Source of the DNA: Candidatus Poribacteria bacterium
Lineage (GTDB): Bacteria; Poribacteria; WGA-4E; WGA-3G
Assembly: GCA_965242965.1 (NCBI GenBank)
Contig: OZ251518.1
Span: 4,032,001-4,096,000 of the forward strand
DNA: 64,000 nt
Reading direction: 5' to 3'
The notes under the pieces were generated by a model that saw nothing but the letters and a program-made list of their open reading frames with translations, made no database searches and had not been told where the DNA came from. How positions within the stretch are numbered: position 1 is the first letter of the stretch; the number at the start of each line of letters is the position of its first letter. A program made the translations under genes and the position numbers. Below are positions 1-64,000 of the stretch, one piece after another.

Positions 1-1
1 C

Positions 2-34
2 CCGTATGAGTTCTACCTCTATCACGATATTTAA
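2..34 (+). CDS. glnA: 3' end of probable type I glutamine synthetase (partial, runs off window)
   Basis: Frame reads PYEFYLYHDI-stop, matching the GlnA C-terminal HPYEF.LYYD motif; lies directly upstream of a PII gene. Confidence 0.7.
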   Translation, partial: PYEFYLYHDI

Positions 35-41
35 GGTGGTT

Positions 42-71
42 CCGGGTGGATTGTTTCGGCAATCCACCCGG
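42..71. terminator. Perfect 12-bp stem hairpin after glnA stop
   Basis: CCGGGTGGATTG-tttcgg-CAATCCACCCGG; no strong U-tract, so may be a stabilising or processing hairpin. Confidence 0.45.
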
Positions 72-80
72 CGTAACCCT

Positions 81-238
81 AACGAATACCGAATTCGTCT
101 CTGTGGTTCGGGTTTGAACGAATACCGAATTCGCCTATGCAGTTTGGTTTGAACGAATACCGAATTCGCCTATGCCGTTCGGGTTTGAACAAATACCGAA
201 TTCGTCTCTGTAGTTCGGGCTCGCCTGAGCCCGAACTC
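81..238. repeat. Four tandem 35-36 bp units (AACGAATACCGAATTCG core) ending in a GTAG palindrome
   Basis: Units start at 81, 117, 152, 188; the last merges into GTAGTTCGGGCTCGCCTGAGCCCGAAC. Confidence 0.85.
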
Positions 239-257
239 TAGAGAAGAGACGATTTAA

Positions 258-608
<351 letters not shown>

Positions 609-659
609 CCTGTAGTGTTTTTGTGGTGCGCGTAGCGGTTCCAGCGCGCCTGAAACGGT

Positions 660-693
660 AAGGACAGGCATACGTTGCCTGTCCTTTCTGTTT
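660..693 (+). terminator. Intrinsic terminator after glnB
   Basis: AAGGACAGGCA-tacgt-TGCCTGTCCTT followed by TCTGTTT. Confidence 0.7.
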
Positions 694-698
694 AACGT

Positions 699-1566
699 GG
701 GGGTGTTTCATAAATCCGTTTTCCCCGGTAGGAGAGACCTCCCGGTCTCGATGTTCCCGCCGGTCTCGATGTTCCCGTAGCGCGGGAGCCTGTCCCCCGC
801 GAGCGTTGAATTGCGCGAGGCATGGCGAGGGGAACCCGCTCGGATGCGCGTGTGGCATCCGAGGGCCCAAGCCCTACGATAAAGTACCGCTTCTTTCCCG
901 TAGCGCGGGGCCTGTCCCCCGCGATCTCCATCGTCACGATGCGTCTTAGGTCCTTTAGGACCTACATGTCTATAGAAAAACGTATCGGCACCTATCAAGG
1001 TCCGTAGGACCTTAATAGGAAAACGCGCGGCACATCAAGACACATTAAGGACCTAAAGGACCTTAAAGCTCTTCGCAGCCTGACGTGCTATAGACATTAA
1101 GGTCCTACGGACCTAAAGAGACGTTTTTTTCGTAGCGCGAGGCATGGCGAGGGACAGGCCCTCGCCCTACGGTGAAAAGGGGCCGTTCTGCGGCCAAGAA
1201 ACCGTCCGGTTACCGTAGCGCGGGGGCCTGTCCCCCGCGACCGTCCCGTAGGAGAGCCCTCCCGGTCTCGATGCAACCTAAAAGAGCGGTTCGGTGGACC
1301 ACAGCATGGCGAGGGGAACCCTCTCGCATGCGCGTGTGGCATGCGAGGGCCCAAGCCCTATGGTGAAAAGGGGGCCGTGCTGCGGCCAAAAAACCGTCCG
1401 GTTACCGTAGCGCGGGGGCCTGTCCCCCGCGATCGCCATCGTCACGATGCGTCTTAGGTCCTACAGCCCTAATAGCACGCGCGCCGTTTTTTTTCGTTCT
1501 CCCCTCTCTGTAGTTTGTGATCGCCTGATCACAAACGGGTCAAGATCGGGCGATCTTGACCTACAG
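699..1566. repeat. Large mosaic of GTAG-family REP-like palindromes plus AGGWCC palindromic element, starting with a MITE-type end
   Basis: Multiple GTAGCGCGGGGGCCTGTCCCCCGCG, GTAGGAGAGACCTCCCGGTCTCGATG and GCGAGGGACAGGCCCTCGCCCTAC copies; GGGGGTGTTTCATAAATC at 699. Confidence 0.9.
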
Positions 1567-1594
1567 GGGTAAGGGTGGATGTCCATAGCCGCCC

Positions 1595-2959
1595 TTAATC
1601 CCCGGAGGCGCGTTTTAACATTGACGCGACAACCGCCTCCATCGCCGGCACGGTGCCGACAGCAGGCAGCGACGACATCGCCGCCCATGTTTCATAACCT
1701 CCCTCCTGCGTCAATGCCTCGTCTGTGCAGATGTAGCCGATATAACCGTTCGCCAAACTGACGATGAACAGCGGCGCGGCATCCGATGCTGCCTTGATGT
1801 TCACGCCTGTCTCAACAAAAACTTCGCCGGGCAACGCCACAATCGCCGCCTCGCCGAGGCGCAACACTTGGATGGGCGCGGTGAGGTGTTCGGGTAACTT
1901 CGCCACGCGCTGGCATTCCATAGCGTAAATGTCAACTAACGTCTTCGGAATCGGTTGTCCGACTACCCAACTAAACGGACCGGTTTCGTAATCGTCATAA
2001 GTGCCGGGTGGCACAGATAAGATTCGTTCGGCGAGCCCGAGGTCTTCGGCGGTGATGCTTTTGCGCCGGAACTTCAACGTGCGCAATTCGCCGCTGAGCG
2101 GCAGCGTCTCGTGCATCTCCATGAACTGCATCTCGGTGATAAAATGCCCGGCGAGGACGTTCGCCATCTTCTCTGCCTGCCGATGTCCGCGCGTTGTCCA
2201 TTTCCGTTTCCCACTGAAATCAGTGTTATTAATCTGTCCCGACGCGGCGTTCCATAGTAGCGAGACGCGCGTCTCTCCCAGATAGCGTTGCATCAGCCTC
2301 CCGAAATGCCCGAAGTAGTCCGCGGAGAGCGCGTTGCCGTTGTCCGTGCCGATGTAATGCAGCGAGAAGTTGGCGACGGCGGACAGCGGCGTGCCATCCT
2401 CAGCCTCCACGAACATCATTGTTAACTCGGGGTCGATCTTGCCGGTAGGGCGAACCAGGTCTGGGTATTCAACTCCAGGGTTCATTCTCACGGTGCCATC
2501 TTTGACATGCCACCGTCGGTTGAAAGTGATGCGTTCTTCATTGACGCTGGCAAATCCTACCCGCGCCGGTGTCAGTCGCCAGACAGCTAATTCCACGGCA
2601 TCGGCGATTTTCAGCGGCACCCATTCGGTATAATCGGTATCCTCTGGGGTGCCAAGCAGGTTGGCGATTGCGACAGCGGTATGCGTATGCGTGGCGTTTA
2701 CCATCACATGGTTAGCGGGGATACCGCACCTATCGGCGATGCGTTGCTTGGCGCAGTCCACCATCTGCTCCGTAACGGCGATGAGATCACAAGTTACCAA
2801 GGCGATGCGAGTTTCGCCGTTATCAAGCACAACGGCTTTCGCGAAGAGTTCGTCGTCAACATTTTCGGCGTAACGCGCCCGAAAGCCGCCGGGTATCGCT
2901 GTACCGAGGGGCGGCGTGATATTCGCGGTGGCACTGCCGGCTTTGAGTGTCGTTGGCAT
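1595..2959 (-). CDS. Neutral/alkaline ceramidase-like metallohydrolase
   Basis: 454 aa; NITPP, DELFAKAVVL, NATHTH, NFSLH, SADY, LPGEVF and LANGYIGY...GGYE motifs. Confidence 0.8.
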   Translation of the reverse strand: MPTTLKAGSATANITPPLGTAIPGGFRARYAENVDDELFAKAVVLDNGETRIALVTCDLIAVTEQMVDCAKQRIADRCGIPANHVMVNATHTHTAVAIANLLGTPEDTDYTEWVPLKIADAVELAVWRLTPARVGFASVNEERITFNRRWHVKDGTVRMNPGVEYPDLVRPTGKIDPELTMMFVEAEDGTPLSAVANFSLHYIGTDNGNALSADYFGHFGRLMQRYLGETRVSLLWNAASGQINNTDFSGKRKWTTRGHRQAEKMANVLAGHFITEMQFMEMHETLPLSGELRTLKFRRKSITAEDLGLAERILSVPPGTYDDYETGPFSWVVGQPIPKTLVDIYAMECQRVAKLPEHLTAPIQVLRLGEAAIVALPGEVFVETGVNIKAASDAAPLFIVSLANGYIGYICTDEALTQEGGYETWAAMSSLPAVGTVPAMEAVVASMLKRASGD

Positions 2960-3103
2960 GTGTCCGGTCTCCTTTTGGCGTTTTGTCTATTCTAACAGAT
3001 TTTAACAAAATGCTGTAGAGAAGATTTTCAGATATAGGGCGGTTCGTTCGTAAAACTTTCCAAAGAAAATTATTTTTTGGTGGATTTTTTTTGGGGGATT
3101 TAT

Positions 3104-3131
3104 GGTACCTTTTGCGGGATAAGCACGTCTA
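3104..3131 (+). promoter_or_regulatory. ECF-type promoter, copy 1
   Basis: GGTACC-N16-CGTCTA upstream of gene 3267. Confidence 0.75.
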
Positions 3132-3266
3132 GTGTTTTTAAAAGCGTGTAGTCGTCACTTCCTTTCCGCCGTGCATAGGAATAAACAGTCGTTTTCATTT
3201 TTAACCCAGCGCGGGTGTTGTTCACCGTTGAGCAACATCCGTCTCCATCTATAGGAGTTTAGAACG

Positions 3267-4352
3267 ATGAAGATCAGACCACTACCTGTCATCGGTATCA
3301 TCGCTATAGCCCTGGTCATCGGTGTCGTCGGCTGGTTTGCGCTTAACAAGCCGCCGACGGAACCTGTGAGGATATACAAAGCCAGCGTTCCTGCACAAAA
3401 AGTTGGGCAGCAGGCAACCGAATTGACACAAACCCAAAAGGACGAGGAAGCCCAGGAAGAGGTTCAGCAAACGAGAGACAGGATGCTCGCTACGCTTGGA
3501 GCTTTGGGCGTGAAGACTGACGAACCTTATTGGCAAGAGTTCGCAAAAGTGCTGGAATCGCCAGCATTTGCCGAATACCAGAAAGCGCAAGCGAAGAGAG
3601 CCCCTGGCACCAATCTCAGTCTCTGGTGGGACTTCCTTGAATCCCAAGGCCGCACCTCCGGTAGAATTGCACAGGAAAGACAGTTCCGGGAACACTTTCC
3701 AACGGGGGACTACGCCGATTATGAACCGATGATGCGGCAGCGTCTGGCGGCACTCTTCCTGGCCGCAGAACCGCCTGAGGAAGGAACTACCGCGTTCATG
3801 CATACGCTAAATATCATGACAGAGTTTCGTAGAGAAGACGACGCGCAGCGTGTCTGGATGCGGGGGCACTTCAATGGCTACGATGGAGACTTGGCCTGGG
3901 CTGACGAGGTGCGGCAGAATGCCGCAAGCATTGTCGCTGAAGCAACCCAAATGCCCCTGGATACGGCACCGGAGTTGCCAGTTCCAAGTGCCACGCCTCC
4001 AAACCTAACGGATGTCAGTGGCGAGAATAGAGATATGGCCCCCGAGTCCCCTGCCCTCAGCGGAGACACACCATCTTTCGGAACTCTCGTGCCGCTGCCA
4101 GAAACCATCGAAGACGTTGAGACTGAACTGCTGGAACAGTTCAGTCCCGAAACACCCGAACTACCGAGGCTCCCGACTGAGGCAGATTTTGAAACCGTGC
4201 TGCGTGAACAGCTGCCACCGTCGCGATTCCAGAGTGCCATGCAAATCTTGGATCGCGACGGACTGGAAGCAGGGCTCCGGCACCTCAGGATAGCAGATCC
4301 GGAAGTTGCAGCACGCCTTGAACGCCTCATTCAGCAGAAACAGGAGGAATAA
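3267..4352 (+). CDS. Uncharacterised membrane-anchored protein, family A copy 1
   Basis: 361 aa; N-terminal hydrophobic helix; paralogous to 5672 and 9159 (LWWDFLESQG, FREHFPTG.Y.DYEPMMR, WMRG.FNGYDGD); AGGAG RBS. Confidence 0.85.
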   Translation: MKIRPLPVIGIIAIALVIGVVGWFALNKPPTEPVRIYKASVPAQKVGQQATELTQTQKDEEAQEEVQQTRDRMLATLGALGVKTDEPYWQEFAKVLESPAFAEYQKAQAKRAPGTNLSLWWDFLESQGRTSGRIAQERQFREHFPTGDYADYEPMMRQRLAALFLAAEPPEEGTTAFMHTLNIMTEFRREDDAQRVWMRGHFNGYDGDLAWADEVRQNAASIVAEATQMPLDTAPELPVPSATPPNLTDVSGENRDMAPESPALSGDTPSFGTLVPLPETIEDVETELLEQFSPETPELPRLPTEADFETVLREQLPPSRFQSAMQILDRDGLEAGLRHLRIADPEVAARLERLIQQKQEE

Positions 4353-4493
4353 ACAGCGTATTCTCTTTTTGCTGTCAATAAGGGGAAACGCTAGGGCTAC
4401 CACAAATGCCATAAGAATTCCCGGGGGCGCGCTGCCAAGGCGCGCTCACCGGATTCGTTCTACGGCAGTTCAATTTCTTAAGGGAGGTATTTC

Positions 4494-5273
4494 ATGAAAA
4501 TCGTAACATCGCTCTGCCTGCTCTTTTTAATCACTGGGGGATTGCTAGGTGCAGCGACGGAATACAAGCATGCCGAGACAGCACCGACACGGCTTGAAAA
4601 AGAGACATTCGCGCGCCTGAAAAAGAAGTTCCCCAGTGCTATACTGGATAGGCACCTGAAAACCCTGCGCGAACTCGCCGAGAGTCCAGCGTATCTCAAC
4701 TTCCTATCGGTAAAGTATCCGCACCTCGCGCCCTTTAACGCGTTTGCGGATGTCGCCGACAACGTCGTCCCTGCCAAAACGCGCTACTTAACATTCTGTC
4801 GAGAACATCTCGGTATTTCGACAGCGGCGGAAATAACCGATAATGAACAGTTTGTCATACATCACGTCGTCACAGCGAGTTGGCATACTCACGCGCACCA
4901 CCGCAGTGGTGAAAAAGCGACGTACCCGGGCAAAGTGAGTCGTCCAGGCGTAGGAATCCTTAGCGAACCAGAAGGAAGAAAACTGCTGGAACGCCGATTG
5001 GGTATCCCATCCACCGATAAACTGACCCCATTGGAGTGGCACCTCACTTTCAAGGTGTTTATGTATATTGTGCCGATAGCCGAAGCACACCTCATGGAGG
5101 ATATCCGTTGGGTAAAGACGCTGTTTGAAAAACATGGGCAATCCGAGGGGATGTTGTGGGTGGCCGTGCAGGATCCGATTCTGTTTGATAGGATTCTTCA
5201 CACGTTTAGCACGGACACCACGTTCCTCAAATGTCTTTATGAACCGATTGAGGACAACCGTGACAAACGTTAG
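4494..5273 (+). CDS. Uncharacterised secreted protein, family B copy 1
   Basis: 259 aa; Sec-type signal peptide; paralogous to 7297 and 10276; GGAGG RBS. Confidence 0.85.
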   Translation: MKIVTSLCLLFLITGGLLGAATEYKHAETAPTRLEKETFARLKKKFPSAILDRHLKTLRELAESPAYLNFLSVKYPHLAPFNAFADVADNVVPAKTRYLTFCREHLGISTAAEITDNEQFVIHHVVTASWHTHAHHRSGEKATYPGKVSRPGVGILSEPEGRKLLERRLGIPSTDKLTPLEWHLTFKVFMYIVPIAEAHLMEDIRWVKTLFEKHGQSEGMLWVAVQDPILFDRILHTFSTDTTFLKCLYEPIEDNRDKR

Positions 5274-5552
5274 CGCATGCAGCGTGAAACAACGTAACGG
5301 GAACGCTCTGAACCTTCAAGACGAAGAAAAAACGTGCCGCATACCGTAGGGCGAGGGCCTGTCCCTCGCCAGGCTCTGGGGCACGCCAGCGATCGCGGGG
5401 GACAGGCCCCCGCGCTACGGGCCAGGGAGGAGTTCTCCTCGGCGATCGCGGGGGACAGGCCCCCGCGCTACGGGCCAGGGAGGAGTTCTCCTCGCCATGC
5501 GCCGTTCGGGATCAGGCGATTCAACAGAAAATCATTTTTTTCGTGGCTTTAT

Positions 5553-5580
5553 GGTACCTTTTGCGTAATAAACACGTCTA
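5553..5580 (+). promoter_or_regulatory. ECF-type promoter, copy 2
   Basis: GGTACC-N16-CGTCTA upstream of gene 5672. Confidence 0.75.
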
Positions 5581-5671
5581 GTGTTTTTAAAAGCGTGTAT
5601 TCGTCATGCGATTTCCATTTTACGAGGGACGGATTTTGTCCATCTAAACCCTCTCTAACAGGAGAATAGCA

Positions 5672-6739
5672 ATGAACATCAAACCAATGCATGTCGTCGG
5701 CATCCTCATGATACTGGCCGTCGGCATCTGTGCAATCAGCGTGCTTTTCCTCACGTCGGAAGAAAAAGCACCGGTGGTGACATACAAAACCACCGTTCCG
5801 AAATCTCAGGCTGCCGAGTCTGCCGACAGCCGCAGTGAAGCGACGTTAAAAGAACGGGCAGAAACCTCCAAGGAACGTATCTTGGCGAGTATGCAGATGC
5901 ACGGGATGGAGGCTGATCCCGCTCGTCTACAAGCGATGGAGAGAGCCTTAGCATCTCCGGCCTATCTTGAATATCTGAGAAAGCAAGATGCTGTCTTCCC
6001 AGGGTTTAATCTAGGCCTCTGGTGGGACTTCTTGGAATCTCAAGGGGTTTCTTCATCCGGAAGGCAGTTGCAGGAAGAAAATTTCCGCGAGCACTTTCCA
6101 ACCGGCGACTACGCCGATTATGAACCGATGATGCGGCACAACCTCGCCGAACTTTTTCTAGAGACAGAGCCACCCGAAGATCCAACGGATAAACGGGAGA
6201 TGCGACAGTATACCCTCGCTGTCATGGGCATGTTTCGTAAGGATTGGGCGAACAAGATTTGGATGCGCGGATACTTCAACGGCTACGATGGCGATGTCGC
6301 CTGGGCTGACACTATCCGTCAGAACGCGGAAAGCATCGTGGCAGCGGGACCCGCAGCAGTGACAGATGCCTCATCCCTGTTGACAGATCCGGCAGTCACT
6401 ACCGTGACGAGTCTGACAGATGTTGCTGAAGAGCCTCAAGACGCGCAACCGGCGCAGCGCAATGAAAACACGCTGTTTGAAGAGGCAGCGCAGCAGTCAC
6501 AGAACCTGGCAGACGTTGAGGGAAAACCGACAGAACTTTTCACCCTGCCTGAGCTCCCTACTGAGGGGAGTCTTGAAAAGGCACTGCGGCAACAAGTGTC
6601 ACCGGAACGGTTCAACCGCGCTATTGATATCTTGAATCGCTACGGACCTCGGGAGGGCATCCGCCGCCTTAAGGAAGCAGACCCGGGTGCTGCGGCACAG
6701 GTTGAACGCTTTCTTCAGCGAAAACAAGAGGATAACTGA
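5672..6739 (+). CDS. Uncharacterised membrane-anchored protein, family A copy 2
   Basis: 355 aa; same conserved blocks as 3267; stop TGA overlaps a MITE-type end. Confidence 0.85.
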   Translation: MNIKPMHVVGILMILAVGICAISVLFLTSEEKAPVVTYKTTVPKSQAAESADSRSEATLKERAETSKERILASMQMHGMEADPARLQAMERALASPAYLEYLRKQDAVFPGFNLGLWWDFLESQGVSSSGRQLQEENFREHFPTGDYADYEPMMRHNLAELFLETEPPEDPTDKREMRQYTLAVMGMFRKDWANKIWMRGYFNGYDGDVAWADTIRQNAESIVAAGPAAVTDASSLLTDPAVTTVTSLTDVAEEPQDAQPAQRNENTLFEEAAQQSQNLADVEGKPTELFTLPELPTEGSLEKALRQQVSPERFNRAIDILNRYGPREGIRRLKEADPGAAAQVERFLQRKQEDN

Positions 6740-7215
6740 GGGTGTTTCATATTTCGATGTGTTCGGTAGGAGAGCCCTCGGGGCTCGATGTTCCCGTAGC
6801 GCGGGGGCCTGTCCCCCGCGATCTCCATCGTCTCAATGTGCCCGTAGCGCGGGGTCCTGTCCCCCGCGCGCGTTGGATTCCGCGAGCGATGGCGAGGGAA
6901 ACCCGCTCGCATGCGCGTGTGGCATCCGAGGGCCCTCGCCCTACGGTGAGGGGGGGGCATTTTTTATCGTAGCGCGGGGGCCTGTCCCCCGCGATCTCCA
7001 TCGGCATGATGTGTGTTTCCGCTTCTGTAGTTTGTGATCGCCTGATCACAAACGGGTCAGGATCAGGCGATCCTGACTTACAGGGCCTGGCACACGCACG
7101 ATGGCGAGGGAAACCCGCGATCGCCATCGTCAAAGTATGTTTTTAAGTCCTTTAGCACCTACATGTCTATCGCACCACGTGTCGTGCCGTTTTCAAGGGC
7201 CTTTAGGTCCTTGAT
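6738..7215. repeat. REP mosaic beginning with MITE-type end GAGGGTGTTTCAT (no matching right end seen)
   Basis: Terminal repeat at 6738 followed by GTAG palindromes and a degenerate AGGWCC element. Confidence 0.75.
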
Positions 7216-7296
7216 AAAAAAACGCGCGGCCCTAGCAAAAACTATTAAGGTGAGCGAAGACCTGTCCCTCGCGCACCTGAAAACGGAGGCACACTC

Positions 7297-8118
7297 ATGA
7301 AAATCGTAACCGTCCTCTGCTTGCTCGTTTGGTTCGCCACGGCGGCGGAAAACTCGCAATCGGAACCTGTCACGCGAGGGCCCGCGGTATATCAGCATGC
7401 TGAGAGAGCCCCTACGCCGCTTGAAGCCGAAACGTATGCAGCACTCAAACAGCGGTTCCCCGGCGACGTGCTTGACGCGGAACTCCACACACTCCGCGAA
7501 CTCGCTGAGAGCCCCGCATATCTGCAGTTCCTCGAGGAACGATTCCCTACCTCGGCACCCTTTGTGATGTTTGAGGATCTCTTTGACAAGGTGCTGCCGC
7601 CCAAAGCACGTTACCACTCATTCTTTCACGCGCAATTCGGGGTGAAAACGGTGGACGAAATCGGGGATGACGAACATCTGGTAGCGCATCGTTTCGCGTC
7701 CGGCTTCTGGATACTGCCCGCTTATGAACGCGGGGCAGATAAACCGCCGCACATGCGCGCAGGCCGCCACTGGCGCAAGTTGCAGCTGGATATGCGTTCT
7801 TTGCTGCAGCCTGAAGCGCGCAAAATGCTGGAAGCCCGCATCGGCATCAGTGCCGAGGGACGCCTCGGCGGCCCGGGAACCTGGGGACACATCATCCAGA
7901 CCTTCGGGCCCCTTATCAGATTGGCGAGCGTGCACCTTGACGAGGATGTCCGGTGGATAAAAACGCTGTTTGAAAAACACGGGCAATCCGAAGGGATGTT
8001 GTGGGTGGCCGTGCAGGATCCGATTCTGTTTGACAGAATACTCTACGCGTTCAGCACGGACACCACGTTCCTCAAATGTCTTTATGAACCGATTGAGGAC
8101 AACCGTGACAAACGTTAG
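7297..8118 (+). CDS. Uncharacterised secreted protein, family B copy 2
   Basis: 273 aa; signal peptide; C-terminus nearly identical to 4494. Confidence 0.85.
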   Translation: MKIVTVLCLLVWFATAAENSQSEPVTRGPAVYQHAERAPTPLEAETYAALKQRFPGDVLDAELHTLRELAESPAYLQFLEERFPTSAPFVMFEDLFDKVLPPKARYHSFFHAQFGVKTVDEIGDDEHLVAHRFASGFWILPAYERGADKPPHMRAGRHWRKLQLDMRSLLQPEARKMLEARIGISAEGRLGGPGTWGHIIQTFGPLIRLASVHLDEDVRWIKTLFEKHGQSEGMLWVAVQDPILFDRILYAFSTDTTFLKCLYEPIEDNRDKR

Positions 8119-8211
8119 CGCATGCAGCGTGAAACAACGTAACGGGAACGCTCTGAACCTTCAAGGACGAAGCAACCTCTTTTTTTGCTGGCTTTATGGT
8201 ACCTTTTGCGT

Positions 8212-8503
8212 GAGGGTGTTTCATAAATCGCTCAACAAGGGGCCGTTTTTTTCACCGTAGCGCGGGGGCCTGTCCCCCGCGAGCGTTGGGGTGTGCGAAC
8301 GATGACGAGGGACAGGCCCTCGCCCTACGGTGACCGAGCCGCCCTCCTCTGTAGGTGGAGATCGTCTGAAGCTCTGGCATGTTTGCCAAGCGATCTTGAC
8401 CCGTTCGGGAGCAGGTGCTCCCGAACTACGGTCTCTCGCATGCGCGATGCATCGAGACCAGGAGGTCTCTCCTACCGGGGAAAACGATTTATGAAACACC
8501 CTC
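8212..8503. mobile_element. MITE-like REP-mosaic element
   Basis: Ends GAGGGTGTTTCATAAATC...GATTTATGAAACACCCTC; no target-site duplication visible. Confidence 0.7.
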
Positions 8504-8691
8504 AATTAACTATATCCTAGCATTTTTCCGCCTTTGTTTGTGTCAAGAGCGGGAGAAAAAATTGCATTTTATGCAACCTTTTCCACTTGAATTCGCGTCA
8601 TTATATAGTGACAACTGAGAAGTGCTCAGCATGTTCGGATATGGAAAAACCAAATGCGAAAAGGCGGCTGCACCTCGTGCCGCCGCTAGTT

Positions 8692-9012
8692 TTGGATTAC
8701 GCGAGCGATGGCGAGGGGAACCCGCTCGGATGCGCGTGTGGCATCCGAGGGCCCTCGCCCTACGGTGAGGGGGGCGTTTTTTATCGTAGCGCGGGGGCCT
8801 GTCCCCCGCGAGCGTTGGATTATGCGAGCGATGGCGAGGGGAACCCGCTCGGATGCGCGTGTGGCATCCGAGGGCCCTCGCCCTACGGTGAGGGGGGCGT
8901 TTTTTATCGTAGCGCGGGGGCCTGTCCCCCGCGAGCGTTGGAGTGCGCGGACGCTGGCGAGGGGAACCCGCTCGCCTGCGCGTGTGGAAACCTGCGAGGG
9001 CCCAAGCCCTAC
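8692..9012. repeat. About 2.6 tandem ~123-bp REP doublet units
   Basis: Near-identical units starting at about 8692, 8815 and 8937. Confidence 0.85.
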
Positions 9013-9158
9013 GATGCACGTCTAGTCTTTTTAAAAGCGTGCATTATCACTTCCTTTCCGCCGTGCAGTGGAAGATGGAAACGTTTTTTATAGATTAAGT
9101 TACAGCGGATGTTGCGCCATCTGGAGCAACATCCGCTGCCTATCCAGGAGTCAAAACC

Positions 9159-10238
9159 ATGAACATCAAACCCATGCAGTGGCTCGGTGCCCTTGTGATA
9201 CTCGTCGGCATCTGTGCTGTCACCCTATTTTTTGTCACGCGCCCGGAGAAAGTGCCAGTCCGGAAATACGTGGCAACATCTCAGGGAGAGTCCGATGCAA
9301 CGGAAACGAGCGAAACGCCGAAAGAGCAAACGGACGCGGCACCACAGGACGATACAAAGCGGGCGAAAGACTGGCACTTGTCTAAACTTCACCTTATCGG
9401 AACGGACGAGAACGATGCCTATCGGGCAGCATACAAGAAAGCCATAGAATCTCCCGCTTTTGCTGAATACCGGAAAAAGCAGGATGCGCTATCTCCGGGG
9501 TATAATCTCGGACTCTGGTGGGACTTTCTTGAATCGCAAGGACTCAGTTCCGGTCGGACGGCGCAAGAAAAAAGGTTCCGCGAGCATTTCCCCACAGGGG
9601 AATATGTGGATTACGAACCGATGATGCGCCAACGCCTTGCCGAACGCTTTCTTGAAGCCGGGCTACTCCCTGTCCAAGGCGACGACGAAGAAAGTGCAAT
9701 AGAGACAATCTCTGTCATGCAACAGTTTCGGATAGCAACAAACGAAAACCGTGTCTGGATGCGCGGTTATTTTAATGGCTACGATGGCGACTTGGCGTGG
9801 GCGAAAGACATCCGGCAGAACGCCGCAAGCATTGTTGCAGAGGCAACATCTGAACCTCTAGACGCGGCACAGCCTGCCACAGAACCCAAGTTCCTTGCTG
9901 AGCCAATTCCAACGGACGAAAATCTCTTGGAGAGTCAGCCGCAACCTCCGCTATCTAACGAAGAGGCACCGGTGCCTGAAGCCCTAAAGCCGATGTCACA
10001 AAGCCTCGAAAAAATTGAGGCGGAGTTGCTGAGAACGTTTTCACTTGAAGGCGAAGAAGTAGACGCGAACATTGAAACGTCTCTTCGCGAACAGTTTTCG
10101 TATGAGCGGCTCAACAGCGCGATGCACACCTTGAATCAATACGGTCCCGAAGAGGGGCTCCGTCGTCTCAAGGAAGCCGATCCTGAACTCGCCTCACGCA
10201 TTGAACGCCGCCTACCGAAAAAACCGGAGGACAATTAA
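9159..10238 (+). CDS. Uncharacterised membrane-anchored protein, family A copy 3
   Basis: 359 aa; same conserved blocks as 3267 and 5672. Confidence 0.85.
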   Translation: MNIKPMQWLGALVILVGICAVTLFFVTRPEKVPVRKYVATSQGESDATETSETPKEQTDAAPQDDTKRAKDWHLSKLHLIGTDENDAYRAAYKKAIESPAFAEYRKKQDALSPGYNLGLWWDFLESQGLSSGRTAQEKRFREHFPTGEYVDYEPMMRQRLAERFLEAGLLPVQGDDEESAIETISVMQQFRIATNENRVWMRGYFNGYDGDLAWAKDIRQNAASIVAEATSEPLDAAQPATEPKFLAEPIPTDENLLESQPQPPLSNEEAPVPEALKPMSQSLEKIEAELLRTFSLEGEEVDANIETSLREQFSYERLNSAMHTLNQYGPEEGLRRLKEADPELASRIERRLPKKPEDN

Positions 10239-10275
10239 AATGGTGACTACACTTTTTACACCCGGAGGCTATCTC

Positions 10276-11082
10276 ATGAAGATGCTCACCGTATTCTGCC
10301 TGCTCTGTTTGCATGTCAGCGGCGTGTTCACTGCAGCAGAATATCCGGCATACGAACATGCCGAAATAGAACCTACCTCGCTTGAGAGTGAGACGTTCGA
10401 CGTGTTAAAACGGAGATTCCCAGGCGAGATACTTGATGAGAAACTCAAAACGCTCCGCGAACTCGCCGGGAGCACCGAGTATCTGACGTTTCTCTCGAAA
10501 AGGTATCCTAGCCTTGAGATTAAAGCGTTTGAAGATGTCGCCAACAAGGTCACGCCACCGAAAGAGCGATACTTCCAATTCTTTGACGAACACCTCTACG
10601 TGCCAACCGTAGAAGAAATACAGGATGAGGAACAGTGGGTGATACACCACTTGGCCACAGCGGATTGGTACACCGCGGCATATCAGCGTGGCGGCGACAC
10701 GATCCCAGGGATGCGCAAGGGCGCAGTTTCCCGGCGGGGAACGCTGATTGTTACCAAGCCTATTGGGAGGAAGGTGCTCGAACACCGCCTCTTTATTGAC
10801 TCAACTCATGAGAAACTCACACCGGAGGATTGGGGCACCGTATTAGTCATCTTCCGGCACCTGGTTTCTCTCACCCATTCACATCTCGATGAGGATGTCC
10901 GGTGGATAAAAATGCTGTTTGAAAAACACGGGCAATCCGAGGGGATGTTGTGGGTGGCCATCCGAGATCCGATTTTGTTGGATCGGCTTCTCTACGCGTT
11001 CAGTACGGACACGACGTTCCTCAAATGTCTTTACGAGCCGAAAGGGAAAGAAGCACCGGAGGCATCCAAGCCAGGGGATTAA
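10276..11082 (+). CDS. Uncharacterised secreted protein, family B copy 3
   Basis: Start moved to MKMLTVFCLL (GGAGG RBS; aligns with paralogue starts); 268 aa. Confidence 0.85.
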   Translation: MKMLTVFCLLCLHVSGVFTAAEYPAYEHAEIEPTSLESETFDVLKRRFPGEILDEKLKTLRELAGSTEYLTFLSKRYPSLEIKAFEDVANKVTPPKERYFQFFDEHLYVPTVEEIQDEEQWVIHHLATADWYTAAYQRGGDTIPGMRKGAVSRRGTLIVTKPIGRKVLEHRLFIDSTHEKLTPEDWGTVLVIFRHLVSLTHSHLDEDVRWIKMLFEKHGQSEGMLWVAIRDPILLDRLLYAFSTDTTFLKCLYEPKGKEAPEASKPGD

Positions 11083-11083
11083 C

Positions 11084-11416
11084 GGAGGGTTTTCATAATT
11101 CGATGCGTTCGGTAGGAGAGCCCTCCGGGTCTTGATGTCTTCCCGTAGCGCGGTTGCCTGTCCCCCGCGAACTCCATCGTCCCGATGTGTGTTTCCGCCG
11201 CTGTAGTTTGTGATCGCCTGATCACAAACAGGTCAGGATCAGGCGATCCTGACTTACAGGGGTGATGCGTTCTGACACCAAAACGCATGGCGAGGGGAAC
11301 CCGCTCGCATGCGCGTGTGGCATCCGAGGGCCCTCGCCCTACGGTGAGGGAGGGCGTTTTTTCTCGTAGCGCGGGGGCATGTCACCGCGACGTTGAACGA
11401 TTTATGAAACACCCTC
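11084..11416. mobile_element. MITE-like REP-mosaic element (degenerate left end)
   Basis: GGAGGGTTTTCAT...ATGAAACACCCTC with REP interior. Confidence 0.65.
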
Positions 11417-11436
11417 ATTTTAATGCACTATTTTCC

Positions 11437-11466
11437 TTGACAAACAATCTATTTTTGTGTTAAAAT
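11437..11466 (+). promoter_or_regulatory. Housekeeping sigma70-type promoter for the ECF gene
   Basis: TTGACA-N18-TAAAAT with TG extended -10. Confidence 0.55.
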
Positions 11467-11485
11467 AAAAAAATCAATCGTTTTT

Positions 11486-11513
11486 GGTACCTTTTGTCCC
11501 AAATCAACGTCTA
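11486..11513 (+). promoter_or_regulatory. ECF-type promoter upstream of the ECF sigma gene (autoregulatory candidate)
   Basis: GGTACC-N16-CGTCTA. Confidence 0.75.
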
Positions 11514-11664
11514 ACGTACCAAAAACGTGCATTTTCGTCGTTTCCTCCACTGCAACGCAGCAGAAGAAATGATGAGGATGCAGAACGGATACTGCAACTG
11601 AGTTGACTAGCAACGCTGTCATAACAATCTGAGTTATCTCACCTCAATATAGGAGGGAAGAGTA

Positions 11665-12423
11665 ATGAACGATGCCGCAGGACGTATCCAAGAATTGGTG
11701 GACAGCGAAGCCGGCCAGGCTTTGCTTTACCGAGAGTCTTACCAAGACGTTTTCCAGACAGCCTACCGTGTCTTGGGAAATTACATGGATGCTGAGGAGA
11801 TTGCCGACGATGCCTTCGTGAAGGCGTTCAATAATCTCCATCAGCTCAGTGATATGGCAAAATTTCCGGCGTGGTTAAAAACCATCGCGCGCAATCTTGC
11901 CGTGGATAGACTTCGTGCAGCCAAACATCGGGGCAATCACGTCCCGTTTGACGACACGCAGTCGCGCTATATTGGAGACGCAGTCGATTACCGCTCTACC
12001 GAACAGTGCGCCATCCGGCGGACGCGGGTTACGCTGCAAAACCGCTTGCTTCGCTTGATGCCGCCGAAAGACCGGCAGGTGATGGAACTCCACTATCTTG
12101 AAGGTAAAACCTACATGAAGATAGCGGAGGTAATCGGCGCGACAGAGAGAGCTGTCGGGAATCGGGTGAGACGGGCGCGAAGGTTTTTGAAAATCGTCGC
12201 TAACGAGATTGATGACTGGTTCCTCGCCCTGAAGGATGACCCGACAAAGGCACTCGATCTGCTTGCTGTCATCCCACCGGACGAAGCGAGGATGACAGAA
12301 TTGTATCTGTTGGACCAGTGCTCTCTCGCCGAAACCGCGAAGTCCCTACATGTCTCGCCGCGAGACATCGTGAAGGGTTTGAAACACGCGGTGAAGCAGT
12401 GGAAAATCCGCATCGAAAGTTAG
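11665..12423 (+). CDS. ECF-family RNA polymerase sigma factor with C-terminal extension
   Basis: Region 2 (DAEEIADDAFVKAF...FPAWLKTIARNLAVD), region 4 (MPPKDRQVMELHYLEGKTYMKIAEVIG...VRRARR), plus a second region-4-like segment. Confidence 0.9.
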   Translation: MNDAAGRIQELVDSEAGQALLYRESYQDVFQTAYRVLGNYMDAEEIADDAFVKAFNNLHQLSDMAKFPAWLKTIARNLAVDRLRAAKHRGNHVPFDDTQSRYIGDAVDYRSTEQCAIRRTRVTLQNRLLRLMPPKDRQVMELHYLEGKTYMKIAEVIGATERAVGNRVRRARRFLKIVANEIDDWFLALKDDPTKALDLLAVIPPDEARMTELYLLDQCSLAETAKSLHVSPRDIVKGLKHAVKQWKIRIES

Positions 12424-12491
12424 GAGGTTTGAAGTGAGTCTTGTCACTCAAAACAGAGGGAATGGCCGATGTATCGGGACACCCTCACCGT

Positions 12492-12529
12492 AAAAAGGCA
12501 GCGTCAAACGCGTGACGCTGCCTTTTTTT
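12492..12529. terminator. Bidirectional intrinsic terminator
   Basis: AAAAAGGCAGCGTCA-aacgcg-TGACGCTGCCTTTTTTT. Confidence 0.85.
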
Positions 12530-12546
12530 GTCATTGAAGAAGAAAT

Positions 12547-13166
12547 TCGAGACCGGGAGGTCTCTCCTACCTAGAGGGCATCGAGACCGGGAGGTCCCTC
12601 CTATCCAAAGGATGCACTGCATTTCGCACGCTAATCCCGTAAATCCGCGCTACGGTGAAAAAACGCCTTCTCTTCACGTAGGGCGAGGGCCCTCGCATGC
12701 CACACGCGCATGCGAGCGGGTTTCCCTCGCCATCGTCCGCGCTACGGAAAAAACGTTTCTTCAGGTCCTTTAGGTCCTGAATGTCTATAGCAGGCGCGAA
12801 CGCGAAGAACGCTAAGGTCCTTTAGGTCCTTAATGTGTTTTGCCATGTCCGCGTGTTTTCTATTAAGGACCTAAAGGACCTTGCCGTGAGACCTGCACGT
12901 TTTTCTATAGACATGTAGGACCTAAAGGACCTAAAACGCCATCTCGTGACGATGGAGATCGCGGGGGACAGGCCCCCGCACTACGAAAAAAAACGGTTCT
13001 TGAGCCATCGCGGGGGAAACCCTCTCGGATGCGCGTGTGGCATCCGAGGGCCCCCGCGCTACGGAGATACATCGAGACCGGGAGGTCTCTCCTACCTGGA
13101 GGGCATCGAGACCAGGAGGTCTCTCCTACCAGGAAGGCATCGAGACCGGGAGGTCTCTCCTACCGG
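12547..13166. repeat. REP mosaic including an inverted homologue of the 948-1116 AGGWCC element and tandem TCGAGACCGGGAGGTCTCTCCTAC units
   Basis: Direct sequence comparison with 699-1566. Confidence 0.85.
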
Positions 13167-13338
13167 AATGCATCCAAACGGTTCACTAAATCGCCGCCGA
13201 ATTAAAAAAATTTGCAATTTCCCTCAGTATCGTGTAAAATATTAACGTAATCCGCGCTTTGAGTCACAAAAAGCGTAAAATTCTTAAAACAAGCAAAAAG
13301 CCGGGCCGTTAGGACCGGAATGTCTATAGGAAACCGTA

Positions 13339-15132
13339 ATGCGTGAACCCAATCAACCCGACAATGCCGAGTATCTACAACGGCTGCGTCATTCCACGGC
13401 GCATATCATGGCGTATGCCGTGCAGCAACTTTTTCCGGATGGCGAAACCAGCGTGAAATTGGCGATCGGTCCGCCTATTGAGAACGAGTTCTATTACGAT
13501 ATGGAGGTGCCGCGTCCGATTACGCCCGACGATTTTCCCGAAATTGAACGGCACATGAAGGCGATGATTAAAGCCAACGTGCCGTTCCAGCAGGAGGACT
13601 GGGATTACGACGCGGCGCGCAACTGGTTCGCCGAACGCGACCAGAAGTTCAAACTTGAACTGATTGACGGCATTTCTGACCGGAACGTCAGCGCGACTGA
13701 CGAAGGTGTCGCCGACGAAGGCGTGTCTATCTATCACAACGGCGATTTCACCGATCTCTGCAAGGGACCGCACGTTGCTACCACCAGTGAGTGTCGTCAC
13801 TTCAAACTGCTCCGCGTCTCCGGTGCTTATTGGCGCGGCGATAGCAATCGTGAGCAGTTACAGCGGATTTACGGCACCGCCTGGGAGACGAAGGCTGACT
13901 TGTCAGCCTACTTGACACAGCGCGAGGAAGCGGCGAAGCGAGATCATCGGAAATTGGGGCGCGAATTGGAACTGTTCCAGATGCATCCGGAATCGCCGGG
14001 CAGCGCGTTTTGGCTGCCCAAAGGCGCGCTCATCTACAACATCTTGTCGGAAAAAGTGCGGAAACTCTATCTCAGCGAAGGCTATCAAGAGGTGCGCACA
14101 CCGCTCATTTACGACAGTAGTCTCTGGGAAACCTCCGGGCATTGGGAACATTTCAAGGAGGATATGTTCGTCATTGAGAGCGGCGAGGGTGAACCGGTAA
14201 ACGCGCTCAAACCGATGAACTGTCCCGCGCACATGCTGATTTATCGCAGCAAACGCCACAGTTACCGCGATTTGCCCTACCGTCTGCATGACCAGGGTGT
14301 GTTGCATCGGAACGAAGCGACAGGAACGTTGAGCGGGCTCTCGCGCGTGCGGCAGATGTGCCAAGATGACGCGCATAACTTCATCACCGAAGCACAAATC
14401 GCCGAGGAATATGAACGCATACTCGGGCTCTTCCAGCGGATTTACGGCACGTTTGATCTGCCGTTCCGCTGTAATTTAAGCACTCGTAACCCTGACAAGT
14501 TCATGGGCGATGTTGAGGTGTGGAACCACGCCGAAGCGATGCTGGAAGATGTGCTGAAAAACAACCAGATTGTCTACACGGTGGAACCGGGCGAGGCGGC
14601 GTTTTACGGGCCGAAACTTGATTTCCAGGTCAAGGATTCGCTCAACCGCGAGGTGCAATGCGCCACCGTGCAACTTGACTTCCAACTGCCGGAACGTTTT
14701 GAGTTGATTTACGTCGCGCAGGATGGCAGTGAAAAGCGGCCTGTCGTCGTGCATCGCGCGCTGTGCGGCAGTTTTGAACGCTTCATCGCGATGCTGATTG
14801 AGCATTACGCAGGGGCATTTCCGACCTGGCTCTCGCCGGTGCAGTGCGTCGTGATGACTATCAGTGAACGCTTCGTCGACTACGGCAGAGAGGTGCAGCA
14901 GTTGCTGTTGCAAAAAGGTTGCCGTGTTGAATTAAACGGTAGTGACGACAAAATCGGCGCGAAAATTCGGCTGGCGCGCTTGGAGCGCGTGCCTTACATG
15001 CTTATCATCGGGGGGCGCGAACAGGAAAACCGCACCGTCAGCGTTCGCAGCCGCGATGAAGGTGACCTCGGCGCGATGCCGCTTGCCGCCTTTGTTGATA
15101 AATTCGCCGCCGAAGCCGATTTGGATTTTTGA
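13339..15132 (+). CDS. thrS: Threonine--tRNA ligase (short form)
   Basis: LRHSTAH, DLCKGPH, RDHRKLG, KPMNCP, GEAAFYGPK, anticodon-binding C-terminus. Confidence 0.97.
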   Translation: MREPNQPDNAEYLQRLRHSTAHIMAYAVQQLFPDGETSVKLAIGPPIENEFYYDMEVPRPITPDDFPEIERHMKAMIKANVPFQQEDWDYDAARNWFAERDQKFKLELIDGISDRNVSATDEGVADEGVSIYHNGDFTDLCKGPHVATTSECRHFKLLRVSGAYWRGDSNREQLQRIYGTAWETKADLSAYLTQREEAAKRDHRKLGRELELFQMHPESPGSAFWLPKGALIYNILSEKVRKLYLSEGYQEVRTPLIYDSSLWETSGHWEHFKEDMFVIESGEGEPVNALKPMNCPAHMLIYRSKRHSYRDLPYRLHDQGVLHRNEATGTLSGLSRVRQMCQDDAHNFITEAQIAEEYERILGLFQRIYGTFDLPFRCNLSTRNPDKFMGDVEVWNHAEAMLEDVLKNNQIVYTVEPGEAAFYGPKLDFQVKDSLNREVQCATVQLDFQLPERFELIYVAQDGSEKRPVVVHRALCGSFERFIAMLIEHYAGAFPTWLSPVQCVVMTISERFVDYGREVQQLLLQKGCRVELNGSDDKIGAKIRLARLERVPYMLIIGGREQENRTVSVRSRDEGDLGAMPLAAFVDKFAAEADLDF

Positions 15133-15443
15133 TGTTGATGCACTTAAGTCGCTCCTGTCCGTAGGGCAGTGGGAAAACCTGTCCCTCGCTAGGCTTGGGA
15201 CGTGTCTTACCGTAGGGCGAGGGCCTGTCCCTCGCCATGCTGCTGTCTACCGAACGATCGCGGGGGAAACCCGCTCGGATGCGCGTGTGGCATCCGAGGG
15301 CCCCCGCGCTACGGGAAAAATAACGTCAATAGTCCGCGGGGGCCTGTTCCCCGCGCTACGTGATACGCAGGCAAACGCCTGCATAAAGTAAAGATAAGGG
15401 CGGGTTTCTATAGCCGCCCGCATAAAATAAAGGAATACATCAG

Positions 15444-16046
15444 ATGAATAAAATTTTGACATACCCGATACTACTCGGACTCATCCTTCTCATCGGGTGC
15501 AGTCCCGCGAAACAGGTAACGCGCGTCGATAGCGATACCACCATCGATCTTTCCGGCCGTTGGAACGACACCGATTCCCGCATGGTAGCGGAGGGCATCA
15601 TCGGTGACTGTTTGAGCCATCCGTGGCTGACTGAGCACATGGTAGACGCTTCGGCGAAACCGGTCGTCATCGTCGGCGGCATTCGGAATAAGAGCATGGA
15701 GCATATCGCTGTGCAGACATTCATCAGCGATATTGAGCGGGCTTTTATCAATTCCGGCAAGGTTCGCCCGGTGTCAGGTGCCAGTGAGCGTGGTGAAATC
15801 CGAGAGGAACGCGCCGACCAGGGCGAATTCGCCGCCATCGAAACCATCAAACGGATGGGAAGAGAACTCGGTGCCGATTACATGATGACAGGCGAGATCA
15901 ACACCATCGAAGACCGGGAGGGTGGAGACCAGGTTATGTTCTATCAGACAGATTTGACGTTGACGAACATCGAAACCAACGAAAAAGTCTGGATCGGGCA
16001 GGAAAAGATAAAGAAGTTCATTGGGCGCGGCAAGTTTAAGATGTAG
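15444..16046 (+). CDS. LpoB-like (penicillin-binding protein activator / CsgG-fold) lipoprotein
   Basis: Lipobox LIGC; DLSGRWNDTD, IRNKSMEHI, GADYMMTG, YQTDLTL...EKVW. Confidence 0.75.
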   Translation: MNKILTYPILLGLILLIGCSPAKQVTRVDSDTTIDLSGRWNDTDSRMVAEGIIGDCLSHPWLTEHMVDASAKPVVIVGGIRNKSMEHIAVQTFISDIERAFINSGKVRPVSGASERGEIREERADQGEFAAIETIKRMGRELGADYMMTGEINTIEDREGGDQVMFYQTDLTLTNIETNEKVWIGQEKIKKFIGRGKFKM

Positions 16047-16059
16047 CCGTGTTTGCGGT

Positions 16060-16330
16060 CGGAGAGACATCGGCACCCGATGCAGCCGCCGGTAGGAGAG
16101 ACCTCCCGGTCTCGATTTTTAAACATATCGGGACAAGGATGTCCCTCCTACTGAAAAACGCACTGCCGCGGAGAAACGCCGGTAGGAGAGACCTCCCGGT
16201 CTCGATGCACATCGTATCGGAAGAACACCGTATCGGGACAAGGATGTCCCTCCTACGGGAGTCGGGACAAGGATGTCCCTCCTACTGGCGCACAACGAAC
16301 CCCGTAGACGCGGTTTGAAACCGTGCCTAC
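16060..16330. repeat. REP cluster
   Basis: 3x TCGGGACAAGGATGTCCCTCCTAC, 2x GTAGGAGAGACCTCCCGGTCTCGAT and one GTAGACGCGGTTTGAAACCGTGCCTAC. Confidence 0.85.
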
Positions 16331-16367
16331 CGGTGGAGAATGATGAAATTTGCGTAACCTGAAAATT

Positions 16368-17723
16368 ATGAGCAAAACATTACCGATTCTGTTATCCCTG
16401 TGCTTCTTGCTGGCGATAGGCTGTAGTCCCTATAACATGCAAGAACTCCGTGTTTCAATGGAGACTGGGGACTACGCGCAAGCCTACACAAAACTGAAGG
16501 AACAGGCGGCGAAGAAGGCAGATATCCCGCTGCTCTTTGAGTTTGGGTTGGTTGCGCATTACGCGAACCAGTTCACAGATAGCAACAATGCCCTTGAAGA
16601 CGCAGAAGGTATCGCGGATGACAGGTGGACGAGGAGTCTTTCAAAAGAGGCAATCTCGCTTGTTACCTCCGATAAGGTGCGTCCATATCCCGGCAAACGT
16701 TATGAGCGGCTTTTGGGCTACTACTATCAGATTCTCAACTACATTTACCTCAATCAATTTGACGGGGCACTCGTAGAATGCCGCCAAGCGGCAGGCATTA
16801 TCAACGCGTTCAAAAATGATGTCAAGGACTATGATTTCTTCGGTAGTGCGTTTTCTGCACATCTGTCTGCTATGGTTTTTGAAGCCACCGGTGAGTGGAA
16901 CGATGCTTTCATCTCTTACCGGCAGGCAGAGGAATACTATCAAAATGCCGCCGAGAAGACAGAGGTGTCACCGCCTGAAGATGTTGGCAAGGCTCTCGTC
17001 AGATTGTCACGCAAGTTGGGATTCACCGATTTTGTTGAACGTTACCAAAAACAGTATGGCGAACCGCTTGAGCATCCTGAGGAGCACGGCGAACTCATCC
17101 TCTTTTACGAGACCGGGTATGTGCCGTCCAAGACAGAAAGTAATCTGATATTTCCCATTCTGAAAACGGATAAGTTTGACGAAGACGATGAGGAGCTTGA
17201 CAAGTTTATCCCGACGCTTTTAGGGCGCGAGGGAAAAACCTATCCGGAGGTTGAATTGGAATATCTCCTGCGCGTCGCAATGCCGACAATTGACTCAAAA
17301 CGTCCGCAATTCGCTGGGATTCAGGTGCAGGTTGGCGACGCGAAAGCGAGGGGCATTTTGGTAGAAGATGTAGAGAAAATCGCGCTAGAAACCTTTGAAG
17401 CCGAGTATCCCGTAATTCTCTTCCGAACTTTGTTGCGCGCTTTGGGAAAATACCTCATCTACCGCGAGGCAAACAAGAAAGACGATATTCTTGGAACGCT
17501 TGTGAATCTTGCAGGCGTGTTCACCGAAGGAGCGGATACACGTGCATGGCAGACGCTGCCAAACCAGATACTCATGGTGCGGATGCCTATTCCCGCAGGG
17601 ACGCATACGGTGAACCTCTCGTTTTTAAATCGGAACGGCGGTGTCGCTTCCCGCCATTCCCTTCGGGATGTTGCAATTACGGCGAATCGGATAACCTTTC
17701 TCAATTTCCGAACGTATGAATAG
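16368..17723 (+). CDS. COG3014-like TPR-containing lipoprotein
   Basis: Lipobox AIGC; YPG..YE, ALVECR, ADTRAWQTLP motif; typical neighbour of LpoB-like genes; start uncertain (16350 or 16368). Confidence 0.7.
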   Translation: MSKTLPILLSLCFLLAIGCSPYNMQELRVSMETGDYAQAYTKLKEQAAKKADIPLLFEFGLVAHYANQFTDSNNALEDAEGIADDRWTRSLSKEAISLVTSDKVRPYPGKRYERLLGYYYQILNYIYLNQFDGALVECRQAAGIINAFKNDVKDYDFFGSAFSAHLSAMVFEATGEWNDAFISYRQAEEYYQNAAEKTEVSPPEDVGKALVRLSRKLGFTDFVERYQKQYGEPLEHPEEHGELILFYETGYVPSKTESNLIFPILKTDKFDEDDEELDKFIPTLLGREGKTYPEVELEYLLRVAMPTIDSKRPQFAGIQVQVGDAKARGILVEDVEKIALETFEAEYPVILFRTLLRALGKYLIYREANKKDDILGTLVNLAGVFTEGADTRAWQTLPNQILMVRMPIPAGTHTVNLSFLNRNGGVASRHSLRDVAITANRITFLNFRTYE

Positions 17724-17732
17724 CGCGAGGAC

Positions 17733-18899
17733 ATGACTATGGAACGCATCTATTTAGATTACAACGCCACCACGCCGCTCCGTCCCGAAGTGCGGGATAC
17801 CATGATGCCTTATCTCACTGAGGCATTCGGCAACGGCTCCAGCATTCACGCCTACGGCCGTGAGGCGCGTAACGCCATTGATACCGCTCGCGAACAGGTC
17901 GCCGCGCTCATCGGCGCGAAAAGTCCAAGCGAAATCGTGTTCACCGGCAGCGGCACGGAGGCGGATAACCACGCCATCAAGGGACTGACAGAACTCGAAA
18001 AGAGCCGCGGTAAGGGCAACCATATCATCACCTCGTCTGTAGAACATCACGCCGTGTTGCATACGTGCCACTACCTTGAGCAACGCGGGTTTGAAGTGAC
18101 GTATCTCCCTGTAGACAGGTATGGACGGATTTGCTCGCAGCAACTCCGCGATGCCATTCGCGAGACGACGGTGCTGATATCCATCATGCACGTCAACAAC
18201 GAAAATGGCACCATCCAACCGCTTGAGGAAATTTGCGAGATTGCGCAGGCGCACGGAATTCCGTTGCATACCGATGCCGTGCAATCGGTGGGAAAGTTAG
18301 ATATTGACGTTCAGGCGTTGGGGGTTAACCTGCTGACGTTGTCCGGACATAAGATTTACGGGCCGAAGGGCATCGGCGTGCTTTACATCCGCCGTGGTAC
18401 CCGATTAGCGAATCTCGTCCACGGCGGTTCGCACGAACGCAACCGTCGCGCCGGGTCGGAAAATGTCCCTGCCATCGTAGGGCTCGGCACTGCAGCCGAA
18501 TTGGCGAAACAGGAGCAGAACGCTTACGCCGCGCACCTCCATAACGTAACACAGCGATTGCGCGACGGGTTGGATAAGCACCTCAAGGGGCTTCACTACA
18601 ACGGGCATCCTGAGCATTGCGCACCCGGCACCCTCAACGTCTCCTTTGAAAACGTTGAAGGCGAGAGTCTCATTTTACGGTTAGATATGGAGGGCATCTG
18701 TGTCTCCACCGGCTCTGCCTGCACTTCGGGTTCAATGGAGCCGTCGCATGTGCTGGCGGCATTAGGGTTACCGCCCCGTTTAGCGCAGGGCACAGTCCGC
18801 TTCTCCCTCGGCAGCAGGACGACAGCGGCAGAAATTGACGCGGTCCTCGCAAAATTACCGAAAGTTATCCAGCAGATGCGGGCATTGTATCGTGGTTAA
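17733..18899 (+). CDS. iscS: Cysteine desulfurase (IscS/NifS type)
   Basis: YLDYNATTP, EHHAV, HTDAVQ, SGHKIYGPKG, STGSACTSG. Confidence 0.92.
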   Translation: MTMERIYLDYNATTPLRPEVRDTMMPYLTEAFGNGSSIHAYGREARNAIDTAREQVAALIGAKSPSEIVFTGSGTEADNHAIKGLTELEKSRGKGNHIITSSVEHHAVLHTCHYLEQRGFEVTYLPVDRYGRICSQQLRDAIRETTVLISIMHVNNENGTIQPLEEICEIAQAHGIPLHTDAVQSVGKLDIDVQALGVNLLTLSGHKIYGPKGIGVLYIRRGTRLANLVHGGSHERNRRAGSENVPAIVGLGTAAELAKQEQNAYAAHLHNVTQRLRDGLDKHLKGLHYNGHPEHCAPGTLNVSFENVEGESLILRLDMEGICVSTGSACTSGSMEPSHVLAALGLPPRLAQGTVRFSLGSRTTAAEIDAVLAKLPKVIQQMRALYRG

Positions 18900-18970
18900 A
18901 GGACCGTTAATCCGCGGCACGTAGCGCGGGGCTTATCCCGCGTTTTTTTATTGATTGGGAGGAAACCAAC

Positions 18971-19762
18971 ATGGCTTTCAAATTTGGATACAGCACTTTA
19001 CGTTGGCAAACGCCAGATTTCGAGGAACTCCTCACGCAGCTCAAGGCGGCTGGCTGGGATGGCTGGGAAATGCGGCAGTCGTTAGACTGGGTAGGCACGC
19101 CGAAACACATCCGCCAGGTGTGTGATAACGTCGGGCTTCCTATCGCCGCTGTCACTGCGCGCGGCTTGCCGATTGACAAGGAGCGGCAGCAGATGGAACT
19201 GAACAAACGGCGCATCGATTTCGCAGCGGAAGTAGAGGCAGACTGCTTCATGTTCATGGGCGCGGGGAAACCGAAGGACCGGGGGGTTGAGGATGCTGAT
19301 CTTGCCGCCCTCGCCGATGTCTCCGAGGACTGGGCAGAATACGCCGCGCAGTATGGGCTCGACATCTGCTATCATATCCACACCAATACCACCGTCGATT
19401 CGATTGACGATTGGGCGAAATACATGAGCCTGCTCCGCAAGTGCAAACTCTGTATTGACGTGTCGCATTCCGCGCTTTGGGGCTATGATCCGGTTGAATC
19501 CATCCGCCGTTATCGCGACGCGCTTGTCTATGTCCATCTGCAGGATTATTCCGGTGTCACCGGCGGCGACAGCACGCCTTACGATGTCGATTGGGTGGAT
19601 GTCGGCAGCGGCACCGTGATGGACTTCCCCAAGATTATGGCGACGCTGGACGAACTCGGCTACGATAGATGGATTACGGCGTGTCCTGGACAGGTAGAAG
19701 CCCGTTCGGACGTGGAGCGGATGTCTGTCAATCGGGAGTATTTGCGGCAATTGGGGTATTAA
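18971..19762 (+). CDS. Sugar phosphate isomerase/epimerase (xylose isomerase-like TIM barrel)
   Basis: GWDGWE, YHIH, LCIDVSH, VHLQD, G.G.MDF motifs. Confidence 0.75.
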   Translation: MAFKFGYSTLRWQTPDFEELLTQLKAAGWDGWEMRQSLDWVGTPKHIRQVCDNVGLPIAAVTARGLPIDKERQQMELNKRRIDFAAEVEADCFMFMGAGKPKDRGVEDADLAALADVSEDWAEYAAQYGLDICYHIHTNTTVDSIDDWAKYMSLLRKCKLCIDVSHSALWGYDPVESIRRYRDALVYVHLQDYSGVTGGDSTPYDVDWVDVGSGTVMDFPKIMATLDELGYDRWITACPGQVEARSDVERMSVNREYLRQLGY

Positions 19763-19807
19763 GGGCGGATGTCTATAGCCGCCTGATTTGAAAGGAACAC
19801 AACACCT

Positions 19808-21628
19808 ATGCAGGATAGGGACATCAAGTCTATTCTTGCCACAGATTGTGGCAGCACGACAACCAAAGCGATTCTGATTGAGAAGCGCGGCGATGCGTAT
19901 CAACTTATCGTGCGCGGCGAAGCACCGACTACCGTGGAGGCACCCGTTGAAGACGTAACCGCCGGCGTTATCAACGCCATCACCGAAGTGGAGGAACTCG
20001 CCGGCCGGAAGTTGCTGGACGGCGGGCTCATCCTGAAACCGCAACGCGGTGAAGAAGGCGTAGATATCTACATTTCCACCAGCAGTGCCGGCGGCGGGTT
20101 GCAGATGATGGTAGCCGGTGTTGTCCGCAATCTCACGGCGGAGAGTGCAGAGCGCGCCGCCCTCGGTGCTGGCGCGATTGTCATGGATGTCATCGCCTCC
20201 AACGACAAACGTCTGCCGCACGAGAAAATCGAACGGATTCGGCACTTGCGTCCCGACATGCTGCTCCTCTCCGGCGGCATTGATGGCGGTACCACCTCAC
20301 ACGTCGTGGAATTGGCGGAGATTATCGCCGCCGCGCGGCCGCAACCACGGCTAGGCATCGCTTACGAACTGCCGCTGATTTACGCAGGGAACAAAGATGC
20401 CCGCGAGTTGATTCGGGAACGCTTGGAAGGCGTGATGTCCTTGGAAATAGTCGACAACCTCCGTCCGGTTTTAGAGCGCGAAGCGTTAATGCCGACGCGC
20501 CTCAAAATTCAGGAGCAGTTCCTTGAGCACGTTATGGCACACGCACCGGGCTATAAGAAACTCATCAGCTGGACAGACGCGCCGATTATGCCGACACCGG
20601 GTGCTGTCGGCGCGATTATCCAGACTGTGGCATCGCAACAGGATATTGAGGTAGTCGGCGTGGACATCGGCGGCGCGACGACTGATGTGTTCTCTGTCTT
20701 CAAAAACAAGGAGGCGGAACCGATTTTCAACCGCACCGTCAGCGCGAACCTCGGCATGAGTTACAGCGTCTCAAACGTCCTTGCCGAAGCCGGGCTTGAG
20801 AACGTCCTGCGATGGGTGCCGTTTGACATTGAAGTGGGTGATCTTCGGAATCGCGTCAAAAACAAGATGATCCGTCCGACAACGATACCACAGACGTTGC
20901 AGGAACTGATTCTGGAGCAGGCTATCGCGCGCGAGGCACTGCGGTTAGCCTTTGAACAACACAAACAGCTCGCCGTGGAATTGCGCGGCGTTCAGCAACA
21001 GCGCACCATCTCTGAAGCGTTTGACCAGACGGAAAGCGGACAAACGCTTGTGAATATGCTCAGTTTGGACATGCTTGTCGGGAGCGGCGGTGTGCTCTCG
21101 CACGCGCCGCGCCGGCAGCAGGCGATGCTGATGATGATAGACGCATTCCAGCCCGAAGGACTCACGCACCTCGCCGTGGATAGTATCTTCATGATGCCAC
21201 AACTCGGGGTGCTCGCGCAAGTGAACGCCGAAGCCGCGACACACGTTTTTGAACGCGATTGTTTAATTCACCTCGGCACCTGTATCGCCCCGGTTGGCAT
21301 CGGAAAGCCGGGGGAGGCATGCCTCTCTGTTGAAATTCACGCCGATGGAAAACCGCCACAAACGGAGGAAATTCCTTTTGGGGAACTGCGGCTATATCCG
21401 CTAGCATTAGGTGAAAAGGCGACAGTCAAACTCCAACCTGAACGCCGGTTTGACATGGGGAACGGGAGCGGGCACGCCGTTGAAGCGGAGGCGATGGGTG
21501 GCATCGTCGGTTTAGTAGTGGATACCCGCGGCAGACCGCTTGAAATTCCCACCGATGCTGGCCAGCGCGTGGCGCAACTGAAAAAGTGGCAAGGCGCGTT
21601 GGATGCGTATCCTGCCTTGGACGAATAG
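19808..21628 (+). CDS. GlmL/MutL family (glutamate mutase reactivation factor-like) ASKHA ATPase
   Basis: DCGSTTTK, SSAGGGL, LLSGGIDGG, HAPG, MPTP, DIGGATTDV, GSGGVL. Confidence 0.8.
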   Translation: MQDRDIKSILATDCGSTTTKAILIEKRGDAYQLIVRGEAPTTVEAPVEDVTAGVINAITEVEELAGRKLLDGGLILKPQRGEEGVDIYISTSSAGGGLQMMVAGVVRNLTAESAERAALGAGAIVMDVIASNDKRLPHEKIERIRHLRPDMLLLSGGIDGGTTSHVVELAEIIAAARPQPRLGIAYELPLIYAGNKDARELIRERLEGVMSLEIVDNLRPVLEREALMPTRLKIQEQFLEHVMAHAPGYKKLISWTDAPIMPTPGAVGAIIQTVASQQDIEVVGVDIGGATTDVFSVFKNKEAEPIFNRTVSANLGMSYSVSNVLAEAGLENVLRWVPFDIEVGDLRNRVKNKMIRPTTIPQTLQELILEQAIAREALRLAFEQHKQLAVELRGVQQQRTISEAFDQTESGQTLVNMLSLDMLVGSGGVLSHAPRRQQAMLMMIDAFQPEGLTHLAVDSIFMMPQLGVLAQVNAEAATHVFERDCLIHLGTCIAPVGIGKPGEACLSVEIHADGKPPQTEEIPFGELRLYPLALGEKATVKLQPERRFDMGNGSGHAVEAEAMGGIVGLVVDTRGRPLEIPTDAGQRVAQLKKWQGALDAYPALDE

Positions 21629-21716
21629 TGCGCTCAGCGGTAGGCGAGGGCACCCTGGCTTGATGCCGGCAAAACTGCCGTTTCCGAGGGAAACTAAACA
21701 TCTGTGCAGTTTAGGC

Positions 21717-21745
21717 TTGATTTTTCCCATGAAATGTCGTATAAT
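21717..21745 (+). promoter_or_regulatory. Sigma70-type promoter with no downstream plus-strand gene
   Basis: TTGATT-N17-TATAAT. Confidence 0.5.
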
Positions 21746-21864
21746 AGACGTAAAAACAATAGAGGAACGGGCGTTCGCACCGGCGGACACCCGTTCGTTG
21801 AAAGCGCATCCGTAACCTAAAACCACAATCTACGTAACATCTCGCACTCCCAAGGATGCAGCGG

Positions 21865-22950
21865 CTAAAAAGGCGGAGGGACGTTCGGCGACTCGCCTGC
21901 CTTTATTTTGCTCCATTGCGTGGTGAGTTTTCCCGCAGATGAGAGAGACAGACTTCGAGCCGTCCAGTCCACCCCCCAATCCTCACTAGGATGGTTGGTG
22001 AGGTTGGTAATCTGTCGGCTAGCAAGTTCATAACGATAGATGTCATAAGGCGGATTATCCTTTTCCACCAAGCCGTTTTCGGATGCATCAAAAAGAATCA
22101 CCGCTCCCTCCTCTGCCCAGCATGCGGCCCCGAGTCGCCAGGTCTTCGGAGTGTCAAGGGCCTGTGGATTGGAACCGTCTCTGTCGCGAATTATGAAACG
22201 TTCTTCAGCCAATCGAAAGTCGTTTCCTTCTCGCACCGACTTCACCGCGCGATAGAGAAGACGTTCACTGTCGGGTGCCCAACGCGGACTGAAATTCATC
22301 AAGAGTGTCCCTAGGATAAGGGGTGCTTGCTTGACGAGGGGCCGATTCCGTTTTCCATCTGCATCCATCAGGTAGATGTGTCTGCCTTGTCCCGGAATCG
22401 CGAGTTCATAGGCAATCTCGCTGCCATCGGGAGACCAGGCTGGGGCGGTGGCGTATCCGCTGACTTCCGCCACGCTGTGCGTCAGTTGCTGGAGGGCCCC
22501 GCTGTCAAGATGCAGCACATAGATTTCCAACAGGCCGTTCCGCGTGCTTGAAAAGGCAATGCACTGTCCATCGGGGGCCCAAGATGGCTGTCCATCTAGC
22601 GCGGGATGTGCGATGAGTCCCCGCAACCGGTGTCCGTCCAGATTCATCAGGAAGATATCATCATGTTTCTCCTGTGCGGGAGGGACTGGCTCCAGATCCA
22701 GTGAAAAAAGGAGGGCCCTGCCATCAGGAGACCACCGCACTATCCTTTTCCGGTGTCCATCGTGTGTTATCCGGCGGACATTGCTGCCATCATCGTTCAT
22801 GACATAGATTTCGTTGTCAAGCGACGCTAACTGTCCATCCCGATTAGAGGTGAAGACGATGTCTGCAACCGCTGCGTGAGAAACAAATAAGCAGAGGAGG
22901 CAGAGCGCGGCTGTGTGTCGCCTGACGCTGCCGATACTGTGTCTGTTCAT
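21865..22950 (-). CDS. Secreted TolB-like (PD40 repeat) beta-propeller protein
   Basis: Signal peptide; repeated WSPDG/WAPDG, IVFTSNRDG, EIYVM; start at MNRHS (AGGAG RBS); C-terminal AGKLTTQWSKIK motif. Confidence 0.85.
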   Translation of the reverse strand: MNRHSIGSVRRHTAALCLLCLFVSHAAVADIVFTSNRDGQLASLDNEIYVMNDDGSNVRRITHDGHRKRIVRWSPDGRALLFSLDLEPVPPAQEKHDDIFLMNLDGHRLRGLIAHPALDGQPSWAPDGQCIAFSSTRNGLLEIYVLHLDSGALQQLTHSVAEVSGYATAPAWSPDGSEIAYELAIPGQGRHIYLMDADGKRNRPLVKQAPLILGTLLMNFSPRWAPDSERLLYRAVKSVREGNDFRLAEERFIIRDRDGSNPQALDTPKTWRLGAACWAEEGAVILFDASENGLVEKDNPPYDIYRYELASRQITNLTNHPSEDWGVDWTARSLSLSSAGKLTTQWSKIKAGESPNVPPPF

Positions 22951-22988
22951 GGTATTTCTCCTGCTTTTAAAAGAGGCGGTGCTGCTTG

Positions 22989-23198
22989 TCACACTTTAGA
23001 GACAGAAACGTGGTGCGAGGTCCTTGTACCGGGGTGATTCCATCTGAGCCCCCATATCTCAACTGAACCGTAGACGTTGTTCACCCAGTGAGATTGCCGC
23101 CTGGAGGGCGGATGATCTGTGGGTGCAATATCGGTGATGACGAGGCTAAATAGCGCAAGTATCCCGATGAGCGTCAGGAATTTCACTGCCGTTTTCAT
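22989..23198 (-). CDS. Short (possibly truncated) secreted protein
   Basis: 69 aa with signal peptide, GGAGG RBS, first gene downstream of an ECF-type promoter. Confidence 0.5.
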   Translation of the reverse strand: MKTAVKFLTLIGILALFSLVITDIAPTDHPPSRRQSHWVNNVYGSVEIWGLRWNHPGTRTSHHVSVSKV

Positions 23199-23354
23199 TT
23201 TTATTTCCTCCGTTTGCCTCCCTCTAAAAGAGAGACACCTTTGACATGCGGAAAAATCTATTGCCGATTCCGCTCAGCATCATTCTATACCCTCATCGGG
23301 GGACATTTTTTCAAAGTGCCCCAACTTTTTGGATATATCCGCTTTTAAACACCC

Positions 23355-23382
23355 TAGACGTGTTTGTTACGCAAAAGGTACC
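23355..23382 (-). promoter_or_regulatory. ECF-type promoter, distant copy
   Basis: Reverse complement reads GGTACC-TTTTGCGTAACAAACA-CGTCTA (N16). Confidence 0.75.
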
Positions 23383-23424
23383 ACAAAATTTGAAAAAAAT
23401 GACTTTTTCTCAATTTAAGGCTTT

Positions 23425-24984
23425 TTAATCCGCAGGCATTTGATAAAGATAGAATTCTTCGTCACCAATGGTAGAACCGGTAAAATGTGCCACGTCGGAG
23501 AGACGGTACTGCTTCTGCAGCTGCGCGCTCACGGCGCGGTTGAGGATAATCAGCACCTCTTGCGAATTCTGCGTCCTTAACGCTTTTGCCGCTTCGAGGA
23601 CATCGGCAGTGGGAACTTCGGCAGTGCGCGTGTTGTCCCATCGGATAAATGAACCGAATCGACTGCCTCGCGGATAGTAGATAGTCTCTTTTTCCAGATA
23701 CCCGACGACGGTGCTAGTGGCGAAATCGGTGTCGCCTACCATCAACATTTCCTGCATTCCCCGCGCTTTAATAGCTGCTGCTGTTTGTCTGCCGCAAGAG
23801 AAAATATGTCGGTTATCCATGAAAACCGCCGTGACTCCGCCGATAAAATGGCAAGCAAGGATGAGAGTGAGGAGGATACTAAAGGCGCGTTCCCCAAGCG
23901 TTTTCTCCCTTTCGGTAGGCGCGGTTTCAAACCGCGCACTCGTCCTTATTTCCTGACACTCCCGATAAATCCACGCAACCATCAAAAACGTTAAGAACAG
24001 AAACCCGTGGTGGCGGATGCTGCCGTAATACTTGACATAGAAGAACGCGAGCAGTCCAAGCGTCGCCGTGAGATAGATGAGCAGCACGGTTGGACGTTTA
24101 TATAGCAACACTACGCCGCAGAGAATGAGGAGAAAACAGAGCGGAATCTGGAGGGTTTGGAAGAGTGGGTATGCCTCAAGTTGATGCGAATTCCAAAAAT
24201 GGAGCGTTGACTTCGGGATAGGCAGATATGCACGCGAGATGAGTTTGATGACTTTGAAAAGATGATTCGTTTCATAGTCAAATTTCCAGCCGACAGCGAA
24301 CCCGGTATCGGGCGGCGGCTTGAGTTGCCAAACCGAAGTCAAGATGCCGATGCCGATGAGCGCGAAACTGAGCCAAATTAACTTTCTGTCGGTGGGCGTG
24401 GTTTGAAACCGCGCTTTTTTCATGAGAAGATACTCACAAAACAGCGCGAAACTTATCGCGATGGTGACAATCAAGGCATGAACGCTGGTGTGCGCGAGCA
24501 GAAAGAGGATGCCGCCAATCCACAGCGGCCGTTTGTAACGTTCCCTGAAAAGCACGCAGAAGAGGGTGATGAGCAGCAAACCGAGGGCATAATTTCGCGC
24601 GACGATGGCGTATTCATAAAGCGCGAAGTAACCGAAACAGAACAGAAACTTCTGCAAACGATTGAAAGGCGCGTATCGTGTGAAAAGGTAGACGCTCACG
24701 CCTGCGATGAGCAGATGGAACACTTGCATGATGACAGGCGAGGCGGTAATGCGGCTGAGCGGCATGAGGCAGAGATGCCATAGCCCTGGGTGCCCTTCAT
24801 ATTTGAGGTGCGCAAAGAGCTCAAAGAGGGACGTGCTATCCCGCGCAAGCAGCCACGCTTGGATTTCGTCTCGCCATATTTCGTGGTTGAATGCGGTAAC
24901 ACTGCCCACGGCAAGGAAGGTAAGTGTCACACCGAGGGCATAACGCGCATCATTTCTCTGGGAGTGGTGATTTTTCGTTTCCAA
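23425..24984 (-). CDS. Polytopic membrane protein, possibly GT-C-type glycosyltransferase-like
   Basis: 519 aa, many TM helices, first-loop WRDE and YEGHP motifs, soluble C-terminal domain; start codon uncertain. Confidence 0.6.
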   Translation of the reverse strand: METKNHHSQRNDARYALGVTLTFLAVGSVTAFNHEIWRDEIQAWLLARDSTSLFELFAHLKYEGHPGLWHLCLMPLSRITASPVIMQVFHLLIAGVSVYLFTRYAPFNRLQKFLFCFGYFALYEYAIVARNYALGLLLITLFCVLFRERYKRPLWIGGILFLLAHTSVHALIVTIAISFALFCEYLLMKKARFQTTPTDRKLIWLSFALIGIGILTSVWQLKPPPDTGFAVGWKFDYETNHLFKVIKLISRAYLPIPKSTLHFWNSHQLEAYPLFQTLQIPLCFLLILCGVVLLYKRPTVLLIYLTATLGLLAFFYVKYYGSIRHHGFLFLTFLMVAWIYRECQEIRTSARFETAPTEREKTLGERAFSILLTLILACHFIGGVTAVFMDNRHIFSCGRQTAAAIKARGMQEMLMVGDTDFATSTVVGYLEKETIYYPRGSRFGSFIRWDNTRTAEVPTADVLEAAKALRTQNSQEVLIILNRAVSAQLQKQYRLSDVAHFTGSTIGDEEFYLYQMPAD

Positions 24985-25047
24985 TTTTCTGTCCCCGATG
25001 GGTTTTCCAGTTGCTATTCTTGCCCGATTAAAGTATACTCTTAAAAT

Positions 25048-25321
25048 GAGGGTGTTTCATAAATCGTTCAACGTCGCGGGGACAGGCCCCGCGCTACGGT
25101 GAAAAAACGCCTCCCCTTTACGTAGGGCGAGGGCCTGTCCCTCGCCATGCGTTTTGGTGTCAGACCGCATCATCCCTGTAGGTCAAGATCGCCTGATCTT
25201 GACCCGTTTTACCGCCCGCCCACGGGCGAGCCCGAACTACAGCGATGGGCCCGATGCCTGCCGGGATTCGCCTGCCTTCCAAGGCAGGATAAATACCGAA
25301 ACGGAGTTATGAAACCCCCTC
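25048..25321. mobile_element. MITE-like REP-mosaic element with 11-bp target-site duplication
   Basis: GAGGGTGTTTCAT...ATGAAACCCCCTC flanked by ACTCTTAAAAT at 25037-25047 and 25322-25332. Confidence 0.85.
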
Positions 25322-25498
25322 ACTCTTAAAATAACAGAAAAACGGCTGCTTTGCAAAGCCTTTTTTCCTCAGGCTGGACACAGCAACACTTCTCGGTAGG
25401 TGCTGTTTGAAACCGCACCTACGGAAAATATTGAAATTGACTGTAGGCATCGCGCCCGGGAGGACGCGCCTGCGGCACCATTAAAGGAGAGTTGAACC

Positions 25499-26764
25499 AT
25501 GAAACGCTTAAACTTCGGACAGACCGGAAATCTGTCCATCATTTGCCTGACGCTTGCCGTTGCAATTTGCATGCTGCAAGGATGCGGGGAGCTGCAGAAA
25601 CCGTTCCTCGGAGTTACCGGCACAACAGGAGACGACACGGTAGGGTTTTCCGGGCGCGTCGTCGGACCCGAGGGAGATGCGGTTGCCGGGCTCGCACTGA
25701 CGATTGAACCAGACCGGTGGAGTGCTTCTGATTTTGACGAGACAGAACAGTTACTGCCGCCGCCCACAACCGTAACCGATCCGACAGGGGCCTTCTCCCT
25801 GACTGGCATCACTTCTGGGCGCGTTGGGTTGGCATTATTGGCGGATAACTATGAAGAGGGTTTATATCCCGAACCGGAATACGAGATTCTCTCCATCAAA
25901 ATCGGGGAGATCCTCTACCATCAGAACGAGCCGCCGCCTTTCGGTGGTATCATATTTACCATTACCCCGGGGGTGCATGTCCAGGAAGCGGTGGTTACCG
26001 TGAAACGTCGGATGCGTATCGTGGGACAAATCGTTTTCAATGATGGCACCCCACTTGCGAATGTTCGCTTGTCTATCAACACGCAGCGTCGAGATCTGGA
26101 CGGAAGCGGCAGTTCCAGTTCAGGTGGCGGTGGGCAGACAGATGTCGAGGGGAAATTTATCGAATACGTTGATGAAGGCGGGTTGTTCTGGATTTCGATA
26201 GAATACGAAGGGCTTTCCGTCACGTCGGAGCAGTTCGTCCTGAACGATGGCGAACGCCGAGAAGACTTGGTTTTAACGCTTGATAGCGAACCTATTGAAC
26301 CGATGGACGCGGAGACAGGCGGGACCGCGCACATCAACGAAAGAGCCGTGTGGGTAGTGAATCCTGCAAACGGACACGCCTACAAATCGGTTTATGTTCA
26401 AAATCGCGACGAAGCGCAAGCGTTGGCTGCCGCCCAAAATGCCTACCTTGTCGCCATTAACGATAAAGCCGAACAGCAGTGGTTGGAGAGTATCTTCGGA
26501 CCGGGACCGTTTTGGCTCGGATTGAGCGATGCGGAAACGGAAGGTGAATGGCTGTGGGATAGCGGTGAGCCGCTTACCTATACCGATTGGAGCAGCATAG
26601 ACATCTTTCCTAGTGAGGAGGCGGATGCCGACAAAGACTATGCCGTATCCACTTTCCGGGGAAAATGGCAGGCAGTCGGACCCGAGAGTCCGTTCTGGAA
26701 CATTACCAGCAGGGCAATTCTTGAGGCGGAAGAGGTGCCTCCCGAAATGCCGATGGAAGAATAG
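25499..26764 (+). CDS. Lipoprotein with carboxypeptidase-regulatory-like beta-sandwich domains and C-terminal C-type lectin domain (copy 1)
   Basis: Lipobox LQGC; GRVV..G, DGTPLAN, NPANGHAYK, LVAIND.AEQ.WL, FWLGLSD..EGEW.W.SGEP..YT.W. Confidence 0.85.
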   Translation: MKRLNFGQTGNLSIICLTLAVAICMLQGCGELQKPFLGVTGTTGDDTVGFSGRVVGPEGDAVAGLALTIEPDRWSASDFDETEQLLPPPTTVTDPTGAFSLTGITSGRVGLALLADNYEEGLYPEPEYEILSIKIGEILYHQNEPPPFGGIIFTITPGVHVQEAVVTVKRRMRIVGQIVFNDGTPLANVRLSINTQRRDLDGSGSSSSGGGGQTDVEGKFIEYVDEGGLFWISIEYEGLSVTSEQFVLNDGERREDLVLTLDSEPIEPMDAETGGTAHINERAVWVVNPANGHAYKSVYVQNRDEAQALAAAQNAYLVAINDKAEQQWLESIFGPGPFWLGLSDAETEGEWLWDSGEPLTYTDWSSIDIFPSEEADADKDYAVSTFRGKWQAVGPESPFWNITSRAILEAEEVPPEMPMEE

Positions 26765-26834
26765 ACACGCTAACACGCACCAGGTAGGTGCGGTTTGAAA
26801 CCGCACCTACCGCGGATTAAAGGAGGATTAAACC

Positions 26835-28130
26835 ATGAAACGCTTAAACCTCACGCACACCCTCGCGCTCCTCATCGGAGTTGCAGTGATGTGCTTTCAG
26901 AGCATCGCGGCGGAAGACGCGGCAGAGATGGTAACCTTCGCCGGCCGCGTTGTTGATGAGTCAGGCGAACCGGTTGTCGGCGTTACCGTGGCCCTGATGC
27001 CGGTGGAAGATGGCAATGGCGCGTGGTTTCCGATAGGCGAGTGGCCGAACGATCCGTGGGCATTTTCCGCCGTAACCGATGCCCAAGGCGAGTTTGCTAT
27101 CACCGATTTTACCCCTGGCCCGATGTTATTCGGGCTACTTCCATATCATGAACCGAAGGGCCATGGCTTATCCAAGGTGAACATCGGCGGCGTGAGCCAC
27201 TATCCAACTGAGGGGGAGGAAGACGGCGGCATCGTATTCGCCGTTGAGGCAGGAACACGCATCAGTAACGTAGAAGTGACGGTGCGGCGTTTCATGGAAA
27301 TCCGTGGCAAAGTGCTGCAGATGGATGGAACGCCTCTTGCTGATGCCGACATCAAACTTGATATTCGGACAGAAGCTCTCAACGGCTCGGCAAGCAGCAG
27401 CGGCTCTTATGGTAGGTTAAAGACAGATGCGGCGGGAATCTTTGTCAAATACCTAGCGGACGATGACGAAGGTCCTGCGGAAATATCGCCCGCGTGGTTT
27501 CCTGAATTTCCCAGTCCAATGCGAGAGCGTGAGGTTGAAAATCCGTCCATGCACTACATCGTCGCTGTTATCTATCAGGGACGGCGTGCTCAGGCGAAGC
27601 CGTTTATTCTCAAACCGGGAGAGCGCATGCCTGAGTTGACGTTTACCTACACAGCCCCGCTGCCGCGTTCCCCTGACACCGAAACGCGTCGGCGTGAAGC
27701 AAGTGCCAGTGTTTCTTCTGGACGGAAACGGGAAGGCGTGTGGATTGTCAATCCGGCAAATGGACACGCCTACATCAAAATTCGGTGTAGCGGACCGGAG
27801 GATGCCATCTCCCAGGCAAGTTCGGCAGGGGCCTATCTCGTCTCCATTAACGACGAAGCGGAGCAGCAGTGGCTGGAGCGCGTTTTCCCACCGCATCCAA
27901 CGCTCATTGGACTCAACGATATCGCGAATGAAGGCGAATGGCGATGGCACAGCGGCGAACCCGTTACCTACACCAATTGGGCACGCCATGAACCGCATGA
28001 TACCGACAGAGGCGATGAAGATTACGTCATCTGGTACCACCGATGGGAGGACATCGGACCTGACCAGGTTGTGTGGCGACTTTTACGGACAGCACTCCTT
28101 GAAAAGGATGTGCCACCGGCGGAGGATTAA
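26835..28130 (+). CDS. Secreted beta-sandwich + C-type lectin protein (copy 2)
   Basis: Signal peptide; same architecture; TNWARHEPHD...WED. Confidence 0.85.
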   Translation: MKRLNLTHTLALLIGVAVMCFQSIAAEDAAEMVTFAGRVVDESGEPVVGVTVALMPVEDGNGAWFPIGEWPNDPWAFSAVTDAQGEFAITDFTPGPMLFGLLPYHEPKGHGLSKVNIGGVSHYPTEGEEDGGIVFAVEAGTRISNVEVTVRRFMEIRGKVLQMDGTPLADADIKLDIRTEALNGSASSSGSYGRLKTDAAGIFVKYLADDDEGPAEISPAWFPEFPSPMREREVENPSMHYIVAVIYQGRRAQAKPFILKPGERMPELTFTYTAPLPRSPDTETRRREASASVSSGRKREGVWIVNPANGHAYIKIRCSGPEDAISQASSAGAYLVSINDEAEQQWLERVFPPHPTLIGLNDIANEGEWRWHSGEPVTYTNWARHEPHDTDRGDEDYVIWYHRWEDIGPDQVVWRLLRTALLEKDVPPAED

Positions 28131-28133
28131 ACG

Positions 28134-29585
28134 ATGAAACGCAGCGTTGTTACGACACTTGCACTGCTCACGGTTTTCCTGTGCATCGCTTCAGACAGCC
28201 CGGCACAGGAGACGACAGCGACTTTCAGTGGGCGCATTGTCGATGTGACAGGGAATCCGGTGCCTGATTTACCTGTCCTAATCGGTTCCGTTGAAATGCG
28301 CGGCACGTGGGTTCAGCCCAGTTTGGAAGACACAGCCATATATCTCTTTTTGCGTCGTGCGCGCACAGATGCCGAAGGAAGGTTTTCCATCACCGGCATC
28401 CCGGCTGCACCGGCATACTTCAGGGCACTTCCTGACGACATTGAGACTCGGTTCCCGAGTCGCGCCGTAGAGAAAATCCGTTCCCTCATGAGAGAGGCAA
28501 TCGTAAAAGAAGAGCGAAGCGAGGAGTTCGGTGAAATCATGCGCCGGATGCCGGAGATGCAGTCAGACGATTTTGAACCGGATGTTGAAGTCGTCTCCAT
28601 CCAGATGCAGGGACTAACCTTCTACCCGCGCACCGATTTTGATAAATCCCTCATGACAATTGTCTTCAGTCTTCAACCGGGTGTCCACGTGGAGAACGTC
28701 GTTGTCACGGTGCAACCGCGGATGCGGATTCGGGGAAGAATTGTTTTCAAGGATGGCACGCCGCTTGCCAACGCGCGGGTTTCGATGCCGCTCCGATACA
28801 CCACTGCCGATGGAACAGGCAGTGGACGTTCAGGCAGAGAACCGTTGACAGACAGCAACGGCTACTTCGCCTACTATCTTGATGAAAGGGATAATGCCGC
28901 CTTTTATACACTCTCGGCAGAATACCAAGAGATTGTAGCCGTAGGAGAACCGGTGCTGCTAGAACCCGGCGGCCGCTATGACGATTTGGTGTTGACGCTT
29001 GATAGCGAACCCACTGCTCCTGAACCGGGGCCGAGTGAGACGTGGGCAGAACTGCTTGACATCCCGATAGAACCAACAATTCCATCTTCGGATGCAACGG
29101 ATACCGGCGAAGACAGTGAGGTGCCTGCCACTCTGCCGCGCCGGGAATCAAGGGCAGTATGGATAGGCAACCCTGCAAACGGACACGCCTACAAACGCAT
29201 TTATTGCAAGACGCGCGAAGACGCACTCGCGCAAGCCGCCGCCGAAAACGTGCACCTCCTCGCTATTAACAACGAAGAGGAACAGCGATGGATAGAGGCT
29301 GTGTTTGGACGCGGATGCTATTGGCTCGGGCTCCGCCGCGGACCCGGCACTACCGACTGGCAGTGGGATACCGGGGAACCCATAACGTATCACAACTGGT
29401 TACCGGACGATTACTTTGATGAAGATATCGCTGCGACTGACAGGCAGACGGCTGTCATGACGTTCGCGGAAGGGAAATGGTATGCTGTTGGCAGTGACAG
29501 CATTATGTTGCGACTCACCAGGATGGCAATCCTCGAAAAACTTGAAGTGGAAGAGGTGTCGCCGGATATGCCGATGGAAAAGTAG
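28134..29585 (+). CDS. Secreted beta-sandwich + C-type lectin protein (copy 3)
   Basis: Signal peptide; same architecture. Confidence 0.85.
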   Translation: MKRSVVTTLALLTVFLCIASDSPAQETTATFSGRIVDVTGNPVPDLPVLIGSVEMRGTWVQPSLEDTAIYLFLRRARTDAEGRFSITGIPAAPAYFRALPDDIETRFPSRAVEKIRSLMREAIVKEERSEEFGEIMRRMPEMQSDDFEPDVEVVSIQMQGLTFYPRTDFDKSLMTIVFSLQPGVHVENVVVTVQPRMRIRGRIVFKDGTPLANARVSMPLRYTTADGTGSGRSGREPLTDSNGYFAYYLDERDNAAFYTLSAEYQEIVAVGEPVLLEPGGRYDDLVLTLDSEPTAPEPGPSETWAELLDIPIEPTIPSSDATDTGEDSEVPATLPRRESRAVWIGNPANGHAYKRIYCKTREDALAQAAAENVHLLAINNEEEQRWIEAVFGRGCYWLGLRRGPGTTDWQWDTGEPITYHNWLPDDYFDEDIAATDRQTAVMTFAEGKWYAVGSDSIMLRLTRMAILEKLEVEEVSPDMPMEK

Positions 29586-29649
29586 GCACGAACCTTGGTA
29601 GGCGCGGTTGCAAACCGCGCCTACTGCGAAACTCAAGGAGAATTAAAAT

Positions 29650-31086
29650 ATGAAACGCTTAAACCTCACGCACACCCTCGCGCTCCTCATCGGAATTGCG
29701 GCGATGTGCTTTCAGTGCATCGCGGCGGAAGACACGGCAGAGATGGTAACCTTCGCCGGCCGCGTTGTTGATGTGGAAGGAAATCCTATGCCAGGATTTG
29801 TTTTCGCTATTCAGGGTGCCAACATGTATCAACAGCAGGTAGACATAACCACTCGCTATGCAATGAGTGACCCGGGCGTGGAACAAGACTCAATGCTACC
29901 TCCTGTTTTCGTGCCTGTTGAAACCGATGAAGCGGGAACTTTCTCTATCACCGAAGGGATTGCCGGGAAGGTTCAATTGGTGGTGCGACACAATATCGCT
30001 GAACCTCCGAAAGTCGGAACATTTGACAAGAAACCTGCGCATGCGATTGTCTCCATCGACATCGGCGGGATAATCTTCTATCCGAACCCTGGGCACCGAT
30101 ATTCGTCCCCCACTGGCCTGACGTTTTCTCTCAAACCGGGCGCGCGGTTTGAGAACGTTGAAGTGACGGTGCAGCCACGGACGCGCGTCCGAGCCAAAAT
30201 CGTTTTTAAGGATGGCACGCCGCTTGCCAACGCGCAGGTTATAGCAGAAACTGCCAATCGGGATTTAAGGGGGCTCACACGCGAGAGTTCAAAGGGAGCA
30301 AGGCGGACAGATGCGGAGGGTTACATTGCAGAATACCCGAAAGAGTCTAGCATCTTCACGATATTAGTGACATATCAGGGGCTTGCCTCCACATCGGAGA
30401 CAATTACTGTCAAGGCGGGAGAACGACATGAGATAGTTTTGACGTTTGACAGCGAACCGATTGCCGACATGCCTGTGGAACAGCCGCCCGTTGAGTTGGA
30501 AATCGAGCCGCCCGGCGCGCCCAAAACAGCGGAGATACCACTCGAAGACTTGCCGCCACCCGCAGCACTGCACACCCACGGAACAGATATAAATCAGGTG
30601 TGGAACGAGAAGGCGGTGTGGGTAGTCAATCCTGCAAATGGACATGCTTACAAGCAGGTTTATTGCGGAAATTGGGATGAGGCGGAATCGTTCGCTATTG
30701 CTGAAGAAGCACATCTTGTCTCAATTAACGATGAGGCAGAACAGAAGTGGTTGGAGGGAGCCTTTAAGACAGATGGGTTTCGGCATTTTTGGATTGGCCT
30801 CACCGATGTGGAGAAAGAGGGTGAATGGCGATGGACGAGCGGCGAGCCTGTCACCTATACTAATTGGGCATCCGCAGCACCTTTTCCCGATGAACTTGAT
30901 GCATCAGAGAAAGACTATGTCACGATGGGATTTCTCGGCGGGAAGTGGGTGGCAGTAGGTGAACTAGGTGAAACGGGACCGTATATCCATCCTCATTTCG
31001 CGATTCTTGAGAGAGATGGCTTGCTTTCCAAAACCCCCGTTAAAGCGACGGAAGAGGGGAAGTCATCGGGGATAGAGGATAGGTAA
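29650..31086 (+). CDS. Secreted beta-sandwich + C-type lectin protein (copy 4)
   Basis: Signal peptide nearly identical to copy 2; same architecture. Confidence 0.85.
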   Translation: MKRLNLTHTLALLIGIAAMCFQCIAAEDTAEMVTFAGRVVDVEGNPMPGFVFAIQGANMYQQQVDITTRYAMSDPGVEQDSMLPPVFVPVETDEAGTFSITEGIAGKVQLVVRHNIAEPPKVGTFDKKPAHAIVSIDIGGIIFYPNPGHRYSSPTGLTFSLKPGARFENVEVTVQPRTRVRAKIVFKDGTPLANAQVIAETANRDLRGLTRESSKGARRTDAEGYIAEYPKESSIFTILVTYQGLASTSETITVKAGERHEIVLTFDSEPIADMPVEQPPVELEIEPPGAPKTAEIPLEDLPPPAALHTHGTDINQVWNEKAVWVVNPANGHAYKQVYCGNWDEAESFAIAEEAHLVSINDEAEQKWLEGAFKTDGFRHFWIGLTDVEKEGEWRWTSGEPVTYTNWASAAPFPDELDASEKDYVTMGFLGGKWVAVGELGETGPYIHPHFAILERDGLLSKTPVKATEEGKSSGIEDR

Positions 31087-31089
31087 TTT

Positions 31090-31382
31090 GAGGGTGTTTC
31101 ATATTTCGATGCACACCCGTAGGAGAGACCTCCTGGTCTCGATGTTCCGGTAGCGCGGGGGCCTGTCCCCCGCGAGTTCAATCGGCCCGATGTGTGTTTC
31201 CCCTTCTGTAGTTTGTGATCGCCTGATCACAAACAGGTCAGGATCAGGCGATCCTGACCTACAGAGCCTGGCTCGCGAGCGATGGCGAGGGACAGGCCCT
31301 CGCCCTACGTGAAGGGGAGACGTTTTTTCACCGTAGCGCGGGGCCTGTCCTCGCGACGTTGAGCGATTTATGAAACACCCTC
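31090..31382. mobile_element. MITE-like REP-mosaic element with 9-bp target-site duplication
   Basis: GAGGGTGTTTCAT...ATGAAACACCCTC flanked by AGGTAATTT at 31081-31089 and 31383-31391. Confidence 0.85.
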
Positions 31383-31432
31383 AGGTAATTTGGGAGATAG
31401 GCGCGCGTTGAAAGCGCGTCTGCCGGCACCTC

Positions 31433-32509
31433 CTATGTATCAACAAGGCATCCACAATACGCACAGACAGCGAACATATCGCCGAACGTTTCGCACTCGG
31501 GAGCCAGATAGGACTCGTGGTGTGTGACACATCCCGGATTGTCGCACGGATTTTCTGCCGCGGCGATGTTTCGTTGTGGCGGCTGCGTCAATATGAGCTG
31601 CTCCAATCCGAGGAGACTGGAGATGAGTGCCATCCGAATCGGTACAGCGTTGGCAGATTGTTCAAAATACGCGGCCCTCGGGTCATCGTCCAATTCGTAA
31701 GAGAGCTCATTGACACGCGGAAGCGGGTGCATAATCATCGCATCGGGTTTCGCGTGTTTCATTACCGCCGCGTTCAGCAGATAACTGCCGCGCACCGCCG
31801 CCGGGTTCACCTCTGGCGGGAGCCGCTCCTCCTGTAACCTATTGACGTAGATGACATCCAACGCCGCGATAACGTCTCGGATTTGCTCAACTTCAAGCGG
31901 TTTCTGCGCGTGAAGTTTATCCAACCGCGTCAGCACCCAAGGCGGCATCTGAAGTCCACTCGGCCCGATGTGAACGAGTTCCCCGCCAAATCTTGCTACG
32001 GCGAGTGAGAAGGAATGCGCCGCTCGTCCATACCGCAAATCGCCGCAAACCCCCACAGTCAGGCCATCTACCTGTCCTTTTCGTCTGATGATGGTATAAA
32101 GGTCTGTGAGTGCCTGCGTGGGGTGCGCGTGGCTGCCATCGCCGCCGTTAATGACAGAGATGTTCGCGTAGCGCGCCATTACCTGTGCCGCGCCCGCCCA
32201 GTTGTGCCGGACGACAATCAAGTCTGCGTAATTCGTCACCATCCGCGCAGTATCGGCGAGGGTTTCACCTTTGGTAGCGGAGGTGCCGCTCGGGTCTGCG
32301 AAGCCGAGTGTACCGCCGCTGAGGCGTTCCATCGCGCTCTCAAACGAGAGCCGCGTGCGCGTGCTTGGCTCATAAAACAGCGTCGCTAGCAACTTGCTGC
32401 GGCAGATGCCGGCCCATGTCTCCAGTTGCGATTGCATCCCAGCGGCGAGCCGAAAAACGCCTTCAATCTCAAAATTCGACAAATCGTCAAGGGTTACCAG
32501 ATGTCTCAT
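31433..32509 (-). CDS. pyrB: Aspartate carbamoyltransferase with C-terminal four-Cys extension
   Basis: FYEPSTRTRLSF, KGETL.DT, HPTQAL.D, MHPLPR. Confidence 0.95.
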   Translation of the reverse strand: MRHLVTLDDLSNFEIEGVFRLAAGMQSQLETWAGICRSKLLATLFYEPSTRTRLSFESAMERLSGGTLGFADPSGTSATKGETLADTARMVTNYADLIVVRHNWAGAAQVMARYANISVINGGDGSHAHPTQALTDLYTIIRRKGQVDGLTVGVCGDLRYGRAAHSFSLAVARFGGELVHIGPSGLQMPPWVLTRLDKLHAQKPLEVEQIRDVIAALDVIYVNRLQEERLPPEVNPAAVRGSYLLNAAVMKHAKPDAMIMHPLPRVNELSYELDDDPRAAYFEQSANAVPIRMALISSLLGLEQLILTQPPQRNIAAAENPCDNPGCVTHHESYLAPECETFGDMFAVCAYCGCLVDT

Positions 32510-32608
32510 TTTCTCCTCAATGCTTCGCAGCAGTCGGCTCCGTTTTCCCGATACCGCGCATCAAGCCCGCGAGAGCTTTCCTGCTGCATGTGTTTTATGA
32601 AGTCGCGC

Positions 32609-33532
32609 CTACACCCTTAAACTTCCAACTAATTCTTGAATTGATGCCATCTTCGCCTCTTTCAGATACGCGCGGATGCCGTCGACAACCTCTAGGGACG
32701 CGTTCGGATTCACGAAATTCGCCGTGCCGACGGCGACAGCCGATGCACCGGCGATGAAAAATTCCACCGCGTCGGTAGCGTTCATAATGCCGCCCATTCC
32801 GACGATGGGAATGGAAACGCTTTTGTAGACTTCCCACACCAAGCGGAGTGCCACTGGCTTTATGGCGGGCCCCGAGAGTCCGCCTGTTACATTTGCGAGT
32901 TCAGGCGTGCGCGTTTCGGCGTTAATTGCCATGCCGAGGAGCGTGTTAATCGCCGAGAGCGCGTCCGCGCCGGCATCCTCAACGGCGCGCGCGATGACGG
33001 TGATGTCCGTGACGTTCGGCGATAACTTGACTAACAGCGGCAACTGTGTCTTCTCGCGCACCTGTTTCACCAATTGATGCGCCAGATGTGCGTCCACACC
33101 GAAACTCATTCCGCCGCAATCAAGGTTAGGACAGGAAATGTTGAGTTCCACGCCGGCAATCCCAGCCGCGCCGTTGAGTTTTTCGATAACCGTGAGGTAT
33201 TCCTCCACAGTCTTGCCGCAGACATTCACAATCACTTGCACGTCAAAATTGCGGAGGTAAGGAAGTTTCTGCGAAATAAAACTGTCTACGCCGACGTTTT
33301 GGAGGCCGATGGCGTTCAGCATGCCGGCGGGAGTCTCCATGATGCGTTGCATAGGGTTGCCGGGCCAGGGTGTGCTTGTTACACCCTTGACGACGATAGC
33401 ACCGAGTCGGTTCAAATCAACGAAGTCGGCGTATTCGCTGCCGTAGCCGAAGGTGCCGGAGGCAGTCATCACAGGATTCCTCATCGGAATGCCGCCGATA
33501 TTGACGCAGAGAGAGGTGTGGGGTGTAGTCAT
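32609..33532 (-). CDS. pyrD: Dihydroorotate dehydrogenase, family 1 catalytic subunit
   Basis: NPVMTASGTFG, NAIGLQN, ELNISCPN, KLSPN, INT, GGLSGPAIKP; start placed at MTTPH. Confidence 0.93.
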   Translation of the reverse strand: MTTPHTSLCVNIGGIPMRNPVMTASGTFGYGSEYADFVDLNRLGAIVVKGVTSTPWPGNPMQRIMETPAGMLNAIGLQNVGVDSFISQKLPYLRNFDVQVIVNVCGKTVEEYLTVIEKLNGAAGIAGVELNISCPNLDCGGMSFGVDAHLAHQLVKQVREKTQLPLLVKLSPNVTDITVIARAVEDAGADALSAINTLLGMAINAETRTPELANVTGGLSGPAIKPVALRLVWEVYKSVSIPIVGMGGIMNATDAVEFFIAGASAVAVGTANFVNPNASLEVVDGIRAYLKEAKMASIQELVGSLRV

Positions 33533-33618
33533 AGGGATTATGATAATAGATTTGAGAGAAAATGTCAAGTGGAAAAAGTATCAATTTTGGGGTGCAGATT
33601 TGCGTAAGTAAAAAAAAT

Positions 33619-33647
33619 TTGACAAAAGGCAAAAAATGTGGTATTAT
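33619..33647 (+). promoter_or_regulatory. Strong sigma70-type promoter
   Basis: TTGACA-N17-TATTAT, TG extension, A-rich upstream element. Confidence 0.7.
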
Positions 33648-34027
33648 ATAACGTGTGTATATTTTAGGGAAATTGAAGAGTGTCCGCTGAAAAAGTTACG
33701 AGTAGTTTTTTGACAGTTTTCCCTGTCGGCACCGGATGCCTTCTGAAGACAGAAGGGTTTCCTGTCCCGACACGAGATAAATAAGCGTTCATTGTGCCAA
33801 TCTACGCTTGCTGCCAAACTCCTGCCGAGAAAGAGGGAGTCTCGCCTGCTGGGATTCGGTTGCGTGTGCACACGTGTGCAACGCCGAAGTCCCACGAGGT
33901 GCTGCCTCCTGACAGTGCCCAGTTTCTCATTTTCCCGTTACTTTCAACCAAAAGGACAGGACAGGTGCGAAAGAGTGAGGCGCGCTGCAAGCGCGCGTCA
34001 CCGGTGCCAGTCCTAAGGAGAAACGCG

Positions 34028-34306
34028 ATGAATATCTACGTTGGCAACGTGCCATACGCAGCAACCGAAAACGATTTGGAAGAACTTTTTGGAGAATACG
34101 GTCCCGTTGCTACCGCCACGATTATCCGTGACCGGTATGACGGCCGCTCCAAAGGGTTTGGCTTCGTGGAGATGGAAAACCAAGAGGACGGCGAACGGGC
34201 GATAGAAGCATTGGACGGCTATGACATGATGGGCCGTCCGCTGAAAGTCAACCAGGCGCGTCCTCGCGAAGAGCGTCCACCTCGCCACCACCACTACGAT
34301 GCTTAG
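34028..34306 (+). CDS. RRM-domain RNA-binding protein
   Basis: RNP2 IYVGNV, RNP1 KGFGFVEM, GRPLKVNQARPR; AAGGAG RBS. Confidence 0.93.
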   Translation: MNIYVGNVPYAATENDLEELFGEYGPVATATIIRDRYDGRSKGFGFVEMENQEDGERAIEALDGYDMMGRPLKVNQARPREERPPRHHHYDA

Positions 34307-34355
34307 GCATCTCGGCGGCACGTCGCTCGCGATGTGTCGCAGTTAACAACGTTTC

Positions 34356-34400
34356 GCCCCGGATACGGAAACCAACGTCGGTTTCCGCCGGGGCTTTTCT
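34356..34400 (+). terminator. Intrinsic terminator after RRM gene
   Basis: GCCCCGG..CGGAAACC / GGTTTCCG.CCGGGGC stem then TTTTCT. Confidence 0.65.
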
Positions 34401-34557
34401 GTTTGGCACGAAACGAGTAGGCGCGCTTGGAAAGCGCGCCTACAAGTGGTATGATATGAAATTAACTTGATTCCTATCGTCTCTGTAGGGAAAAATCCCC
34501 CGAACGCAGCGGCAAACTGAGTCTGGCAGACCCGAGAAGAATCAACTTCATTGGGCA

Positions 34558-35331
34558 CTATTCCTTCCGCTTGAGTTTCCCCCAAGTGACAGCAGCTTTG
34601 CCAGCCGGCTCTACGGCGACACCCAGCGCGGTTAACCCGTTATTCATGATGTCGGCAATATCGCTATCTTCCAACGGTGAATGGAAAATGGCGACTTCGT
34701 CCATCGCACCGGTGAACCAATTGCCTTCGCCATCCCAAACGCCGCAACCGCCGATATTCACGTTGAAATCGGAACGCCCGTGGTTGGGCCAACTCCCTGC
34801 CTTCTCCGTAGCGGTGCCATCAACATAAACCTTTGTGAACTCGCGCGTTGCAACGGTGGCGACATGATGCCACTCACCGGGCGGATGTTCGTAAGGATTC
34901 TCGTTACCACCCGCTGTGGGTGTCCACAGCATGACGGTGGTTGGGTTGATAAAACCGAATTCGGGGGAATCGTTCTGCCCTACCAACCCGACGCGGTTGG
35001 CAGTGATATTCCCCGGTTTCACCCAAGCAACGATTGTAAATTCGCGCAAGCCGTTCAGGAGTTTCTGCCCGGTCTGGACGCAATTGCCGGCACCATCAAA
35101 GGCTAAGGCACCACCAAACCGTCCCTCTACCCAGACAGGCGCGTTTACAACCGTCCCGTGATTATTGTTACCAGAGGAGTCCATAGCGGTACTCCCAGCA
35201 CCATCATCAAACAGCCAAACGCCGACAACTTTGCTCATGTCTACATCGGCACTGCCACTCGGCACAGCGACGAGACTCAGAACCATCAGACTCAGGCTGA
35301 ACAGGATACCTGTTAAAACATTCAATTTCAT
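34558..35331 (-). CDS. Secreted LamG / concanavalin A-like domain protein
   Basis: Signal peptide; WLFDDG.G..A.DSSGN.N.G, G.FGGAL.FDG, WHHVA, F.G.MDEV; C-terminal AVEPAGKAAVTWGKLK. Confidence 0.9.
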   Translation of the reverse strand: MKLNVLTGILFSLSLMVLSLVAVPSGSADVDMSKVVGVWLFDDGAGSTAMDSSGNNNHGTVVNAPVWVEGRFGGALAFDGAGNCVQTGQKLLNGLREFTIVAWVKPGNITANRVGLVGQNDSPEFGFINPTTVMLWTPTAGGNENPYEHPPGEWHHVATVATREFTKVYVDGTATEKAGSWPNHGRSDFNVNIGGCGVWDGEGNWFTGAMDEVAIFHSPLEDSDIADIMNNGLTALGVAVEPAGKAAVTWGKLKRKE

Positions 35332-35654
35332 TTTTATCCTCTCACTTTCTTTAGAATTTACCTCGCCTCTCGGCGGGGATTGAACACATATTTATTATGA
35401 CATATTTTTCATAAAAATGCAAGTTTTTTTATTTCTTGACATTTAAACGGGGAATGCGGTATCATAGTTAAAAATTCTCAGCACCTGTTCGTTTTCGATT
35501 TCCGCTCTCCCGATGTAAGGTAAAGACAGCTGCCCAGATTCGCCTGTCAATTGCCGACAGACAGATAGACAGACTGACAGATAGGGACATCTGTCCTTAT
35601 AGGGCGCATCCGAGACTGAATCGTTCTAAAAAATTCCGTTCAAAATAGGACAAC

Positions 35655-37652
35655 ATGAAAAAAATAGTCTTCATTACACCATTTCTCTTCATCTTCGGGC
35701 TGATGCCTGCGTTCTCGGTGGACTTTATCACTTTGACGCGCGAGTTCGGCGGCAAAGGCGCAACCGAAGGCGCGTTTGGCAAGGAGATTCACCTCGCTTT
35801 TCGCGAGAATATCTACGTCAGCGATAAGGAGCATCGGCTCATCCAAAAATTGTCGCCGACAGGCACGTTCCTGATGCAGATTCCCGCCGATGCGACTTCT
35901 CCCGAAAATATCTTGCGCAAACCGGGGCACCTCGCCGTGGATACCGCGGGAAATATCTACGTCGCCGATGTCACCGCGCATCACATCGCCGAAACGACAG
36001 AACCGAAAATCTACATGTTCGCGCCGTGCGTCCACAAATTCAGCGCAACGGGTGAACCTTTAGATACCTATTTCGTTGAATCAGTGGATGAACGCCCGCG
36101 CATCGTTTTAACCGGCGCGCTCATCGTGGACGAAGAGGGAAAAACCGCCTTCGGCATTCAACCGAAAGGCTATGACAGGGCCCTCCGCGTCGCGGTTAAT
36201 TCACAAAACCAACTCTATGTTTTAGACGCGAAACGCGGGCGCATCCACTACTTCGATGCCGATGGAAAGCCGTTGCGCACCTTCGGCCGCTACGGCGCGG
36301 GCGATGGAGAATTCGACATGGATGCCGCTGATCTCGCGATTGACGCGCGCGGCAATGTGCTTATCGCTGATACCGGCAACCATCGCATCGTTCAGTTTGA
36401 TGCAAATGGCACTTTCATCCGAAGTTTCGGAAGAAAAGGACGCGGCAACGGACAATTCACGAAGCCGATGGCTCTCGCCGCGCTGCCGACAGGCGAAATC
36501 CTTGTCAAAGATGCCAGTCAATTCCGCCGCAAAGTCGGCGGATTGCCCGAAGTTGTCGCGCTATCGCCGACGTTGACGCAACTCAATGAAAGCACCCCTG
36601 GCCAAACCGAACTCGCCGATATGATTACCGACGCAACCCGGGCGGAATACGGGCCCTTCGCGCACAGCACCGGCACGACAACTAACCTCGCCGCGCTCAA
36701 TCGCCGGCTACGGCTGCTGGAAGAGGCGGAATACAGCCGCTACTATGAAACCGAAGGCGACGACGAAGACAAGGCAGAATTGGCTGAGGAACTCAAACGA
36801 AAGGACATCCGGCTGACGCTTTTTCATAACGTCATCTCGCGGGTTCAGAAGTTTGACAGGGATGGCAGATACATCGGGCGCATCATTTATGAAACAGACC
36901 GGCTCAGCGAGGAAAAACACGACGTGAGTTTCCTGGCACTCGATGCCGCGGGGTATCTCTATTTACGTGATGCAAGCGATTTCACAATCGCGCAATATGC
37001 CATCACCGGGTTCACGATTAAACCCTCGCACATGAACGGGTTCTATAGCGTGCGCGCAGCCAACCTTGACAACGAATATCTCGAAGATTACGAGGATATT
37101 GATGTCTCAACCGATGTGCAGGATGAACTCAGCCAGTTAGAATTGAAAAATATGTTCGGGTGGACGTATAGCCTCTCGGAACGGTGGCACTTGACATTCC
37201 TTGACGAGCTCACCTACGGCGAGCAGGACGAACGTTATGTCACGCCTGCCAAAGTTGAGGATAGTTACGATTTTCAGACGCAGGCATTGGAAAACGCCTT
37301 CGCTGCCAACCTGAAATTCATCACGAACCCGAATCCCTATCGGTATAAGGAGTTGAATCTGTCCATCGGACGCATTGACGGCACTTCGGATTTGACGCAG
37401 GACGCGCTGTTTCCGGAACTTAACCGTCAGCGTCGTGAAGACACCGGTGATGCGAATTCGACAGTAATCGAACTTAACTGGGATTTGTGGGCGCGGACGA
37501 ATTTGTGGTTCCGCTACGCCGATCTGAATCCTGCGGAGACGAGTCGCAACTTTGTCCGCCGCTTCTACGATGTCTCCGGCGATCTGTATGAGGTGTTCGG
37601 TAGCCGCAATCAGGCGCGGCAGTTCCTCGGCGAATTGACGATAAAATTCTAA
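35655..37652 (+). CDS. Secreted NHL-repeat protein with beta-rich C-terminal domain
   Basis: Signal peptide; NHL repeats (G.G.GEF...LAID..GNVLIADTGNHRIVQF); ends in GELTIKF. Confidence 0.8.
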   Translation: MKKIVFITPFLFIFGLMPAFSVDFITLTREFGGKGATEGAFGKEIHLAFRENIYVSDKEHRLIQKLSPTGTFLMQIPADATSPENILRKPGHLAVDTAGNIYVADVTAHHIAETTEPKIYMFAPCVHKFSATGEPLDTYFVESVDERPRIVLTGALIVDEEGKTAFGIQPKGYDRALRVAVNSQNQLYVLDAKRGRIHYFDADGKPLRTFGRYGAGDGEFDMDAADLAIDARGNVLIADTGNHRIVQFDANGTFIRSFGRKGRGNGQFTKPMALAALPTGEILVKDASQFRRKVGGLPEVVALSPTLTQLNESTPGQTELADMITDATRAEYGPFAHSTGTTTNLAALNRRLRLLEEAEYSRYYETEGDDEDKAELAEELKRKDIRLTLFHNVISRVQKFDRDGRYIGRIIYETDRLSEEKHDVSFLALDAAGYLYLRDASDFTIAQYAITGFTIKPSHMNGFYSVRAANLDNEYLEDYEDIDVSTDVQDELSQLELKNMFGWTYSLSERWHLTFLDELTYGEQDERYVTPAKVEDSYDFQTQALENAFAANLKFITNPNPYRYKELNLSIGRIDGTSDLTQDALFPELNRQRREDTGDANSTVIELNWDLWARTNLWFRYADLNPAETSRNFVRRFYDVSGDLYEVFGSRNQARQFLGELTIKF

Positions 37653-37762
37653 ACTGGGAGTCCGCCGAAAAACTTGACATTCTCCTGCAAGATTTGCGAG
37701 ACTATTACGACATCGCCGCCGGCTTCGGCCCGGGCGATGCACCGAAAGGAACCGTAATCTGC

Positions 37763-38263
37763 ATGCAAAATCAACAATCAAAAGCACGGGTAGACGAGAG
37801 GGTCCCGTTTCTCGGTGTGAAACGTCGCTGGGTAGGCTATGCGTTGTTCATCTTCGTCATAAGCGTTCTTGTCTACACGGGCTTCTCCACGGCGGATTCG
37901 CTGACTACCGATGGGTGGCAGGGTTTCAGAACCGTCCGTGCAGTTTTTCACGATACATCGCAGGCACTGCCGTTTTTAGGCATCTTACCGATAGTTATCT
38001 TAGTGGTATGGGAGTTCATCATGATTCTTTATGAAATCGTTAAAGAGCAAATCGAGGCGCGTCAGCGCACGCGCATTGCCGCCCACGAAGCGCGCGGCGA
38101 AGAACGGGGTATCAAACTCGGCGAAGAGCGGGGCAAGGAATTAGAACGCGACACCTGGGTAGACTGGCTTGAACGCCGAGACGCAGCGGCAGCGGCGGGA
38201 GAACCGTTCACCGAACCGAATCCTGCCGAGAAACACAACGGCACCTCACCGCCTGCACCCTAG
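37763..38263 (+). CDS. Small membrane protein with GEERG-repeat helical tail
   Basis: Two hydrophobic helices then GEERGIKL and W.DW.ERR...GEPFTEP; upstream TTGACA promoter; start uncertain. Confidence 0.6.
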   Translation: MQNQQSKARVDERVPFLGVKRRWVGYALFIFVISVLVYTGFSTADSLTTDGWQGFRTVRAVFHDTSQALPFLGILPIVILVVWEFIMILYEIVKEQIEARQRTRIAAHEARGEERGIKLGEERGKELERDTWVDWLERRDAAAAAGEPFTEPNPAEKHNGTSPPAP

Positions 38264-38276
38264 CGAGACTCGCCCA

Positions 38277-38591
38277 ATGATTCTTTATGAAATCGTTAAA
38301 GAGCAAATCGAGGCGCGTCAGCGCACGCGCATTGCCGCCCACGAAGCGCGCGGCGAAGAGCGAGGTATCAAACTCGGTGAAGAGCGGGGTATCAAACTTG
38401 GCGAAGAGCGAGGTATCAAACTCGGCGAAGAACGAGGTATCAAACTCGGCGAAGAACGCGGCAAGGAATTAGAACGCGACACCTGGGTAGACTGGCTTGA
38501 ACGCCGAGACGCAGCGGCAGCGGCGGGAGAACCGTTCACCGAACCGAATCCTGCCGAGAAACACAACGGCACCTCACCGCCTGCACCCTAG
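38277..38591 (+). CDS. Tandem duplicate of the 3' half of the preceding gene with expanded 24-bp repeat
   Basis: Same protein as 38021-38263 but with 4 rather than 1 GEERGIKL units. Confidence 0.55.
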   Translation: MILYEIVKEQIEARQRTRIAAHEARGEERGIKLGEERGIKLGEERGIKLGEERGIKLGEERGKELERDTWVDWLERRDAAAAAGEPFTEPNPAEKHNGTSPPAP

Positions 38592-38687
38592 CCGAGACTC
38601 GCCAGCACTTGCGGCGAGAATCAATGAACTCGGTAGGCGCGGTTGCAAACCGCGCCTACCGACAGATTAGGAGAATGACAACAAACA

Positions 38688-39638
38688 ATGGATTTTCGTG
38701 CATTGCACCCCGAAGAATTAGAGGCATGGTTTGACCACGTCGGACATGTCTTCTCAACCTCGCGGCAATACTTTGTCAATCATTGGCAAAATGATCCGTG
38801 GAAAGACTTTGAGGGCATCCGTGTCGCTGTGGACAACGGACAGATTGTCAGCACGCTTCGCGTTTTTATCCGTTCTATGTTCCTGCACGGCGAACCGGTT
38901 TCCGTGGGCGGCATCGGCGAGGTAAGCACGCTGCCCGAATACCGCCGACGCGGACTTGCGACGCAACTGCTCAAGGATGCCATCTGTTTCATGGAAGAAC
39001 GCGAAATCGCTGTATCGTCCCTTCACGGTTCTCAGCGCATTTACTCGGCTGAGGGATGGGAAAGCGTGCCTCGGCATGAGGCGATGCAACACTTTTCGCA
39101 GCGCGAAAGCACGGACTGGACGATACGCCCAGTCGATTTCAATTCGCAAAATGAACTCGCGCAGATTGCGACACTTTATGATAGTTATTCGCGCAAATTC
39201 AACGGGGCCTTTGTCCGAGATGAACCGGCGTATTGGACAGATTGGGTGCAAACCGAATCCCCGAATGCATGGATTGCAGAAAAATCGGGGATGTTGGAAG
39301 GTTACATCGCCGTCGCTGGAAAATTGAGTGTTGAAGAGTTCGCCGTTTCTGATGCGCAATTCGCGCAGGATAGAGGCAAACGGCTATTTGAGGCGATGCT
39401 TGGGCATATCATCGCGCAGCAGGAAGCGGAGACGCTTGAGGTGAAATACGCGGCACCGATTGCCGACGGGTTCAACGCGCCCAAAGTTCATGCTTACGGC
39501 GGCACGATGTATCGCATCATGAACGCCGACAAAATGCCGCGTTGTGATTCACTGCCCGCGCTCCTGCACAATCAACCGGAATCTTTGACACAAGGAATCC
39601 AGTCACATCATATTTTTTGGCCTACCGATGGGTTTTAG
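38688..39638 (+). CDS. GNAT family N-acetyltransferase (Eis-like N-terminus)
   Basis: GGIGEVSTLPEYRRRGLATQL acetyl-CoA motif; IYS.EGW. Confidence 0.85.
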   Translation: MDFRALHPEELEAWFDHVGHVFSTSRQYFVNHWQNDPWKDFEGIRVAVDNGQIVSTLRVFIRSMFLHGEPVSVGGIGEVSTLPEYRRRGLATQLLKDAICFMEEREIAVSSLHGSQRIYSAEGWESVPRHEAMQHFSQRESTDWTIRPVDFNSQNELAQIATLYDSYSRKFNGAFVRDEPAYWTDWVQTESPNAWIAEKSGMLEGYIAVAGKLSVEEFAVSDAQFAQDRGKRLFEAMLGHIIAQQEAETLEVKYAAPIADGFNAPKVHAYGGTMYRIMNADKMPRCDSLPALLHNQPESLTQGIQSHHIFWPTDGF

Positions 39639-39760
39639 CATCTATCGTCGTGTCAGGTTTGCGAGGGACAGGCCCTCGCGCTACGGGCACAGGCAAAAAG
39701 GTCGGGTTTGCGAGGGACAGGCCCTCGCGCTACGGACACTGGCAAAAGGAAGAGGAGAAC

Positions 39761-40765
39761 ATGAACATGGCAAAATTACGCGTTGGAGTTATTGGATGTA
39801 GCGGCATCGGCACGACACATGCCTCCGGCTTAGTCGGATTGCCGAACGTTGAACTCGCCGCCGGGTGCGATTTTGTCCAAAGCACCCTTGACGCTTTCAA
39901 AGCGAAATGGCAGGATAACTGGCAGGACATATCCCTCTATACCAACCATCGGGAAATGCTCGCCGATGCGAATGTAGACATCGTCACCGTTGCAACGTCA
40001 GACCATCGGCATGCAGACCTGGTTGTTGACGCGGCGAACGCTGGTGTCAAGGGCATCTTCTGTGAGAAGCCGATGGCTACCAGCGTTGAAGATGCCGATA
40101 GGATGCTGGAGGCAACGGAACGAAATAACACGATTCTCTCGGTCGATCACACGCGCAGGTGGCAGCCGTTATGGCGGCATACGAAAGAGAAAGTCGTTGG
40201 GAGCGGCATGATTGGCGATGTCCAATATGTCATCGGCACGCTGAGCGGCGGCCGCGCGATGCTCTTCCGTAACGGCACGCACCTTGTTGACGCTATCTGC
40301 TACTTCGCCGAGTCGGCACCGGAGTGGGTCTCGGCAGAATTGGAAGACGGCTACGAAGCATATAGCGAGTATCAGGGCGACGGAGGACATGTCCCCGCCA
40401 CCGAACCGTCGGCGCATGGGTATATCCACTTCGCCAACGGCGTGCGCGGCTATTACGCAGGCGGCCCGAAGACAACGCTTGCCGGTTTCCGCCTTGAAAT
40501 CGTCGGCACGAAGGGCTATATCCTCATCAGCGACAAAGGCGCGATGCTCCACCAAGGCGACGATATCAGCGAGATTATTGCACCGGTGTGGGATGTCGTT
40601 GGCATTCCGGCGGGAGTGCAAGAACTCGTCAGTCTTGTCGCAGATGGCGGCGAACCAGTCTCTCCCGGCAGTGAGGGCCACAAAGTGGTTGAGATTATCA
40701 TCGGTTTCCTTACCTCGCAGCAGCGGGAAAATGGAAAGGTGCGTCTGCCGTTGCCGCGGGGATAG
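39761..40765 (+). CDS. Gfo/Idh/MocA family oxidoreductase
   Basis: VGVIGCSGIG, CEKPMA, GTHLVD; start at 39761 or 39767 (GAGGAG RBS). Confidence 0.9.
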   Translation: MNMAKLRVGVIGCSGIGTTHASGLVGLPNVELAAGCDFVQSTLDAFKAKWQDNWQDISLYTNHREMLADANVDIVTVATSDHRHADLVVDAANAGVKGIFCEKPMATSVEDADRMLEATERNNTILSVDHTRRWQPLWRHTKEKVVGSGMIGDVQYVIGTLSGGRAMLFRNGTHLVDAICYFAESAPEWVSAELEDGYEAYSEYQGDGGHVPATEPSAHGYIHFANGVRGYYAGGPKTTLAGFRLEIVGTKGYILISDKGAMLHQGDDISEIIAPVWDVVGIPAGVQELVSLVADGGEPVSPGSEGHKVVEIIIGFLTSQQRENGKVRLPLPRG

Positions 40766-40776
40766 TGGAGAAAGTT

Positions 40777-41268
40777 ATGGAAGCGACTTTTCGTCCGGAA
40801 AAATTCCAAAAGGTCTTGATGTCGTATTTAATTATGTGGGGCATCCTGTGGGCAGCGATCGTGCTGATTGTCAGCTTTGCGCCGCCGCATCGTGTTTTCG
40901 GGAAAGTTATCCTATACGGCACCACCTCGGTCGGTTACTTTGCGAACGGTTTATTTTCTCTCGGTGTAATAACGATCAGTCCAATTGTCTCGGTTGGGGT
41001 TATCGCTATCGGCCCGGGTGCCTGTGGGGTTATTGCGCTCGGCGGTGGCGGTGCGTGTGGGATTTACGCTGTCGGCGCGCATGCGGTAGGCGTTTTTGCT
41101 ATCGGGATAAACGCCCTCGGTCTCTTTACGTTGTCGCATTCGGAGAGCGGGAGGGGCCAGTATGTTTTCTCACCGAAACGCCAAGATGCGCGGGCGGTAA
41201 GACTCTATACGCGTTGGTTTCCGCAGTTTAAGCAAGCGTATCAGTCGGATGCTGAAGAGGAAAAATAG
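40777..41268 (+). CDS. Glycine-rich membrane protein of unknown function
   Basis: TM helix followed by repeated G-x-x-[AS]-x-G units; follows the oxidoreductase closely. Confidence 0.65.
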   Translation: MEATFRPEKFQKVLMSYLIMWGILWAAIVLIVSFAPPHRVFGKVILYGTTSVGYFANGLFSLGVITISPIVSVGVIAIGPGACGVIALGGGGACGIYAVGAHAVGVFAIGINALGLFTLSHSESGRGQYVFSPKRQDARAVRLYTRWFPQFKQAYQSDAEEEK

Positions 41269-41304
41269 TGGCAAATGATGTTGAGCGGCAAAAACCGTCC
41301 TTCT

Positions 41305-41702
41305 GTTCGTAGGGCGAGGGCCTGTCCCTCGCCATCCCTTCTGTCTGGAGCAGGATTTCCAAGATGAGCAAGATATGAGCAGGATTTCCAAGATTTTCAA
41401 GATTAGCAGGATTAGGCGGTTTTTATTGCGCCGAAAGTCTCTTTAGGTCTGTAAGACCTTAATGTCTATAGAGCAATGCGACGCGAAGATGGCTAAGGTC
41501 TGTAGGACCTTAATATGCGTTTTATTTGGTGGCTATCCGAACCACGCCGCTGAACCGTAGGGCGAGGGCCTGTCCCTCGCCGTGCCTCGGTCTTAACAGC
41601 AAATGTCCGTGGCATCCGGGCTGTGGACGGTTTTCGTTTAGGTCGGTAGATCGCGGGGGACAGGCCCCCGCGCTACGGTGAAACGTAGAAAACCGCGCTA
41701 CG
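41305..41702. repeat. REP cluster with CA(G/A)GATT short repeats and AGGWCC element
   Basis: GTAGGGCGAGGGCCTGTCCCTCGCC x2; CAGGATTTCCAAGAT x2; AGGTCTGTARGACCTTAAT x2. Confidence 0.75.
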
Positions 41703-41734
41703 GGAGCAGCAGCGTTTTTTTCCGCGAAATAACC

Positions 41735-41938
41735 TTGACAAAAAACGCGACATTTGCTAAAATAAACGCAGTTTTAAACATTTTTGGCGATTTTTCGCGT
41801 GAATTTGACTGTTTTCACGATTTTTCGCAGAAAAAGTTTGACAAAAAACCGAAATTCATGTAGAATATGGTTAATTGTCAACATTTCCACGATTTTTCGC
41901 AAAAAAAGTTTGACATTTATTGCATGTTCGTGTATCAT
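41735..41938 (+). promoter_or_regulatory. Three tandem sigma70-type promoters
   Basis: TTGACA-N17-TAAAAT (41735), TTGACA-N17-TAGAAT (41838), TTGACA-N17-TATCAT (41910). Confidence 0.7.
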
Positions 41939-42453
41939 TAATGCAAACGTAGTGATACGCGCGAAAAAAACGCGCCACCGCGAGACCGAAACCGAACAGA
42001 GGAACGATACCGTGAACCAGCGAATTGTTTTTTCCATTGCTAACCAGGTCGCCGTAGACCTGCTTGGGTACCGAGAGATGCACGTTTGCCGTGCGTCTAT
42101 GCCCGTTGTCGCGCCGTCACGAGTTCCCGTCCACCTTAATGCTCAAAAGGGAGGATTTACCCCCCCCTAATTTACTAGCGTTAAGTAGTTTTTTTTTTCT
42201 TCACAAGACAGCGGCGACTTTCGTCGTTCCGTTGTCTTCTACCCCGCACGCATTCGTTGCGTGGCGGGTTATTTTTGTTGCATCGGGACTGGCCCGATGC
42301 ATTTCCCAGGGCTTTCCGAGTAGGAGATTGAAACCGTCCCCGAATTGAATCGACTCACGGTAGAAGGCCACAGTCAATTCGGTGCGCGGACACAATACAT
42401 TTACACACAAAACCCCGCCGTCGCAACAGAAGACAGCGGGGAAGGAGAATAAA

Positions 42454-43077
42454 ATGAAATTCTTAACACTTGCAGTTGCAATAGCACTGCTAGGTATTTT
42501 CGGATGCGATGAACCTAATCAGATGATGCAGCAGGTCACGCGCGAGACAGGCGAGATCGGCGAGACAGGTGAGACGGCTCCAACCGCTGGAGATGTCCTC
42601 ATCGAAAGCCACACGCCGGCACCGTTTCGGTGTCCAGACCCCTATTGGTGCGAGCCCGTCTTTTCTTACACGAACGTGCCGGGCGAGGATAACACAGGGC
42701 AGTTGACGATATACGTTGATATCCCCGAAGCTGTCGGTGACGGTCCTCATACCGTTCATCTGACATACGATCCGGACCTGCTAGAAACGGACATCCCAAA
42801 CCAGCGACTCGCAGAATTCCCAGAGTGGGACTTCAAACGAATGGAGTCCACCTTCTTTCTGAAACGCGGTGACACGATTGTCTTTAAGTATGAGTTGATT
42901 CATGAAGAGGTGCTTGGTGCCGTGATCGGGGTTTGGTACGGCGAAAGCCTCCGGATCCAGGATGCAGAAAATGTCACCGAAGGCGTAGAAGTTGCGTTTG
43001 GAATCGCCTCGGGATGGGACGAGTCGTTGGAGGCACTCGCGGCTGGTGATTTTTGGATAGAGCCGTCCACGGAATGA
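42454..43077 (+). CDS. Acidic lipoprotein of unknown function
   Basis: MKFLTLAVAIALLGIFGC lipobox; AAGGAG RBS; 207 aa. Confidence 0.75.
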   Translation: MKFLTLAVAIALLGIFGCDEPNQMMQQVTRETGEIGETGETAPTAGDVLIESHTPAPFRCPDPYWCEPVFSYTNVPGEDNTGQLTIYVDIPEAVGDGPHTVHLTYDPDLLETDIPNQRLAEFPEWDFKRMESTFFLKRGDTIVFKYELIHEEVLGAVIGVWYGESLRIQDAENVTEGVEVAFGIASGWDESLEALAAGDFWIEPSTE

Positions 43078-43087
43078 GGGACTTATC

Positions 43088-43417
43088 ATGCCAACGCAAA
43101 ATGATGTGCAACTTAACATCAGTGTTCGCGATGGTGCATCACAAACGCTGGCGCGCGTCACGAAACAATTGCAGGCTTTGCAAGGTGCTGTCTCGCAAGT
43201 GACAGCATCTTCGCAACGCCTGACAGATGCATCGAGTCATATCAATAGCGCATTTCAAACGCAACGTCAACGTGTGAATACGCTGGTGAGAATCACGGAT
43301 ACTTATGAGGACAGCTTGCGCGATGTGCAACGTGCAACGGAGAAAGTGCAGGAGAGTCCCGATAGAGGGGCTCGCAAGCGGCGAGCCCCTCTCGTTTTGC
43401 AAATCGGCGATTTATAG
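43088..43417 (+). pseudogene. Coiled-coil fragment resembling the N-terminus of a phage tail tape-measure protein
   Basis: VQLNISVRDGASQTLARV followed by heptad pattern; ORF ends inside a palindrome. Confidence 0.4.
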
Positions 43418-43515
43418 AGAAGAAAGAGTCGGGACCGGGAGGTCCCTCCTACTGCAATTCTCATTTTCGGGACCGGGAGGTCCCTCCTACTGCAATACCA
43501 TTTATTAACTTGGTA

Positions 43516-44643
43516 TTACCCCGTCAGCACAATCGCATTCTCCGCGCGCCAAGTCAGAGACACCTGAGCACCACGACGAAAGCGATGCATCTCACCCGCG
43601 CCAGTATTCTGCTGATGCACAATAACTGGCGTGGGATAATCTGTCTGCACCGTGTATTGAAGCGTCGTGCCGAGATAACTCTCGTCCTGAATGATGCCGT
43701 TTAGGCGCGATACGGCATCGAGATCAGAGGACTCTCCTACCGGAGAGATAAGATCAATGCGTTCCGGCCGAATCGCCACGGTGACAGAGTCACCGGGTTG
43801 GACATTGCCGTTGTGTGTGCAGACGATTTGAATAGGCGGTTCGGTTGCGAGTGCAACGGTTGCGAATTTGGTTGTTGGGGTAAGAGTGGTTTCTAGGCGT
43901 GAAAGCGTCCCTTCAAAAAAATTAGAGGTGCCGATGAAATTTGCGACAAAACGGGTTTGCGGCGCGTCGTAAATTTCGGCAGGCGTGCCTACCTGCAGGA
44001 GCTTCCCATCGCGCATTACCGCAATCCGGTCGGAGAGTGCCAATGCTTCACCCTGGTCATGCGTGACGTAGACGAACGTGATGCCGACTTGACGTTGCAA
44101 CGTTTTGAGTTCGATCTGCATCTGTTTTCGCAACTGTAAATCGAGTGCGGCGAGAGGTTCGTCTAGCAACAGGATAGTGGGTTGGTTGATTAACGCACGC
44201 GCGAGTGCAACGCGTTGCTTTTCGCCCCCGGAGAGTTCACTCGGTTTCCTGTCTCCGTAACCCGGTAGCCTAATGAGTTCAAGGAAACGTTCCACTTCGG
44301 ATGCCGTTTTTGCCTTCGGCATCTTTTTCATCTGCAGTCCAAAGGCGATGTTTTGCGCGACGGTTTTATGCGGAAACAGCGCGTAGTTTTGGAAAACGGT
44401 GTTGACAGGCCGGCGATAGGGTGGCGTTTGCTTCATCGGTTCTCCGTTGATGCAGACCTTCCCGGATGTGGGATAGACAAACCCACCGATGATGCGCAGC
44501 GTGGTGGTTTTCCCGCATCCACTCGGTCCGAGCAGTGAAAAAAATTCGCCGCCTTCTATCTGCAGTGAGACATCGTCCACGGCGCGCGTGTCGCCGAATT
44601 GTTTCGTTACCGATGTGAGGGTAATCTGTCCAACATTTTCCAT
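43516..44643 (-). CDS. potA: Polyamine ABC transporter ATP-binding subunit
   Basis: GPSGCGKTT, VNTVFQNYALFPH, LSGGEKQR, LLLDEPL, FVYVTHDQ, TOBE-like tail. Confidence 0.85.
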   Translation of the reverse strand: MENVGQITLTSVTKQFGDTRAVDDVSLQIEGGEFFSLLGPSGCGKTTTLRIIGGFVYPTSGKVCINGEPMKQTPPYRRPVNTVFQNYALFPHKTVAQNIAFGLQMKKMPKAKTASEVERFLELIRLPGYGDRKPSELSGGEKQRVALARALINQPTILLLDEPLAALDLQLRKQMQIELKTLQRQVGITFVYVTHDQGEALALSDRIAVMRDGKLLQVGTPAEIYDAPQTRFVANFIGTSNFFEGTLSRLETTLTPTTKFATVALATEPPIQIVCTHNGNVQPGDSVTVAIRPERIDLISPVGESSDLDAVSRLNGIIQDESYLGTTLQYTVQTDYPTPVIVHQQNTGAGEMHRFRRGAQVSLTWRAENAIVLTG

Positions 44644-44818
44644 ATTTTCGTAATTTTCGGACTAACCTAAAGCGTTTGAGAACGTCTCTGGATGCGATTC
44701 ACAACAGATCAAGACTAGGCGGGCTTGCCCTACAGGCGTAAGACGAATCCGTAGGAGAGACCTCCCGGTCTCGATGCACTTCCATAGGGGTTTTGCCCTA
44801 CAGGAGTAAGACGAATCC

Positions 44819-46072
44819 TCAGAGGTTTGTTCTCTGGCAAACGACGATGTTTTCTTCATGCATTGTTGCGGCTGTTTTCCCGGCGACGTTGGTGGGGCTA
44901 TTCTTGTGGGGCATCCGTTTGTTCGGGATGTTCCGAACGATGGTTTCCTGATGCGAAAAGCCGTGTCGCCCGAACTCAGCAATCACAAACGCATCTGTCG
45001 GAAGCATCACGCCTTTCACACTGCGATTGCCGACAACGTAGCACACCGTCGCGCGGGCGGAGAGTATCTTCGCGACGGTATGGATACTTCGCCCGAGGTC
45101 GATGTAGAAGGCGGAAACTTGTTGCGCCCGCTTCGCGTCGACAGACCGGATTTCCTCAATAGCCGCGTCTACCGGCGAGTCGGCTAATTTGCTTTCGGTA
45201 TGATAGCCACCCATTGCAAGTCTGTCTACTTTTCGCGCATTGGGCAAGCCGAGCCATTCAGCGGCGAGGCGTGAGAATTGTCCATACGCAACCGTCGTGT
45301 GCGAATCACCGTAGGGTGGAGATGTAACGACGATGTCATATCCGCCTAACGGACGCGGCATCGGGAACTCTCCAGAGACTGTATTAACGCCAGAGACTGA
45401 TGCCTCAACGTTTTGCCGTTTCTCCATGAACCTCACTAATCCCTGCTGATTTCGGCTCAGTTTCTTGCGAAAAATGCCGAAAACATCGGGTTGAAAGCGC
45501 GCCAGTTTCTCGGCAGGCATCCGATGCAATTTGAATTCACCGTTTCGGGTATAGGAACATTCGCGCACCGTTTCCGAAAAGGCTATCCACAGAAAGTTGC
45601 GAACTGTCTCCTCTTCCACCTCGCCTATCCACGCGCGCAGAAAAGCGAGGGTTCTGATGACTTCTTCAGAAAACCAATATGCCAAATTCGGAATCTCCGG
45701 AACAGGTTTTTCCGGCACCTTATCGGAAAACTCCACCTGAAAGAGACAATCGTTCAGTTTGTCAAGATGCGCAGCGAGGAGTCGAGGCGGAATCGGGGTT
45801 AACTTGGCCGTGGCTATCAGGCGCACGAGTGGATTGATGTCGCACCCCACGCTGTGCATGCCGAACAACGATGCCTCCACCAATGAAGTGCCTGTGCCGC
45901 AATACGGATCCAGCAGCCATCTGCCTTTCATGCCGTAACGCTTCAGAAGTTTCCGCGCGATTTGCGGAATCATCATGGCGGGATACGTGTGGAAGCAGTG
46001 GGTATATTCCTTCGTGTCGGCAGCCCGGAAATCCCATGCTTCGTCTTTGTATTTACGGTTTTCTCGATTCAT
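44819..46072 (-). CDS. N4-cytosine DNA methyltransferase (M.MvaI-like)
   Basis: H.YPAMMIP, DPYCGTGT (motif I) preceding TSPPY (motif IV); ATGA overlap with the endonuclease gene. Confidence 0.85.
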   Translation of the reverse strand: MNRENRKYKDEAWDFRAADTKEYTHCFHTYPAMMIPQIARKLLKRYGMKGRWLLDPYCGTGTSLVEASLFGMHSVGCDINPLVRLIATAKLTPIPPRLLAAHLDKLNDCLFQVEFSDKVPEKPVPEIPNLAYWFSEEVIRTLAFLRAWIGEVEEETVRNFLWIAFSETVRECSYTRNGEFKLHRMPAEKLARFQPDVFGIFRKKLSRNQQGLVRFMEKRQNVEASVSGVNTVSGEFPMPRPLGGYDIVVTSPPYGDSHTTVAYGQFSRLAAEWLGLPNARKVDRLAMGGYHTESKLADSPVDAAIEEIRSVDAKRAQQVSAFYIDLGRSIHTVAKILSARATVCYVVGNRSVKGVMLPTDAFVIAEFGRHGFSHQETIVRNIPNKRMPHKNSPTNVAGKTAATMHEENIVVCQRTNL

Positions 46073-46758
46073 ACCAAGTCTTCCCGTTTTCCAAAGCACA
46101 AGTTTAAGAATCTCTGGTCGATCCGAAAACCGGTGCCGTGATTCCTCACTCCGCCATTCTCGTTCAGGTGCATCCGCACGTCAACGATGACGATATCCTT
46201 CCGAATCAAATCTAAGAAATTATCCGCTTGAGGTTGTGTGAGGAAAACTGCCTCGTTAAACCAGAATTCCTCTTTCCTGTCTGAATTTATCCGGGTATCG
46301 GCGTAAACGATAACCAGAGTCGGCATCTTCTCCCGGAAGGTCTCCATCACGCGCGCCGCCGACCACTCAGCAATAAGGGTTCCATCGACGTGAAAAAGTC
46401 TGACAGCGGCTTGTTCAACTTTCACGTAAAGTCCCTGATTATTGGGTCGATTGTTGACGGTGCAGTAGAGAGAGGGACGGCCGTTGGTATCAACATAGCC
46501 GTAGTTCTCAATCAGTTCACGCTGTTTTATCTTCCAAACGCCACGGTTGAAAGTAAACAGGGTGACTCGGTTTGAGACGGCCTTTCTCTGCGATTTCACC
46601 TCAATTTCACCGAAATCAGGAGATTTCAGGTTATTCTCCTTTAATCCGAGCAAAGTTTCCAGGGTATACCCGATGCCGGTGTTGCTTTTTCGCAATGAGA
46701 CAACATAGCCGCGTTCCTTGATTGCAGCCAGTTTGTCTTTTAACTCCGTTATATCCAT
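46069..46758 (-). CDS. MvaI/BcnI family restriction endonuclease
   Basis: TGIGYTLE.LLG..ENN...PD..EIEVK, TLF, RNHGTGFR. Confidence 0.85.
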   Translation of the reverse strand: MDITELKDKLAAIKERGYVVSLRKSNTGIGYTLETLLGLKENNLKSPDFGEIEVKSQRKAVSNRVTLFTFNRGVWKIKQRELIENYGYVDTNGRPSLYCTVNNRPNNQGLYVKVEQAAVRLFHVDGTLIAEWSAARVMETFREKMPTLVIVYADTRINSDRKEEFWFNEAVFLTQPQADNFLDLIRKDIVIVDVRMHLNENGGVRNHGTGFRIDQRFLNLCFGKREDLV

Positions 46759-46767
46759 ATTGCACCT

Positions 46768-48213
46768 TCACTCAGCGGATAGTACCCGCGTCAAAATCTG
46801 ATTCACCAGTTGCGGATTCGCCTTGCCGCGCGTCGCACGCATGACCTGGCCGACAAGGAACCCAATCGCCTTCTTCTTGCCATCGCGGTAATCTTGCGCG
46901 GGACCGGGATGCTCCTCCACCACTTGTTGCACAATCGCCTCGATTTCCGAGGTATCGGTAATCTGCGACAACCCCTTCGCTTTCACGATGTCCTTCGGCA
47001 TTTCGCCTGTCTCAAAAGCATCGTCAAGCACTGACTTGGCAATCTTGCCGCTGATGGTAGCGTCATTAATCAGTTGGATGAGCTCGCTCAGATGCGCCGG
47101 TGTGACTTTCGCATCGGGGATGTCTATCTCCGCAGCGTTGAGTAACCGCGAAATATCTCCCATTATCCAGTTCGCGCACGCCGTCGGTTCGCCGCTAAGT
47201 TGCGCCGCTTCATCGTAGAAGTCAGCGAGGTGACGGGTGGCAGTCAGGAACTCCGCGTTTTCGGTGGAGATGCCGTAGTCGGCGATGAACCGTTTGCGGC
47301 GAGCCGCGGGGAGTTCAGGAAGCGTCGGTTGGAGCCCGGCGAGCCAGTCGGCATCGATTTGAACGTGAACCAGGTCTGGTTCAGGGAAATAGCGGTAGTC
47401 GTCCGCTTCTTCTTTGCCGCGCATGGCTGCCGTTTTGCCGGTGCTGGCATCGAACAACAGCGTCTCTTGGATAACCTCGCCGCCGGCATCCAGAATCCGT
47501 GCCTGCCGTTGCACCTCGTATTGCATCGCGTCAAGCAGTTCCTGAAACGAGTTCTTGTTCTTAATCTCGGTGCGCGTGCCTAATTCTTGGCTGCCCATGG
47601 GACGGAGGGAGAGGTTCGGTTCGCACCGGAGGCTTCCCTCTTCCATGTTGCAATCGCTTACACCGATGTATTCCAAAATCTCTTTGACGGCGCGGCAGTA
47701 GGCGACTGCCTCTTCGGGAGAATGGATTTCGGGTTCACTCACAATTTCCAAGAGCGGCACACCGGCGCGATTGAAGTCCATGAAACTCCGCGTCGCGTCG
47801 CCGGTGACTTCGGCGTGGACAGATTTGCCGGTATCCTCTTCCAAATGGATTCGGCGGAGGGCAACGGTGCGGGGTGCGCCGTTAAAGTTGAAGGTGACTT
47901 GTCCGTTCAGACATAACGGCATGTCATACTGCGAGATCTGGTAGTTTTTCGGCAGGTCTGGGTAGAAATAGTTCTTCCTGTCAAACTTGCTGTATGGCGT
48001 GATGTCGCAATCCATCGCCAAGCCGGCGCGCACGGCAAACTCCACGGCGCGCTTGTTGATAACCGGCAGCGTGCCCGGCATCGCTAGGCAGACGGGACAG
48101 GTGCAGTCGTTCGCCGCCGCACCGAAGGTATACGCGCAATGGCAGAAGAGTTTGCTTTCCGTGCATAACTCGGCGTGAATCTCTAACCCGATGACTGTTT
48201 CGTATTTTTGCAT
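46768..48213 (-). CDS. gatB: Asp/Glu-tRNA amidotransferase subunit B
   Basis: IGLEIH, FDRKNYFYPDLPK, HLEEDTGK, NRAGVPLLEIV, DYRYFPEPDL, GQVMRATRGKANP. Confidence 0.97.
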   Translation of the reverse strand: MQKYETVIGLEIHAELCTESKLFCHCAYTFGAAANDCTCPVCLAMPGTLPVINKRAVEFAVRAGLAMDCDITPYSKFDRKNYFYPDLPKNYQISQYDMPLCLNGQVTFNFNGAPRTVALRRIHLEEDTGKSVHAEVTGDATRSFMDFNRAGVPLLEIVSEPEIHSPEEAVAYCRAVKEILEYIGVSDCNMEEGSLRCEPNLSLRPMGSQELGTRTEIKNKNSFQELLDAMQYEVQRQARILDAGGEVIQETLLFDASTGKTAAMRGKEEADDYRYFPEPDLVHVQIDADWLAGLQPTLPELPAARRKRFIADYGISTENAEFLTATRHLADFYDEAAQLSGEPTACANWIMGDISRLLNAAEIDIPDAKVTPAHLSELIQLINDATISGKIAKSVLDDAFETGEMPKDIVKAKGLSQITDTSEIEAIVQQVVEEHPGPAQDYRDGKKKAIGFLVGQVMRATRGKANPQLVNQILTRVLSAE

Positions 48214-48236
48214 AATTTTCCTCAACCGCGATTTTT

Positions 48237-48606
48237 CTAGGGCAAATCCGTAATCGTTACGTCGCCATCCGTGACGATATCTAGTGTCAGGCGATTATCT
48301 TTAAGCAACGCCATGCCGACTAATGATGTCCCGGCTGTTCCGTGAACATACACGTTGCGTTCTGTGCCATGCCATAACACTTTCGCGCGATAAACATCAA
48401 AGTTGACAGTACTTCCATCACCGAGGATGCCAATCTGGTTAGCAAATCGTGGGAGGTTCAGGTGACGAATGAACTCACTCGGCAGACACAGAAAGCCGCT
48501 GAATCCTGTATCAATGAGTGCCTCCGTTTTTTTTCGAGTGATTTGGGCCGATAATCTTCAACTCGATGATGGCTTCTTGCTTGTCGGTAATTTTTCCTTT
48601 CATCAT
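48237..48606 (-). pseudogene. Clan AA (retropepsin-like) aspartyl protease, frameshifted in an A8 tract
   Basis: Removing one A at 48527-48534 joins MMKGKITDKQEAIIELKIIG to EALIDTGFSGFL...SLVGMALL...DLP-stop. Confidence 0.8.
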
Positions 48607-48869
48607 TGTTTCGGCACCGAGACTTGAAAGCCGAATCGATGAACCGCAGGAAACCCAATCCGCAAGCAGTAAACTATCGCGTCCGGATTTTTCGCATGGA
48701 TCTTGTCCATAGCTACCGCATCCTCGTCATCGATTTCATAGTTCCCTGTTTTGACATCAATGGCCAAGATTCTGCCTTTGTGCTCGGGTTCAACTTTGTC
48801 CCGCAATTGCTGATAAATCGCCTTGCCGCGGGAGACAACAACTTCTCGGGGATAATCTGAAGAGTTCAT
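48603..48869 (-). CDS. Small protein (DUF5678-like) coupled to the aspartyl protease
   Basis: 88 aa; GKAIY.QLR.KVE.EHKG.ILAID..TG.Y...RIG; GAGG RBS; ATGA overlap. Confidence 0.7.
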   Translation of the reverse strand: MNSSDYPREVVVSRGKAIYQQLRDKVEPEHKGRILAIDVKTGNYEIDDEDAVAMDKIHAKNPDAIVYCLRIGFPAVHRFGFQVSVPKQ

Positions 48870-48896
48870 GGTAAGTTACCTCGCCTGCTTTACAAG

Positions 48897-49070
48897 GTGA
48901 TTGCGAGGGACAGGCCCTCGCACTACGCTATTGAAACAGAGTGATTGCGAGGGACAGGCCCTCGCACTACGTCATTGAAACAAGGTGATTGCGAGGGACA
49001 GGCCCTCGCACTACGATATTGAAACAGAGTGATGGCGAGGGACAGGCCCTCGCACTACGATATTGAACAG
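48897..49070. repeat. Four tandem 44-bp REP-containing units
   Basis: Units start at 48897, 48941, 48985, 49029; core GCGAGGGACAGGCCCTCGCACTAC. Confidence 0.9.
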
Positions 49071-49144
49071 GTATTTCCCCAAAAGACGATGGATGTCAAC
49101 CCGTTAGGCAGTAGTGCGCGCTTGGCACGCGCGCCTACTAATTC

Positions 49145-49909
49145 CTACTGCGATAACTCGTTGACAATTGACACGTTCGCTTCCACTTCGCTGCGGGAAG
49201 TCATCCCGATAGTCATTGCGTGGACGCAGGAAAGCCCCATCACAAACTCAATCGCCTCTCGTGCACCGCCTGCTTCTTTGGCGAGTTTGCTCATGCCGAG
49301 CACTTTCATGCCGTAGATACCCTTGCCGGCGAACGCCATCAATTCCATCGTCCGGATAACATCCGCCGGGGATGCGTCCATGTGAACACCGGCGTAGTTA
49401 ATCCGTGCCAGCACCACGTCCACCCACGGTGTCATGGCGGCGGTTTGGAACGCGCCGTAATCGTGACAAGATACGCCGTGCGCGCGGATGAGCCCCTGCT
49501 CCTTACACCGCACAAGTGCCTCCATCGCGTCCGGATACCGCTTCGGCCAATCCACCTGTGTGAGACAGTGGAGCAGCACGATGTCCACGTAATCCGAACC
49601 GATTTCCTTGAGAAACCGCTTGACATCCGCTTCCACATCTGCACGGGTGCGCGACACCGTTTTCGTCGTGATGGTGACGCTGCTTCTATCTACGTGCTTA
49701 AGAGCCTCTCTCACATGCGGATGACTCCCGTACTGGTCTGCTGAATCCCAGAACGTCACGCCTTTGTCGTGTGAAAAAAGCAGCAGGTCGCGGAGGCCTT
49801 CCAGCCCTAAATCTGTCTGATTTGAGCGGCCGTTCCAACCGTTCGACCCGGTGCCAATAGATAGCCGTGAAACGTCCAATCCCGTTTTTCCGAGTGCAAC
49901 AATTTCCAT
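49145..49909 (-). CDS. Aldo/keto reductase
   Basis: LGKTGLDVSRL.IGT, DSADQYG, TK, DYVDIVLLH, G.IRAHGVSCH. Confidence 0.9.
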   Translation of the reverse strand: MEIVALGKTGLDVSRLSIGTGSNGWNGRSNQTDLGLEGLRDLLLFSHDKGVTFWDSADQYGSHPHVREALKHVDRSSVTITTKTVSRTRADVEADVKRFLKEIGSDYVDIVLLHCLTQVDWPKRYPDAMEALVRCKEQGLIRAHGVSCHDYGAFQTAAMTPWVDVVLARINYAGVHMDASPADVIRTMELMAFAGKGIYGMKVLGMSKLAKEAGGAREAIEFVMGLSCVHAMTIGMTSRSEVEANVSIVNELSQ

Positions 49910-50156
49910 TGAAATTCTCCTTCCAGTCAAGTTAGGTTTAAGTATAGCAGAAAAGTTCACAATATGTCAAGCATTTTTACGCTATTGTCTTTTTTTGTTG
50001 CTTTTTACCAATAAGAAACGTTACAATTAAAATAGCCGGAAGTAATGATTCCGCAAAATTTGAAAAATCCGAGAACTACGGCGCATCTAGTTAGACACGG
50101 CCAAGCGTTCTGCAAACCGAATGCTTGGCACGATGCCAAAAATAGGAATGGAGTAT

Positions 50157-52421
50157 ATGAACGTTTTTATCAAATCCCGAACGCCTTACCGATATTGGAA
50201 AATCTTCACATTTTTGCTGCTGAGTTGGGGATGCTCCCTCGCTTCTCAGCATGTCTCCGCCGACGAGATACAGGTGCATCTCGCGGGCAACAGTGCCTTC
50301 GCCGAGGTAGAAAAAGGCGATTACAAACGCGCTGTCTTGAAATTAGAGGCATTGTTGCGCGCAGACCGGACTGAACCGGAGAAGAAAGAAATCCATCACG
50401 TGCTCGGCTACTGCTATGAGAAGCTGCGGAATCGTCCAAAAGCGATTGGGAACTACGCCCGCGTCGCGTCGCGGACGTATCCGCTGGCCGATTGCGCCGT
50501 GTATCGGCTTGCCCGCCTCTATGCCGAGATGAAAGACGATGCGAAGGCAGTGAAATGGTATACGCACCTCGTGGAGGACTATCCGGCGAGTTTCTATCAC
50601 GCCGAGGCACAGTTCGCGTTGGCGCGCCTCCACCTCAAACGGAAAGAGTGGGCCGCCGCGAAGCCGTTGTTTGTCGCCCTACGCGAGGAGCCGCGCTACG
50701 CCAGAGAGGCGGCACAAGGTGCTGCCCGCTGTGATGAGGGCCTCGGCGACGCGGCTGCCGCCTTTGAGGCTTACCGTGCACTGCTGCATGCAAATGCTAC
50801 CGATGCTGTCGCCGAAGAGACGCTCGGCCGGTTTAAGTTGCTGGCGCGGACACATAAGAGCCTGAGGCTGAAAACGGCAGACCGGCTCATTTGCGGGCAA
50901 GTCTTCTTAAATCGTAAGAAATGGAAATTAGCGGTTGCGGAATTTCAGCGTATCGCCGCCACAAAAAACCTGAAACTTCGGGGGCAAGCGCGCTACTTGA
51001 TGGGACAGGCGTATCAGGGCCGGAAGTGGTATAACACCGCTATCAAGCAGTATAACGTCGTCATTGCCCTCGGTGGGAAGAGCGACTATTTGACGCGCGC
51101 GCACTACGAAAAAGCGGTATGCTATCAAAAGAAGGGGCACCTGAAAACCGCGACGAGTCAACTGAAACCCTTCACGCGTCTCTATCCGTGGAGCAGATTG
51201 CGCGATGACGCGCTCTATACCCTCGCGCAAATTTATCAAAAGCGCGGGAAATTAACGCTCGCCCGCGAAACGTATGCGCAGCTCATTGAAATCGCCCCAG
51301 AGAGTCCGTATGCAGATGTCGCCGCATGGCGCATCGGCTGGCAGCGGTTTGACGAGAAGCGTTATGAGGAGAGCTACAAGGCGTTTGAGGGATTGAAGGC
51401 GAACTTCCCCTGCAACCGCTATGCGATGGGCGCGCATTTTTGGATGGCGAAAATCCGTGAACGCCAAAACCAGCCAGAACTGGCGCGCGAAATCTACACC
51501 GAAGTGGCAACTGCAAACTACTGGTACTACAGTGCGAGAGCCAAAGCGATTCTCAAGATGAGCGAGGCCGAACTGGCACCGAGAGCCGTGCCGGACGAAG
51601 AATTGCCTGGCACCGCTGCGTGTCCGCCACAGGCGAAGGCACTCATGGCACTCCGGCTCTATGAAGACGCGATTATGCAGTTAAAGCACCACATTACCGC
51701 GCCGGATGTCCTGGCGGACACGGCATGTTTCTACGCGCTGATCGACTGTTATGAACGGCTGGCGCGCTACGATGAGGCCCGGAAGTTGGCGGAACAGGCA
51801 TTGAACAGCCCTATCTTCGCGAATCCTGACGCAGAGGAGACGAAGCAGTTGCGGCAATGGCTTTATCCGCGCTACTACGAACAACTCGTAGAGAAATACG
51901 CGAAAGCGCACAATGTAGACGCATACCTCATGTTTGCGATGATGTTGGAGGAAAGCCGCTATCGCGCCGATGCTGTCAGTTGGGCGGGGGCCATCGGGTT
52001 GATGCAGATTATGCCAGCGACAGGGAAAGAACTCGCACGGCAACTGAAAATCCGCCGATTCCGTTCCTCAATGCTGAAGCAACCGGAGGTGAACATCCGC
52101 ATGGGGGCGAAATATATCGCCTACCTCAACTCGCTGTTTGATGGCGATGCGATGCTCGTGACAGGGGCATATAACGGCGGCCCCGGCAGAATGAGCCGGT
52201 GGGTGAAGTCAAAGAAGATTGCGGATATTGATGAATTCGTTGAGAAAATCACGATTCGCGAAACCCGGTTGCATATTAAGAAAGTTATCAACAGTTACGA
52301 TAACTACGTTGAGATTTACGGGCGAGATGAGGCACCTGCGGTGAATTCTGCTCGCGACATGAAGCAGATTCGTCCCAGCAAACGGCTTGAGAGTCCGTTC
52401 ATCGGCCAGCGGAGCAATTAA
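50157..52421 (+). CDS. TPR-repeat soluble lytic transglycosylase (Slt-like)
   Basis: Many TPR helices; C-terminal EES, AIGLMQIMPATG, AYNGGPG, ET..HIKKV; start uncertain (50121-50157). Confidence 0.88.
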   Translation: MNVFIKSRTPYRYWKIFTFLLLSWGCSLASQHVSADEIQVHLAGNSAFAEVEKGDYKRAVLKLEALLRADRTEPEKKEIHHVLGYCYEKLRNRPKAIGNYARVASRTYPLADCAVYRLARLYAEMKDDAKAVKWYTHLVEDYPASFYHAEAQFALARLHLKRKEWAAAKPLFVALREEPRYAREAAQGAARCDEGLGDAAAAFEAYRALLHANATDAVAEETLGRFKLLARTHKSLRLKTADRLICGQVFLNRKKWKLAVAEFQRIAATKNLKLRGQARYLMGQAYQGRKWYNTAIKQYNVVIALGGKSDYLTRAHYEKAVCYQKKGHLKTATSQLKPFTRLYPWSRLRDDALYTLAQIYQKRGKLTLARETYAQLIEIAPESPYADVAAWRIGWQRFDEKRYEESYKAFEGLKANFPCNRYAMGAHFWMAKIRERQNQPELAREIYTEVATANYWYYSARAKAILKMSEAELAPRAVPDEELPGTAACPPQAKALMALRLYEDAIMQLKHHITAPDVLADTACFYALIDCYERLARYDEARKLAEQALNSPIFANPDAEETKQLRQWLYPRYYEQLVEKYAKAHNVDAYLMFAMMLEESRYRADAVSWAGAIGLMQIMPATGKELARQLKIRRFRSSMLKQPEVNIRMGAKYIAYLNSLFDGDAMLVTGAYNGGPGRMSRWVKSKKIADIDEFVEKITIRETRLHIKKVINSYDNYVEIYGRDEAPAVNSARDMKQIRPSKRLESPFIGQRSN

Positions 52422-52540
52422 GCACTGACGGCATACCGTAGGGTGATAGGGTGACACCTCGTAAATCGGGAAACCCTTAGATAGCGTGGCGAGGGACAGG
52501 CCCTCACCCTACTGTCTCTTGGCGATAGGGTTCGTGTTAT

Positions 52541-52618
52541 TCTTATTAACGTTAGGGCGCGCAAACGTTAATAACGCCATATCTTATTAACGTTAGGGCG
52601 CGCAAACGTTAATAACGC
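52541..52618. promoter_or_regulatory. Duplicated palindrome upstream of fic (operator candidate)
   Basis: Two identical 37-bp units, each TTATTAACGTT-N10-AACGTTAATAA. Confidence 0.55.
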
Positions 52619-52647
52619 TAATTACCGTAATAGGAGGTGATAGGGAT

Positions 52648-53832
52648 ATGACTCCGAAAGACTTCAGAGATTCAAGTGCAGGGAGGTGTCTTCGCAGTGG
52701 CCGTCGTCCTACCTATTGGGCATTTGTGCCCAATCCACTGCCTCCCAATATCAAAGTGGATTGGGAATTAGCAACGCTTTTATCAGCGGCAAACGGCAAA
52801 CTTGGGGAGTTATCTGGGGCGGGGCAACTGCTTCCAAACCCGCATTTGTTAATCAACCCGTTTATTCGGCGTGAGGCAGTAACAAGTTCTAGAATTGAAA
52901 ATACGCAATCGGGATTAGAGGAGCTCTTTCTATTTGAAGCGGATGAAACGCAGCCGCCGGCGATACCGGATGTCCAAGAGGTTGTCAATTACGTGAGAGC
53001 CATGGAGTACGGCATCCAGAGGATGCAGGCGTTGCCGTTGAGTTCAAGGTTTCTCTGCGAAATACACGAGATTCTGATGAGGGGTGTCCGTGGGGAACAC
53101 GCAACGCCGGGGTTCCTGCGGACAAGCCAGAATTGGATTGGGAGTCCTGGATGCAGCTTGATGGACGCGACGTATGTTCCACCGCCGGTTCCCGAGATGA
53201 AGCAATGTTTTTCAGATTTAGAAAAATACATCCATTCCGATGCGAGGGAGCCCGCGCTGATTCAATGCGCGCTCGTTCATTACCAATTTGAGGCAATTCA
53301 CCCGTTCGTTGATGGAAACGGAAGAATCGGCAGGCTGCTTATCACCCTCATGCTCTTAGAGAAAAAGTTGTTATCGCAGCCGATGCTCTATCTCTCGGAT
53401 TTTTTTGAGGCGCATAGAGAAGCGTATTATCAATCGCTGTTGGATGTCAGCCAGAAGGGAAATTGGAAAGGATGGCTTACATTTTTCTTAAATGGCGTTC
53501 GCCAGCAGTCGGAGGCGGCACTTTTGACGACGCAAAACTTACTGGCATTGAACGAGGAATACCGGGAAATTGCAAAAGCACCGAAGGTGCCGAAATCTGT
53601 AAATCTGCTAGTCGAACGATTATTCGGAAAACCTATCGTCTCAATTTCGGAATTAACGAAGACTTCGGGAATGTCGTATCCTACCGTTCAGCGCGGGGCG
53701 GATTACCTTATTGAACGAGGCAAACTCCGAGAAATCACAGGGAAGCGACGGAACCGTTTGTTTGTTGCAGATGAAATCCTCAATATTATCAGGAGCGAAC
53801 GAACGCAATCGGTGTGTTCTGAAGCCAATTAA
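52648..53832 (+). CDS. Fic family protein with N-terminal autoinhibitory motif and C-terminal HTH
   Basis: HPFVDGNGRIGR; SSRIEN motif; AGGAGG RBS. Confidence 0.92.
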   Translation: MTPKDFRDSSAGRCLRSGRRPTYWAFVPNPLPPNIKVDWELATLLSAANGKLGELSGAGQLLPNPHLLINPFIRREAVTSSRIENTQSGLEELFLFEADETQPPAIPDVQEVVNYVRAMEYGIQRMQALPLSSRFLCEIHEILMRGVRGEHATPGFLRTSQNWIGSPGCSLMDATYVPPPVPEMKQCFSDLEKYIHSDAREPALIQCALVHYQFEAIHPFVDGNGRIGRLLITLMLLEKKLLSQPMLYLSDFFEAHREAYYQSLLDVSQKGNWKGWLTFFLNGVRQQSEAALLTTQNLLALNEEYREIAKAPKVPKSVNLLVERLFGKPIVSISELTKTSGMSYPTVQRGADYLIERGKLREITGKRRNRLFVADEILNIIRSERTQSVCSEAN

Positions 53833-53859
53833 TTTTCAAAGCAGCAAAGCGGCACATCA

Positions 53860-55512
53860 CTAACCCTCTAATACTATCAACTGCGGTGACTTGCCTCGGG
53901 TGAGGATGATACGACGGTGCCATGTCGTATCGTCTTTCTCCGGGAAATCTGAACGGTAGTGCGCGCCGCGACTCTCCGTCCGGAGAAGTGCCGCCGCCGT
54001 GATACATCGGGCGACATCCAGCATATTCGTGGCTTCGTATTTTTTGTAGTTCGCAATGCATTCGGCAGACATACCTGCGGTTGTCACATCTTGCATTTCT
54101 TTTCGGCGAGTTGTGCCGGCGAGTTGTTGCAATTCCGCAACCGTTTCCTGTAACCCTTCCTCATCGCGTTCAATACCAACGTTTTTCCAGAGTGTCTCCT
54201 GAATCGTGTGTGTTATGTCTTCAACCCAGTCGGCGGTGATATGGGCAGTGTGAGGTGTATCGCTGTCGGCGTGTAAAAAGCCTGCTGTCTCGGTTTGCGC
54301 GAAAGTTGCGGCATTAGTGCCAGCGCGCGCGCCATAGACGAGGCATTCCAACAGCGAATTGCTCGCCAAGCGATTCGCGCCGTGCACCCCGGTGCATGCG
54401 ACTTCGCCGCATGCATAGAGTCCGCGCACGTTCGTTTCTGCTTCTGTGTTGGAGCGGATACCGCCCATCATAAAATGCGCGCCGGGACGGACAGGAATGA
54501 GGTCTGTGCGGATATCGAGTCCGTAGCGTTGTGTTGTCTCGAAAATTGTCGGGAAGCGTTCAACGATAAATTCAGCCGGTTTATGGGTAATGTCAAGATA
54601 GACGCACGGGAACCCGGTTAGGTGCATTTCCGTATGGATGGCACGGCTGACGACATCGCGCGGTGCGAGTTCGCCGAGTTCATGGTATTTCTCCATGAAG
54701 CGTTCGCCGCGGATAGAGATGAGTTTTCCGCCTTCGCCGCGCACTGCCTCGGAGATGAGGAAATGAGGCGCGCCGTCAAGAAAGAGCGTCGTCGGGTGGA
54801 ATTGCACGAACTCCATGTCAATGAGTTCGCACCCGGCTCGCCACGCCGCAGCGATGCCGTCGCCGGTGGCGACTTCGGGGTTAGATGTGCAGGGATAGAG
54901 ACGGCCGAGCCCGCCTGTCGCTAGAATCGTCGCTTTGGCGCGGAGCGCGACGTGCTTGCCTTCAACGATAGCCAGCGCGCCATAACACTGGTTTTCCGCT
55001 GTCAGCACCTCAAGCGCGAAGGCGTTGGTGAGGACGTGTATGCCTTCCGTGTTGAGCACCTGTTGCACCAAGACATCGGTTGTCTCCCTACCGGTGGCAT
55101 CGCCTTTATGGACGATGCGGCGGCGGCTATGGGCGGCTTCTCGCGTGAACCGCGGCAGTGTGCCTTCCCAATCAAAAGCAGCACCCCAGTCAATAAGTTC
55201 AGCGACGCGCGGAACCCCTTCGGCTACCAACGTTTCAACAGCCGAAACGTCGCAGAGGCCAGCACCAGCGACGAGCGTGTCTTGGACATGGAGCGCGAGG
55301 GTATCGTCCACGTTCATGGCGACAGCGATGCCTCCCTGCGCATAGCGGGTGTTGCTCTCCTTGAGGACAGACTTCGTCAGCAAGGTTACGTTAACGCCGG
55401 GCACAGCGGCGGCAGCGAGTGCCGCGCGTAAACCAGCAGCACCGCTACCGATAATAAGAACGTCGGTGTTACGAACTTCCGGAATACAAGCGCGCTCAGG
55501 GATACTCATCAC
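53860..55512 (-). CDS. nadB: L-aspartate oxidase
   Basis: GSGAAG, AQGGIA, EAAHS.RRI, QFHPT, LISEAVRGEG, HGANRLASNSLLE, ESRGAH.R. Confidence 0.95.
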   Translation of the reverse strand: MMSIPERACIPEVRNTDVLIIGSGAAGLRAALAAAAVPGVNVTLLTKSVLKESNTRYAQGGIAVAMNVDDTLALHVQDTLVAGAGLCDVSAVETLVAEGVPRVAELIDWGAAFDWEGTLPRFTREAAHSRRRIVHKGDATGRETTDVLVQQVLNTEGIHVLTNAFALEVLTAENQCYGALAIVEGKHVALRAKATILATGGLGRLYPCTSNPEVATGDGIAAAWRAGCELIDMEFVQFHPTTLFLDGAPHFLISEAVRGEGGKLISIRGERFMEKYHELGELAPRDVVSRAIHTEMHLTGFPCVYLDITHKPAEFIVERFPTIFETTQRYGLDIRTDLIPVRPGAHFMMGGIRSNTEAETNVRGLYACGEVACTGVHGANRLASNSLLECLVYGARAGTNAATFAQTETAGFLHADSDTPHTAHITADWVEDITHTIQETLWKNVGIERDEEGLQETVAELQQLAGTTRRKEMQDVTTAGMSAECIANYKKYEATNMLDVARCITAAALLRTESRGAHYRSDFPEKDDTTWHRRIILTRGKSPQLIVLEG

Positions 55513-55595
55513 TCATTCACCTCTGCACAAAAACGTAGATATTGACAACGTCAATATCGGATAAACGGAGAGAGACGTTTGGCATACGTTTACCG

Positions 55596-56006
55596 TTATC
55601 GAACGCCTCGCGAATAACGAAAAACTTTTCCGTTAGCGGTAGCGATGAGCGTGCCATCGGGTAACGTGACAGCCGCCTCGGCAAGCACCAACCGTCGTGA
55701 TGCTTTCGTCCGTTTTGCCGATACGGTGAGTTTCACCCCGGTCGGCGATGGGTTTCGGAATCGGACATCAAGCTGCGCAGTGACAGCCGGTTTCCCGAAC
55801 GTGGCGATGCCGACGTAGGTTATCGCTTCATCAAGCAAGGTGCTGATAATGCCGCCGTGGAGGACATCAGCCCAGCCTTGCAGGTGCGAAGGTGGCGTGC
55901 ATTCAATTGTCACCGTCTCACCCCCGTCGCTGATTTGCGGTTTCACCTGCAAACCGAACGGATTTTTTATGCCGCACACGAAGCAAAAATCGTTATTTTC
56001 CAACAT
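55596..56006 (-). CDS. PaaI family thioesterase
   Basis: CFVCG..NP.GL, HGGIISTLLDE hot-dog motif. Confidence 0.85.
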   Translation of the reverse strand: MLENNDFCFVCGIKNPFGLQVKPQISDGGETVTIECTPPSHLQGWADVLHGGIISTLLDEAITYVGIATFGKPAVTAQLDVRFRNPSPTGVKLTVSAKRTKASRRLVLAEAAVTLPDGTLIATANGKVFRYSRGVR

Positions 56007-58692
56007 CGGCTGTTTTCCCTTCGCTTTGCGTCAATACAGATAAACTGCGCGAGAGTTTCGCCTCTTCTGCTAATAGGCGTTCTAAATGCTCGCGTTTTTG
56101 TGCGACAACTTTTTCGGGAGCACGCTGGAGGAAGTTGGGGTTCTCCAACGTCTTCTGGGCCACTGCCACATCCTTGACTGCCTGTTGGTGCCGCTTATTC
56201 AGGCGGGCGCGTTCTGCGTCCAAATCGATGACACCAGCCAGTGGTATATAAAGCACCAACTCGCCGATAACTGCCTCGGCGGAAGCCGGCGGTTTCTGCA
56301 CCGTCTCTGCCACAGTGATGTCTTTCACCTTTGTAAACGCAGGAAGATAGTGACTAAGATGTGTCGCGAGCTGCTCGCGTAAGTTGGCATCGGGCGATTG
56401 GATGAGGACTTCCACCGATGCACCGAGCGGCACGTTCAGTTCACCGCGGATGCTCCGCACACTCTCAATTACCGTCATCACTGCCGCCATCGTCGCCTCT
56501 GCTTCTGGATGCGCACCTGCCGGTTCTGGCCAAGGGGCGATGCAGACAGATTTTTTGTCATTTGCCGCGCCTGTTCCATCATCTTGGTTGAGTTGCTGCC
56601 AGAGCTCCTCACTCAAAAACGGCATGAAGGGGTGCAAGAGGCGCATCGTCTGTTCCAGGACATCGGCGGCTACCCAGAGTGCTTGGGGTTCGCCGCGCGC
56701 GAGTCGCTGTTTGACACATTCAAGATACCAATCGCAGAATTCGTGCCAGAGGAACGCGTAGACTGTCTGTGCTGCTTCGTAGAAACGGAAATTCTCAAGC
56801 GCGTCGGTTGTCGTAGCAATCGCGTGGCTCAAGCGGCTGCGTATCCATTCAACTTCTAATGGCGTGCTATCGCGATTGGGAATTGCGCCTATCGGATGCT
56901 CCTTCAGATTCATCAGCGTGAACCGGGCGGCGTTCCAGATTTTATTGGCAAACCGTTTGCCTGCCTCAATCTGCGATTCGAGCAAAGGGACATACGGGTT
57001 CGGTGTGCTGGCAATCGCCAAGGCAAACCGGAACGCATCGGTGCCGTAGGTGGCAATCGTCTCAAGCGGATTGATGATATTCCCCTTGGATTTGCTCATC
57101 TTCTGTCCCTTCTCATCAGCAACGAGGCCGTGCAGATAGACGGTGCGGAACGGCACCTCGTCCAGACACCCGAGCCCGAGCATCATCATGCGTGCCACCC
57201 AAAAAAAGAGGATATCCCAGCCGGTGACGAGAACAGAAGTCGGATAGAAGGTGTCAAGTTCCGCAGTTTTTTCGGGCCACCCCATCGTGGCGAACGGCCA
57301 GAGGCCAGAACTGAACCACATGTCTAGCACATCTTCGTCTTGCCGCAGTTCGGTGCCTCCGCACGTTTCGCACGTTTGCGGGGTGTCCATAGCGGCGATG
57401 ACAGCATCGCATGCATCGCAATACCAGATGGGGATGCGGTGTCCCCACCACCGCTGACGCGACAGCGTCCACGGTTCAATGTTCTCCATCCAGTGAATGA
57501 AGCGCGCTGTCTCACGTTCCGGGATAAACTTCACATCACCATTTTGGGCGGCGGCGAGGGCGCGTTTGGACAGCGGACGAACATCCATGAACCACTGCAA
57601 CGAAATGGCAGGTTCAATAATCGTGCCGCACCTGTCGTGATGGCCAACGGCATGTCGATGCGGAACGATTTTGACGAGGTATCCCTGCTCGCGCAAATCG
57701 GCGACGACGCGCTCACGGCATTCCCAGCGGGATAAACCGAGGTAGGGTTCACCGGCGTGCTCGTTCATGCAGCCATCTTTCGTGAAAATCGTCCGCTGTG
57801 CTAAATCGTGCCGCAAGCCTATCTCATAATCGTTCGCGTCGTGTCCCGGTGTCACCTTCAGGGCACCGGTACCAAACTCGGTATCAACATAAGCATCACC
57901 GATGATGGGAATCTCGCGCTCTTGTAAGGGGAGCGTCACCGCTTTACCGATGAGGTGCCGGTAACGTTCGTCTTCAGGATGCACGGCAACGGCGGTGTCA
58001 CCTAACATCGTCTCGGGACGCGTCGTCGCAATTTCCAAAAACGCAGCCCCATCGGCACCCGAGTCCACGCCGACAACCGGGTAACGGATGTGATAGAAAT
58101 GTCCATCTACCTCTATCGGTTCAACTTCAAGGTTGCTGACAGCGGTGTTGCATTCCGGGCACCAATTCACCATGTAAGTATCACGATAGATGAGGCCCTG
58201 CTCATAAAAGCGGACGAAGGCGGTGCGGACGGCTTGAGAAAGTCCCTCATCAAGCGTAAACCGCTCGCGCTCCCAATCACAGGAGCATCCGAGGTGTCTG
58301 AGTTGAGAGAGGATAGTGCCGCCGGATTCTGCCTTCCACTGCCACACGCGCTCAATGAACTTTTCGCGGCCAAGCACCGCTTTGCTGGTGCCTTCCTCGG
58401 CGAGTTGTTGCTCAACGATAAGCTCCGTGATAATGCCGGCGTGGTCCGTCCCAGGCATCCACAGGGTATTATACCCCTGCATACGTCGCCAGCGAATGAG
58501 ACAGTCTTGGAGCGTATTGTCCAGCGCGTGCCCGATGTGCAAGCTGCCCGTGATATTGGGGGGTGGAATCACGATGGCATAGGGCGGCTTCTCCGATGTC
58601 GCCTCGGCGTGAAAATAGCCGTTTTCTTGCCAAAATTGATACCATTTCCCCTCAATGTGCTGAGGTTCGTAAGTTTTTGGAAGATGTGTCAT
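55993..58692 (-). CDS. valS: Valine--tRNA ligase
   Basis: PPPNITGSLHIGH, ATTRPET, SRQ.WWGH, KMSKS, C-terminal coiled coil. Confidence 0.97.
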   Translation of the reverse strand: MTHLPKTYEPQHIEGKWYQFWQENGYFHAEATSEKPPYAIVIPPPNITGSLHIGHALDNTLQDCLIRWRRMQGYNTLWMPGTDHAGIITELIVEQQLAEEGTSKAVLGREKFIERVWQWKAESGGTILSQLRHLGCSCDWERERFTLDEGLSQAVRTAFVRFYEQGLIYRDTYMVNWCPECNTAVSNLEVEPIEVDGHFYHIRYPVVGVDSGADGAAFLEIATTRPETMLGDTAVAVHPEDERYRHLIGKAVTLPLQEREIPIIGDAYVDTEFGTGALKVTPGHDANDYEIGLRHDLAQRTIFTKDGCMNEHAGEPYLGLSRWECRERVVADLREQGYLVKIVPHRHAVGHHDRCGTIIEPAISLQWFMDVRPLSKRALAAAQNGDVKFIPERETARFIHWMENIEPWTLSRQRWWGHRIPIWYCDACDAVIAAMDTPQTCETCGGTELRQDEDVLDMWFSSGLWPFATMGWPEKTAELDTFYPTSVLVTGWDILFFWVARMMMLGLGCLDEVPFRTVYLHGLVADEKGQKMSKSKGNIINPLETIATYGTDAFRFALAIASTPNPYVPLLESQIEAGKRFANKIWNAARFTLMNLKEHPIGAIPNRDSTPLEVEWIRSRLSHAIATTTDALENFRFYEAAQTVYAFLWHEFCDWYLECVKQRLARGEPQALWVAADVLEQTMRLLHPFMPFLSEELWQQLNQDDGTGAANDKKSVCIAPWPEPAGAHPEAEATMAAVMTVIESVRSIRGELNVPLGASVEVLIQSPDANLREQLATHLSHYLPAFTKVKDITVAETVQKPPASAEAVIGELVLYIPLAGVIDLDAERARLNKRHQQAVKDVAVAQKTLENPNFLQRAPEKVVAQKREHLERLLAEEAKLSRSLSVLTQSEGKTADVGK

Positions 58693-58694
58693 GG

Positions 58695-59264
58695 TTACGT
58701 AAAAAGCGGGGCTACCCACCCGTACTCGCCTCCTTCGGTTTGATAAAGCAGATTCACCTGCCGAGTGTCGGCGTTTAAGAAGAGGAGCAGTGTATCACCT
58801 GCGGTGTGGAGTTCGGTTGCGGCTTCCATCACCGTCATCGGTTTCGCGGCGAATTTCTCCGGTGCTTCAATGATGCGCGGGGTTTCCGCGGCAGCCAAAG
58901 CCTCGGTTTCGTGAAGTTCCTCCGTTTCCGGTGGATTGAGATGCGCGACGACATCGCGATGCGGGAGTTTTCCGTGCCGCCGGTCCTTCACGCGCTCCCG
59001 GTAACGGCGAATTTGGCTGAGGATTTTGTCCGTTACCGCATCCAGGGACGCGAAAAGTTCGTGCGCCCGGCTCTCAGCGTGAAACGCGGCACGGGCAGCG
59101 GTGACGTTCATCTCCGCCTCAAAACGGTGCTTTTCAGCGGTGATGACGACGTGGAGTTCAAGCAGCGAACCGAATCGAGCCTCGATTTTATCCGCACGTT
59201 TTTGTAAATGGGCCCGGATATCGTCCGTAATTGTCAGATGGCGGCCCGTAATGGTGACTTTCAT
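58695..59264 (-). CDS. hpf: Ribosome hibernation promoting factor, long form
   Basis: ITGRHL.ITD..R, LD...DKI..QIRRY, C-terminal KPMT..EA domain; downstream of rpoN. Confidence 0.88.
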   Translation of the reverse strand: MKVTITGRHLTITDDIRAHLQKRADKIEARFGSLLELHVVITAEKHRFEAEMNVTAARAAFHAESRAHELFASLDAVTDKILSQIRRYRERVKDRRHGKLPHRDVVAHLNPPETEELHETEALAAAETPRIIEAPEKFAAKPMTVMEAATELHTAGDTLLLFLNADTRQVNLLYQTEGGEYGWVAPLFT

Positions 59265-59437
59265 AAATTACCTCCCTGGTAGGAGGGACAGCCTTGTCCC
59301 GATGTATTAATCGAGACAGGGAAGGCACTCCTACAAACTTAAGTAGCATCGAAAACGTAGATATTGACAACGTCAATATCGGCTTACGTAATAAGACGCA
59401 CTTACAACAAAAACCCTCATCGAACGCCTTGCGAACA

Positions 59438-61201
59438 TCAAACGCCTTGCGAACGACGAAAACGTGCGGCGGGGATACCGAGTTCGTCACGATATTTTTG
59501 GACGGTGCGCCGGGCGAGGAGAATACCGCTCGCTTTCAAGGCATCGCTGATACCCTGGTCGCTCAGTGGACGCGTCGGTTCTTCGTCGCGGATAAGGGAC
59601 TGGATTTGGTGTTTCACATACCGTGCGGAGACAGCCCCGCCTTGCCGCGTAGCGACTTTGTTACTGAAGAAAAATCTTAATGGATAAGTGCCATAAGGCG
59701 TTTGAACATATTTGTTGCGAGTGACGCGGCTGACAGTGGATTCGTGGATACCGAGCCGCGAGGCAATCATCTGGAGTGTCAACGGCTTGAGGCTGTGGAC
59801 TCCCTTCGTGAGAAACTCGGATTGCACGTCAAAAATCAACTCAGTGACTCGCACAAGGGCGCGCTCGCGATGAGCGATGCTGCTGAGGACATCGCGTGCT
59901 TCTTCATACCGTTCTTCAAGCCATTCTCGCGTTTCGGCATCTTGTGTTTCGTCCCTCATCAGGTTCACGTAATCGGCATTCATCTTGAGGCGTGGCATGT
60001 TATCTTCGGAGAGGATAGCGTAAAAGGGCCGGTGCTGCACGCCGTTTCTGTCAAACTTTCCGTATTCCACCTCCCGAATCTCAACATCAGGGATGACCGT
60101 GTGTGAGCCATCAGCTCTCGTGGCGACAGCGCGGGCGGGACGAACGGTGGCATCGGCGAAGGCACGGCCCGGATACGGCGTTAACGTGCCTAGCCATTTG
60201 ACAGCGGCTGCTACTTCTTCACTATCAACGTTCAAGGCGGTGGCGATGTCATCAAACTGACTATGAAGCAGTTTAACGAAGTGGTGCGTGATGATATGGC
60301 GGGCGAGCGGATGTGGCGCGTCCGCGGTGCGAATCTGGATGAGCAGTGCCTCGCGCGTATCACGATAGGCGATGCCGGTAGGCTCAAACGTGTCCTGAAT
60401 CTTGCGGAGAACGCGCTTCACCTGCTTCAGCGGACAGCCAACCGCCTCGGCGATGTCTGCCAATGTGAGGTGATAGACATCAAGAGAGCCGTTCTGCTGG
60501 ACTATCGTGTAGTGCTGATGATTGTCCTTATCCATAATTTTCCAACTGTTCGCCGTTTTGCGTCGGATGCTTGCCTTTTCTGAGAGGCGCGTTTCGTCTG
60601 GCAGGTTTTTCTGCAGAACGGTGCGCAGCGTTTTCGTGAGCACCCTTTCCTTCAACGCTTTTTTGAACTTCAGCGGAATCTGAAACAGTTTGAGCCGCAG
60701 GCAGCCATCGTCGTCCAGATTGCCGAGAATCTGCTCTCCGATGGCGACTTCGGTTTCGGTGAAGTCGGCAAGCCGCAGCTGTTCCTCCAAAAACTCGTGC
60801 AGGGAGCCGACTTGGGCGATTTCGGGCAATTGGGTTTCGGTGTTGACGTTTCGTGTGGCGCGCCATTCGCTGATGCTGACTCTGTCATCAAAGGCGAAAT
60901 CCAAGTCAATGTCAACAGCGGTATCTTCCTTGTCAATGTCCTCCTCTAGCGCGTTCCATTCCAGGGCCGGATCGAACTCTTCTGCGGGCAAGAAATCGAG
61001 CTCCTCTCCCACTTCGCTTTCATAAGGGTCTGCCAATTCAAGCATCGCGTTTTGTTCTGCCTGCTCCCAGATGAACTGTTCGAGTTCGTACCGCGGCATG
61101 CGGAGCACTGCCAATGCCTCTTGCAACTTGGGATTCGCGGCTACCCGATGCTTAGTTTTATGTTCAGGAGCATTTTTGTCAATCTGATGTTTGAACTTCA
61201 T
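59438..61201 (-). CDS. rpoN: RNA polymerase sigma-54 factor
   Basis: NLDDDG, LKPLTL..IA, HESTVSR, RpoN box ARRTVQKYR; lptB-rpoN-hpf synteny. Confidence 0.93.
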   Translation of the reverse strand: MKFKHQIDKNAPEHKTKHRVAANPKLQEALAVLRMPRYELEQFIWEQAEQNAMLELADPYESEVGEELDFLPAEEFDPALEWNALEEDIDKEDTAVDIDLDFAFDDRVSISEWRATRNVNTETQLPEIAQVGSLHEFLEEQLRLADFTETEVAIGEQILGNLDDDGCLRLKLFQIPLKFKKALKERVLTKTLRTVLQKNLPDETRLSEKASIRRKTANSWKIMDKDNHQHYTIVQQNGSLDVYHLTLADIAEAVGCPLKQVKRVLRKIQDTFEPTGIAYRDTREALLIQIRTADAPHPLARHIITHHFVKLLHSQFDDIATALNVDSEEVAAAVKWLGTLTPYPGRAFADATVRPARAVATRADGSHTVIPDVEIREVEYGKFDRNGVQHRPFYAILSEDNMPRLKMNADYVNLMRDETQDAETREWLEERYEEARDVLSSIAHRERALVRVTELIFDVQSEFLTKGVHSLKPLTLQMIASRLGIHESTVSRVTRNKYVQTPYGTYPLRFFFSNKVATRQGGAVSARYVKHQIQSLIRDEEPTRPLSDQGISDALKASGILLARRTVQKYRDELGIPAARFRRSQGV

Positions 61202-61236
61202 GGGAGTGCCCTCCGGACATTACGGAGCCAGACAGA

Positions 61237-61995
61237 CTATCCATCCGGGTTCTTCTGTCGAGGTTTCCACTGGAAGTGGTGTCCGAAATAGAGTTCCCTG
61301 GCAACATCGCTGTGGAGCAGTTCCTCGGGTGTGCCGGCGAGGGTAATCTTTCCATCGGTGATGAGGTAGGCTCTATCGACAATGTCAAGCGTTTCGGCGG
61401 CATTGTGGTCCGTAATGAGGATGCCCAAGTTCCGATTGCGCAAATGTGTGATAAGCTCTTTGATATCCGCGATGGCAATCGGATCGATGCCGGAGAGGGG
61501 CTCGTCCAACAAGATGAACGCGGGTTCAGCGGCGAGGGCACGCGCGATTTCGGCGCGCCGACATTCGCCACCGGAGAAGGTGAACGCTTTCCGATTAAGG
61601 AGATGCGAGATGCCGAGTTCGTCTGTCAATTCACGCACGCGCGACTTACGTTCGGTTTTCGACACACCGCGGGTTTCCAGAATCGCCTCAATGTTCTGCT
61701 GCAACGTGAGTTTTCGGAAAATTGAGGTTTCTTGGGCGAGGTAGCCGATTCCGAGTCGGGCGCGTTGATACATCGGCATGAAGGTGATGTCCCTCCCATC
61801 GTAGGTAATCCTGCCCGCGTTCGGCCGAATGAGCCCGACAACCATGTAGAATGTCGTCGATTTGCCGGCACCGTTGGGACCGAGGAGGCCGACTATCTCG
61901 CCGGGGTGAACCGAAAGACTCACCTGGTTGACGACAACAGGACCGCGCCGAGTATAGCGTTTGACGAGGTTGTGTGCTTGCAGTGCAGTGTTCAT
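61237..61995 (-). CDS. lptB: LPS export ABC transporter ATP-binding protein
   Basis: GPNGAGKST, PMYQRARLGIGYL.QE.SIFRKL, LITDHN. Confidence 0.93.
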   Translation of the reverse strand: MNTALQAHNLVKRYTRRGPVVVNQVSLSVHPGEIVGLLGPNGAGKSTTFYMVVGLIRPNAGRITYDGRDITFMPMYQRARLGIGYLAQETSIFRKLTLQQNIEAILETRGVSKTERKSRVRELTDELGISHLLNRKAFTFSGGECRRAEIARALAAEPAFILLDEPLSGIDPIAIADIKELITHLRNRNLGILITDHNAAETLDIVDRAYLITDGKITLAGTPEELLHSDVARELYFGHHFQWKPRQKNPDG

Positions 61996-63005
61996 TTGTC
62001 TTCTTCCGTTTCGTTTTCAACATCGTCCTCTTCGGGTTGCTGGTTGTCTGCGTCAGCACTCTCGTCATCTGCCGCCGCAGGCGCGCTAGATTCTGCTGCA
62101 TCAGATTCAGCGTCCGTCTCTGCTTTCTCCTCTTCAACATCGTCCTCTTCGGCTGGCTGATTGTCCGCTTCAGCACGCTCGTCATCTGCCGCCGCAGGGG
62201 TGCCAGATTCTACTGCATCAGATTCAGCGTCTTCAACGTCTGTCTCTGATTTTTCCGCGCCTTCCGCCGCGGGCCCCTCACCCTCTTCAGACACGGCAGG
62301 AGCGTCTGCCGCCGCTTCTTCATCCGCACCCGCCGCTGTCTCGCCTGTTTCATCCGCCGCTTTCGGTGCTTCTTCAGCGGGGACAGGTTCCGCTTCGATG
62401 ACACGCACCTTGAACTTCACATCGCCTTCGGCAGTCTGTTCACCGGTGGTGCGGTTGTAAGTGAAGAGCACCGTCTCAAGCCTGTCCTTATTTTGTAGCA
62501 CTACCACGTCTGTCTTCAGGATAATCGTATTCGTGAGATGCTCCATCGTGGCGTGCTCACACGTAGCAAAGATTTCTGCATCGCGAATCTCGACGTTATT
62601 CTCGGCAACCGTGCGGACGGTGTCGCCAGTCACAGGATCCGTGTAAAAGGTGACCTTGTCGGCGTTGAGGTAGCCATCGGTGCGCAAGATTTTGACGTTG
62701 CCGGTGAGAATGGTGATGCCATCTTTCTCAAACCGTTCCAAGTTGTCGGCACTGCCGTTAATCTCTTCGCCTTTCTCTTCGCCTTTCTCTTCCCCTTTCT
62801 CTGCGTCATCCGCTGCTGCCTCGGTTTTCTCGCTCGGTTTGAGTTTAGGCTCTTCGCTCTGCACAGTTGCTTCTGGCGTTCCCTCTGGTGTTGCTTCTGC
62901 CGTTCCTTCTGTCTGGGCAATAGCACTGCATGCGAGGACACCCGCGATGAGCATCGCGATGAGACTCAGCCAGAGTGTTTTATGGTGAATGTGGGTGCGT
63001 TTCAT
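61992..63005 (-). CDS. lptA: LptA/OstA-like protein with long acidic tail
   Basis: Signal sequence; LTGNVKI, ADKV, AENNV jellyroll pattern; between lptC and lptB. Confidence 0.7.
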   Translation of the reverse strand: MKRTHIHHKTLWLSLIAMLIAGVLACSAIAQTEGTAEATPEGTPEATVQSEEPKLKPSEKTEAAADDAEKGEEKGEEKGEEINGSADNLERFEKDGITILTGNVKILRTDGYLNADKVTFYTDPVTGDTVRTVAENNVEIRDAEIFATCEHATMEHLTNTIILKTDVVVLQNKDRLETVLFTYNRTTGEQTAEGDVKFKVRVIEAEPVPAEEAPKAADETGETAAGADEEAAADAPAVSEEGEGPAAEGAEKSETDVEDAESDAVESGTPAAADDERAEADNQPAEEDDVEEEKAETDAESDAAESSAPAAADDESADADNQQPEEDDVENETEEDK

Positions 63006-63570
63006 CGGTTTTTTCGTCCCTCGGATAAAGCTGAAATCGATTGTTTGCCATTTTGATGGTTTCAAGCGTCGGATCGGCGCGCAGTTCGGTGCCGTGCCAC
63101 GTGGACGTGCCCCGAACAACGGTGGCTTCATTCGGCGCATACAGGATACCGGCGCGATTTTTCCAATGGAGTTCCTCCGTGAGCAACGTGCCATCTTTGC
63201 TGACACCGACAACATTACCGGTAAGGTGCAGGTTATCCTTATCGGTGCCGGTGAGGAACTGCACACCTATCTTACTGGTTAACGTGATTACCACCTCGCC
63301 GTTTTCAAAAATCTCCACCGTCGGATTTTCGACGTGAATAGTCTCCTGATGGAGTGCGGATGCGTCGCCGATGAGCGTCCATTTGAGTGCGCCGCCCTCG
63401 CTGTGCTGCGTGGAAAACCTGTCCAGTTTTTGCGTCGGTGTCGGTGCCGGCGGTTCGGTAAGCGGCTCGTCAGCGTTCTGGCAGCCAATTACAAAGCACA
63501 GCATCCAAAAAAAGAGTGCCACCGCTATCGCGCTACCGCATCTCCTCAGAACGCGTTTTCCACCGCTCAT
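62980..63570 (-). CDS. lptC: LPS export periplasmic protein LptC-like
   Basis: N-terminal hydrophobic segment; KWTL, LTGNVV, L.TEELHW, G..L.AD; synteny. Confidence 0.7.
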   Translation of the reverse strand: MSGGKRVLRRCGSAIAVALFFWMLCFVIGCQNADEPLTEPPAPTPTQKLDRFSTQHSEGGALKWTLIGDASALHQETIHVENPTVEIFENGEVVITLTSKIGVQFLTGTDKDNLHLTGNVVGVSKDGTLLTEELHWKNRAGILYAPNEATVVRGTSTWHGTELRADPTLETIKMANNRFQLYPRDEKTDETHPHSP

Positions 63571-64000
63571 GCATCCAGATCCACTGTTCCGGGTATCGCC
63601 GGATGTATCCCTCAATAATTTTGGTAAATTTCTGTGTGTTAATAACAAGTTCTTCCTCGTTTACCGCCGCGCGTTCTAGTGCTAAAGGCGGTTCAATGAT
63701 GGCGCGATGCGTGCCATCGGGTTGCCGAATGATAAAAGCCGGTAGTATCGCCGCACCGGTTTTCAGCGCAATCGCAACAGGACTGTAAGGCGTGTAGGCC
63801 GGTTTACCGAAGAAATCGACGAACACGCCGTTTACCTTCGTATCCACATCGGCGACGATGCCGAGCAGTTGATTGCGTTTGAGGCATCGGAGCGCGCTGC
63901 GCAGCCCGGTATCCCTGTCAATCGTGGCATAACCTGCTTGCGCCCGGTAACTGCTGACAAGCGCGTTTAACCGCGCGGAACGCAACTCCCGCACAATGGG
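63533..64000 (-). CDS. Lipid A biosynthesis acyltransferase (LpxL/HtrB family), partial
   Basis: V.VDFFG.PA, YPEQWIWMHERWK; 5' end outside window. Confidence 0.85.
   Translation of the reverse strand, partial: PIVRELRSARLNALVSSYRAQAGYATIDRDTGLRSALRCLKRNQLLGIVADVDTKVNGVFVDFFGKPAYTPYSPVAIALKTGAAILPAFIIRQPDGTHRAIIEPPLALERAAVNEEELVINTQKFTKIIEGYIRRYPEQWIWMHERWKTRSEEMR

Follow-up and report, generated by a model that had tools for sequence, protein, structure and literature searches.

Sequence elements of the form GGTACC-N16-CGTCTA mark what appears to be a real ECF-type regulon, apparently undescribed and governed by a sigma factor of unusual architecture, in the genome of a Candidatus Poribacteria bacterium (GCA_965242965.1). 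We consider it likely that the elements are promoters recognized by the sigma factor encoded at 11665-12423 of the window, the whole stretch of DNA analyzed here, which comprises 64,000 nt of contig OZ251518.1 (positions 4,032,001 to 4,096,000 of the forward strand). Poribacteria are uncultured sponge symbionts and their regulons can therefore be read only from sequence. For this near-complete genome it is possible to state one sigma factor, its putative promoter and a complete, small list of targets. The list would provide the first functional grouping for several families that are known from this phylum only, namely those of A, B, the PD40 propeller, a LamG protein and the proteins with “IDPYxFL”. 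The features of the window that bear intact sites, other than the sigma locus itself, are as follows.

3104..3131, plus strand: putative ECF-type promoter before A1-B1; T8 tract at -19..-12, TTAAAAGCG downstream
3267..4352, plus strand: A1, 361 aa
4494..5273, plus strand: B1, 259 aa; signal peptide, then an all-alpha domain
5553..5580, plus strand: putative ECF-type promoter before A2-B2; exact motif match
5672..6739, plus strand: A2, 355 aa
7297..8118, plus strand: B2, 273 aa
21865..22992, minus strand: TolB-like PD40 beta-propeller protein; signal peptide, MNRHSIG methionine the probable start
22989..23198, minus strand: small ORF of 69 aa, hydrophobic segment at its N terminus; genome G002 has it too
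23355..23382, minus strand: putative ECF-type promoter upstream of the small exported ORF and the gene for the PD40 propeller; exact match

A preliminary description of this DNA had reported both hexamers, 16 bp apart, at four positions, and an exact search located all of them, at 3104-3131, 5553-5580 and 11486-11513 on the plus strand and at 23355-23382 on the minus strand. In 100 dinucleotide-preserving shuffles of the window there were no matches. All four spacers begin with TTTTG and all four sites are followed closely by AAAA(G/A)CG, again as reported. When the scan was extended to the whole genome (5.70 Mb), six exact sites and one GGGGCC variant were found. The window sites are thus real, but the regulon is larger than the one defined from the window, with three more sites elsewhere in the genome. 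Sites with one mismatch and a spacing of 15-17 number 14 genome-wide, and all of these lack both the TTTTG start and the flanking blocks. A stricter degenerate pattern, GGKRYCTTTKG-N11-CGTCT, recovers seven sites from the genome and none when reversed; it replaced the looser GGNNYCTTT-N13-CGTCT, which proved unspecific (8 matches in G000 versus 7 for the reversed control). The six exact sites and the variant are all intergenic, upstream of the next gene and oriented toward it.

ECF promoters have a bipartite consensus with -35 and -10 elements 16-17 nt apart; typically the -10 is CGTC-like and the -35 is followed by T-rich sequence, and the usual -35 includes an AAC core. The present elements share the bipartite form, the fixed spacing and the CGTC-like -10, but the AAC core is missing from their -35 hexamers, which read GGTACC, GGGGCC, GGGGTC or GTCGGA. 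Among 22 sites collected from four genomes, which within a genus are partly orthologous and so not independent, every one has the 16-nt spacing and CGTCT. Spacer positions 12-14 and 19 vary among these sites. Conservation also extends outside the hexamers: a T tract occupies -18..-12, TTTnT precedes the -35, AAAAnCA precedes the -10 and TTAAAAG follows the latter.

The 252-residue protein encoded at 11665-12423 belongs to the ECF (group 4) sigma-70 family, as had been claimed. It scores 96.7 bits against TIGR02937, for which the cut-off is 42.9, and Pfam places Sigma70_r2 at residues 21-87 and r4_2 at 127-175, with further matches to ECF models and none to r3 or r1. SigW, AlgU and sigma-E are its nearest relatives of solved structure, and its fold aligns with those of SigW and sigma-E with Z of 12-13 (VIA-align). 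It is ECF-type, but its architecture is not the minimal, two-domain one. Sigma-2 (about 15-90) and sigma-4 (about 120-186) are followed by a second sigma-4-like domain (about 191-252), which the earlier account had missed. This assignment is supported by hhalign (97.2%, E 3.6e-11; control 0.1%) and by the fold, which matches the -35-binding domain of M. tuberculosis SigD over 62 residues with Z 10.1 and an rmsd of 1.8 Å. The protein falls below the cut-off of every NCBIfam equivalog and subfamily model (SigW equivalogs, 77.5 vs 209), and only 8 of 1.84 billion cluster representatives match it at E <= 1e-30. Seven of these span the C-terminal domain and the eighth is a truncated form of 145 aa. 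No description of the sigma-2/sigma-4/sigma-4' architecture was found in the literature searched.

Several known systems come close to this one. Like the autoregulated ECF (group 4) factors, such as sigma-E of E. coli, AlgU of P. aeruginosa and SigW of B. subtilis, it has a sigma-2 plus sigma-4 core, a bipartite promoter motif with a CGTC-type -10 and 16-nt spacing that also precedes the sigma factor's own gene, and envelope or exported proteins as candidate targets. Unlike those systems it has no anti-sigma gene among the neighbors examined, a terminator follows its gene, the -35 lacks the usual AAC and there is an extra sigma-4-like domain. According to Casas-Pastor et al. 2021 (PMC7826278), fused C-terminal extensions regulate ECF41, 56, 294 and 295 (SnoaL-like), ECF42 (TPR) and ECF238 (Cys-rich), and an extension of more than 50 aa and a missing anti-sigma gene typically occur together. 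The Poribacteria factor resembles these groups in having an extension of more than 50 aa and no anti-sigma gene, and differs in that the extension is a second sigma-4 domain rather than a SnoaL, TPR or Cys-rich one. Such an extension is not named in the passages of PMC7826278 searched, and the terms Poribacteria, GGTACC and “second sigma4” are absent from the portion of its supplement text searched.

The dCas12f-associated sigma-E of Bacteroidetes, as described in PMC13472631 and bioRxiv 10.1101/2025.06.10.658880, likewise joins an ECF core to a C-terminal HTH-like domain, which is similar in size to the one found here. Its chain 9n9q_C is the top Foldseek match to the whole sigma model and the only solved chain with a sequence match that reaches residue 249 (the full-length profile aligns at 12-249). 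Neither a profile of the C-terminal domain nor the final 103 residues match this chain at E <= 10, and the VIA-align superposition covers residues 2-189 only. An operonic, nuclease-dead Cas12f partner is lacking: out to about 100 kb from the sigma gene there is no Cas12f/TnpB-like gene, the nearest of seven PF07282 matches in the genome being a fragment some 105 kb away, and no PF07282 or Cas12f-like gene occurs at the sigma loci of G001, G002, G007, G009, G103 and G110. According to the same sources, the dCas12f-associated factor needs no promoter motif, unlike the Poribacteria system with its strongly conserved one, and its C-terminal domain docks the DNA-bound partner.

The locus of the sigma gene contains the following features.

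11437..11466, plus strand: sigma-70-type promoter-like site, TTGACA-18-TAAAAT with TG, 11/12 matches
11486..11513, plus strand: putative ECF-type promoter of the sigma gene itself; exact match
11665..12423, plus strand: ECF-type sigma factor, 252 aa
12492..12527, plus strand: intrinsic-terminator-like hairpin directly after the sigma gene, 15 pairs and a T run

The sigma-70-type-like sequence, which lies shortly before the ECF-type site, is conserved in G002 and almost intact in G001. No anti-sigma gene or domain was found among the neighbors of the sigma gene, either co-transcribed or adjoining, and between it and thrS there are only short ORFs derived from repeats. Since an anti-sigma gene is lacking, the activity of the factor is probably set by transcription of its gene, by the extra C-terminal domain, or by both.

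It was of interest to ask how the element fares in relatives, given that its absence upstream of orthologous sigma genes had been named as evidence against the proposed regulon. In fact a bipartite element with 16-nt spacing stands about 90-180 nt before the start codon in 13 of the 14 orthologues read; the exception is the L108 orthologue, with no motif within the 330 nt read upstream. (The G128 orthologue, cut by a contig end, is left out of this count. The contig search succeeded with an alignment of the sigma proteins; with the single protein it gave no matches.) Across these 13 own-gene promoters, from four genera, the -10 stays CGT(C/G) while the -35 is specific to the genus, reading GGTACC or GGGGCC in g1, GGGGTC in g6, GTCCAA in g4 and GTCGGA in g2. 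The recognition helix of sigma-4 differs between the same groups of genera. These promoters form a clean series of natural variants: the -35 is rewritten per genus, and the -10, the spacing and the flanks are kept. Orthogonal sigma-promoter pairs of this kind are useful as genetic parts. The series also bears on the palindromic GGTACC emphasized in the preliminary description. Its departure from the AAC core stands, but palindromy as a functional feature must be rejected; relatives carry hexamers that are not palindromic, and the palindromy of GGTACC is therefore incidental.

In a phyletic survey of 41 relatives, at least three motif copies were found only in G000, G001, G002 and G007, the same four that contain a full-length sigma orthologue at E <= 1e-30. 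Genus g2 carries the GTCGGA variant at the sigma gene and at one or two nearby operons. In G004 there is one good site before an A-like gene, and no sigma orthologue was found there. Members of the A family are frequent in genera without this sigma, so that A genes do not need it. In genus g5, an A orthologue stands after another gene.

These data may be set against other explanations of the motif. The conserved block, about 70 bp long, might mainly be the operator of a separate activator or repressor, with the hexamers only a part of it. The conservation past the hexamers could indeed belong to another factor, and in other genera a block of related sequence, AAGGCAG, comes after the -10. We regard this as unlikely, because the spacing is strictly 16 nt even though the center of the spacer varies, the -10 persists in four genera as the -35 changes, and the sites have no linked regulator gene; the A/T tracts before the -35, moreover, also resemble UP elements. 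Alternatively, the promoters might be read by a different sigma factor, either one of about 20 other ECF-like genes (the genome has 21 ECF-like candidates) or a sigma-70-family gene of 284 aa. The latter is present in two copies, 98% identical, each downstream of a nearby motif site, and in G002 a motif lies 62 nt before its orthologue. However, at E <= 1e-30 the motif-bearing genomes G001 and G007 yielded no match to the 284-aa factor, and G020 possesses it and has no motif. The motif instead goes with the 252-aa sigma, and the -35 varies with the lineage of that protein, which makes this alternative very improbable. Finally, segments with promoters might have been duplicated recently, or spread as a mobile cassette, so that the sites would be alike without shared regulation. 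The three A-B units are indeed paralogues in tandem, in G001 the promoter occurs three times at 145-bp intervals, and the region is full of repeats. This explanation can be largely discounted, as the A proteins are just 45-47% identical while their promoter blocks are nearly identical, the motif has different flanks at genes that are unrelated (sigma, PD40, LamG), and it lacks inverted ends. Rarity, placement, co-occurrence and co-variation across genomes thus support the originally proposed link between the 252-aa sigma and the motif-bearing genes.

If the 252-aa sigma does recognize the motif, RNA polymerase carrying it would read the -35 (GGTACC or GGGGCC, then TTTTG) and the CGTCTA -10 placed 16 nt away, and transcription would start within the conserved TTAAAAG block or immediately ahead of it. 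The housekeeping-type promoter would provide basal expression of the sigma gene, to be amplified from its own ECF-type promoter; for such autoregulation the evidence is that of sequence, namely the cognate motif before the orthologous genes. Seven intact units in the genome would be driven in this way: the sigma gene itself; the pairs A1-B1 and A2-B2; a divergent operon that is A-B-like; a further operon, which encodes membrane proteins of the A-like and “IDPYxFL” kinds; the PD40 propeller together with the small exported peptide; and a secreted protein that is LamG-like.

What the second sigma-4 domain might contribute is a more tentative matter. Conceivably, though we think it rather doubtful, it serves as a working third head that reads an additional promoter block, or as a dock for a separate DNA-bound partner. 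The block read by a third head might be the A/T block upstream of the -35 or the AAAGC/AAGGCAG at the start site, and the promoters would then be tripartite. Conservation of the domain and of the flanking blocks across genera, together with the joint divergence of sigma-4 and the -35, favors this idea. Against it, the net charge of the C-terminal domain in this genus is about 0, versus +6 to +9 for sigma-4, and a plain UP element would also explain the A/T blocks.

The predicted targets are lineage-specific proteins that are membrane-anchored or secreted (the A/B pairs, the PD40 propeller and the LamG protein). They are N-terminally anchored or carry a signal peptide and belong to no known families, in keeping with the earlier claim of uncharacterized exported targets; a role of the regulon in host interaction is speculation. 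A1 consists of an N-terminal membrane anchor, a conserved domain, an acidic/proline linker and a conserved C-terminal segment of about 50 aa, and its family has a name from Poribacteria records only. For the all-alpha domain of B1, no structural match was found with Foldseek (best E 0.31 for the B fold) or VIA-align; the best VIA-align candidate, an FtsH protease domain (Z 3.7, rmsd 6.0 Å, 119 residues), was rejected as being at noise level. A Protein Atlas search with A or B gave no usable match. Ten A-gene leaders have no consensus fold by RNAalifold, and an Rfam search of window positions 1-26000 returned no family.

A3-B3 is an eighth unit, tandemly paralogous with the A1 and A2 units, whose promoter is split by insertions.

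8198..8210, plus strand: 5' half of the split promoter (GGTACCTTTTGCG)
8211..8504, no strand assigned: MITE-like insertion of 294 bp inside the promoter spacer, with perfect 20-nt terminal inverted repeats
8505..9016, no strand assigned: further inserted repeats, about 510 bp; a block with three genomic copies, and REP-like palindromes
9019..9024, plus strand: 3' half of the split promoter, CGTCTA, preceded by CA, then TTTTTAAAAGCGTG
9159..10238, plus strand: A3, 359 aa
10276..11082, plus strand: B3; open frame from 10201, MKMLTVF methionine the probable start

The preliminary description had noted a fifth, divided copy (8198 / 9019), and its halves are indeed present, separated by about 800 bp of inserted repeats. 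Among the contigs listed from four DNA runs, none bridges the split promoter, and no RNA run is listed as containing window positions 3000-12500. Intergenic repeats are extremely abundant in the DNA contigs from four runs. The insertion itself contains a promoter-like site, GCAACC-N17-CGTCAT (about 8573-8602), which belongs to the block repeated three times in the genome.

An exact pattern match recovered every intact copy of GGTACC-N16-CGTCTA (-35 hexamer, 16-nt spacer, -10 hexamer) that the preliminary description had listed for the window, and none of 100 dinucleotide-preserving shuffles of the window contained a match.

3104, plus strand: exact motif
5553, plus strand: exact motif
11486, plus strand: exact motif
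23382-23355, minus strand: exact motif

The spacer opens with TTTTG and AAAA(G/A)CG lies downstream at all four, as had also been claimed. The genome-wide scan then proposed as a check has been run on the 5.70-Mb, two-contig assembly, in which the window spans C1:4032001-4096000. The exact pattern occurs six times in the whole genome. Sites with one mismatch and spacings of 15-17 number 14, and neither the TTTTG start nor the flanking blocks are found at any of them. The degenerate pattern GGKRYCTTTKG-N11-CGTCT yields one extra site, a GGGGCC variant at C1:1655703-1655729 (minus strand), giving seven sites against none for the same pattern reversed, which served as the control. All seven are intergenic and oriented toward the next gene.

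The split fifth copy is likewise real. Its 5' half, GGTACCTTTTGCG, has its last base at 8210. A 294-bp MITE-like element bounded by perfect 20-nt terminal inverted repeats (TGAGGGTGTTTCATAAATCG) occupies 8211-8504, within the spacer of the A3-B3 promoter, and is followed by about 510 bp of other repeats, after which the 3' half resumes as CA-CGTCTA (CGTCTA at 9019-9024) and then TTTTTAAAAGCGTG. The predicted targets in this genome are as follows.

Target 1: gene pair A1-B1
Target 2: gene pair A2-B2
Target 3: gene pair A3-B3, promoter split
Target 4: the sigma gene itself
Target 5: a 69-aa exported ORF and a PD40 propeller
Target 6, C1:1463646: a short PD40 fragment, then three membrane-anchored proteins
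Target 7, C1:3720466: a LamG-like secreted protein (Pfam Laminin_G_3, E 3.6e-13)
Target 8, C1:1655729: a membrane protein, then a divergent A-like and a divergent B-like protein

Of the membrane-anchored proteins of target 6, one has a C-terminal domain of the A type, and two have GI(D/N)PYxFL as their C-terminus. Right after that promoter, a 72-aa ORF (stretch L001, 2262-2480, plus strand) resembles the beginning of a PD40 propeller protein, with its signal peptide and first blade, and is probably a remnant. The A family forms about 100 clusters at 90% identity, its few named members being hypothetical proteins from Poribacteria, and the B family forms 37 clusters whose sole source name is "hypothetical protein"; no Pfam family appeared among the A-family matches or the 37 B clusters. 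B is modelled confidently as all-alpha (pLDDT 86.6, pTM 0.83), and structure searches returned no convincing solved relative. The part of the candidate regulon that is conserved across the genus consists of the sigma, the PD40 unit and the LamG protein. The genome under study and its relative G001 both have A-B pairs; in a second relative, G002, none adjoins the sigma gene.

The leaders of A genes (window 3210-3241 and 9103-9138; orthologous leaders on stretches L114-L119 and L129) contain a strong hairpin of 8-17 bp in nine of ten cases. It lies about 10-25 nt 5' of the ribosome-binding site, has the core GTTGC...GCAAC and no U tract, and its stems differ through paired changes; it may affect translation or stability. 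A C-terminus of the form KL(A/T)TxW..(L/I)K is common to the PD40 and LamG proteins and an 1148-aa LRR/FN3 protein, which are unrelated and exported (window 21865-21950, the PD40 C-terminus; stretch L002, 8099-8140 and 3410-3449). It may act as a sorting signal peculiar to this lineage.

When 19 sites from three species of the same genus (g1) were aligned, conservation extended well past both hexamers, the spacer centre being variable and the spacing constant at 16 nt.

About 12-18 nt upstream of GG: T tract
Immediately 5' of -35: TTTnT
3' of -35: TTTTGC
5' of -10: AAAAnCA
5-6 nt 3' of -10: TTAAAAG

If the motif belongs to the sigma, as the preliminary description had held, it should also precede orthologous sigma genes. 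A bipartite element with 16-nt spacing was found some 90-180 nt 5' of the start codon in 13 of the 14 orthologues compared (G128, cut by a contig end, was left out); the orthologue on stretch L108 has none within 330 nt upstream. The own-gene promoters are these.

Genus g1, genome under study and G002: -35 GGTACC, -10 CGTCTA
Genus g1, G001: -35 GGGGCC, -10 CGTCTA
Genus g6, G007: -35 GGGGTC, -10 CGTCTT
Genus g4, G009 (two copies): -35 GTCCAA, -10 CGTCAT
Genus g2, seven genes: -35 GTCGGA, -10 CGT(C/G)A

The orthologues fall into the same groups by sigma-4 recognition helix as by -35 hexamer. Among 41 relatives, the g1/g6-type motif reaches three or more copies in the genome under study (7), G001 (7), G002 (5) and G007 (3) and in no other. 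The same four, and no others, have a full-length sigma orthologue at E <= 1e-30. Thirty-four genomes have no copy, and G004, G024 and G040 have one each; by inspection only that of G004 is motif-like. It lies 5' of an A-like gene, and no sigma orthologue was found in G004.

The sites might instead be read by a 284-aa sigma-70-family protein, a candidate because its gene lies near two of them; at E <= 1e-30, however, neither G001 nor G007 yielded this protein, and it is present in G020, a genome without the motif. Its gene (regions 1.2, 2 and 4) exists in two copies, 98% identical, at C1:3717303-3718154 (minus strand) and C1:1475644-1476495 (plus strand), about 2 kb and 12 kb, respectively, downstream of a motif site. 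The G002 orthologue, directly 3' of a motif site, contains TAA.

The 252-aa ECF-type sigma remains the preferred reader of the motif. In genus g2 the GTCGGA variant stands at the sigma gene and at one or two operons nearby, whose products are membrane-anchored proteins and a large membrane glycosyltransferase-like protein; the gene for the latter has GT2 and methyltransferase partners. On g2 stretches L156 and L157, arrays of three to four paralogous membrane-anchored proteins ending in HGF(K/E)PKF, and small Cys-rich secreted proteins, are encoded 3' of the sigma orthologue. In G001 three tandem promoter copies, 145 bp apart, precede a single A gene (stretch L029, 6976, 7122 and 7267, minus strand). 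In G007 only, an RRXRR-domain protein (stretch L028, 8589-9704, minus strand; Pfam PF14239, E 1.7e-32) is encoded two genes 3' of the sigma orthologue; its N-terminus is PLMP-like, and we take the protein to resemble the IscB type of RNA-guided nuclease.

The sigma, encoded at 11665-12423, scores 96.7 bits against the ECF superfamily model TIGR02937 (cut-off 42.9) and matches Pfam Sigma70_r2, r4_2 and ECF, with no equivalog or subfamily model at or above cut-off. Its 252 residues exceed its best solved relatives by about 70, the alignment stopping at about residue 177, and several lines of evidence, from sequence and from modelling, identify this C-terminal extension as a second sigma-4 domain. 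With hhalign, the sigma-4 region of the orthologues matches the extension at 97.2% probability (E 3.6e-11, 51 columns) against 0.1% for the sigma-2 control, and in related genomes a profile of the extension also picks up the sigma-4 domains of further ECF proteins. Pfam r4_2 hits the extension, below threshold, with E 1.5e-3 and 3.9e-4 in two of the three orthologues. The AlphaFold model has a mean pLDDT of 74, with blocks of 84-90 in the extension; its residues 191-252 fit the M. tuberculosis SigD domain that binds the -35, all 62 of 62 being superposed (Z 10.1, rmsd 1.8 Å).

Only eight of 1.84 billion cluster representatives match the sigma at E <= 1e-30, seven of them spanning the C-terminal domain, and below these the scores fall to ordinary ECF cores. 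At E <= 1e-24, matches occur in 12 of 176 genomes of the phylum, all within one family. Literature searches on Poribacteria sigma factors, on ECF classification with C-terminal extensions, and on second or duplicated sigma-4 domains turned up neither this sigma nor this motif.

Just 5' of the ECF-type site of the sigma gene is a sigma-70-type site, TTGACA-18-TAAAAT (11 of 12 matches). A 15-pair terminator-like hairpin lies 3' of the gene, only repeat-derived short ORFs separate that hairpin from thrS, and no anti-sigma domain was detected among the neighbours. We infer the start sites, expression and autoregulation of the regulon from the DNA. On the simplest reading, the sigma would be a positively autoregulated ECF-type factor without an anti-sigma, expressed at a basal level from the housekeeping-type promoter and amplifying itself from its own ECF-type promoter.

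ECF sigmas with fused C-terminal extensions are described as usually lacking an anti-sigma, the extension modulating activity (PMC7826278). The top Foldseek match for the whole model is a dCas12f-associated sigma-E structure; in that Bacteroidetes system an HTH-like C-terminal domain is described as docking DNA-bound dCas12f (PMC13472631; bioRxiv 10.1101/2025.06.10.658880). The Poribacteria sigma differs in that no gene for a Cas12f-like protein lies within about 100 kb of it, searches with its C-terminal domain gave no sequence match to that structure at E <= 10, and its targets have a strong common motif, whereas the dCas12f system is described as having none.

Conservation of the flanking blocks and of the extra domain from genus to genus, set against the divergence of sigma-4 and the -35, allows a bolder reading in which the second sigma-4 domain would serve as a third reading head on the promoter. 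Against it, this domain in g1 has a net charge near 0, whereas sigma-4 has +6 to +9, and UP elements, too, look like A/T tracts upstream of -35.

Between B3 and the sigma gene there is a second MITE-like copy, with similar ends at window 11086-11105 and 11398-11417. REP-like GC-rich palindromes (core GCGCGGGGGCCTGTCCCCCGCG), on which metagenome contigs are about a thousandfold more numerous than on genes, occupy these intergenic spaces of the window.

5340-5480: REP-like palindromes
6790-7000: REP-like palindromes
8250-8340: REP-like palindromes
8690-9010: REP-like palindromes
11120-11380: REP-like palindromes
12670-13070: REP-like palindromes

The block at window 8560-8640, now upstream of A3, is one of three genomic copies (the others at C1:403529 and C1:406594); it contains a promoter-like GCAACC-N17-CGTCAT followed by about 50 conserved nt, and might encode a small RNA or belong to a mobile element.
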